DNA from: Scyliorhinus canicula
Lineage: Eukaryota
Assembly: GCF_902713615.1 (NCBI RefSeq)
Contig: NC_052154.1
Location: 159,566,754 to 159,630,753 of the forward strand
Reading direction: 5' to 3'
Length of the DNA: 64,000 nt
Under the pieces are notes generated by a model. The model saw only the letters and a program-made list of their open reading frames with translations. It did not search any database and was not told where the DNA came from. The position numbers and the translations under genes are program-made. Every line of letters begins with the position of its first letter. Position 1 is the first letter of the stretch. Shown here piece after piece: positions 1 to 64,000 of this stretch.

Positions 1-2250
1 GAATTTCTCTATCACAGACAAACGCGGGGAAAATATAAAATACAACACCTCCATCTCCTGTCCCTCTAGGGGCATCATTATCATGTTTAGTAACCGCCTA
101 ACATCAGCTGACAGATGCCTCCCTTTTACAAACACCATCTGGTCTTCCCCTATTACCCTGTGCACATGGGAGAAGTAAGAAAATTCCTTCACCCTCGGCC
201 TCCCAAACCTTGGGTCCAAACCCCCCCCCCCCCCCCCCCCCCCTTTGCCCACCATGCGGTCCATGAACCCCTTCAGCTCCTTCATCACCACCAACACCCT
301 CCCTGACTGCGGATCTGACTGTAAATTCTATGTCTATGAATGGAAGACCTGCCCTACCCACTGTTTCCTTAACCTAGCCTGATCTTCAATCTTCAAATGC
401 ATTTCTTGCAAAACAGGACATGTCCGCCTTCAAGCACCTCAGATGTGCAACCATGCGTGACCATTTGACTGGCCATTCAGCCCCCTCACATTCTATGAGA
501 CCAACCTGGGGGGGGGGGGGGGGCACCTCACCCCCCCCCCCTTCCCTGCCGATCAACCATATTCCTTCTTGAGCTAATCCCCGGTCCGTGATATGTGACC
601 CTCCAGGTCCACTCTAGGATGACCACCACCTCATTTCTTGCTCCGCCACAGCAGTCTCCAGCTAGCCTGGCAGCCCCCGCCCAGCTTGCATGTCTCCATA
701 GCGTGATTAACAATTAAACTCACCCGCCGCGTTCCCCAAGCAGCCAGCCACGGAACCCCTGTGGTGGTATGATTTGCATAGCTGTCTGCCATTGGTGCAG
801 AACACCGGCTTACCATTGGCCCTGGTCGGTCATGTGCCTCTCGACCGATTGGTTGAGACCAGTCATGTGACGGCTCTCCGATTGGTCGAGAGGCTGAGTT
901 AACCACGCCTCCATACCGAGGTATAAATAGTCAGAACGCCCGGTGGTCGTCCATTTTATTGTAGTCGACCGCAGGGCTAAGTTCTAGCTTATTAAAGCCG
1001 AACTTTTGTACAGCAACTTGTCTCTCGTGCAATTGATGGCTCATCAACCCCACAACAAATCTCAAAGAAGAGAGGTTCTCCCCTAACCAACAACCCAGAA
1101 ACATTAAAGCAAAAAGGCGGAGAGAACCAACTCTTATACTTCCTCCAGAGTTCAATGTGCTCTCTCTCCTGCCAGTTCATTGTCTCTTAAAAAACTCTGT
1201 TGCCTCCTCTGGTGTCCCAAAATAAGTCACCCAAAGGCGGGCCGGGTACAGCATCTCAAACTTCACCCCCTTCTTGAAGAGGGCAACCTTGACTTGGTTA
1301 AACGTGGCTCTCCTCTTGGCCAGTTCTGCTCCAAAGGTTCTGGTACACCCGGAGCTCATTACCTTCCCAGGTGCACCTCCTCATCTGCCTGGCCCACCGC
1401 AAAATCTTCTCCTTGTCCAGGAATCTGTGGAGACTCATCATCATCTCCTTCGGCGACTCGTTCGCTTGCGGCTCCCTCATCAGCGTCCTATACGCCCAAT
1501 CGACCTCCAGAGACCAACATTTTGGCTACATATGAGCCAGCATCCGCTGCTTCGATGCCCTCTGGCATCCCAATGGTTCTTAAATTTGGTCTCCGTGAGT
1601 GGTTCTCCAGATTCTCCACATTCTCCTTTAGCCGCTTCTGGGTATTCCGCATCATCCCAATCTCAGCTTTCAACGAGGTAAGCTGCTCCTACTACTCCCC
1701 CACCTCCTCCTCCACTTTCTGGATCGCCTGGCTCTGGATCTCCAGCCTCTGATCCACCCGATTGATCCCCGCTTTTAGCGGCTCTACCACCTTAGCCAGG
1801 TCCTCCTGAGCTTCCCTCCCCTGCTGGCTGAACTTCTCATTTAGGAAGTCCACCAGCTGCTCCGTAGACCACTGGGCTGGTAGGGCTGACCCTTTACCCT
1901 GTACCATCTTCACCTGTGGCGCACAAAGAATTTCTTGCTCAACCAGCTCCTTTCGCCTTGACCCACATCTGGTCCGTGAATCCATCCACCGACACCACCA
2001 GTGGAGCTTTACTTTCCTCCACCATTTCTACACCATTTCCACCAAAACATCCGCCCAGCAAATGGGGTAAAGGACTGAAAAAAATGCCTCGAGCGGGAGC
2101 TGCCAAATATGCCACCACTTACTCCATGACCGCCACTGGAAGTCCCGCCTCCGTGCTTCCTCAAAACTACCTGCATATCCTTGTATCATCTGCAAACTTC
2201 GCAACAGTACCCTCAGTTCCTTCTTCCAGATCATTAATATATATTGTGAA
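1..2250 (-). mobile_element. L1-clade LINE, 5' part (ORF1 ~1050-1985 fragmented; ORF2 endonuclease starts ~505 and runs off the window), interrupted by a solo LTR
   Basis: Minus-strand translations RRPNLRTIGMPEGIE / LYPARLWVTY (L1 ORF1-like) and NVRGLNGPVK...LQEMHLKIEDQARLRKQWVGQVFHS (APE endonuclease start); stops and frameshifts present; 5' boundary approximate. Confidence 0.8.
760..1046 (+). mobile_element. Solo LTR of the Gypsy family at 9690-14490
   Basis: TGTGGTGG...GCTCATCA, near-identical to the reverse complement of both LTRs of the full element; 5-bp TSD ACCCC at 755-759 and 1047-1051. Confidence 0.95.
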
Positions 2251-3924
2251 AAGTTGTGGTCATCCACAGATGCACCGTGCCGAGTGGCTAGCACTGCTGC
2301 CTCACAGCGCCAGGGACCGGGAGCTGGTTTCAGCATCAGATGAACTGAACAGGTGTGGGGTCAGGGGATGTTACAGAAGTGGAAATAGGCAACCTTAGCA
2401 ATGGCAGAAATATGGTCAGAAGCTCATCTCGCTGTCAAATATGACATCAAAGTTGTGAAAAGTCTGGTTGAGCCTCAAACATTTGCCAAGGAGAGAAGTG
2501 GAATCGGTGGCTATCGAATAGATTTTGAGGACAGGACTGAATACACTGACTTTATTTTTTGCAACATTGAGGTGGAGGAAATTTCTGCTCTGCCTCGAGA
2601 ACCAGATTTAAAGTAATCGGAAAAAGAAGCAATAGAGACATGAGCAATATCACGCAGCGAGTGGTTAGGATAGGGAATGTAATGCATGAAACTGTGACAA
2701 AGGCAGGTTCAACTGCGACTTTAATAAAGAAATTGGGTCATTATTTGTAAAGGAAACATTTGCAGAGCTAAGGAAGTGGTATCTGGCGAATTGTTCCTTC
2801 GGAATGCCTACACAGACATGATGCTGAATGACCTCTTCCTGTGCCATCACCATTCTATGTTTCTGTCATTCTATCCAAAACACAGAATATATTATTTACA
2901 AAGCTGGTCAACACCTCTCTACCTTTAAACAGTGATATGAGTACAGGCTGATTATTGGTGGATTCAGAGGACAAAGGATAGAAAAGGCCAAATATGTAAC
3001 AGTCTAGAACAGACTAAAATGTAAAGTTTTTGCAAAAAATAACCCAAATAATGATCTTACTCAGGAAAATTGAGCAACAGAGCTGATTTTACACAGTTAA
3101 TATTTATACATGAGAACCGTACAGTTTTCATTTGTTGTTGGCTGAAATATCACTAAAATAAGCAGAGGGTTGCACATAGGAACAACCCTTAAAGGGCTGT
3201 ACTCCAAACTTGAACAAGCACAGCCATGTAAAGCACATGAATCGAATGTACAATGTGTCATTTTGCTACCAAAGCTGAATAATGTGCCTTTAAGGATGTA
3301 TCCACTCATTAGAACCCATCATTGTATTGTTGCACATGGTTTTGACCAATCCGATTACCCTAACGTTAGAGCAAAGTCTGTTCTGTAGAAGGGTGATAAC
3401 TCTCTCTCTCTCTCCACAGATGCTGCCAGACTTGCTGAGTTTATCCAGTATTTTCTTTTTTTTATTTTACATTCATACTTCAGATTCAAGCTGTCTCGTG
3501 ACAACCAATTTGCATGCCATGGGGTTGCTTTAGAGGGCATTAATCTTGCAATCCAAACCTTCCAGCAGAGGAAAGGGTGCTAGCACCAAGCTAACAATAA
3601 TAAATGCATTTTAATAAGTTGTACAAAATAGGCAGGAAGGTAAGCCAATGAAGATCAGTCCTCAGCTTCTTCAGCAGTGTAGTGTTCTACGGCAAGATAA
3701 CGTCTATATTTATAGTCAATATGTTGATTTGGTGCATTTGAGACCTCTTGACATTCCTGAGTCCAACATGATCTCATAGTAGAAGAATATCTTCCTGGTG
3801 TCATGATATAAAATAAAGCATTCTTATACTTGATGCTTTGCTAACTTGGAGTTTCTGTGGAAAAAAAGTAAATAAAATAATAATTATTGAATAAATTAAT
3901 TTTAGCATCCAAATATGTCACACC

Positions 3925-4095
3925 CATCAGAGATAAAGGGGGCAGTTGATTACAGTCAGGAACTGGGGAATTTATAATGGGAAACCAAGAAACGTCTGAC
4001 CAGCTAAGTACATACTTTGGTTCTGTCTTCACAAAGGAGGACACAAATAACGTACCAGCAATGTAGTGCAACACAGGGGTTAGTGATGGGGTGGT
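3925..4095 (+). mobile_element. CR1 LINE ORF2 fragment
   Basis: Degenerate GELIMGN..TSDQLSTYFGSVFTKEDT motif. Confidence 0.6.
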
Positions 4096-5469
4096 AATTG
4101 GTCGGATTGGATTTGTCCTGCCTTTTGTGGACAGGACATGTCTGTTCAATTTTCTACTTTGTCAGGTAGATAGCAGAGATGTACCTGTACTAAAACAGCT
4201 CAGCTATACAACTTAGTGTTGTTAATGCAAAAATAATTTTCAGAGGTGCATTTTAATGTCACTTAACACTGTATTAAGGTGGATGGGCAAAGTCTTGGTC
4301 AATGCAATAGATTTGAAGGAACACCTTTAAGGAAGAAAGGGAGGTGGTGAGGTTTAAAAAGGAAGTTCCAGAGCTTGGGGCTTAGGGAGCTGGAGGAATA
4401 ACTAAAGGAAGAACAGTTAAAAATCAAGATTCCTCAAGAGGCTGGAATTAGATGAGTGCAGATATCTCAGAGTGTGGTGGGATAGGAGCAGATTACAGAG
4501 ATAAGGAGGGGCGGACTCATGGAAGGACTTGAAGAATTTAAAAATTGATGGCGTGCTCCACCATTATTGAGGATGGGGATGTTCAGGCTCTTATTATTCA
4601 AGCACAGGATGGGTGAACCTCCTTTGCAACCCCCTGTGTCCATCGGAGGCATCAAACTTCCAAGATTGCATTTCCCCCTTTACCTTCCACCCTCGCTTCA
4701 CAAACCTATTCCTCCCATCTCCCTCTCATTGAGACCTGCCAGCGTGACCCTGGCAACTCCCCCACCCGCACCCTAACACCAATCTCATGGCGCGCTTCTG
4801 AGAGCTGCCGGCCAATGAATTAGCTGGTAGCACTCTGAGGCATGACTTCCTGTCTCTGAGGGGCTGTTCGGGGATATGTAGAGAATCCAGTCTTATTCAG
4901 GGTCAAAATGAGCATGGAGCTGCCGTTCTTGTACCCACTGATCTTTAGCCAGGGAAAGAGGGTGGGAACCATGGCATCCTGTAAAATGCAGCTATTTGTG
5001 TTTACTTCCTCTAGAGAAGCTGCACTATGTCATTGACAGGAAAGTTTCCTGGATGCTACAGATACTGCATTCCACTTAACATTCACTTCCCCTATTTTCA
5101 TGTACTTTTTACTGGAAAGAACAATTTCTTTCAGTTTTAATGTTCCTCATGCTCTGAGTCAGATGTTTCTCACAATTAGTGGGCACTTTGTTTCCCTTTC
5201 AGGCAGCCCGACATTCAGTCTTAATCTTCATTGATGACTCCCTTTGAGGCCAATTCTTGCTTGGGATCACAGTTAAGGACAGGAATTTTCTAGCCCCCTC
5301 ACAACGGATTTTCCTACGGTGGAGGTGGCTCACTGTTGGCTGCTGGTGGGATCTTCCACTCCTGCCGAAGTCAACGGCAATTTGCATGTCGTGGGATTCC
5401 CTCGCCTGAGGGAAGGGCTGGAAAATCCCACCCAAATGGCATGCATGGTGAACATAGAACATAGAACAT

Positions 5470-5660
5470 TACAGCGCAGTACAGGCCCTTCAGCCCTCGA
5501 TGTTGCACCGACCTGTGAAACCACTCTAAAGCCCATCTGCACTATTCCCTTATCGTCCATATGTCTATCCAATGACCATTTGAATGCCCTTAGTGTTGGC
5601 TAGTCCACTACTGTTGCAGGCAGGGCATTCCACCCCCTTACTACTCTCTGAGTAAAGAAG
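5470..5660 (-). mobile_element. CR1 LINE 3' end
   Basis: AGAACATAGAACATTACAGC... tail matches the CR1 3' end at 58213-58420. Confidence 0.75.
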
Positions 5661-6549
5661 CAGCTCTCTTCAAAAAACAGTTCATTGTAAAACCATAATA
5701 TTATGAAATATTAACATGGGAGCAAAGAATTTTAAAAAAAGATGTTGGGTTGCCTCTTCCATTCTTATCGTAACCCCAGTGCAAGTGCATTGGACATGTC
5801 TCTCCCTCCTCTCACACTGTTCCTTGCATGCCTCGCTGGTTCCATTTTCCTCTCCTCTCCCTGGTCTCACTGTCGGTCCTCACCCTTTCCTCTTGTTCTT
5901 TACTGTTAGAATAATAGAACTATAGAATCTCTACATTGCAGAAGGAGGCGCATTGAGTCTGCACCAACCTTCTGAAAGAGTACCCTTCTGTCTTGTCCTT
6001 CCACATCTTTCTTTTTTGGCTGTTTCATCTATGTCAGCAATAAAGACCTCTGTTTTAGAAGGAAGTAATTACTTTTAAGAATTTCTGAGTTAATTGGGTA
6101 TTAAGAGGTGTATAACGTAATGGTCAGTGGAATGTATTCACTACAGTGACAACTTTTGTTGAAACCAGGCACCAAGACCTATCTTTTTACAGAGCGTTCA
6201 GTTATCCACTTGCTTCATTTGGTAACATTCTTGTTTTTCGTAGAATCCAAGTGATACTTCACTGCTCAATGGAGGGAAAGTGCTATTTGGGGCGTGATCG
6301 TCTGGAAACATTTCCAAGTGCTGTAGTGAGCGGGAATTGCCATGGGTTTCCTGGCACTTGACCCAGCGAGGCCGGCAACGCTATTCAACATTAATTGGTC
6401 CACTTAACGAGGCCTCATGGGTTTCGTGCCTTGAATGCCGGCTCACCAGCTGATTCGCCGGACCGCGCTTGCCAGCCCCCCCTCCCGCTAACAACGTAAT
6501 GCAGCACTTCAACTGCACTTGCTCAGCCAACCCCAGCCAGCTCACAACA

Positions 6550-7142
6550 ATGGCTTCGAGGAGACCGGCTCCAAGGTTCGGGGATGCAGATATAGGGAAG
6601 CCTATAGGGACGCGGTGGAGGCCAGGAGGGATGTCCTGTTCCCCGAGGGTGAGCCACAGGGCAGCCAGTGCTGCTTGGGACGAGGTGGCAGCAGCAGTCA
6701 GTTCAGGCAGTGTGACCAGGAAGACTGGCCTCCAATGTCAGAAGAAGGTCAACAACTAACACCGGGCAGTACGAGCGACTAGACACCAACATCACACACC
6801 CCCACCCCCTGAAGGGAGCATCCCCCCCAGGCGACACCCAACCCTCCCTCCATCCCCCTTCCCCTTCAGCACTTCCTCCACACACCACTTCAACTCTCCC
6901 TCCACCCCAACACTCCCTTCACACCACACCCCCCACAACCGTGAACCACGCGTGTGGCTGACGATGCCCTCTCTGTGTCTCCTCAGGAAAAGCTCTCTCA
7001 CAATCGGCGGGAGAGGGCCCAGACTGGCGGTGGGGTGCTGGACTTGAGAATCCTCACCTCCTTCGAGGAGCGCGCCCTGGAGGTGAATGGTGTGGCCGAG
7101 GACAGGGTGGTCACCCGCGGAGAGGCTGGTGGTCACCGCACA
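6550..7142 (+). pseudogene. Harbinger Myb/SANT-like DNA-binding protein ORF, two exons, frameshifted
   Basis: MASRRPAPRFGDAD.. / DAVEARRDVLFP / WDEVAAAVSSGSVTRKTGLQCQKKVNN, then EKLSHNRRERAQTGGGVLDLRILTSFEERALE followed by G|GTGAG. Confidence 0.75.
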
Positions 7143-7719
7143 GGTGAGGAATCACCAGGCTCCACCCGGAGGACCTGTCAAATGTGAGTAGTGATTGCCT
7201 TACTGACTGACCCATCCGGCCCACTGATCACATGTTTATTCTCCCGCAGGCCCCCCAGGCAACGGCGCAGGCCCATCCCGGGAGGCCCCCTATCCTGACT
7301 CCAAGGAGAACCCCTCGAGATGCAAGTGTTATAGTCGCGGCACAGCTGTCATCCCCATCTTCCACCAGCGCAAACACACACACCTTGGTGGGAAATGTTA
7401 GTGGTCAGGCTTCGAGAGCATAATCTGGTGAGCACCACACTGCTGCTGATGTACATCAGGTGGAGACAGGAACCCCCAGGTGAGACAGCAGATCCATAGG
7501 CGATTGGAGGAGTCCCAGAGGCTACGGGCGCAGGAGATGGCGCCGGCAACGAGTGGTACTGAGGCCAACAGTGCTAGGGTGTCGACCGCAGTGGAGAGCC
7601 TGGTGTACGATGTCAGCACCAAGAGTGAAGGTGCCCAAGGCACGCGCAGTCGGTGACGACCATGACTGAGGGTCTCGGCAGAATGTCTGCCTCACTGGGG
7701 GATCCATGATGTGGAGATG

Positions 7720-7912
7720 TCGGTGTTGGACTGGGGTGGGCACAGTAAGAAGTTTTACAACATAAGGTTAAAGTCCAACAGGTTTGTTTCGAATCGATAG
7801 CTTTCGGAGCGCAGTTCCTTCATTAGGTGAATCTCCTGATGAAGGAGCCACACTCCGAAAGCTAGTGATTCAAAACAGACCTGTTGGACTTTAATCTGGT
7901 GTGTTAAGACTT
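7720..7912. mobile_element. Penelope-like terminal fragment forming an inverted repeat, with a hammerhead-like motif
   Basis: Arms AAGTTTTACAACA..GGTTAAAGTCCAACAGGTTTG and CAGACCTGTTGGACTTTAATCTGGTGTGTTAAGACTT; core CTGATGA-AGGAG-CCACA-CTCC-GAAA at 7836-7860; the same family occurs at 49100-49270. Confidence 0.6.
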
Positions 7913-9689
7913 CGCATTGGGGGATGTAACCCAGTACCAGGCCAACATTGATGGGGTTCTGCGGGACACGTCCGCTCTCAGATAGGAATGGCTGAGCTGC
8001 TGTGCAGCTTATCCAAGTCGTAGGTGGGCATGGCTGAGGCACTGCAGAGCATGGCCCAGTCACTGGGCGATGTGCCCCAGTCACTGAGGAGCATCGCCGA
8101 GGACGTCAACACAATAGTGTGGACTATGGGGAACCACCAGGGCTGGCAGAGCCAGGGGCAGCCAGGGCTGAACCCAGCTGCCACTCCATCCCAAGATGAT
8201 CCCCAGGGCTTCTATGGGCACCGACCGGGAGGAGGGGGTGCTGAGTGCCAACCCGGCCCTTCAACGGTGGCCACCAGCACTACCGAGTTCCACCCCCTTA
8301 ATGAGGTTGCATCTCCGGGTCAGCACACGGGACAGAGCGGCACGCCTGTGCATGTGCCTTCGACAAGTGAACCCTCTGACCCCAGAGCCCTTAGAGGACG
8401 CCCGCTAGGTAAGCAGCTGGCTGCCTCATCTCAGATGTGCATCCTGGGGGCACACCTGGATGTAGTGGTAGAGCTAGGAGGGCCAGACACGTTGAGGATA
8501 CTGAGGGCACTGAGGTAGGGGGGAGGGGTTAGGTAGAGGATGGGGAGGGGGTGGGATTTGGGGAGCGACACTAGAGGGAATGGGGTACTGTACACCAAGT
8601 ACAGCACATTAAACAACTTTTCATAAACATTAAGACACCTCTGTCACTTTTTTCCGCATTGCGGCTGACCCCCGGACCATTTGCCTTTCTCTCCGGTCAA
8701 CCCCCTTCCCCATGGCTCTCACCCACCCTCTGGCTGTGGACATGTCCCTGGAGCTGTGTCCCATCCCCTGGGTGTTTGGATGTTGGCTGTTGCGTGTGTG
8801 GTGTTGCGTCCCACATAGATTCCAGCCATCAACGTTTGATTGGAATGCTAGGCAATGACTCCCACATGCTACATGGCCCGCCAACCCATGGGAATCCACT
8901 TGGCATGTGTCAAGTGCTAACTTAACCACGATTGCCAATTCCCTATTAGCGATAGCCTTCAGCCGTGCATCCAGAGGCCTCAGCAGCCGGTGAGGGTTAT
9001 GGGTGATCGGTGTACCAGACAGGCAGGGATAAGTGTTGCCCCCAGAATGGTGTTGGGATCCAGGAGTTGGCAGGGTGGTGCCGTGAGCGATTTCCCCCCC
9101 AGTTGCCCACCCAGCGGCTCTCCACCGATCCTCCCATGGCAACCCATCCCTGCAGAGGGTCCTCCACTCTCAGCTGAGGGTCCCCCACCCCCCGGCCGAG
9201 CACTGGGGTGACAAGCCCAGCACCCTATGTCTGTTTGACTGTGAACAAATATTGCTGCTCCTCTCCTTAGCTCCCCACGGAAAACATTCCGCCAGATCCA
9301 CGTTTTTCAGAAGGACAGTCCGAAGATCTGCAGGTTAGGTGGACTGGCCATGATAAATTGCCTTTAGTGACCTAAAAAAAGGACGGAGGGGTTTTTGGAT
9401 TACGGGGATAGGATGGAGTGAGGGCTTAGATGGGTCGCTGCAGACTCGATGGGCCAAATGGCCTCCTTCTGCACTGTATGTTCTATGTTCTATTACTAAT
9501 CGGCACCAGCATGAGCACTTACTGGGGAGGCTACTGAATGACAGGATGCCATTGGATGATGGGTGGCTCTCGTTAAATGTATGGAAATTGGGTTTAAGTG
9601 GTGAGAATTGGTTTCTGGCCATGCTATGTCAAGATTCCGTCGAATGGAGCAGGCAGGTTGCATCGCAAACTATTTAGTACCAGGCGCGG

Positions 9690-9975
9690 TGATAAGCCAT
9701 CAATCGAACGTGAGACGAGTTGCTGTACAAAAGTTAGGCTTTAATAAGCTAGAACTTAGCCCTGCGGTCGACTACAGTAAATGGACGACCGCCGGGCATT
9801 CTGACTATTTATACCTCGGTATGGAGGCGTGGTTAACTCAGCCTCTCGACCAATCGGAGAGCCGTCACATGACTGGTCTCAACCAATCGGTCGAGAGGCA
9901 CATGACCGACCAGGGCCAATGGTAAGCCGATGTTCTGCACCAATGGCAGACAGCTATGCAAATCATACCAGCACG
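9690..9975 (-). repeat. Gypsy 3' LTR
   Basis: Direct repeat of 14205-14490; contains CCAAT-type boxes, TATAAATA and ATTAAA in element sense. Confidence 0.95.
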
Positions 9976-10285
9976 TTCACCCCTTGCGGAGAAAGAAGCC
10001 GGGGGGGGGGGGGGGGGGGGGGACCAACGAGAGCCGGGGGGAGGGGGGGGGCGGGGGGGAGAGAACTGGTGGTGTGAGTAGCAGCGGGGAAGGGAGAGAG
10101 AACAAAAATGTTCTCTTCTTTTCTTTTATTACATTTTTGGCTTCCCACTGGCCCAGACAATTAACAATAGTACACAAAGTCCCAACAAAGTCCATGGAGC
10201 TGTTGTAATTTAAATCGATTCGATCAGTCTTTTCGTGGCCTGTGACGTTCTGGCAGACCGCCGCAGTGGAGTAGGTGACGTCGGT

Positions 10286-11215
10286 TCAGCCGATGGTGGT
10301 GGTTCCGCTGACGTCCTGGAGTCCGGGAGCGATGGTCCTTGAACAGTCTCCGTCACCCGAGCTGGCTGTGGAGACGCCATGGATGGGGAAGGGGTGGCCT
10401 GGGTGGGGCACTGGGGGGAAAAACAGGGGGGGGGGGCGTCTGTGGCGAAGGGGGGAAGGCCGCACGCCGGCGGGTGCCAGGTCCTGGAGGGAGACCATGT
10501 CCTGCCGACCGTCGGGGTACTCCACGTACGCATACTGCGGGTTAGCGTGAAGTAACTGGACTTATTCCACCAACGGGTCGGACTTGTGCACCCGCACATG
10601 CTTCCGGAGCAAGCTGGTTCCGGGGGCGGCCAGCCACGTCAGGAGAGGGGATCTGGAGGACGACGTCCGAGGGAAAACAAGAAGACGTTCATGAGGTGTC
10701 TGATTTGTTGCGGTACAGAGGAGTGAGCGGATAGAATGTAGGGCATCGGGGAAAACCTCTTGCCATCGGGAAATAGGAAGATCTCTGGACCGGAGGGCCT
10801 GTAGTATGGTCTTCCAGATGGTACCATTCTCCCGCTCGACCTGTCCGTTACCCCGGGGGTTATAGCTGGTCGTCCTGCTAGAGGCAATGCCCCTGTTGAG
10901 CAGGAATTTACGCAGCTCGTCGCTCATAAATGAGGACCCCCGATCGCTATGTATGTATGCGGGGTAGCCGAACAGGGAGAAGATGGAGAGGAGGGCCTTA
11001 ATGACGGTCGATGTGGTCATGTCGGGGCAGGGAATGGCAAAGGGGAAGCGGGAGTATTCGTCAATTACCGCCAGGAAGTAAATGTTGCGGTTGTTAGAGG
11101 GAAGGGGCCCCTTGAAGTCAATGCTGAGACGTTTGAAGGGGCGGGATGCTTTGATCAGGTGTGCGCGCTCGGGGCAGTAGAAGTGCGGTTTTCACTCTGC
11201 GCAGATGTGGCAGTC
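10286..11215 (-). pseudogene. Gypsy integrase (frameshifted)
   Basis: HPGVTRLYHF..CHIC zinc finger; YIHSDRGSSF; YNPRGNGQVERENG. Confidence 0.9.
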
Positions 11216-12016
11216 ACGGGTTACTGTCCTGACTTCCGCGATGGAGAAAGGCAGGTTGCGGGCCTTAATGAAATGGTAGAGACGGGTCACCCCTGGATGG
11301 CAGAGGTCCGCGTGGAGGGAGCGGAGGCGGTCTATCTGCGCGCTGGCGCAGGTACCTCGGGACAGGGCATCAGGAGGCTCATTGAGCTGCCCAGGACGAT
11401 ACAAGATCTCATAATTGTACGTGGACAACTCGATCCGCCACTGTAAGATCTTGTCATTCTTAATCTTGCCCCTTTGTGCATTATCAAAAATGAAGGCTAC
11501 TGACCGTTGGTCTGTTAGGAGGGTAAACCTCCTGCCGGCCAAATAGTGCCTCCAATGTCGCATCGCTTCGACTATGGCCTGGGCTTCCTTTTCCACAGAG
11601 GGGTGGCGGAGTTCGGAAGCCTGGAGGGTTCTGGAGAAGAAGGCCACGGGTCTGCCCGCTTGGTTCAGGGTGGCCGCCAGAGCTAATTCTGATGTGTCGC
11701 TCTCGACCTGGAAGAGGAGGGACTCGTCGATGGCGCGCTTCGTGGCCTTTGCGATGTCCGCTTGGATGCGGCTAAAGGCCTGGCAGGCCTCTGTCGACGG
11801 CGGGAAGGTCGTGGTTTGAATGAGGGGACGGGCCTTGTCAGCGTAGTTGGGAACCCATTGGGCGTAGTACGCGAAGAAACCCAGGCAGCGTTTGAGGGAT
11901 TTGAGGGTATTGGGGAGCGGAAGTTCCATCAAGGGGCGCATGCGTTCGGGGTCGGGGCCTATCACTCCTTTACGCACTACGTAGCCGAGGATGGCTAGAC
12001 GGTCGGTGCTAAACAC
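11192..12016 (-). pseudogene. Gypsy RT C-terminus and RNase H
   Basis: LKRCLGFFAYY; VESDTSELALAATL; HPSVEKEAQAIV; FTLLTDQRSV. Confidence 0.9.
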
Positions 12017-12631
12017 GCACTTATCCTTATTGTATGTGAGGTTAAGGAGTTTTGCGGTTTGGAGGAATTTCTGGAGGTTGGCGTCATGGTCCTACTGATC
12101 GTGGCTGCAGATGGTGACATTATCAAGATACGGGAAGGTAGCCCGTAATCCGTACTTGTCGACCATTTGGTCCATCTCCCGTTGGAAGACCGAGACCCCA
12201 TTTGTGACACCAAATGGAACCCTGAGGAAGTGGGAGAGGCGCCCATCTGCCTCAAACGCGGTGTATTTGCGGTCACTCGCGCGGATGGGGAGCTGGTGGT
12301 AAGCGGACTTAAGGTCCACAGTGGAGAAAACTTTGTATTTCGCGATATCGTTTACCATGGCAGAAATACGGGGGAGAGGATCCGCGTCCAGTTGCGTAAA
12401 CCGATTGATGGTCTGGCTATAGTCGATGACCATCCGGTTTTTCTCCCCAGTCCGGACCACCAGCACTTGGGCTCGCCAGGGACTGTTGCTGCCCTCGACG
12501 GCCCCTTCCTTCAGTAACCTCTCGTCCTCGGACCTGATGAAGGTCCGGTCCTGGGCGCTGTACCGTCTGCTCCGTGTCGCGACGGGTTTGCAATCGGGGG
12601 TGAGATTAGCAAACAAGGAGGGAGGGTCCAC
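12017..12631 (-). pseudogene. Gypsy reverse transcriptase (frameshifted near YLDN)
   Basis: SPWRAQVLVV; RMVIDYSQTIN; FSTVDLKSAYHQ; VPFGVTNG; FPYLDNV. Confidence 0.92.
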
Positions 12632-13030
12632 TTAGAGGGACGCGAGGCTGCAGACAGTGAGGGGGTGTATAGGGCCGCTGAATTGGAAGGTCAAGCTCTG
12701 CAGGTTACACTGGAAGTCCAGTCCTAGGAGTGCCGGTGTGCAAAGGTCAGGGAGGACGAGGAGTTTATCATTTTTAAAAACCTTCCCTTGGACCGTGAGG
12801 TCTGCGATGCAGCAGCCGGTGATGCGGACGGAGTGCGAACCTGAGGCTAACCCGATTTTGTGTTTTACAGGATGGACAGGGAGCGCGCAGCATCTTACCG
12901 TGGTAGGGTGAACAAAGCTTTCCGTGCTCCCGGAGTCCAGCAGGCAACCCGTCTCGTGGCCGTTGAGGTGGATCAGCGTTGTCGTTATGGCGAGCGTGCA
13001 TGGACGTGACTGGTCGAGCTGAATGGCCAC
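12632..13030 (-). pseudogene. Gypsy aspartic protease
   Basis: CLLDSGSTESF active site; ALLGLDF. Confidence 0.9.
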
Positions 13031-13113
13031 GAGCCGTGGAGAAGATCCATAGTCGTCGTCGGCGGCCGAGTAGGTGCTGGAAGAACCTTGCGTGCCAGTC
13101 CCGGAAGGTGGTG

Positions 13114-13407
13114 CCCAGGATCCGCACGTGGAGTCGGGATCCCAAGATGGCGGCGCCCAGAACCCGCACGTGGAGTCAGCGCCCCAAGATGGCGGCGCCC
13201 AGGACCCGCATGTGGAGTCGGGGTCCCAAGATGGCGGCGCCCAGTACCCGCACGTGGAGTCAGTGCCCCAAGATGGCGGCGCCCAGGACCTGCACGTGGA
13301 GTCGGCGCCCCAAGATGGCGGCGCCCAGGACCCGCACGTGGAGTCGGCGCCCCAAGATGGCAGCGCCCGGGACCTGCACGTGGCATCCGGGGCCCAAAAT
13401 GGTGGCG
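13114..13407. repeat. 42-bp tandem repeat, ~7 copies, between gag and protease
   Basis: Unit CCCAGGACCCGCACGTGGAGTCGGCGCCCCAAGATGGCGGCG starting at 13114, 13156, 13198, 13240, 13282, 13324 and 13366. Confidence 0.95.
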
Positions 13408-13440
13408 CCCGTGGGGCCCTCGTGGTTGCTGGGGGTGGGA

Positions 13441-14186
13441 TTAGCGGTGCCGGCGGGCCGACCGGAGTGGCTGAGAGCGGGGGCCGAGAGGCACGCAGGC
13501 CAGGCGCAGGGGCCAGGGGGGGGGTGAGATTAGCGCGGTGCGCTGGAGGGGCCCGGAAAGGCCCGGCGGTTGGGGGGGGGGAGATTGGCGCAGCGGATGG
13601 CAGTGGGTAAGCATACCAGGAGGCCCAGGGCGCTGCAGTGCGGCTGGGGCATAGGCGCGGGCATGTAAAGTGGCGACCTCCAGGGAGGTGGAGAGAGTCC
13701 GTGCCTCAGTTAAGCTGAGGTCGTCTTTCTCCAGTATCCGCTGGCGGATAGCGGGGGACTGCATCCCAGCCACGTAAGCATCTCTGATCAGCAGTTCCAT
13801 GTGCTCCGTGGCTGAAGCTTGGAGGCAGGAGCAATTCCTCCCCAGGACAGCGAGGGCCTGGTAAAATTGGTCTAATGATTCACCGGGGAGCTGTTGTCTG
13901 GTGGCCAGCAGATGTCGGGCGAATACTCTGTTGACTGGTTTAAGAAACTGTCCATTCAGCTTAAGCATGGCCGCATCGTAATCTTCCTCTTCCTTGATTA
14001 TCGCGTAGGCTGCTGTGCCCACGCTGGAGTGGAGGATGTGAAGCTTCTGTGCCATGGTGGGGGTCTGTTTGCAGACTCCAGGTATCCTTCGAGACATGCC
14101 AGCCAATGTTGAAAAATTTCTGAAGCGTTCTGAGTTTGCGGGCTGATGCGGAGGCATTCGGGCTTGATCCGGAACTCTATCTTCAA
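13441..14186 (-). pseudogene. Gypsy gag (frameshifted)
   Basis: FRIKPECLRISP..FQHWLACLEGYL; FARHLLATRQQLPGESLDQF; LIRDAYVAGMQSPAIRQRILE. Confidence 0.85.
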
Positions 14187-14204
14187 AAATCTAGCTTACT
14201 AAAT

Positions 14205-14490
14205 TGATGAGCCATCAATCGAACGCGAGACGAGTTGCTGTACAAAAGTTAGGCTTTAATAAGCTAGAACTTAGCCCTGCGGTCGACTACAGTAAATGGC
14301 CGACCGCCGGGCGTTCTGACTATTTATACCTCGGTATGGAGGCGTGGTTAACTCAGCCTCTCGACCAATCGGAGAGCCGTCACATGACTGGTCTCAACCA
14401 ATCGGTCGAGAGGCACATGACCAACCAGGGCCAATGGTAAGCCGGTGTTCTGCACCAATGGCAGACAGCTATGAAAATCATACCACCACA
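14205..14490 (-). repeat. Gypsy 5' LTR
   Basis: Direct repeat of 9690-9975; gag begins about 20 nt downstream in element sense. Confidence 0.95.
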
Positions 14491-14980
14491 CGCGGTTCCC
14501 GTTTTTGGCGTCTCCCGCTATTCACCAGCTCGTCTCGCTTGAGCGCGAATGTAACAAGGCCGGAAGATCACGCCCATAGTTCCAGGTACCAACTCCTCAA
14601 GGTAAAGTAAACTAAGGACATCATGTGATTGCTCAGGTGGAAGTGAAATATGACACTTTAACAACAGAACTCTTTCAACCTTGTGGAAGTGAAAACATCT
14701 CAAACAACGCCGTGAGAAATCCCAGAATATACTATCGTGCTTTTTACTCATTATTGGTGGGACAATGAAATACTTAACACAATGACTATCTCTAGCACAT
14801 CAGAAATGTTGACATTTTTCTGCATGCAACTTTAGAAGCTTTAAGCCTGGATTATAAAAATTAGCAAATTTGCTCCCTCATTGAAATCCGCCCTGACATT
14901 ATCTATATGTTCATTGCAATAGAATTCCTGACTAAATGCATCAATAAACTTGGAAATTATATACTTAGCATAGTATTCAC

Positions 14981-15058
14981 CTTTTGCAATGGGAGCATTC
15001 ACCGTCTCAAAAACTGCACTTCCAGTATCATCTTCACTTTTTTTTGTTTTTTCTTGCT
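14981..15058 (-). CDS. 78-bp phase 1-1 spacer exon, inverted paralog of 57950/63613
   Basis: TTTAAG|AG CAA GAA...GCA AAA G|GTGAATACTA; open frame (E)QEKTKKSEDDTGSAVFETVNAPIAK. Confidence 0.6.
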
Positions 15059-15434
15059 CTTAAATAGTAATAATCAATACATATTAGCCAGCAAAGAAAC
15101 TGATCTGAATCAATAATATTTGAATCCTGAATGTGACATTATTACAACTCCATCGTTCTAATTCTTCTTCAAGTTACTTCAACAAGGAATTTCTGAAAAC
15201 ACTTCAATAAGACATTTGTCTGAACTCTTGTACTGTCTAATGTAGTCTCATATAGCAGAAATAAATGTCCAGTTCTTGTGAAAACCATGTGCATAACATC
15301 AGTATTAGAGTAACTATTTAGTTCCTAGCAGTTCGCTTTGATGCAATTCGGGCGCAATTCTCTGACCTTGTCGCGCTCTTGCTCGAGCGAAACAAGGCCG
15401 ATGAATAGCTGGAGGAGCCGATTTACCATGGTAA

Positions 15435-15740
15435 GTGAGTAAGATCAAAGCTGATCTGGCAAGGTGGGATAGTCTCCCTCTGTCACAGGCGGGTTGGGTA
15501 CAGGTGGTTAAAATGAACATGTTGCCACGATTTCTGTTTATTTTCCAATTGCTGCCGCTTTTCCTGCCAAAGGCATTTTTCAGAGAGATTGAAGGAACAA
15601 TTGCCTCGTTCATATAGGGAGGGAAGGTGGCCAGAGTTAGAAAGGTGCTGCTACAGAGGGGAAGGCAGGCAGGGGGTTTGGGTCTTCCGAACCTGATGTA
15701 TCATTACTGGGCGGTGAATGTGGAGAAGGTGCGGAGCTAG
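15435..15740 (+). mobile_element. L1 ORF2 C-terminal fragment
   Basis: SKIKADLARWDSLPLS..VKMNMLPRFLFIFQ; matches ~62950-63240 inverted. Confidence 0.85.
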
Positions 15741-16276
15741 GTCAGAGGGGTTGATTCCCCCCACCCCCCCGCCTTTAGTTTCAAGATTTAGTTCTCAAGC
15801 TTTTTCTTCCGCTCCGCCATGGCCTTCACCATGACGGGGGCGGAAGAGACCCCCTCCCCTGTGCATGCGCCGGTATGACGTCAGCAGCCGCTGACGCACC
15901 GGCGCATGCGCGGACTTCCGCCGGTCTTGAAAACTAAAACTTGAAACTAAATGCTGGGGTGGGTTCAATTGTAGGGGAAACTAGAAAGCCCAATTTAAAT
16001 GAAGAGGGAAGAGTGCAAGTTAGGAATGTGGTGGATGGTTACAAGAAAATAAAAGTGAGGGACAGAACAGATGAATGTCTTTATGCACCAAGGAAGAGCA
16101 GGGAAATTTAACAAAACAAATTTAAAAGCTTTGTATCGAAGTGCAAGCAGCAGTCGTAACAAACTTAATGAGCTAACAGCACAAATAGAAATAAAAGGTT
16201 ATGACTTGGTGGGGATTACTGAAATGAGGTTACAGGGAGACCAGGTCTGGGAATTGAATATCCAAGGGCACACAGT

Positions 16277-16900
16277 GGCCGGGATTCTCCCCTACTCAGC
16301 GGGGCGGGTGGTCCCAGTGGGACGGAGTGGCGTGAACCATTCCGGCGTCGGGCCTCCCCAAAGGTGCGCAATTCTCTACACTTTTAGGGGCTAGGCCTGC
16401 GCCAGAGTGGCTCCCGCTCCGCCGGCTGGCACGGATGGCCTTTGGTGCCCCGCCAGCTGGGGCCGAAAGGCCTTCGGTGGCCGGCGGAAGTCCGTGCATG
16501 CACCGGTGCGTCAGCGGCTGCTGACGTCATACCGGCGCATGCACGGGGGAGGGGGTCTCTTCCACGCCGTCATGGTGAAGGCCATGGCGGAGCGGAAGAA
16601 AAAGAGTGCCCTCACAGCACAGGCCCGCCCGCCGATCGGTGGGCCCCGACCGCAGGCCAGGCCACCCTTGGGGCAGCCCCCGGGGCCAGATCACCCCGCG
16701 CCCCCCCAAGGACTTTGGCGCCCACCCGCGCCACCAATCCCGCTGGCACCAAGCATGCTTTGATTCCTGTCGGCGGGAACGGCCTGTCAGCGGTGGGACT
16801 TCGGCCCATCACGGGCCGGAGAATCGCCGTGAGGAGCCTGCCGACCGGTGCGGCGCGATTCCCGCCCCCGCCGATTCCCGGCTGGCGGAGAATTTGGCCC
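16277..16900. mobile_element. Harbinger-type GC-rich MITE
   Basis: TIR GGCCGGGATTCTCC...GGAGAATTTGGCCC, inserted in CR1. Confidence 0.8.
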
Positions 16901-17592
16901 AGTATTTTGGAAAGATAGGAGGAAAGGAAAAGGAGCTGGCATAGCCCTGCTGGTGAGGAATGGGATCGGTGCTGTAATGGGAAATGACATAAGCACTGGA
17001 GATCAAGATGTCGAATCGGTACTGGTAGAAATAAGAAATAACAAAGGGAAGAAGTCCTTGGTAGGAGTAATCTATAGGTCCCCAAACAGTAGTTCTACAG
17101 TGGGACACAGTATAAACCTGGAAATACTGGGGGCTTGCAAGAAAGGTATGGCAATAATAATGGGTGATTTCAATATGCACATAGACTGCAGGAATCAAAT
17201 TGGCAAGAGTAGCCTGGAGGCAGAGTTCATTGAATGCATTAGAGACTGTTTCCTGGAACAGTATGTTGGGAACCAACCAGGGAGGTATTTGGTAATGAGG
17301 AGGGATTAATTAATGACCTCATAGTTAAGCATCCACTAGGGAGTAGTGACCATAATACGGTAGAATTCAATATTCAGTTTGGGGGCCACACTAGTGTTCT
17401 GGAATTAAACAAAGAAAATTACAGAGGCTTGACAGATTTAGCCCGTATATACTGGGCAGGAAGGCTGAAAGGTAGGGCAGCTGCTGAACAGTGACAGTTG
17501 TTTAAGGAGATACTCAATTCCTCACAACTGAAATATATCCCAGTGAGTAAGAAAGATGGGAATAAGTGTAAAAAGCGTCCATGTCTAAACAA

Positions 17593-17900
17593 GGGACAGC
17601 ACGGTAGCACAGTGGTTAGCACTGTAGCATCACTGCTCCAGGGTCCAAGGTTCAACTTGGGTCACTGTCTGTGTGGAGTCTGCATGTTCTCCCAGTGGGT
17701 TTCCTCCGGTTGCTCCTGTTTCCTCCCACAACCCAAAAGATGTGCAGAGTAGGCAGATTGCCACATCAAATTGCCTTTAACTGGAAAAAAAAATGAATTG
17801 GATACTTTAAATTTATCAAAACAAAAGTGGGGTGCTCTTTCCAAGGGCTGGTGCAGATTTGATGGGCCGAACGGCCTCCTTCTACACAGTAAATTCTATG
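17593..17900 (+). mobile_element. tRNA-derived SINE with CR1-like tail (HE1-like)
   Basis: A/B-box-like head GCACGGTAGCACAGTGGTTAGCACTG..GGTTCAAC; orthologous copy at 53640-53955. Confidence 0.8.
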
Positions 17901-17934
17901 ATTTTTCGATGAAGGAAGTCAAGGACATTATATT

Positions 17935-18159
17935 TTATTTTCATAAATTTAGATTACCCAATTATTTTTTCCAATTAAGGGGCAATTTAGCATGGCCAAT
18001 CCACCTACTCTGCACATTTTTGGGTTGTAGGGGCGAAACCCACGCAGACACGGGGAGAATGTGCAAACTCCACACGGACAGTGACCCAGAGCCGGGATCG
18101 AACCTGGGACCTCAGCGCTGTGAGGCGGTTGTGCTAACCACTAGGCGACCGTGCTGCCC
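17935..18159 (-). mobile_element. tRNA-derived SINE
   Basis: Head GGGCAGCACGG..GGTTCGATCCC on minus; flanked by a TCAAGGACATTATA duplication; absent from the paralog at ~53620. Confidence 0.85.
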
Positions 18160-19215
18160 TATCAAGGACATTATAAAGACAAAAATTAAGTTATATCATA
18201 TTGCAAAGGCCAGTGGCAGGCTTGAAGATTGTGGAGCTTTCAAACATAACCAAAGGAATACTAAAAAAGTAATTAAAAGAGCTAAGGTAAATTACGGACA
18301 AAAAATATCACAGAATATCAAAAAGGATAGCAAAAGCTTCTACAGGTACGTAAAAGGGAAGACAGTCGCTGAGGTGAATGTTGGCCCATTGGAGGATGAA
18401 TCTGGTGAGTTAATAGTGGGGAGCACAGACACGGCAGAGATGCTAAACCAATACTTTACCTCGGTGGGGGACACTAGTACCATTCCTATAGGAATGGGCA
18501 ATTCAGAGGTAATAGAAAAGGTGGAACTTGGAACAATCAGCATCAATAGGGAAACGGTACTCAACAAACTCTTGGGTTGGGGGCAGACAAGTCCCCAGGA
18601 TCTGATGGCCTACATCCTAGGATGTTAAAGGAAGTGGCAGCAGAGATAGTGGATCCACTGGTTATGATATTCCAAAATTCCATGGACACGGTAAAGGTTC
18701 TGGTGTATTGAACCAATGCTAACGTAATGCCCTTATTCAAAAAGGGAGGGCGGCAGAATGTGGGAAATTACAGACCAGTTAGTTTAACATCTGTTGTTCG
18801 AAAATTGTTAGAATCAATTATCAAGGACGTAATATCAGGACATTTGGAATGCCAAAGCGCTATCCATCAGAGTCAGCATGGTTTTATGAAGGGCAAATCA
18901 TGTTTGACTAAGTTGCTTAAGTTCTTCGATGTAACAAGCAAAGTGGATAATGGGGATCCTGTACATGTAATATATCTGGACTTCTGGAAGGCGTTTAATA
19001 ATGTGCTGCACAGAAATTTAATTCACAAGGTGAGATCACATGGGATTAGGGGTAAATTTATTAGCTTGGATAGAAGACTGGCTGATGGACAGGAGACAGA
19101 CTGTCCATCCATTTATAACAAAAGGAATTGAGTATAAAGGTAAGGAAGTGTTGTTGCAACTATACAAGGCATTGGTAAGACTGCACCTGGAGTATTGTGC
19201 AGTTTCGGACCCCTT

Positions 19216-19786
19216 GGGCGCAATTCTCCGCACTCACGACGGTGCGGAGAATAGCGGGGGTCGTAAAATTTTACGGCCACGCTAGTCCGACGCCCTCCCG
19301 CTATTCTCCCCCCGACCTGTTCATGCCGGCGGCAACCACACCTGGTCGCTGCTGGCGTGAACAGCGCGCCAAAGGTGAGTATGGGGCTTGTGGGGAATGG
19401 AGAGGGGAGTGAGCACCACGACCGTGCTCGGGAGGGGACTGGCCCACGATAGATTCCCACCAATCGTTGGGCCGGCGTCTCAAAGGGACGCACTCTTTCC
19501 CCTCCGCCGCCCCGCAAGATAAAGCCGCCACGTCTTGCGGGGCAGCGGAGGGGAAGACTGCAACTGCGCATGCGCGGGTTTGAGCCATCAGCCGTCGTGA
19601 CGTCAGCCGCGCATGCGCGGGTTGGAGCCGGCCAACCTGCACATGCGCGGCTGACGTCATTATGCGCGCCGGCCGCGTCAGTCTCGGCGCGCCGGGCCTT
19701 GACACCAGCGACAAGGCCCCGCGGCCGAGATTTACGGCACTGCCCGGGTTTCACGACGGCATCGGGCCTTGCAGAGAATTCCGCCC
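19216..19786. mobile_element. Harbinger-type GC-rich MITE
   Basis: TIR GGGCGCAATTCTCC...AGAGAATTCCGCCC; internal GCGCATGCGC and TGACGTCA repeats. Confidence 0.85.
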
Positions 19787-19794
19787 GAGGGGTT

Positions 19795-20250
19795 TGTCGT
19801 ATGAGGAGAGATTGAACAGTTTAGGCCTGTACTCTCTCGAGTTTAGAAGAATGAGGGGAGGCCTAATTGAGGTATACAAGATGCTAAAAGGTATGGATAA
19901 AGTAGATGTGGAGCTGATGCTTCCTCTGGTGGGGCATTCTAAAATGAGAGGTCATAATCTTAGAATAAGAGGTAGCAAATTTGAAACAGATTTGAGGAGA
20001 AACTATTTCTCCCAAAGGGTTGTGAATCTATGGAATGCGTAACCCCAGAGTGCGGTGGCTGCAGGGGCAGGGAGTAAATTGAAGGAGGAGTTAGACAGAG
20101 CTTTAATTGGTAATGGTTTGAAGGATTATAGAGAATGTTCAAGGCGGTGGAGTTGAGGCCAGGATGGTATCAGCCATGATCACGTTGAAGGTGTTTAGGC
20201 ACGGGAGACTAAATTGCCTACTCCTGCTCCTAGGTCATGTGTTCTAGGGG
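19795..20250 (+). mobile_element. CR1 LINE 3' end
   Basis: YEERLNSLGLYSLEFRRMRGGLIEVYKML..FSQRVVNLWN. Confidence 0.85.
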
Positions 20251-20618
20251 GGAGATGCTCTGGCTGATTTAACAATCCAGCTCTTGGCCTGTAGCATTGT
20301 AGGTAGCAGATGAGGAGTATAGCAACCATAGTAGAATGGTAGAGCAGACTCGATGGGCCAAATGGCCTAATTCTGCTTATGAATTTATGAGATTCTTTCC
20401 TGCTTCATACTTAGTCATTATTTCCATGTTCACATGCAAGCAGTTTTCCCCAACAAATCATTTCCTGGGTTTGGTAAGAATACTAGCAGTGAATCCACGA
20501 CCCAGGAATCTGACTTTTTTCTCACCCACATGTATGGTACCAGGATAGCTGGTAAACATGACATTGATAAAAATGCAGTTATCGTGAGTCAATTAAAAGG
20601 CATCAGGATGAAATGTAA

Positions 20619-20718
20619 NNNNNNNNNNNNNNNNNNNNNNNNNNNNNNNNNNNNNNNNNNNNNNNNNNNNNNNNNNNNNNNNNNNNNNNNNNNNNNNNNN
20701 NNNNNNNNNNNNNNNNNN
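20619..20718. other. Assembly gap (100 N)
   Basis: Run of exactly 100 N, typical of a gap of unknown size. Confidence 0.99.
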
Positions 20719-20899
20719 ATGAGTAAGGTACTCTTTCAATCGTGAACTCGCTGTGCTAAGTTTTAATGTCGTTCAGTAGGTGGTAGTAATGACAGTGAAA
20801 CTGTCAGCATTTCCCATAAATACTACTGTGAATTCTGGTGAAGGTGCACGTTTGAGGTCCTGTAGGACTGCAAATCACCGGAAAAATCATTGAACTAGC

Positions 20900-21340
20900 T
20901 TGTCGTATGAAGAACGGTTGAGGACTCTGAGTCTGTACTCGTTGGGAATTGAAAAGGATGAGGGGGGATCTTATTGAAACTTACAGGATACTGCGTGGCC
21001 TGGATAGAGTGGATGTGGAGAGAATGTTTCCACTTGTAGGAAAAACTAGAAGCAGAGGACACAATCTCAGATTAAAGGGGTGATCCTTTAAAACAGAGAT
21101 GAAGAATTTCTTCAGCCAGAGGGTGGTGAATCTGTGGAACTCTTTGCCGCAGAAGGCTGTGGAGGCTAAATCACTGAGTGTCTTTAAAACAGAGATAGAT
21201 AGATTTTTGATCAATAAGTGGATCAGGGGTTATCGGAGAAGGCAGGAGAATGGGGATGAGAAAAATATCAGCCATGATTGAATAGTGGAGCAGACTTGAT
21301 GGGCCAAGTGGCCTAATTCTGCTCCTATGCCTTATGGCCT
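20900..21340 (+). mobile_element. CR1 LINE 3' end
   Basis: NFFSQRVVNLWNSLPQKAVEA; tail ...CCTAATTCTGCTCCTATG. Confidence 0.85.
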
Positions 21341-23299
21341 TAACAGCAAGTCGTATACTCTCAGCTTTGCTGTTAAAACCTTCTCCAATCAGCTGTAACT
21401 GGGCTTTTAATGGTGTCCCAAGTTCATAATTACTGTTAAAAAGCCTTGTTGGTCTTGAAACATTTGTTGAATACCAAATCTCCCCATTGAAATAATAAAT
21501 TCCACATACTTTTAATAATATTTAAAAGTTGTATATGATATTTAATCTTTTACTTTAATCTTATGTGTATGGCCTAATCATTTATTTTGCCAACTGTAAA
21601 TGTAAAAAGTAATAGCTAAAGGATTCAGTGGCTTTTACTGCCTGGGTTGCAATTATTGAGAGTACTTCAAAGTGATTGGCTGCTTACCCTTCTTGATGAC
21701 ATCACTGTTTTTGGATGCCTGACGATCCCCTTGACATGATACCAGATTTAAACTGTCGCCAGAAAAGGGACATCTGCACTCCAAAGACTACTGGATCTTT
21801 GCATTCAGCTTCTTGTAGTCAAAGGCACCCTTGTTTTATCACTAACCATAAATTATAATGGACAAATTTGACACTTCACTAATGCCATTTGTTTAGCGAC
21901 ATTGAGGCTATTCAACAACGCTTGTAAATTTAGCATGCCGTTAAAAACCAGCTATGCCTTATTTAACATCAGTGTTTTAGTCATGAGACAGAGAGCAAAA
22001 TGGCAGGCCTTCAGCAGTTCAGTCATTTCAGTCTGTTGGGGCTTCATCAGCAATAAGTGGGAAGGTGTAGGATCATTGACAACAACTTTGGAATTTTTGC
22101 GGTTGATTTCGCATGTGTCGACTCCAGAAGTTGCTGTCAATTTGGTGAATGTTGACAGTTTTGGCATCATCACTGCTGCAAAACCCAGACCAAACTTACT
22201 AATATTTATAAAATTAAATGCAATAGAGTCTCTGCTTTGGCCACAATCAAAAAATGACACCGAAAATACAGCTGGAGTTGCACTGGTCAAGTTAGGTTTC
22301 ACGTTTCTGCTAAAATTAATTTTCATAATCACAAACCTAATCCTTCATGAACCAGCATAAATGGGCAAATGAATAGATAATAATCGTTTTTTTTTTCCAT
22401 TTTCCATTCAAATGCATTCGCTGATGAATTTATGAGTAGTAACCTGTCCCAGCTTTATTCACGCAACTTATAATGGTTTCATCACCAAAGGTAAGCAGCC
22501 CCGAAACAAGACAGGGTCAATCAGTACTCTCATAGTGACAAAATTCCATTGAAAAAAATTGAGATTGCCATACTTGAGCCCCAAACAAGAATCTTAAACA
22601 AAGCCATTACATAGGAATGAGGGGAAAGCTGGCTAAGTTTGATTGGGCAAGTAGGCCAAAATATATGACGGTAAATAAACAATTGAAAACATTTAAATAA
22701 ATGTCCAAAAATATATATTCACTTGAAAAGAAAACACAGCAAGAAAAATCCATTCATGGTTGTCTAAGAAGGTTAAGGATAATATTAGATTAGAAGATTT
22801 ATAATCTGGCAAAGAACAAGGTTTGGGAGGGTTTCAGAAAACGGCAGGAATAACTAATAAGGGAGTAATCAAGACAGGAATGAAAAGAGAAAATTGCAAG
22901 TATATAAAAAGGAAGAGAGTAGCTAAAGCAAAATTTAGTCCCTTAAAAAAATACAGGAAAAATTGTCACAATGAATGCAGAAATGATAAAGCATTGACAA
23001 ATAGTTTATCTTCACATTCCATAAACAAAAGGTAACCTAGGGGCCGAAGGAGTGAGGAAATTAAGGTAATTAATGTCAGCAGAGAACAAATTACAAAAAA
23101 GGCATGAAGTCCTCAAGTCTGACAAATCCCCATGATTATCCAAAATTCTGCAGATTCTTCACTGCTACCAGCAGATTGTAAAGTAGAAAATGTAGCACCG
23201 CTATCCAACAAAGAAGGGAAAGAAAAAAAACAAGGATCGATGGGTTAATTAGTCTGACATAAGTAATTAGGACATCTGGAATCTATTATTAATGAACTA

Positions 23300-23516
23300 T
23301 TGGTGGCACAGTGGTTAGCATTGCTGCCTCACGGCGCTGAGATCCCAGGTTCGATCCCAGCTCTGGGTCACTGTCCATGTGGAGTTTGCACATTCTCCCC
23401 GTGTTTCCGTGGGTTTCGCCCCCACAACCCAAAGATGTGCAGGTTAGGTGGATTGACCTCGCTAAATTGCCCCTTAGTTGGAAAAAATGAATTGGGTACA
23501 CTAAATTTTTTTAAAA
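23300..23516 (+). mobile_element. tRNA-derived SINE
   Basis: GGTGGCACAGTGGTTAGCATTG..GGTTCGATCCC head; ATTAATGAAC flanking duplication. Confidence 0.85.
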
Positions 23517-23539
23517 ATTAATGAACAAAGTCACCATGG

Positions 23540-24440
23540 CCTTATGGAAGAGAAACTATATTAGACAAATTTAATGGAGTTTTTTGAAAATGTAACAAAT
23601 AGGTTAGGTAAAGTAGATGTAGCGTACTTAGATTCCAAAAAGCATTCGATAAAGATGGCACACAAAATGTTAATAAGCAAGACAAGAACTCATGGAGTTT
23701 AGGGTAATATGTCAGCATGGATATCGAATTAGTTAACAGGCAGTAAGCAAAGAGTAAGATAAGTGGGGTATTTTCAAATTGGCAGGCAGTGGCAAGTGGA
23801 GTGCCACAAGGACCAGCACTGGAACCTCAGATATTTACAATCTGTATTTTATTTTATGAATTTAGAGTACCCAATTCATTTTTTCCAATTCAGGGGCAAT
23901 TTAGAGTGTCCAATCCACCTACACTACACATCTTTGGGTTGTGGGGGCGAAACCCACGCATACACGGGGAGAATGTGCAAACTCCACACGGACAGTGACC
24001 CAGAGCCAGGATCGAACCTGGGACCTCGGCGCCATGAGGCTGCAGGGCTAACCCACTGCGCCACCGTGCTGCCCTCTTTTACAATCTGTATTAATCACTT
24101 AGACAGAGTCAGAGAGTAATATATTTAGGTTTGCAGAAGATCAAAGATATGTGGGAATACAAGCTGTGAGGTGCACAAAAAGAGGCTCAAAAGAGATGTA
24201 GAGACATTTAGTGAGTGGACAATAAGATCGCAAATGGAATATAATATGGGGAAATGCGAGGTTAGTCACTTTGGTTATGAAATGGAAAAGCAGAATGTTT
24301 TTTAAAAGGTGTGAAACTTGTAAATGTTGATGTTCGGAGGGACCTGGGTGTACTCGTACAAGAATACTGAAAGCTAGCATGCAGGTACAGCAAGCAATTA
24401 GGAAGGCAAATGGTATGTTGACCTTTATTGAAAGGGGATG
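23540..24440 (+). mobile_element. CR1 RT fragment interrupted by a SINE
   Basis: SGVPQGPALEPQIFTI; degenerate downstream RT motifs. Confidence 0.7.
23838..24075 (-). mobile_element. tRNA-derived SINE
   Basis: Minus-strand SINE head; TTTACAATCTGTATT flanking duplication. Confidence 0.85.
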
Positions 24441-25245
24441 CAATAGATCACTTCTCAATCTTCAAAACTCCTAATTACATAACCCCAATTTACTGAGCCT
24501 CATCACAGGAAAACCCTCGCATCCCAGGGAAAGATCCAATGAATCTTTGCCCACTGCCTCCAATGTAAATATATATTTCCATATTACTTTGTGACAGAGA
24601 TTGATGACCTATATGGTGGGTGGATTGCCTAGTCAATTCATAAGGTCTGTCTTAGTTTTATCTGTCATTTAGTGTTATTTATAGTTTGGAATTGACCAAA
24701 ATTGTCCTGTTAGCAACATAAAAAATAGAAAATAAGAGCAGGATTAGATCATTCAGTCCATCAAACCTGCTCTGGCATTGAATTCTCTATCTCAAAGCCA
24801 TACTCGCACTTTCTCCCAATATCCCTTGATGCCTTTAGAGTCTAGAAATCTATCTACTTCCTTCTTAAATATGTTCAGTGACTTGGCCTCCACAATCTTC
24901 TGTGATAGAGAATTCTACAAATTCACCACCCAAAGAATGAAGAAGTTTCTCCTGATCTCAATTCTGTGTTAATTCATGTCTAACTGATCTGGATTCTGGG
25001 CTCGAGAGTGTGGAAGGTCACCTAAGTTAGTATTTAGTGTTTGCTTTGCTTCACTCTGCACAGCAATGTTCTTCCTGTTTTAATTGTGGAATCCTGTGGC
25101 TTCAATCTTTTGACAAATAGCTCGGAATTTGGATTTTTTTCTTGAAAACAAGGTACTGGTCTCTACCAAGATCGTAATAATAACTTAATAATATGAGGGT
25201 ACTATTATGTCAAATCCTGTTTTAAAATATTAAATTATTTTAAAG

Positions 25246-25584
25246 GATCTTTAGAATTGGAGATATTCCCCTCACCACTGGAAATTTCAGCAAATGAAGA
25301 TGCACTTCTAATGTGCAAATATGATCAACCAGAGTCTGATCTCACAGACATAGCTGTTCGATGGGCATTTAGTTCGCAAACAAACCAGAGAGATATGTAT
25401 ATATTTGACGGAGGAAATCATGACCCAAAAAGAACTGGAGCAAAGATGTTTGATGATGATATACGGAAAGGAAATGCTTCACTTTACCTTCCAAATGTAC
25501 AGTTTAATGAAGCAGGAACATACACCTGCATTGTTTTTGTTACTCCCCATAAAGAAGAGATTAGTTCAATTATGCAAGTATCAG
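25246..25584 (+). CDS. Ig V-set exon of a B7/NCR3LG1(B7-H6)/tapasin-like gene
   Basis: AAAG|GA TCT TTA...TCA G|GTAAGA, 339 bp, phase 1-1; LLMCKY..AVRW..GNASLYLPNVQFNEAGTYTCIVFVTP with both Cys and Trp; family assignment from motif recognition only. Confidence 0.9.
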
Positions 25585-25965
25585 GTAAGAAAGATTATCA
25601 TTTTCTCTTGTACTATAAAATAATTGTCACACTCTTAGTATCAGGCATTTATTGCTAGGTGCAATAATATATGTTGGCAATCTATAAGAAATAATAATGT
25701 ATTCCAAAATGAAACTTCTAGTTCCCCTGGTGACTCTGAACTCACCAGTTAGTAACACAATCACAAAGACTGCTGTCCATGCATGGGGGGAAAGCAGTAG
25801 TCAGATTACAAAGAGCAAGTGAAACTTGCAAAGGAAATCAAACAGAATAAAAAACACAATTAAAGAAGTGCTCAGGAGGACTTTGACTCTTGAAAACATG
25901 TAATGGTGATATTGTAAATAAAAGTAAGGAAATGGGGGAAATTTTGAATAATTTATTTGCAAACA

Positions 25966-26310
25966 GAGGCGCTACGGTGACACAGTGGTTAGCACTCCTG
26001 ACTCACAGCTCCAGGATCCCAGGTTCAATTCCAGCCTCGGGTGACTGTCTGTGTGGAGTTTGCACTTTCCCCTGGTCTGCATGGGTCTCCTCCAGGTGCT
26101 CCGGTTTCCTCCCACTGTCCAAAGATGTGCAGGTTAGGTGGATTGGCCATGCTAAATTGCCCCTCAGTGTCCAAAAGATTAGGTGGTGTTACTGGGTTAC
26201 GGGGGCAAGGTGGAGGCGTGGTATTAAGTCGGGTTCTCTTTCCAAGGGCCGGTATGGACTCGATGGGCTGAATGGCCTCCTTCTGCACTTTAAATTCTAT
26301 GATTCTATGA
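25966..26310 (+). mobile_element. tRNA-derived SINE with CR1-like tail, in the V-C1 intron
   Basis: GGCGCTACGGTGACACAGTGGTTAGC head; ..TTCTATGATTCTATG tail. Confidence 0.85.
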
Positions 26311-26509
26311 TTGACTCTTTGTAGTAGAGAAAGACAATAACGTGTCAGACTAGGAGACACAAAGAACTAATGAGCTGAATCAGTGTGGTAGCTTTTCCGA
26401 TACAACAGCCAGGGTGGAATGTTCAAGTTTCTCAGCAAAAATCAACAAAATCTAGTTTAATATGTGATAATGTATTAACAACTAACATGTCCTGTTCTCT
26501 TTTATACAG

Positions 26510-26824
26510 TCCAACCAAAAGTCAGCGTATCCGCACTCAAAGTTACAACTGCAAATGGTACAGGGCACTTCTTGGCATGCCATGTGAAGGAATTTTATCC
26601 TGAAAAGGTCAATATTAGTTGGTTGATATTAACAGATGGAAAACTGGAATATGCTTCAAAAAATCAATTCACCGAGGATCTAGTTAGGAACAGTGATGGA
26701 ACATTCAGCGTTTCCAGTAAAATAAGAATTGAACCAACACTGGATGATCGCACTAAGTATAGATGTGTGGTGAAACATAAAACCTTTCTTGGCAATTTTA
26801 CACTGGACGCTGACCGAGTGGAAG
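26510..26824 (+). CDS. Ig C1-set exon of the same gene
   Basis: ATACAG|TC CAA CCA...GAA G|GTAAGA, 315 bp, phase 1-1; LACHVKEFYPEKVNISW..NSDGTFSVSSKI..YRCVVKH. Confidence 0.9.
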
Positions 26825-27649
26825 GTAAGACCCGATTGAGAAGATGACAAGTTTTGCTTATAATATATTTATTTACAATAGTAAAGCTCCCATTACATTC
26901 GTAACATTCAAAGTGACAAATCATCTGCTTTTGCTGCAGGAATCTCAGGCCCCAGTTACACTGTTCCTGCGGGTGTTGTGAAATCAGCTGATTTGAAATT
27001 GGCTGAACCTGCCTCATCATATGTTCTTTCTTCTGTCTTGCACAATGTTCTTCTCCAACCTTGCAAGCAATGTGAATGGAATGGACATCCTTGATCTTCC
27101 CAACACAATAGAAGAGTACAATGAGATGTACTGCTCTTTTAATCCTTTCTAAGACTGAGGCTGATATTTTGTGTTTTATATTCAGAATACTTGAAATTAA
27201 TTTATGGGGAGAGCACTTAACTGTAGTGTTGAGATAGAGGATCAGCCATGATCATATTGAATGGTGGAGCAGTTTCGAAGGGCTGAATGACCTACTCCTG
27301 TTCTTAATTTCTATGTTTCGATGGAAGTTATAGAAATGACTGAAATCAGGATATAAACATTGGGTGCAATTTTCCTGGTGGATCAAGTGAGAAAAGCTGT
27401 GTGAAACTTGCCAGCTTCACAGCTGTCTTTTCTCCTGATTAAATGGCGCACTGTACAATATCAGAACCCTTCCTAGCTGGAGGGGCGGTGTCTAAACACA
27501 CCCGTAACACCGCCAATGTGAAAAAGGGCGTCCCAATCTCAAAGCTAAATTGAAATTGAAGCCTCCTCCCACTGAACATTGGGACCCTCCCCCATGGACG
27601 ACCATACATTTCGGTGAACAAGGGGAATGTGCCCCAACCACACAAGGCA

Positions 27650-27830
27650 GGGGCTGTTTAGCACACTGGGCTAAATCGCTGGCTTTGAAAGCAGACCAAG
27701 GCAGGCCAGCAGCATGGTTCGATTCCTGTAACAGCCTCCCCGAACAGGCGCCGGAATGTGGTGACTTGGGGCTTTTCACAGTAACTTCATTGAAGCCTAT
27801 TTGTGACAATAAGTGATTTTTCATTTCACA
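27650..27830 (+). mobile_element. SINE-like insertion in a MITE-like GC block
   Basis: GGGCTGTTTAGCACACTGGGCTAAATCGCTGG..GGTTCGATTCC head; tail shared with 44700-44790. Confidence 0.6.
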
Positions 27831-28619
27831 TGCAGAAGGGGACCCCCCACAACCCCATGGATAAGGGGAGCACTCCACACTCAGAAAGGGGCACCCCCTC
27901 ACAATTAAGGTGGGTAACACTCCCCCCACCCTGCATGTACCCTACAGGCCCTTTGCATCTCCCCCCACACCCGCAGTAGTTAGTTGCGCCTGCATGATGT
28001 CCTGCCGCTGGCGGGGGAGGGGGGAGTGGAGAGACGTCACAGATGGATATTATGGCATCAAGCCCATTAAATAAATTAAAATGTGTTTAAATTTATGGGG
28101 ATTACATCACTGGCGGTCTAGCGGGGTGGAGGGGGTGGTGGTGTTTCCAGGGACGATCTCAAACAGATCTCACTAGCGCATATCCGATTCCTGGCCACAC
28201 ACAAGATTTAGCGGCCATTGCGGGATTTGCACCCACGACTAACACAGCCTCTAGATCAGAGCTGCTGTCTCACTTACCTTGTCGTATTTGTCAATTTCTG
28301 CCATTCTACATATTTTCCCCTTTATTTCAATCTTGATATTCTGATTTCTCTCACCCAGCTCTTTAGAGGATTAGTATCACCCTAACACAGATCCCTATTT
28401 TGTAAATAACAAGTTTCGGCACAGTTTACGTGCCACAGCACATCTGAACAAAAGGCAGATAAATAGAAAGTGCCAAAGACAGGCATGCAGCGACAACGCC
28501 TGAATTCTGAACTTCGTACTGGAGTTAATCATTGAACATTGTGTATGTTTGGAGTTTGAACAGCATTCTTGCTCCTCCTAACCCGATAGGAAAAGGTTAA
28601 CAGTAAAAAGCACCATTTG

Positions 28620-31600
28620 TTTTTTTAAAAATATTTTATTCCAAAAATAAACAAACCAAAGCTAAAGCAAAATTATACAACATTATAAAGAATCAACACC
28701 CACTCCCCCACCCTGCTCTCCCTCTTCCGTCCTACCTTCCCCATTTTAAAACCCTTATCCCCACCCCCACCGCTTGCTGACTCCTCAATCCTCCTTAAAG
28801 AAGTCAATGAGTCAATGAATGGCTTCCACCTCCGGTTGAACCCATCAACCAAACCCCTCAAGGCGAACTTGACCTTCTCCAGCCTCAGGAATTCTGCCAG
28901 GTCACTCACCCACACCCTGCTTTTAGCGGCTATGAGTCCCACCATCCAAGTAAGATCCGTCTCCAGGCTATCAGGGAGGCAAAGGCCAAGGTATCAGCTT
29001 CTCTCACCTCCTGGACTCCCGGGTCATCCGATATCCCGAATATCACTCCATCCGGACTCGGGGACACATTCACCCTCAGCACCTCGGACATTACATCTGC
29101 AAACCCCTGCCAGAACCCCCTTAACTTCGGACATGCACAGAACATGTGGACGTGATTCTTGGGCCTCCCTACGCACCGCCCACGCTTGTCTTCTACCCCC
29201 TCAAAAAACCTGCTCATCTGCGCTACCATCAAATGTGCCCTATGGACCACTTTAAACTGAATGAGGCTTAGCCTTGCACACAACGAGGACGCATTCACCA
29301 TCCGCAGGGCCTCCACCACCCTTACCAGCTCCTCCTCCCATTTACGCTTTATATTCCTCAACGGGGCCCCCTCCCACTCCATCAGCTCCTTGTAGGCCTC
29401 AGACACCTTCCACCCCCCCAACTCGTCTTTCGCCAACACTTTGTCCTGCAACCCCAGGAAAAGACGACACGTCTCTCCTCACGAAATCCCAAACCTGGAG
29501 GTACCTGAAACTATTCCTCCTGGGCAGCTTATACCCTTTCTCCAGGCCCTCCAATTCTGCAAAACTTCCCCCTACAACCAGCTCATCAAATTGCACCATC
29601 CCTGCTCACCGCCACCCCGAATCCTCGCATATAGCACCCCTCCCTGGTGCAAATCTATGATTATCACCGATCGGTGCCCACACCCAGCATCTCCCAGTCC
29701 CAAATGTTGCCTCCACTGCCCCCAAACCCTCAAGCATCACCACTGGACTCACGGAGTATCTGGCCGGCGAGAACGGGAAAGGAGCTGTTAACAATGCCCT
29801 TAGGCTCGTTTCCCCGCAGGAAGCCGCCTCCATCCGCCCCGCCCATGCCGACCCCTCGCCCACTACGCATTTCATAATCATGGCAATGTTCGCTGCCCAG
29901 TAATAGTTTATTATATTCGGCAACGGCATCCCCCCCGTTCCCCCGTACCCTCTCCTCGCCTCCGCTCCAAAACCAGCCTCTTGACCCACAGGATCTTCTC
30001 ACCCCCCCCCCCCCCCCCCCCCCCCACCCCGAACCCCCCCAACACACACAAACCCAGAAATCAGCGCACTAACCATTTTAAAAAGTGACTTCGGCACAAA
30101 GATCGGGAGGTTCTGAAATACTAACAGGAAACTTAACAGCACAATCATCTTCACTGTCTGCAACCGTCCCACAAATCACAGTGTCAGCACATCCCACCTC
30201 CTGAAGTCCCCCTTCATCTGCTCCACCAGCCGAGTCAAATTTAACTTGTGCAGCTGCGTAAAGCCCCGTGTCACCTGAATGCCGAGGTATCTAAAGCTCA
30301 CCTCCACTACCTTGAACTGAAACTCAACTAACCTACTCGCCTGCCCTCTGGTCACAATCGGGAACCACTCTCTCTTTCCCATGTTCAACTTGTACCCGGA
30401 GAACCGGCCAATGTCTTCCACAATTCCCATAATGCCTGTTATGCTCCCCAATGGGTCCGAAATATATAACAGGTCGTCCCTGTGCTCGACGCCCCTCACA
30501 CACAATCCCCCCCCAATCCCTCAACGCTCTAAGTGCCATTGTCAGTGGCTCATTAGCCAAGGGAAAGAGCAATGGGGAGAGTGGGCGCCCCTGCTTCATC
30601 CCGTGATGCAGCTCTAAATATCCTGAACTCACCCGGTTCGTCTGCGAACTCGCGGCCGGTGCCTTGTTCAGCAACTGGACCCGGTCCACCAACCCCGAAC
30701 CGACCCAGCACCCCCCACAAACCTTCCCACACCACCCGGTCGAAAGCCTTCTCCGCGTCTATCGTAGCTGCCACCTCCACCACCTGCCCGCCCGGAGGCA
30801 CGACACACATGGCTCCGGATCCTTGTCCTTTTTCAGCATCAAAGAGATGGATGCCTGCGACAGTGTAGGGGGAGTAGGGCAGCGCGGTGGTTAGCACTGG
30901 AACTACGGCGCTGATGATTTGGGTTTGAATCCCGGCTCTGGGTCACTGTCCGTGTGGAGTTTGCACATTTTCCTCATCTCTGCGTGGGTTTCACCCCCAC
31001 AACCCAAAGATGTGCTGGTTAGCTGGATTGGCCACACTAAAATTGCCCCTAATTGGAAAATAATAATTGGGTACTCTAAATTTATTTTTAAAAAGTGTAG
31101 GGGGGAGTTCCCCCCTCCCCCTAGCCTCGTTATATGCCCTCACCAGCACTGGCCCCAGGCCCCCAAAACCTCTTATACCACCGGAAACCAATCTGGAACC
31201 GTGGCCTTCCCTGCCTGCATCACCCCCATGATTTCCAACCCTTCCACCAGCCCGATTGGGGCCCTCAATCCCTGCACCAAATCCTCGTCCTGTGTGGGAA
31301 ACTCCAGCCCATCCAGGAACAGCCGATTCCTTCCCCCCCTGACAGGGGTTCCCACTCATACAATGTCCTGTTAAAAGCCTCAAACTTTCACCCCCACGAG
31401 GTCTAACACCTTCCCATCTCGTCCTTTATCAATCTCCCTCGCCGGCTCCTGCTTCCTCAGCTGGTGGGCCAGCATCCTACTCGGCTTCTCACCATACTCA
31501 TATATTGCCTCCCTTGCCCTCTGTAGCTGCCCCACTGCCTTCCCCGTGGACACTAATCCGAACTCCATCGGGAGCCTTTGCCGCCCCCCAGTCCCCCCGA

Positions 31601-32520
31601 TCCACTCGCAAATCCACCCAGTGCAGCACGGGAAAAATATGAAAGTTCCTTCACTCTCAGCCTCCCAAACCCCGTAAGTCCAACCCCTCCCCCCTCCATG
31701 TACTGCATAAACCTCTTCAGCTCCTTCGCCACTGCCAACACCTTCCCCGACCTCAGGCTCGACCCGTCCAAACTTGGCTCTATGACCGTCTGGAAATTCC
31801 CACCCTATTGTCAACTGGTGCAAATCCAGGTTAGGAATCGTTCCCAGCACCTGCCTCATGAAATCTACATCATCCCAATTTGGCAACCCCTCCAGCTTCC
31901 CACTCACCATCACAAACCTCCCCGTGGATCTGCCACAATGCTCTCCTCCTCGAATGCCACCAGCTTATTCACCAGCATCGTCCCCTCCTCATCGTCGTGT
32001 CCAGTCCTGACTGGAACACCTGCCCCATCCATCCTTTCCTCAACATTGTCTGGTCCCCTATCTTTAAATGCGTCTCCTGCAAAAAAGTCACGTCCGCCTT
32101 CAGACTCCACAGGTTCTCGAACACTCATAACCGTTTGACCGGCCCATTCAGCCCCCTCCCGTTCCAGGTGACCAATCTGGTTGGGGGGGATCTCCCTGCT
32201 CCCCTATATGCGGATCAGCCATATCTCGTTTTGGGCCAGCCCCCAGCGCGTGTCACGCGACCCTCCCGGCCCACCCCCAGATGTCCACCATCATCGATCA
32301 TTTTCCAACTGCGCCATATCAACCACACCCTTGTCAGCAATCCACCCACCCCGAAACAAAACATCAACCCCACCCATAACCTTTTGTTTTTTAGCTAGAG
32401 GGGGTACTGAAGAATTGTGAAGCAGGGCAGAGCTGGCAGCTCTTCCACTCACTCTACGGACACTTTTCCACATTCGGGCCTTCAACGAGGGTTCAACTCC
32501 TAAGCAACAAATCCAAAGAG
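28620..32520 (-). mobile_element. L1-clade LINE ORF2, degenerate, antisense in the C1-TM intron
   Basis: VDFMRQVLGTIPNLD (EN), GMKQGRPLSPLLF (RT), LSLIQFKVVHRAHL (C-term); A/T-rich 3' tail at ~28620; SINE inserted at 30878-31093. Confidence 0.85.
30878..31093 (+). mobile_element. tRNA-derived SINE
   Basis: GGGCAGCGCGGTGGTTAGCACTG head; A-rich tail. Confidence 0.8.
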
Positions 32521-32617
32521 CCTGATGCCTGTTTTAGGCAACCTCCTTGGATAACTTTTAAGAAGTTAGTTTCAGACTAAATTTGTCATGGCAACATGCA
32601 ATTCAAATGGATATACA

Positions 32618-33226
32618 GGGCTGGATTCTCCGATCGCTGATGTCAAAATTGCGTTCGCCGATCGGCCGGAGAATCCACTTTTATGCCGGAATCGGCGGGG
32701 CGCTCTTTTTGCGATGCTCCACCCTGTCAAAAACAGCGGACTCGAATAGTACACTGCACACTGTCGGGATGGTCTCAGGACATCACCTGAGGCTTTCCCC
32801 AGATGCCCCGCCCCCGATGGGCTGATTCCCCGACAGCGTGCCTGGTGTGTTCTCACACCGTTCGGGGATCTCGCATGGCGGCTGTGGACTGAGTCCCACT
32901 GGCAGGGGGAGCTTCGGCGGGGACTGGTGGGGGGTGGTCCGGTGGTGGCGAGCCTGGTTACAGGCGGCAGTTTTTATAGGCCGGGTTTGCACGCGGCCGG
33001 CGCCATGTTGCATGGCGAGGCCACCTCAGGCCGCTGCCATGTGCATGCATGGCCATGGACCCGGCCATTCGGCGGCCGTATCCACAGGTAACGCTGAGGG
33101 CTTTACGCTGCGCGGCTGCTAGCCCCCCCATCGGGCGGAGGATCGGTGCGCGGGCGGGGCGTACTTTCTGGTTATAAGACCAGTCGGATCCTGCGGATAT
33201 AGCTGCAGGATCGGAGAATCCAGCCC
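32618..33226. mobile_element. Harbinger-type GC-rich MITE
   Basis: TIR GGGCTGGATTCTCC...GGAGAATCCAGCCC. Confidence 0.85.
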
Positions 33227-33383
33227 GTCATCTATACCAATTTCCCGCCCACATTTGACAATAAATAGATCTGATTAATAGAACGGGACAAATGCAGCTT
33301 CTAATGAATATATTCAAAAGATGCAATTATTTATTGGCAAGTTTTCAAAGATTTGTGTATGTTTTTTACTTTAACAGAATAAG

Positions 33384-33476
33384 TACCACAAGGAGCAATT
33401 ATTGGAGCCATTTGTGGCTTTGTCTTGGTTTGTGCAGCATGTTTCGGACTCTATTTCTGGATCAAAAAACGTAAAG
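33384..33476 (+). CDS. Transmembrane exon (acceptor ambiguous: 33378 or 33384)
   Basis: (V)PQGAIIGAICGFVLVCAACFGLYFWIKKRK G|GTAC: hydrophobic stretch plus basic stop-transfer, phase 1 donor; the upstream CAG acceptor would put TAA in frame. Confidence 0.7.
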
Positions 33477-34594
33477 GTACGGTTATTTTCATCTCCAAAA
33501 AGAATAACTGCAAATGCTAAAGTGAGAACAACCCTGGTTTTTGGAACTTTGCATGGCACTTTGTCTAAAGAAGTTGATTATATGTTGCTAATATTTTCAG
33601 CTGTATCAAGGTAATGATTTCTTGGCTGGCAGGTTATCACATTGTTTTGTTTTTCTAACACTGGTTTTGGCTAATATTGGCTGGCCTCGTTTTATTGTTG
33701 GGCTCTTAATCCTTTCATCACAAGTTAGAGTCATTATGGCACAGAAGGAGGCCGTTCAGCCTATCAAGTCCATGCTGGCCCTCTGTGGAGCAGTCCAGTC
33801 CGTCTCCTTTGCTTGCTCTATCCCTCCAGTAAAGCAGGTTTATTTCCCTCATGCCCATCCTACTTTTGAAATCACTGATTACCTCCCACCACCTGCGAGG
33901 CAGGGACTTCCAGGTCATTACCAGCCGTTACGTAAAAACGTTCTTCCTCATTTTCCCTCTTCATCTCTCACCAAAAATGTTACATTTGTCATCAGCACTT
34001 GTAGCATCAGTTTTTTTGTATCTACGGTGGGGGGCGAATTTCAGTCCACATTCACTGTCAGAGAGAATCTCTCCGGAGAGATCGTGTTTCCCGATTTTCC
34101 ATGCCCCTCAGCAGTGACATCACAAGGTTCACACCCACAAAGGGCAAGAACCTTATTTGAATGGATTTAAATAAATTTTTATACAATTACTCAGCCTCCT
34201 GCCCCCCCCCCCCCCCCCACCCCCGCCACCAACACCTGAACCCCCTTCACTGAATAATCACAACAGTTTTTGAAAACCAAGATTCACTCAAAGGGGATCC
34301 CTTCGTGGGCACAAAGGTAAGTATAGCCCTTGGCGGGGGGGAGAGGGACATGTCCTGACAGTGCCCTGGCACTTCATTGGCACTGCCCCACCACAGATTT
34401 GCATTGCCAGAATGGAACCATCAGGTTAGCACCACCATATGAGCACTGCCATGTTGACATTGTGCCAGGTCACTTCCCAACTACCAACCTAGTAGTGCCA
34501 GCCGGTGCCAGGGGGCCGTCCCAGGGCAGGCCCTCATAGGATCTCCATGGAGGTGGGTTCCAATTTTGTGTGGTGGCAGGGCCGCCCCCTTGAT

Positions 34595-34643
<49 letters not shown>

Positions 34644-34955
34644 GGGGGGGGGGGGTCCCTTCAGTGCTGCAGTGGAGTTTGTTGAAGTAAGTGAGCTGAG
34701 TATATGGAGCTGGCTTTGCTGGCTTATCAGGCCCTGTCCTGCCACAGCAACAATGTGAACCCACCTACTCAGTATTTTACTCAAAGGCTCATGATCTGGA
34801 GAGAAAACTGGTCTGTACAGCTGGAGGGCCACACGCTGGTTTTCAGTCTGAGCCTGACACTTTTGGAAAAAAAGGTAAGTTTCTTCCCTGCATTAATTAA
34901 ACTTGACTTAATCTTGAACACCTCTCTCAACTCACTCTAAATGTGGCCTAACCAG

Positions 34956-36498
34956 GGGCAGAATTCTCCGTTGGCTGAGGGCGAAATCGCAAAACGTGAT
35001 TGGGTGAAGAATTGGTTGCGATGCACAAATCACGGCGGAGCCGATTTGGCGCCAAATGACAATTCTCCGTCACCTCGACAGTGACATTAGTGCGGCCCAG
35101 CACGCACGTACAGTAAACACCGTTTGCTTGTCATTAGCGAGCCTGACGTGGTATTCTCTGAGGCCTCTGTGATGCTCCGCCTCCGATGAGCTGGGTATCC
35201 GATGGTGCTGTTCACTTGTGCTTTTAAAAATCATTAAACCGGTGTTCTGTCTGCTGAGGGGGAGAGAGGGGGAACAGAAAGCATCCAATATCACCATAGA
35301 TTGCTGGTCTGGGAAATTCTGCCAGGCCCGGAGGGAGTAGCGGGGGGTAGTCAGGAGGTGGGCTCTGGGGTCGGGGTGGACTGGCACGGAACACCATTGC
35401 CGGAGCTGGCAAGGCAACTATGCAGCTGCACACGCCACTAACAGCCCACTGTGAAGATAGGCCCCCTGGACCCGCCCCTACCAGGTGCCCTCTGGCCCCA
35501 GCCGACTATATGGGCATGCTCCAGCACAACGAGTGCCATCTTGTTGGCTGGGATGTGTGTGTGGGGAGTGCAGTGTGTATATGCGGCTGCAGCTTTTCAG
35601 CCTCCTGAGTGTCAATCACGGACCTGGCGAATCCTGCACCACTTTCCATTGGAATCGATTGTGCTTCACATGGCGCCAGTGCTAGCCCCTCAACAGTAAC
35701 GGAATCAGTCCAGGTTCGGCGCCAGTTTTGCTGTCATGAAAATCCATTAATTCCTTCCCGCCGTCAACACTTAGGGCGCGATTCTCCTCCCCCCCCCCCC
35801 CCCCCCCCCCCCACGCCGGGTGGGAGAATAGCGGGAGGGCCTCCCGACATTTTTCACACCCTCCCGCTATTCTCCCCCCCCTCCACGCCTGACCCATGCC
35901 ACGAATGGCCGCTCGCTGTTTTTTATGGTGAGCGGCGATTCTCCGAGGCTGATGGGCCGAGTGGCCGGGCCTTCGCGCCTGTTTCAACATGGCAGCAAAC
36001 ACACCTGCTTGCTGCCGTCATGAAATGGGCGCCAGATGCCCGTTTGGGGCATCTGGGGGCCCAAATGGCACGGCCGTACCACGGCCATGCCAAGGGGGGC
36101 ATAGGCCCGCGATCGGTGCCCACTGATCGCGGGCCGTGCGTCCATAACGGACGCACTCTTTTCCCTCCGCCGCCCGCAAGATCAAGACGTGGCGGCTGAG
36201 GGAAAGACGGCAACTGCGCATGCGCGGGTTGGCGTTATCCAACCTGCGCATGCGCGGCCGATGTTATCGGCCGCGTCAGCCGGCGTGATGCTTGACGTGC
36301 GGCCTTGACGACCGTCGCCAAGGCCGCGCTGCCGTGATGCACGGGGCCGCGCTCCTAGCCCCGCCCAGGTGAGAGAATCGGTCCCAGAAGTGGGCGTGAA
36401 GGCTGCCGTGGGTCACGGCCTGTCCTACAGCAGCCTTCACGATTCTCCGCATTTGCGGAGAATCTCGCCCTTAGTCTCAGGAATAGAGAATCCAGCCC
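34956..36498. mobile_element. Harbinger-type MITE with a nested MITE at 35774-36470
   Basis: Outer TIR GGGCAGAATTCTCC...GAGAATCCAGCCC; inner TIR GGGCGCGATTCTCC...GGAGAATCTCGCCC with TTA TSD. Confidence 0.8.
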
Positions 36499-37461
36499 CA
36501 GAGTTTTATAAAGGTTCAGCATAACCTGCTTGCTTTTGTACTCCATACCTCTTCTTATCTTGTCTGGAATCCTATTTGCTTTGCTAACTGCTCTCTCAAT
36601 ATGTCCTGCCTCCTTCAAAGATCTACGCATCAGAACTTTTGTCGCAGCACACTCTTTGGAACTGTGCCATTAAAATAGATTGCCTCTCCTTGTCCTATCT
36701 GTTTAAAATACATCACTTCACACAAGACCTGACATGGCAGATGGGGGTCAGCCAGCCAAAAGTCCATTGACTTCAGCAGCACCGTTAAATCCCTCTGGTG
36801 GGCAGCACCGGTAAAACACGCTATATCCTTGTGCAGTTGATTGGTAACATTTGCAGTGTTTGCCACATTCCAAGTTTGGCATCATTGGCAAACTTAGAAA
36901 TTTTTGTATTCCAATATCTAAGCAATTTATACGTAATGGTCCTACCACTGACCCTTGGAAACACCACTGTTTGTCATCCTTCAGTCTGAAAAACAGCCAT
37001 TTACCATAACTTGCATGTTTTGAACCTAAAGCTACATTTTTCTCCAAGCTGACACTGACTCTCTTATTAGATGGGTAGCCGTTGATAGTGATGGTGTTTC
37101 CCGTCCCTCCACCAAAAATGTTGGTGCGGAGTTCTTCCCTGCTTTGTAAGGTAGCTTCTCGGCTATTTAATGCTCTGAGGGGCAAGGTCTGTCTCCGAGA
37201 GCTGCTGGCCCTCTGATTGGCTGGCAGTTCTCTGAACCCAACAGCACCACTGCATCTAGTCCCAGTGCAGAAAAGCCAGGAACCAGATATAAGGTACGCC
37301 AAGTGGGCTGGTCACTTACAGGTCTCAATTGGGGTGATAGTGAATGGGCCACGTTGGCCCGCAGCCCCCCCCCCCCCCCCCCTCCCCAACCCTCCATTCC
37401 AAAAGTCCTACTTGACATTGTTCCTTGTTCTTCTCCGTAACATGTGATACAATAATCACTC

Positions 37462-37688
37462 TTTTTAAAAATAAATTTAGAGTACCCAATTCATTTCTTC
37501 CAATTAAGGGGCAATTTAGCGCGGCCAGTCCACCTAACCTGAACATCTTTGGGTTGTGGGGGCGAAACCCACGCAAACACGAGGAGAATATGCAAACTCC
37601 ACACGGACAGTGACTCAGAGCCGGGATCGAACCTGGGACCTCGTGGCCGTGAGATTGCAGTGCTACCACTGTGCCACCGTGCTGCCCT
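37462..37688 (-). mobile_element. tRNA-derived SINE (duplicated at 41083-41309)
   Basis: Minus-strand GGGCAGCACGGTGGCACAGTGG head. Confidence 0.85.
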
Positions 37689-38183
37689 AACAATGATCAC
37701 TCTTACCCAAGTGGTCCCCATAGATATATGGGGCGGGATTCTCCGTTTCTGAGACCCAGTCCTGGCACCAACAGTGACTACGTGAACTTGTACGACAAAA
37801 GAAATCGGTGCTGCCGGTGAGGGGCTAGCACAGGTGCCACATGGAACACCATCGATTCCCATGAAAAATGGTGCAGGAGTCGCCGGGTCCGTGATCGACA
37901 CTCGCAGGACAGACAAGGTACTGCCGCACATAAACATATACTCCCCTCACACACTTATCAAAGCCAACAAGATGGGACAGGTTGTGCTGGAGCGCCCACA
38001 CAGCTGCTGGGTTGGCTGGAGCCAGAGGGCACCCAGGAGGGTGCCCCAGGCAGGACAGCTATACGACTCAGGGTACTAGGTTTAAAGCGGGCTGTTAGCG
38101 CCATGCACAGCTGCACGCCCCGAGTTGTCACAATCAGGAGTTTGTGTGCCTGTTAATATATTTTGATTGTATTGTTGTTTCAG

Positions 38184-38261
38184 TGCCAAGCAAACAAGAG
38201 GAAAGTAAAGATGATAGTGGCAAAGCTCTTCTTGCAGACCTACATTCTCGCCTTGCAAGAG
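38184..38261 (+). CDS. 78-bp phase 1-1 post-TM exon, copy A1
   Basis: GTTTCAG|TG CCA AGC...GCA AGA G|GTAAAT; (V)PSKQEESKDDSGKALLADLHSRLAR. Confidence 0.65.
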
Positions 38262-41200
38262 GTAAATACTAATGCTAAGTGCATAGTTTCTGTTCTTATC
38301 AGTTTAATTTGAACTCAGTCATATTTTTTTAATTTATTGGGTTTTTTGCACATGGTATATTTACAGGTGTACACAAAGAGAAACAAAAAGCGGGTAATGA
38401 AAACAAAAACACGATATAGATAGCAAAACCACATCAATAATAATAAAAAACAAAAAACCAAGGGGTGGGAAAGTAAAAGCTGGGGAAGTGTTTATACATA
38501 GAAGCACTGGAGAGACAATTACATTGTAGATGTCTTCGGGGCTTCCCCCCACCTTCTTTTCTTCTGTTATTTTACCGAAGAGAGTACATACAACACTGGC
38601 AATACAAATTAAAACTGGGTGGGGGATGTTGCTTGCTTCTCTTCGTTGGTTTTCACTGTAGTTGTTGTGTGTTTTCTTCCACTTCAGCTGTCCATCATTT
38701 CTTCCTCCTGTACTTTTTTATTCTCTATTGTCCTGCTGTGTTCGTTATGTTTGTTGTCCCTTCCCCTGCTCTCCATCCAGCTTATGTTCCCTCGTTTTTC
38801 CATACCTCTGGCTCCTCTCTGTTGTTCTTTGCCTCCCGTCCTTCCTACTTCCGTCCCGTCCCTCCCTACCCCCCTTTCCCCTCCCCCCTCATCCCTCTCC
38901 CTCCCTGCAGCTCCCCTTTTTTCTTATGTGTTTGGTAGCCTCTTCTTTCACTGGTCTCTCCCCCCCCCCCCCCAAGAGGTGGGCTCTGGGGTCGGGGTGG
39001 ACTGGCACGGAACACCATTGCCGGAGCTGGCAAGGCAACTATGCAGCTGCACACGCCACTAACAGCCCACTGTGAAGATAGGCCCCCTGGACCCGCCCCT
39101 ACCAGGTGCCCTCTGGCCCCAGCCGACTATATGGGCATGCTCCAGCACAACGAGTGCCATCTTGTTGGCTGGGATGTGTGTGTGGGGAGTGCAGTGTGTA
39201 TATGCGGCTGCAGCTTTTCAGCCTCCTGAGTGTCAATCACGGACCTGGCGAATCCTGCACCACTTTCCATTGGAATCGATTGTGCTTCACATGGCGCCAG
39301 TGCTAGCCCCTCAACAGTAACGGAATCAGTCCAGGTTCGGCGCCAGTTGTTGCTGTCATGAAAATCCATTAATTCCTTCCCGCCGTCAACACTTAGGGCG
39401 CGATTCTCCTCCCCCCCCCCCCCCCCCCCCCCCCCCACGCCGGGTGGGAGAATAGCGGGAGGGCCTCCCGACATTTTTCACACCCTCCCGCTATTCTCCC
39501 CCCCCTCCACGCCTGACCCATGCCACGAATGGCCGCTCGCTGTTTTTATGGTGAGCGGCGATTCTCCGAGGCTGATGGGCCGAGTGGCCGGGCCTTCGCG
39601 CCTGTTTCAACATGGCAGCAAACACACCTGCTTGCTGCCGTCATGAAATGGGCGCCAGATGCCCGTTTGGGGCATCTGGGGGCCCAAATGGCACGGCCGT
39701 ACCACGGCCATGCCAAGGGGGGCATAGGCCCGCGATCGGTGCCCACTGATCGCGGGCCGTGCGTCCATAACGGACGCACTCTTTTCCCTCCGCCGCCCGC
39801 AAGATCAAGACGTGGCGGCTGAGGGAAAGACGGCAACTGCGCATGCGCGGGTTGACGTTATCCAACCTGCGCATGCGCGGCCGATGTTATCGGCCGCGTC
39901 AGCCGGCGTGATGCTTGACGTGCGGCCTTGACGACCGTCGCCAAGGCCGCGCTGCCGTGATGCACGGGGCCGCGCTCCTAGCCCCGCCCAGGTGAGAGAA
40001 TCGGTCCCAGAAGTGGGCGTGAAGGCTGCCGTGGGTCACGGCCTGTCCTACAGCAGCCTTCACGATTCTCCGCATTTGCGGAGAATCTCGCCCTTAGTCT
40101 CAGGAATAGAGAATCCAGCCCCAGAGTTTTATAAAGGTTCAGCATAACCTGCTTGCTTTTGTACTCCATACCTCTTCTTATCTTGTCTGGAATCCTATTT
40201 GCTTTGCTAACTGCTCTCTCAATATGTCCTGCCTCCTTCAAAGATCTACGCATCAGAACTTTTGTCGCAGCACACTCTTTGGAACTGTGCCATTAAAATA
40301 GATTGCCTCTCCTTGTCCTATCTGTTTAAAATACATCACTTCACACAAGACCTGACATGGCAGATGGGGGTCAGCCAGCCAAAAGTCCATTGACTTCAGC
40401 AGCACCGTTAAATCCCTCTGGTGGGCAGCACCGGTAAAACACGCTATATCCTTGTGCAGTTGATTGGTAACATTTGCAGTGTTTGCCACATTCCAAGTTT
40501 GGCATCATTGGCAAACTTAGAAATTTTTGTATTCCAATATCTAAGCAATTTATACGTAATGGTCCTACCACTGACCCTTGGAAACACCACTGTTTGTCAT
40601 CCTTCAGTCTGAAAAACAGCCATTTACCATAACTTGCATGTTTTGAACCTAAAGCTACATTTTTCTCCAAGCTGACACTGACTCTCTTATTAGATGGGTA
40701 GCCGTTGATAGTGATGGTGTTTCCCGTCCCTCCACCAAAAATGTTGGTGCGGAGTTCTTCCCTGCTTTGTAAGGTAGCTTCTCGGCTATTTAATGCTCTG
40801 AGGGGCAAGGTCTGTCTCCGAGAGCTGCTGGTCCTCTGATTGGCTGGCAGTTCTCTGAACCCAACAGCACCACTGCATCTAGTCCCAGTGCAGAAAAGCC
40901 AGGAACCAGATATAAGGTACGCCAAGTGGGCTGGTCACTTACAGGTCTCAATTGGGGTGATAGTGAATGGGCCACGTTGGCCCGCAGCCCACCCACCCCC
41001 CCCTCCCCAACCCTCCATTCCAAAAGTCCTACTTGACATTGTTCCTTGTTCTTCTCCGTAACATGTGATACAATAATCACTCTTTTTAAAAATAAATTTA
41101 GAGTACCCAATTCATTTCTTCCAATTAAGGGGCAATTTAGCGCGGCCAGTCCACCTAACCTGAACATCTTTGGGTTGTGGGGGCGAAACCCACGCAAACA

Positions 41201-41804
41201 CGAGGAGAATATGCAAACTCCACACGGACAGTGACTCAGAGCCGGGATCGAACCTGGGACCTCGTGGCCGTGAGATTGCAGTGCTACCACTGTGCCACCG
41301 TGCTGCCCTAACAATGATCACTCTTACCCAAGTGGTCCCCATAGATATATGGGGCGGGATTCTCCGTTTCTGAGACCCAGTCCTGGCACCAACAGTGACT
41401 ACGTGAACTTGTACGACAAAAGAAATCGGTGCTGCCGGTGAGGGGCTAGCACAGGTGCCACATGGAACACCATCGATTCCCATGAAAAATGGTGCAGGAG
41501 TCGCCGGGTCCGTGATCGACACTCGCAGGACAGACAAGGTACTGCCGCACATAAACATATACTCCCCTCACACACTTATCAAAGCCAACAAGATGGGACA
41601 GGTTGTGCTGGAGCGCCCACACAGCTGCTGGGTTGGCTGGAGCCAGAGGGCACCCAGGAGGGTGCCCCAGGCAGGACAGCTATACGACTCAGGGTATTAG
41701 GTTTAAAGCGGGCTGTTAGCGGCATGCACAGCTGCACGCCCCGAGTTGTCACAATCAGGAGTTTGTGTGCCTGTTAATATATTTTGATTGTATTGTTGTT
41801 TCAG

Positions 41805-41882
41805 TGCCAAGCAAACAAGAGGAAAGTAAAGATGATAGCGGCAAAGCTCTTCTTGCAGACCTACATTCTCGCCTTGCAAGAG
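41805..41882 (+). CDS. 78-bp phase 1-1 post-TM exon, copy A2
   Basis: Same as 38184 apart from one synonymous change (AGT/AGC). Confidence 0.6.
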
Positions 41883-42429
41883 GTAAATACTAATGCTAAG
41901 TGCATAGTTTCTGTTCCTATCAGTTTAATTTGAACTCAGTCATATTTTTTTAATTTATTGGGTTTTTTGCACATGGTATATTTACAGGTGTACACAAAGA
42001 GAAACAAAAAGCGGGTAATGAAAACAAAAACACGATATAGATAGCAAAACCACATCAATAATAATAAAAAACAAAAAACCAAGGGGTGGGAAAGTAAAAG
42101 CTGGGGAAGTGTTTATACATAGAAGCACTGGAGAGACAATTACATTGTAGATGTCTTCGGGGCTTCCCCCCACCTTCTTTTCTTCTGTTTTTTTACCGAA
42201 GAGAGTACATACAACACCGGCAATACAAATTAAAACTGGGTGGGGGATGTTGCTTGCTTCTCTTCGTTGGTTTTCACTGTAGTTGTTGTGTGTTTGCTTC
42301 CACTTCAGCTGTCCGTCATTTCTTCCTCCTGTACTTTTTTATTCTCTATTGTCCTGCTGTGTTCGTTATGTTTGTTGTCCCTTCCCCTGCTCTCCATCCA
42401 GCTTATGTTCCCTCGTTTTTCCATACCTC

Positions 42430-42580
42430 TGGCTCCTCTCTGTTGTTCTTTGCCTCCCGTCCTTCCTACTTCTGTCCCGTCCCTCCCTACCCCCCTTTCC
42501 CCTCCCCCCTCATCCATCTCCCTCCCTGCAGCTCCCCTTTTTTCTTATGTGTTTGGTACCCTCTTCTTGCACTGGTCTCT

Positions 42581-42612
<32 letters not shown>

Positions 42613-43460
42613 ACCCGCCTGGGTCTTTCCTCCCTTCCGTCTCTTATGTTTTGGATACTTTCCCCTAGGTCTTGGCTAGTTGATTATTTATTTGTTCGTT
42701 GGCCACAAACAGGTCCCAGAACAGTTGGGTGAATGGCTCCCATGTTCTGAAGAAGCCATTTTCTGACCCCCGGGTGGGAATTTGATTTTCTCCATTTGGA
42801 GAAATTCTGAGAGGTCGGACAGCCAGTCTGCTGCTTTAGGTGGTGCTGCTGACAGCCAGCTGAGCAGTAGGTGATCAGGGAGGCAAAGGCAAGGGCGTCT
42901 GCCCTTCTCCCCATGAAGAGGTCTGGCTGCCTGATACCCCGAAGATCACCACTTTCGGGCATGGCTGCACCCTCGTCCCCGCCACTTTGAACATTGCCTC
43001 GAAGAAGGCTGTCCAATACCCAGCAAGACCAGAACAGGTGGGCGTGGCTTGCCAGCCTCCTTGGCACCGTTCACATCTGTCCTCCATCTCTGGGAAGAAG
43101 CTACTAATTCAGGTTTTTGTAAAGTGGGCTCTATGTATCACCTTTAGATGCGTTAGGTTGAGTCTTGCGCATGTGGAGGTGGAGTTGACCCTATGTAGTG
43201 CTTCACTGGAGAGTCCCCACCCTATTTTGAGCCCCCGGTCTTCCTCCCATTTCTTCCTTGTTGCGTCCAGTACAGTGCCTGCCCTCTCTACCAGTCGTTT
43301 GTACATGTTGCTATAGTTTCCTCTGCCTAGAATGTTTGCATCCAGTAACTCCTCTGGTAGTGTCTGTCGTGGTGGGCATGGGTACACCCTTGTCTCCTTC
43401 CATGGGAAGTTGTTATGCTACAGATACCTGAGTCTGTTGTCCTTAGCTAGCTGAAATTTC
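42430..43460 (-). mobile_element. L1 3' fragment
   Basis: LHRVNSTSTCARLNLTHLKVIHRAH; 5' portion of this fragment is also copied at ~38810-38970. Confidence 0.75.
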
Positions 43461-44018
43461 TCCGTCAGTTTATCCAGTGTTGCTCAGTTATATATTTAAC
43501 AACAATTAGGAGACAGATCATTTCAGGATGAATTTCAATGGGAGAGGGTCATTCCAAACTTCTCATTATCCATATTCAAAGTTTCAAAAGTTGGTTCAAA
43601 ATCACATAAGAAATTCTCGGGCAGTGACTGAAATGCAGATGTTCTGGAGATTATTATAAAAATATACACATCAAGGTCCCCAAAACAACAGATAACAGGT
43701 GAATAGGGCACTCAATATAACTCATACCTCTGCCACACTGTGTTAACTCAGCATTATTACAATCACGCAGCTCTACCTTGAGATGTTTTCCTGTATGGTT
43801 ATACTCTGCAACCGCAAAACAGAAATGTAAATATTTTTATTCAGAACTCGCATCTTACTGAGGAGGATTCAGGCCAATTCCACATCCAACAACATGTTCT
43901 GAAAGCACTGTTCATATTATTGTCAATTCAGTTCCTAATTTATGTCTAAATAAGAATGCAAAGGAGAGAGCTCAAAGATAAAAGAGTTTATATCACAGTA
44001 ATTACTTTTGTTTTGTAG

Positions 44019-44190
44019 TTCTGCCCACAATTCGAGATATTAAGAAACTGGATGGAATCAGACACAGAGAACCAGCCAATCTGAGTTGGGATGTTACTGT
44101 GTTCAGTCCAGAGTGGGTGAACATTGTTACATCGGTGAAGAGGAAAGGGGAGCAGGAAGCAAAACAGTTACGTCACTGGGAAATTACAGC
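44019..44190 (+). pseudogene. Truncated paralog of the Cys-less C1-like exon
   Basis: TTTGTAG|TT CTG CCC ACA...; LPTIRDIKKLDGIRHREPANLSWDVTVFSPEWVNIVTSVKRKGEQEAKQLRHWEITA; homology to 46314 ends at ~44190 with no matching donor. Confidence 0.7.
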
Positions 44191-44804
44191 ATCAGCCATC
44201 CACGTTTTTCAGGCGTCACCTCATTTTAAATTGATTCTACAGCAAAATAGTGCAATGCACACAGGAAAATATGAGTTGGATTGTGAGATAACGATGATAT
44301 ACTTCAAACTCTGAAGCCATAGACTGCCTTGATAGTCGTAAATTTGACTCTTGGGCAGAGTCCACTGATCAGGGAAGCTGCAGTACTGCTGTTTCTGTTA
44401 CAGTCTAAACAGGATTCAGTGAAAATTTAAAAATATACCTCTCTCCCAAGTCGAAACATTTCTTTTCATAAAGTTTTCATAGAATTTACAATGCTGAACG
44501 AGGCCATTTGGCCCATCGAGTCTGTACCAGCCCTTGGAAAGAGCATCCTACCTAAGCCCATACCTCCACCCTATACCCACACTGTATGTTCTCCCTGTGT
44601 TTGCGTGGGTTTCCTCCGGATGCTCCGGCTTCCTCCCACAATTCCCAAAGGAGTGCTTTTCAGATGAATTGGACATTCTGAATTCTCCCTCAGTGTACCC
44701 GATCAGGCACCAGAGTGTGGCGACTAGGGGATTTTCACAGTAACTTCATTGCAATGTTAATGTAAGCCTACTTGTGGCACTAATAAAGATTATTACTGTT
44801 ATTA

Positions 44805-45046
44805 CCTCCACCCTATCCCCGTAACCCCACCTAACCTTTTTTGGACACTAAGGGCAATTTAGAATACCCAATCCATGTAACCTGTACATCTTTGGGCTGT
44901 GGGAGGAAACCGAAGCACCCGGAGGAAACCCACGCAAACGGGGAGAACGAGCAGACTCCGCACAGACAGTGACCCAAGCTGGGAATCGAACCTGGGACCC
45001 TGCAGCTGTGAGCAACTGTGCTAACCACTAATCTACTATGCTGCCC
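44805..45046 (-). mobile_element. tRNA-derived SINE (adjacent to a + strand SINE at ~44585-44795)
   Basis: GGGCAGCATAGTAG..GGTTAGCACAG..GGTTCGATTCCC on minus. Confidence 0.8.
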
Positions 45047-46313
45047 TACAAGTTCAAGTAACTTGATGTAATGTTAGACCAAAGCTGATGCCATAGCCAT
45101 TCTGAATACTAGATTTCATAATGAAACATTGTATTTGTGCATTGGCTCGGTATTAAATTTAACTTTATGAATGAACTCGCTTTTCTTTGAACAGGATCAG
45201 TTCAGGGCGGCAATCGCCACCCAGAGAGAAAATGGCACAAAAGATCAAGTGATCTTAGGGATCATTTTTGGTGACCCATTTTTCAACACCCAGGACCCAC
45301 TGGTGGGTCGGGACCCTCACTTTGGAAAACACTGATATCGATAATCTAAGGGTGAATTTCAATGAGGGAACAACTTTCCCAATGTTTTATAATCCAGGCC
45401 TAAAGTTTCTAAAGTTGGTTAATAAAAGGATGCATAAAAGGGGCAACATTCCCGATGTACTAGAGATAGTTATTGTCTTCAGCATTTCATTGTCCCACCA
45501 ATAATGAGTAAAAAAAATTTCTGGTGGGGTTGTTTGTGGCTGAAGGATTTTTACTTTAACCACAGAGCTCGTTCATCCTTATGAATGTGTCCTATTTCGC
45601 TTCTACCTGAGAAGTCACGGGATGTCCTTAGTTTACTTCAAGGTTTAGAAGTTGGCACCTGGAACTATGCAGCACTTTCCCTCCATTGAGCAATGAAGTA
45701 TCATTTGGATTCCATGAAAAAGAAGAATGTTACTAAATTAAGCAAGTGGATAACGGAAGGTCCTTTAGAAAGATAGGTCTTGGTGCCGGGTTTCAACAAA
45801 ATTGTCACCATAGTGAATACATTCCACTCACCAGTACATTATATGCTACTGAATACACAGTTAATTCAGAATTTCTTATGATTTTGCAACAACTATCTGA
45901 ACATCCTGGTGTCCTCAATTCAATAAATAATGAAACAGAACACTTTGTGTGTATTGGCACAGTTAAGTCAATCGTTGGTCTGCAGTTTGTGAATCCTACA
46001 GGTTCAAATTAGCATTATATATGAAACTGCTAATACATGAGTAACATCAGGTGACCCATTCAAAGAGGTTCTAACAATGGCTCATCAGCCTATGAATAAA
46101 CTATTTTGGAACGAAGGAACAACATCAATTTGAGAACATGCCACAGGCACTTCTGCGAAATTGAAATAGCAACAAATAAGAAAAAAGCAATCATAACCTA
46201 ATTCTTCAATGAATGTTGCTGCTAATTCAGTTTGTAATTGGTTTAAACAAGAATGCTTAGGGGAGAATTGGAACAAATGGGTTTCTGTCATATTAATACA
46301 TTTTGTTTTGTAG

Positions 46314-46736
46314 TTCCACCCTCAATCGGTGATATTGAGAAACCGGATGAAATCAGACACTGTGAGACAGTCAATCTGAGTTGGGATGTTGCTGTGTTCA
46401 GTCCAGAGGTGATGACCATTGTTACATCGGTGAAGAGGAAAGGGGAGCAGGAAGCAAAACAGTTATTTTCCTGGGAAATTACAGCAGAGCAAGTGTCAGG
46501 ACCAAAGCGTGTAACTACTCCGCTAAAACATAAACCGAATTTGTGCAAGAAAGATGATTCCTTCACAGCTGAGGTTCCAGATTTACAACGCATGTCTGAT
46601 GGATGTTTCCTTATCCCCTGCTCCATTTCACTGAGGCCTGATATATCCAAGGACGATGGTGCTGAGTTAATCATTGAAGTTACACAGGATTCGGAGGAAA
46701 CTCAGAGTAAAAGCACAGTACTAGAAATCACAGCAG
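46314..46736 (+). CDS. Extended C1-like Ig exon lacking the canonical Cys pair
   Basis: TTTGTAG|TT CCA CCC...GCA G|GTAATT, 423 bp, phase 1-1, open; PPSIG..VNLSWDVAVFSPE..DLQRMSDGCFLIPCSISLRPDISKDDGAELIIEVTQ. Confidence 0.75.
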
Positions 46737-47610
46737 GTAATTTCTACATTTTACACATCAGACAAACTCCTGTGCAATGGTGGTGAAAACCTTTAGCTGC
46801 AAGTTGGGACACCAATATAAAGATAGCTTGAAATGTTATTTCCCTTTAATATTCCAATACGATTTGGCAAATCTGATATAGTTTGCAATTTTGGAGCCAC
46901 AGTACAATAATTTGGTCAGAAGTAGTTTCCTGCTTTATATGAGAATTGTAGGAATTCCTGAGCTAAATGCCCATTACCAGATTTATATCAGTATACTGTG
47001 GGTAGTGTGCTGGATGTCAATGTCGATTGAAATATGTGCAGTAAATATTGGTGCTCTCTGAAACAGTTTAAGAAATCATTGGCTGCACATAGGAACTATC
47101 ATCCTCCAGCAATATAACTGGTAGACATTAATTTCTACAATTGTCCTCAGCTTCTTCTGCTGCTTTACTGTTAGCTTCTAGCTTGTATTTTACATTTCAT
47201 CCTGCTGACCTTTAAGTGACCCATGATAACTGCATTTTTATCAATGTCATGCTTGGCAACTATCCTGGTACCACACATGTGGCTGAGAAAAAAGTCAGAT
47301 TCTGGATCCTGGATTCACTGCTAGTACTCTTCCCAAACATAGGAAATGGATAACGTGGGGGAAACTGCTTGGCTGCGCACATGTATGTAATGACTAAGAA
47401 TGAATCAGGAATGGATCTGTAGTGGATTTTTCATATCATTCCTGGATGAAGTTTGATGACAACTGTAATGTCCCACAATGGGCGTGGAGGTCAGATCTTG
47501 TGAAATGTTGACATTTCCCCCCATTTTCTTGAGTTCTGGCTTCTCCGTCCATGGTAATTGACCCTACATTGGATAGACATTCTTGAATTGTGACAGAAAA
47601 CACTCAGGAT

Positions 47611-47821
47611 GGGGCAGCATGGTGGCTGTGGTTAGCACTGCTGCCCCACGGCGCTGAGGTTCCAGGTTCGATCCCGGCTCTGGGTCACTGTCCGTGTGGA
47701 GTTGCACATTCTCCCTGTGTTTGCGTGGGTTTCGTGGGATGCACAGGGTTGCGGATTGGCCATACCAAATTGCCCCTTAATTGGAAAAAATGAATTAGGT
47801 ACTCAAAAATTATTTAAAAAA
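47611..47821 (+). mobile_element. tRNA-derived SINE with 16-bp TSD
   Basis: TSD AGAAAACACTCAGGAT at 47595-47610 and 47822-47837. Confidence 0.92.
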
Positions 47822-48132
47822 AGAAAACACTCAGGATAATATGTATTCAAGCTGTCATTGTAGTCAGTGAGTGAAACCTTGTTCCTTATCTTCTGCTGTT
47901 CTTCAGCTGAGATTATTGTTAAAAACTGTGGAAATGTAATGTTTTCTTGATGAGAAATCAGAATTCATGTTTGGACAGATTTTATTCTGCCAGTTGTTTT
48001 GAGTGATGTTTACGGGCATCATTATAGTGAATATTGCTGCAGCCCTTAAAACCTTTCATTATACATCTGTCTAAAAAACTACCCAGATTGTAATCACCTA
48101 TCCTGTTTCTGCTGTTAGTATTTCTTCACCCA

Positions 48133-48351
48133 GGGCAGCACGGTGACTCAGTGGTAGCACTGCAGTCTAACGGCACCGAGGTCCCAGGTTCGATCCCGGC
48201 TCTGGGTCACTCTCCGTGTGAAGTTTGTACTTTGTCCCCGTGTGCTTTGCACCCACAACCCAAAGATGTGCAAGGTAGGTGAATTGAACATGCTAAATTG
48301 CCCCTTAATTGGTAAAAATGAATTGGGTACATTAAATTTATTTTTAAAAAA
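48133..48351 (+). mobile_element. tRNA-derived SINE
   Basis: Head GGGCAGCACGGTG; flanking AGTATTTCTT(C/T)ACCCA duplication. Confidence 0.85.
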
Positions 48352-48514
48352 GTATTTCTTTACCCAAATCTGTGGAATTCCCGCTCTAGTGAAGCAGTTA
48401 TGACTACGTCATTGAATGTTTTTAGGGAAAATATAGATAGATCTTTGAACAGTAAAGCAATTAAGAGTTATGGTGAGCCAGCAGGTAAGTGGAGCTGAGT
48501 CCACAAAAAGATCA

Positions 48515-49090
48515 GGGGCGGGATTCTCCCCTACCTGGCGGGGCGGGGGGTCCCGGAGTAGCGGGGTGGCGCCAAGTACTCCGGCGTCGGGCCTCCCCAA
48601 AGGTGCGGAATACTTTGTTGGCACCACGCCGACCTGCGCCATAACCGGCACCAACGGCCTTTGACGCCCGGCGCCGGGGCTTCGCTGGTTCGCGCATTCG
48701 CCGTTGGTGACGTCACCACCGGCGCATGCCCGTTGGAGGATTCTCTTCTGCCTCCGCCATGGTGTAGGCCGTGGCGGCGGCGGAAGAAAAAGAGTGCCCC
48801 CACGGCACTGGCCACCGTGGGGGCACCCCCCGGGTCTATTCGCCCCCCCAGGACACCGGGGACCGCTCGCGCCACCGATCCCGCCACCACCAGAGGTGGT
48901 TCAAACATCGGCGGCGGGAGAGGCCTCCCAGCGGCGTGACTTCGGCCCATCGCGGGCCGGAGAATTGCCGCAGGGGGCTCGCCGCTCGACGTGGCGCGAT
49001 TCCCACCCCCGCCAATTCCCGGGTGGCACAGAATTTCTGCCACGGCGGGGGCGGGATTTTCAGCGACCCCGGGCGATTCTCCGACCCCAC
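48515..49090. mobile_element. Harbinger-type MITE (composite)
   Basis: GGGGCGGGATTCTCC start; body homologous to 16277-16900 and 61400-61715; right end unclear. Confidence 0.7.
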
Positions 49091-49099
49091 GCATCTCCT

Positions 49100-49270
49100 G
49101 ATGTGGAGATGCCGGCGTTGGACTGGGGTGAGCACGGTAAGAAGTCTTACAACACCAGGTTAAAGTCCAACAGGTTTGTTTCAAACACGAGTCTTAAAAA
49201 CGAGTGCGCCGAGAGCCCGTGTTTGAAACAAACCTGTTGTACTTTAACCTGGTGTTGTAAGACTTCTCAC
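49100..49270. mobile_element. Penelope-like inverted-repeat fragment
   Basis: AAGTCTTACAACACCAGGTTAAAGTCCAACAGGTTTGTTTCAAACACG...CGTGTTTGAAACAAACCTGTTGTACTTTAACCTGGTGTTGTAAGACTT hairpin. Confidence 0.65.
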
Positions 49271-49809
49271 AAAAAGATCAGCAACGATCTTATTGAATGA
49301 TAGAGCGAGATCGAGGGGGCAGATCACCTAACCCTGCTCCCAGTTCCTATGTTCTTTTGTTCCTATATTTCCCAAAGATTAACGGGCGTGATTCTCCCAA
49401 AGGGAGACAAAGGGCGCGATTCTCCGCTCTCACGCCGGTTCGGAGAATAGCACGCCACGCGATTTTCACGGCGACGCCGGTCCGACGCCCTCCCGCTATT
49501 CTCCGAACCCCGCACAAACTACACGTTGGCATTCCCGGCAAAGGTCTCGACAGACCCCCCCAACACGACCAGAAGCCCGACTTTTTGGCCCCACGCTATT
49601 CTCTGGCCCAGATGGGCCGAAGTCCCGACGTCATCACCCAATGTTTTCACGCCAGCCAACACACCGGCTTTTCAAGTTTGTCAACCAGTCATGCTGGCTG
49701 ACGAGAGCATCGAGGAGGTGAGCGCACCGCTCAGCGCAAAGCTCAGCGCACTGCTGTAGTCTGGCCACAACGGGGAAGGCATCCCCGAGAACGGGAAGGA
49801 GGTCCAGAG

Positions 49810-50595
49810 CGGGGGGGGAGGGGGACGGGGGGGACCGGGGGGAGGGGGGGGACGGAGGGGGGGATGGAGGGGGGGAGTGTGGGAGACGGAGGGGGGAGTG
49901 GGGGAGACTGAGTGGGGGAGACTGAGGGGGGAGTGGGAGACGGAGGGGTGGAGTGTGGGAGACGGAGGGGGGAGTGTGTGAGACTGAGGGGGGGAGTATG
50001 GGAGACTGAGGGGGGAGTGGGGGAGACTGAGGGGGGGAGTGGGAGACGGAGGAGGGGAGTGTGAGAGACGGAGGAGGGGAGTGTGGGAGACTGAGGGGGG
50101 AGTGGGAGACTGAGGGGGGAGTGTGAGAGACGGAGGAGGGGAGTGTGGGAGACTGAGGGGGGTGTGGGAGACTGAGGGGGGGAGTGTGGGAGACGGAGGG
50201 GGGGAGTGGGGGAGACTGAGGGGGGTGTGGGGGAGACAGAGGAGGGGAGTGGGAGACGGAGGGGGGGAGTGGGGGAGACTGAGGGGGGAGTGGGAGACTG
50301 AGGGGGGTGTGGGGGAGACAGAGGAGGGGAGTGGGAGACGGAGGGGGGGAGTGGGGGAGACTGAGGGGGGAGTGGGGGAGACTGAGGGGGGAGTGTGGGA
50401 GACGGAGGGGAGGTGTGGGAGACGGAGGGGGGGAGTGTGGGAGACTGAGGGGGGAGTGGGGGAGACTGAGGGGGGAGTGTGGGACTGAGGGGGGGAGGGG
50501 AGTGACTGAGGGGGGAGTGTGGGAGACTGAGGGGGGAGACTGAGGGGGGAGTGGGAGACTGAGGGGGGAGTGGGAGTGGGGGAGTAGGGAGAGAG
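49810..50595. repeat. G-rich minisatellite (GGGAGAC[T/G]GAGGGGGGAGT[GT] variants)
   Basis: Dozens of imperfect ~19-23-bp units, highly G/A-biased on +. Confidence 0.95.
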
Positions 50596-50866
50596 TGAGC
50601 GAGTGACTCGTCCAACCCCGGTTACAAAATGTCTGCCACCATGCCATGGCGTGCCGGTCACGAGGACACGGCCGCTGGTTTCCCTGTGCCTTACGGCCAC
50701 AGGCCACTGATGCACCGGTGAGGAGGACGTAGTTAACTGCCCGTTGGATGCAGAAAGTGATCAGGGGTTAGGCTGCCCGCCTGGCAGCAGCGCGACCAGG
50801 CCACCGGGACACACAGGTATCCCATGGCTGGCGGCTGCCGAGGTGTCGACTAACCTCCGTCTAACA

Positions 50867-63690: not shown

Positions 63691-64000
63691 GTGAATACTA
63701 TGCCAAGTATATATAATTTCTATTCTTATTGATGCACTCAGTCAGGTATTCTATTACAATGAGCGTACAGTTCAGTGATTTTCAAACCATTTTCTGGCAA
63801 CCCACTTTTACCAAATGCTAGCCTTCGTGACCCACACCAGGCTTATTTCCTGCTTAGGTGAGCCTGTCTTCACTTTTATGCATTTATAATTTATACAATA
63901 GATCTTCCTCACTTTAAAAAAAATATTTTTATTCTCCTTTTTCACATTTTCTCCCAAATTTGCACCCACCATCAATAAACAATAATCAGGAACGAATATA

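What the first reader, a model, noticed from the sequence alone, without database searches (positions are those of the whole stretch)
46314..46736. C1-like exon that has lost both disulfide cysteines and the C-strand Trp but remains open
Seen: the B strand reads VNLSWDV (C>W), the C strand reads IVTS (no W) and the F strand reads ELIIEVTQ (C..H > I..Q). The PP start, the DG.F..S..L.P E strand and the DDG.E motif are kept, with a long C-D insertion. The LSWDV change is shared with the paralog at 44019, so it predates their duplication. Established: disulfides do not normally form in the cytosol. Inference: loss of the Cys pair fits selection for an intracellular Ig fold and supports the post-TM topology.
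Basis: partly seen in the sequence, partly recalled or inferred. Interest (0 to 1): 0.7.

Follow-up and report, generated by a model that had tools for sequence, protein, structure and literature searches.

The report
Disulfide-free antibody-type domain after membrane anchor
This catshark exon encodes a real, transcribed antibody-type (Ig) domain that folds without the usual sulfur bridge; it is the first module after the membrane anchor in B7-H6-like immune ligands from chimaeras to alligators, and predicted splice forms in four other species drop the anchor, so it may work inside the cell, outside it, or both.

Summary
Window 46314-46736 (+) is a phase 1-1 exon of 141 codons. In RNA-type contigs from three studies, coverage covers just this exon, with none in the flanks. 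The canonical B-strand Cys is Trp, the C-strand Trp is gone, and the F-strand Cys..His is Ile..Gln.

Pfam does not recognise the exon alone, but a profile of 32 homologues matches only C1-set domains. AlphaFold gives a confident Ig sandwich (pLDDT 92.5). Purifying selection is moderate (omega about 0.6), similar to the gene's V and C1 exons.

The exon belongs to an unnamed domain type, here "D1". D1 is the first domain after the TM helix in B7-H6/NCR3LG1-like proteins, from chimaera to alligator. Cartilaginous fishes also have a subfamily, including this gene, whose tail holds only D1 copies.

- The F-strand Cys was lost before cartilaginous and bony fishes split.
- Neighbouring post-TM domains D2 and D3 keep the Cys-Trp-Cys triad.
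- The exon still has four Cys, two at positions conserved in the family.
- RefSeq isoforms in four species skip exactly the TM exon, so the domain may also be secreted.

The scan had already met the post-TM Ig tail on other DNA of this genome (s1-240097, s1-286315).

The parts
46314..46736 (+). D1-type Ig exon: 423 nt, phase 1-1, 141 codons. A C1-set-derived domain with Trp23 in place of the B-strand Cys, no canonical C-strand Trp, and Ile in place of the F-strand Cys. It has a long C-D insertion and the conserved motifs KRK, LF(H/S)W, C..DDSF, IPC.I.L.PDIS.DDGAE.
   Evidence: Sequence and translation. RNA-type contigs of X1, X3 and X7 begin at 46314 and end at 46736-46738, with zero depth in the flanks. 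AF2 pLDDT 92.5. hhalign to C1 gives 98-99% probability.
46300..46313 (+). Polypyrimidine tract and AG acceptor of the exon (attttgttttgtag).
   Evidence: The contig ends coincide with 46314.
46737..46742 (+). Splice donor gtaatt.
   Evidence: Contigs leave the genome sequence at 46736-46738.
44019..44195 (+). Truncated duplicate of the first ~177 nt of the exon, with about 100 nt of duplicated upstream intron and an AG acceptor. Homology ends at about 44195 and the frame runs into a stop at 44312-44314. Most likely a pseudo-exon.
   Evidence: tblastn gives 59 aa at 71% identity. DNA alignment. dN/dS against the intact exon is 1.18, bootstrap 0.51-3.4. Run X3 shows some depth over 44002-44168, which is unresolved.
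33384..33476 (+). TM exon (93 nt, phase 1-1) encoding the hydrophobic helix, written out in the report, followed by KKRK. An alternative CAG acceptor six nt upstream (exon start 33378) puts TAA in frame.
   Evidence: tblastn of Heptranchias P0008. Its words are held by RNA-type runs X2, X3 and X12, which also hold the D exon.
26510..26824 (+). Ectodomain C1-set exon (315 nt, phase 1-1) with the canonical Cys, Trp and Cys (LACHV, ISW, YRCVVKH).
25227..25583 (+). Ectodomain V-set exon. These are approximate tblastn limits; the exact splice sites were not determined.

Best explanation
The exon encodes one module of a distinct, ancient and so far unnamed kind of Ig domain, here called D1-type. It descends from the C1-set constant domain and holds its core together without the canonical disulfide.

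At the three canonical positions:
- A Trp (or another bulky hydrophobic residue) sits at the B-strand Cys position.
- An aliphatic residue sits at the F-strand Cys position.
- The canonical C-strand Trp is dispensable, while a new Trp on strand C' is nearly invariant.

A C-D insertion of about 35 residues adds strands, so the model looks like a nine-strand, V-like sandwich.

D1 is the membrane-proximal first domain after the single TM helix of B7-H6 (NCR3LG1)/B7-H3-like ligands. In cartilaginous fishes a subfamily, to which this gene belongs (V, C1, TM, then D1 copies and acidic low-complexity linkers or tail), has multiplied D1 alone.

Shown here: homology, fold, exon-limited RNA coverage (transcription and splicing), purifying selection, and position after the TM in gene order and in orthologous models.

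Inferred: in the TM-containing isoform the D1 modules lie in the cytosol, directly under the membrane. There they act as disulfide-independent structural or scaffold modules of the ligand's tail, carrying a conserved basic KRK turn and conserved acidic surface motifs as likely contact sites. In TM-skipped isoforms the same modules are exported, which a disulfide-free fold tolerates equally well.
For: Homologues:
- HMMER against 1.8 billion representatives gives 37 hits. The best proteins carry 2-7 tandem copies.
- Pfam on those proteins shows V-set plus C1-set before the TM and nothing named after it.

C1-set ancestry and fold:
- The profile of alignment A1 hits only C1-set chains in the PDB (IgA, MHC II beta2, C-lambda/kappa, IgM, beta2-microglobulin), with E from 1e-4.
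- hhalign of A1 against the ectodomain C1 gives 98.2% probability, E=5e-14. Against post-TM D2/D3 it gives 99.3%, E=7e-21.
- The AF2 model has pLDDT 92.5 and pTM 0.86.
- Listed Foldseek matches are almost all Ig domains (two arrestin-like and two ZP-C rows); all listed VIA-align matches are, Z up to 11.6, 112-115 residues aligned at 2.6 A.

Place in the family:
- In the tree the D1-only modules form one clade (98/92). They join the long-form D1 domains (99/96), and that group is sister to D2 (98/82).
- The triad table shows the F-strand Cys absent from D1 in all 12 long forms and Trp at the B position in all D1-only copies.

Position after the TM:
- A single TM helix lies just upstream of the match in every full-length homologue.
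- An independently recorded elephant-shark sequence (UniRef V9K7L7) contains both the TM and the whole post-TM array.

Transcription: RNA-type contigs from three studies cover 46314-46736 only and run on into unlike sequence on both sides.

Selection:
- NG86 omega for catshark versus sevengill shark is 0.56 (bootstrap 0.33-0.98).
- Codon ML across 8 exons gives 0.58, LRT 23.0, p=1.6e-6.
- For the same three species, V is 0.45, C1 is 0.52 and D is 0.62.

Glycosylation sequons: they are enriched in the ectodomains (61 observed, 38.6 expected) but not after the TM (79 observed, 74.4 expected). No sequon column is conserved in D1.

Gene family: the ectodomain of the horn-shark ortholog is closest to CD276 and NCR3LG1 structures, E about 1e-26. 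NCBI names the alligator and Bombina long forms NCR3LG1.
Against: - No experiment or read shows on which side of the membrane the domain sits.
- The TM-to-D splice junction was not seen in S. canicula. The NCBI model for this locus (XP_038661993.1) starts inside the exon.
- TM-skipping isoforms are predicted in four species.
- D2 and D3 of the long forms keep the Cys pair and the Trp from chimaera to frog. That pattern is more easily explained by an oxidising compartment.
- C1-set domains are, to my knowledge, otherwise always extracellular or luminal.
- Two Cys positions (C77, C102) are conserved in D1 and could in principle pair. I had no model coordinates to check their distance.
- Selection is only moderate. 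12 of the 14 variants seen in the RNA contigs are nonsynonymous.
- The homodimer prediction gave no verdict.
Confidence: 0.6

Rival explanations
1. The D1 modules work mainly outside the cell. The relevant product would be a secreted, TM-skipped isoform: V, C1, then D1 copies in the cartilaginous-fish subfamily, or V, C1 and D1 to D7 in the long forms. On this reading the TM-containing form is a minor or regulatory variant, and the loss of the canonical disulfide in D1 is simply a tolerated core re-packing of an extracellular Ig domain.
For: - RefSeq isoforms delete exactly the TM exon in Heterodontus francisci (P0040, 31 aa), Hemitrygon akajei (P0060, 38 aa), Bombina bombina NCR3LG1 X2 (P0035, 34 aa) and Rana temporaria (P0029, 37 aa).
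- All exons in the window are phase 1-1, so C1-to-D splicing stays in frame.
- D2 is Cys-Trp-Cys in all 12 long forms, and D3 in 10 of them.
- Conserved Cys remain at positions 77 and 102.
- Run X1 holds the D exon but none of the six sampled words of the TM exon. This is weak evidence.
Against: - In each of these genes the longest isoform (X1) contains the TM, as do most of the family's other models retrieved.
- An elephant-shark sequence recorded independently of the genome model contains the TM.
- After the TM there is no enrichment or conservation of N-glycosylation sequons, unlike the ectodomain.
- Four of the seven post-TM domain positions have a broken canonical Cys pair, conserved from chimaera to tetrapods, which is unusual for an extracellular C1 array.
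- C77 is less conserved than C102, and either occurs without the other in some homologues, so they are not an obligate disulfide.
- Read support for the skipped isoforms was not checked here.
Confidence: 0.28
2. In S. canicula this copy is a decaying remnant. The exon would still be transcribed but no longer be part of a working V-C1-TM-D gene: a 12.8 kb repeat-filled intron, a truncated NCBI model and a neighbouring pseudo-exon all point that way.
For: - The NCBI model starts at an internal Met and has no V, C1 or TM.
- No full-length S. canicula model was found.
- A truncated duplicate at 44019 evolves neutrally.
- Two otherwise well conserved residues differ in this copy: Gly16 is Cys and His52 is Ser.
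- 12 of 14 transcribed variants are nonsynonymous.
Against: - The exon is open and spliced at both predicted boundaries in three studies.
- It keeps all but two of the positions conserved at 80% or more in 30 family copies.
- The V, C1 and TM exons upstream are intact and in phase.
- TM-exon words occur in the same RNA-type runs as the D exon.
- Omega on the catshark-sevengill-zebra shark trio is 0.62, p=0.012.
- The 12:2 ratio is not significantly above expectation (my estimate, p about 0.1).
Confidence: 0.08
3. It is not an Ig domain at all, and the motif resemblance is chance.
For: Pfam and phmmer-versus-PDB searches with the single exon find nothing significant.
Against: The profile search, hhalign, the AF2 model, the structure searches and the tree all agree on an Ig domain of C1-set ancestry.
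Confidence: 0.01

Closest known systems
C1-set immunoglobulin constant domains (Pfam PF07654: Ig CL/CH, MHC class II beta2, beta2-microglobulin)
   Same: Profile-level homology over the whole length. Shared features are the PP.I start, the F.P motif after the B strand, the DG.F E strand, the P-D..DDG turn and the L.I.V.(H/Q) F strand. Both are phase 1-1 single-exon domains.
   Different: There is no canonical Cys pair and no C-strand Trp, and Pfam does not detect it. An insertion of about 35 residues between C and D makes extra strands, so the model aligns best with V-type domains. It lies after a TM helix.
First post-TM domain (D1) of NCR3LG1/B7-H6-like proteins of alligator, Bombina, newt, lungfish, coelacanth, bichir, rays and chimaera
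   Same: Direct homologue at 24-32% identity, E 1e-9 to 1e-17. One clade in the tree. Same position, a few residues after the basic stop-transfer motif. Same loss of the F-strand Cys.
   Different: 7 of 12 long-form D1 domains still have the B-strand Cys, and they are followed by six more C1-type domains. In this gene's subfamily only D1 is repeated, always with Trp at the B position, and it is separated or followed by acidic low-complexity stretches.
Human B7-H6 (NCR3LG1) and B7-H3 (CD276)
   Same: The V-C1 ectodomain of the orthologous horn-shark protein is closest to these solved structures, E about 1e-26. All are type I membrane ligands.
   Different: The mammalian proteins have no Ig domains after the TM. 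From my own knowledge, the human B7-H6 tail is short, carries signalling motifs and has been described as Gag-like.
Intracellular Ig-like domains of titin, filamin and myosin-binding proteins (I-set and filamin repeats), and disulfide-less extracellular Ig domains such as CD2 domain 1 (from my own knowledge)
   Same: These are Ig sandwiches that fold without a disulfide. This is precedent that such a domain can work in the cytosol or outside the cell.
   Different: They are different Ig subtypes. This domain's profile matches C1-set, not I-set. None of them is tethered just under the membrane behind a B7-type ectodomain.

Membership tests
Ig-like beta-sandwich fold | Two-sheet Greek-key sandwich predicted with confidence and matching solved Ig domains | tested here: met
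   AF2 pLDDT 92.5, pTM 0.86. Listed Foldseek matches almost all Ig domains; all listed VIA-align matches are Ig domains, Z up to 11.6.
C1-set (PF07654) | Scores above the Pfam gathering threshold | tested here: not met
   There is no C1-set or other Ig hit for the exon even at E<=10. Post-TM D1 copies in homologues are also unnamed.
C1-set (PF07654) | Detectable homology to bona fide C1-set domains | tested here: met
   The profile finds only C1-set chains in the PDB. hhalign gives 98.2% and 99.3% probability.
C1-set (PF07654) | Canonical B-strand and F-strand Cys pair | tested here: not met
   Trp23 and Ile at the two positions.
C1-set (PF07654) | Conserved C-strand Trp packing on the disulfide | tested here: not met
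   Thr at that column in the catshark exon. Across D1 it is T, I, L or F.
C1-set (PF07654) | Seven-strand topology without C'/C'' strands | tested here: inconclusive
   The model has extra strands at 48-55, 68-72 and 83-92, and it aligns best with V-type domains. No coordinates were available to trace the sheets.
B7-H6 (NCR3LG1)-like gene family | V-set plus C1-set ectodomain most similar to B7-H6/B7-H3, followed by a single TM | tested here: met
   The V, C1 and TM exons lie in the window on the same strand and in phase. The ortholog's ectodomain matches CD276 and NCR3LG1 at E about 1e-26.
B7-H6 (NCR3LG1)-like gene family | Orthology to mammalian NCR3LG1, and binding of NKp30 | not testable with these tools
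   NCBI names only the alligator and Bombina long forms NCR3LG1. This subfamily is unnamed, and binding needs an experiment.
Intracellular Ig domains (I-set, titin/filamin type) | Profile similarity to I-set or filamin repeats | tested here: not met
   There is no I-set hit for the exon. All profile hits are C1-set.
Cytoplasmic domain of a type I membrane protein | Demonstrated location on the cytosolic side | not testable with these tools
   Only gene order, the KKRK flank and the sequon statistics speak for it. TM-skipping isoforms speak for a second location.

The most novel reading that the evidence does not exclude
D1-type modules would be the first C1-set-derived Ig domains that function in the cytosol. 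They would form a disulfide-free, membrane-apposed scaffold for reverse signalling or anchoring in an NK-cell-ligand family. Inclusion or skipping of the phase 1-1 TM exon would act as a conserved switch that sends the same Ig array either inside or outside the cell.
Probability: 0.3. Interest if true: 0.85.

Novelty: new variant of a known kind. Interest (0 to 1): 0.6.

Why it matters
C1-set domains are the hallmark of the adaptive immune system's extracellular machinery (antibodies, T-cell receptors, MHC). Their disulfide and Trp are treated as near-universal.

Here a C1 derivative has done without both across lineages from chimaeras to alligators, that is, since before cartilaginous and bony vertebrates split. 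Pfam does not see it. It sits directly behind the membrane anchor of B7-H6-like ligands.

It gives a defined, small (140 aa), confidently modelled object for testing three questions:
- Can an antibody-type constant domain fold and work in the cytosol?
- What did the ancestral B7-H6 tail do before mammals replaced it?
- Does TM-exon skipping produce a soluble decoy or ligand?

A naturally disulfide-independent constant-type Ig scaffold is also of practical interest for intracellular binders.

For annotation, the catshark locus is split. The V, C1 and TM exons are not joined to the NCBI model that starts inside this exon.

Tried and rejected
Single-sequence searches with the exon:
- Pfam gave only a chance DUF7462 hit at E=0.15.
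- phmmer against the PDB gave only a chance hit at E=0.41.
- The search for homologous proteins found nothing, which means nothing because of its length filter.

DNA retrieval:
- No DNA could be fetched for the S. canicula, Heterodontus or Mustelus genes, because the file or gene was too large.
- No record exists for three isoforms.
- dN/dS therefore rests on Heptranchias, Stegostoma and Callorhinchus.

Other blanks:
- No S. canicula model joining TM and D was found.
- A regex search for a Heterodontus- or Stegostoma-type acidic linker exon between the TM and D exons found nothing.
- Read laying showed that the contigs continue into other sequence on both sides of the exon, but it did not print those letters.
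- Raw RNA run X20 had no reads on the exon, which says little.
- The homodimer prediction for D1 (two copies) gave no verdict, score 0.01, controls not run. It is no evidence either way.

Literature:
- Flajnik et al. 2012 (PMC3709836) and Ohta & Flajnik 2015 (PMC4594805) are not held.
- Full-text searches for cytoplasmic Ig domains and for NCR3LG1 in elasmobranchs gave nothing relevant.

Ideas considered and dropped:
- An obligate C77-C102 disulfide. The two positions are unequally conserved and each occurs without the other.
- Diversifying selection from the 12:2 variant ratio. It is not significant.

The assembly gap at 20619-20718 was left alone.

Full report
**What is at the coordinates**

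Window 46314-46736 on the + strand is bounded by ttttgttttgtag| and |gtaatt. It is 423 nt long, enters and leaves in phase 1, and is open throughout. Its 140 whole codons (window:46316-46735) carry these motifs:
- B strand: VNLSWDV.
- C strand: MTIVTSVK.
- C-C' turn: KRKGEQEAK.
- C' strand: LFSW.
- Before the D strand: NLCKKDDSF.
- E strand: DGCFLIPCSISLRP.
- Then DISKDDGAE.
- F strand: ELIIEVTQ.

**Other exons of the gene in the window**

Upstream on the same strand lie three exons:
- A V-set exon at about 25227-25583.
- A classical C1-set exon at 26510-26824.
- A TM exon at 33384-33476, which ends KKRK in phase 1.

An alternative CAG acceptor six nt upstream of the TM exon puts TAA in frame.

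At 44019-44195 there is a copy of the exon's first ~177 nt, together with about 100 nt of upstream intron. Homology then stops and the frame runs into a stop codon. Against the intact exon its dN/dS is 1.18. It is most likely a pseudo-exon.

**Is the exon used?**

I laid contigs of four runs on 43000-48000.
- In three RNA-type runs from three studies, depth is confined to 46314-46736/8 and is zero in the neighbouring bins.
- Single contigs span the whole exon and continue for 15-46 letters into sequence unlike the local DNA at both ends (records 7, 10 and 23).

That is the signature of a spliced exon at exactly the predicted borders. The tool did not print the adjoining letters, so I do not know which exon is joined upstream.

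Words of the TM exon occur in three of the same runs (X2, X3, X12) but not in X1.

The contigs also carry 14 single-base variants in the exon, 12 of them nonsynonymous and none a stop. One variant haplotype spans the whole exon, so this is an allele or a very young paralog.

**Whose gene is it?**

The exon alone finds nothing in Pfam or in the PDB by sequence. HMMER against 1.8 billion representative proteins finds 37 relatives.

P0002 is NCBI's S. canicula model XP_038661993.1. It begins at Met34 of this very exon and continues with a second copy of the domain and a long low-complexity tail. The gene range is 64 kb, so the next exons lie beyond the window.

The orthologous models have the layout V, C1, TM, then tandem copies of this domain separated by acidic linkers:
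- Heterodontus francisci: 7 copies.
- Stegostoma tigrinum: 3 copies.
- Also Heptranchias perlo, Mustelus asterias, Mobula, Rhinoraja, a Scyliorhinus torazame paralog, and Callorhinchus milii LOC121850342.

More distant hits (24-32% identity) are long proteins of chimaera, sharks, rays, bichir, coelacanth, lungfish, newt, frogs and alligator. NCBI names those of alligator and Bombina NCR3LG1 (B7-H6).

In all of these the match is the first domain after the single TM helix, beginning a few residues after a basic stop-transfer motif, for example FKK-VSPK or FKK-VPPK. The ectodomain of the horn-shark ortholog is closest to the solved CD276 and NCR3LG1 structures.

**Is it an Ig/C1 domain?**

I built a 32-sequence alignment, A1.
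- As a profile it hits only C1-set chains in the PDB. The alignments put the B-strand Trp on the Cys of MHC II beta2 and the F-strand L.I.V.H on Y.C.V.H.
- hhalign gives 98.2% probability (E=5e-14) against the family's own ectodomain C1.
- hhalign gives 99.3% (E=7e-21) against the canonical post-TM domains D2/D3. D2 shares the long C-D insertion.
- AlphaFold2 with A1 gives pLDDT 92.5 and pTM 0.86, an all-beta sandwich.
- The listed Foldseek matches are almost all Ig domains, apart from two arrestin-like (VDUP-1) and two ZP-C rows, and every listed VIA-align match is an Ig domain. The best Z is 11.6, over 112-115 residues at 2.6 A, to V-type domains. This is because the insertion supplies extra strands.

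So the domain is C1-set by descent and V-like in strand count.

In a maximum-likelihood tree the D1-only modules form one clade (98/92). They join the long-form first post-TM domains (99/96), and this group is sister to D2 (98/82).

**How old are the changes, and are they linked to position?**

An HMM alignment of all domains gives the residues at three columns: B-strand Cys, C-strand Trp and F-strand Cys.

| Domain | Pattern at B-Cys / C-Trp / F-Cys |
|---|---|
| Ectodomain C1 | Always C-W-C |
| D1 of 12 long forms | No F-strand Cys in any; B-strand Cys kept in 7; Trp kept in 2 |
| D2 | C-W-C throughout |
| D3 | C-W-C in 10 of 12 (Erpetoichthys and alligator: third hit differs) |
| D4, D5 | Lack the F-strand Cys |
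| D6 | Lacks the B-strand Cys |
| All D1-only copies (chimaera to catshark) | W, then T/I/L/F, then I/V/L |

The D4-D6 pattern is the same from chimaera to tetrapods.

So the F-strand loss predates the split of cartilaginous and bony vertebrates. The Trp is common to all cartilaginous-fish D1-only genes, not just to the two copies in this window. Being after the TM does not by itself remove the Cys pair.

The exon is not Cys-free. C77 and C102 sit at conserved positions. C102 is more strongly conserved, and each occurs without the other in some homologues, so they are not an obligate pair.

The most conserved features of 30 D1-only copies are KRK, LFHW, PL, D.SF.AE.P, G.F...C.I...PD.S.DD.A and the final V. 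The catshark exon keeps all but two of these positions: Gly16 is Cys and His52 is Ser.

**Selection**

- NG86 omega between the catshark exon and its Heptranchias counterpart is 0.56 (bootstrap 0.33-0.98), against 0.48 for V and 0.44 for C1 of the same pair.
- The Callorhinchus repeats give 0.25-0.44.
- Codon ML (GY+F3X4) over eight exons from four species gives omega 0.58. Omega=1 is rejected: LRT 23.0, p=1.6e-6.
- For the catshark, sevengill and zebra shark trio, D is 0.62 (p=0.012), V is 0.45 and C1 is 0.52.

The domain evolves fast, like the rest of the gene, but not neutrally. No ortholog exon has a stop.

**Which side of the membrane?**

For the cytosol:
- Gene order, and the longest isoform (X1) of each gene whose isoforms were compared.
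- The positive flank after the TM helix.
- An elephant-shark sequence that differs from the genome model at 8 residues and contains both the TM and the tail.
- N-glycosylation sequons: 1.6-fold enriched in the ectodomains, at chance level after the TM, and never conserved in D1.
- Four of seven post-TM domain positions have a broken Cys pair.

For the outside:
- RefSeq isoforms that delete exactly the TM exon in Heterodontus (the ortholog of this gene), Hemitrygon, Bombina NCR3LG1 and Rana.
- The same skip is in frame here.
- D2 and D3 conserve C-W-C.
- C1-set domains are not known in the cytosol (my own knowledge).

I did not check the read support for those isoforms.

My reading is that both forms are made and that D1 is a disulfide-independent module which tolerates either compartment. 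I put about 0.6 on the membrane form with a cytosolic D1 array being a functional product, and about 0.3 on the secreted form being the one that matters.

**What it does**

This is inference only. D1 is a rigid Ig module placed directly under, or after skipping directly behind, the V-C1 head. In this subfamily it is repeated 2-7 times with acidic Ser-rich linkers.

The conserved basic KRK turn and the acidic DDSF and DISKDDGAE surfaces are candidate contact sites. The KRK turn of a membrane-proximal copy could face acidic inner-leaflet lipids. A homodimer test gave no verdict.

**Known or new?**

The scan had already met the post-TM Ig tail of catshark B7-H6-like genes on other DNA of this genome (s1-240097, s1-286315).

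This finding adds four things:
- The definition of the D1 type.
- Its age.
- The D1-only subfamily.
- The TM-skipping isoforms as a concrete rival for topology.

I found no paper in the searchable library describing post-TM Ig domains of B7-H6 homologues. The two most relevant papers are not held, so prior description cannot be excluded.

I class it as a new variant of a known kind.

Noticed in passing
window 35600-42800: There are two nearly identical tandem units of about 3.6 kb inside the TM-to-D intron. The same ORFs recur at 36355-36630 and 39978-40253, and at 36748-37302 and 40371-40925. This looks like a recent segmental duplication of repeat-rich DNA.
   Followed up: no
window 44336-45170 and 47509-47842: These are very high-copy SINE-like repeats flanking the exon. 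Summed contig depth in RNA-type runs is 1e4 to 3e5, with many joints to other copies.
   Followed up: no
window 49634-50715 (- strand): Open frames of 290-357 aa are made of Pro/Ser-rich repeats of the PPSVSHTP and SLPHSP type, in GC-rich DNA (0.58-0.60). This is probably a tandem repeat rather than a gene.
   Followed up: no
window 46346-46694: RNA-type contigs carry 14 single-base variants in the 423-nt exon, 12 of them nonsynonymous. One haplotype (S52Y, M93T, L99R, R107T, E127K plus two silent changes) spans the whole exon in run X1. It is an allele or a very young paralog, and the excess over expectation is not significant.
   Followed up: partly
window 44002-44168: Run X3 shows depth 12.5 over the truncated exon copy. 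Either this pseudo-exon or a paralog at least 95% identical to it is transcribed. I could not resolve which.
   Followed up: no
window 33378-33384: The TM exon has two acceptors six nt apart. Together with possible TM-exon skipping, this gives three potential products from one gene.
   Followed up: partly
proteins P0040, P0060, P0035, P0029 (Heterodontus, Hemitrygon, Bombina, Rana): In four species a RefSeq isoform deletes exactly the TM exon (31-38 aa) of a B7-H6-like gene with post-TM Ig domains. This would turn the whole protein into a secreted multi-Ig chain.
   Followed up: partly
long-form relatives (P0017, P0023, P0032, P0034 and others): The post-TM domains show a position-specific pattern, conserved from chimaera to tetrapods. 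D2 and D3 keep Cys-Trp-Cys. D1, D4 and D5 lack the F-strand Cys. D6 lacks the B-strand Cys.
   Followed up: partly
NCBI model XP_038661993.1 (P0002) versus window 25227-46736: There is an annotation gap. The catshark model, named 'DDB_G0287625-like', starts at an internal Met of this exon. The intact V, C1 and TM exons 13-21 kb upstream are not joined to it.
   Followed up: partly
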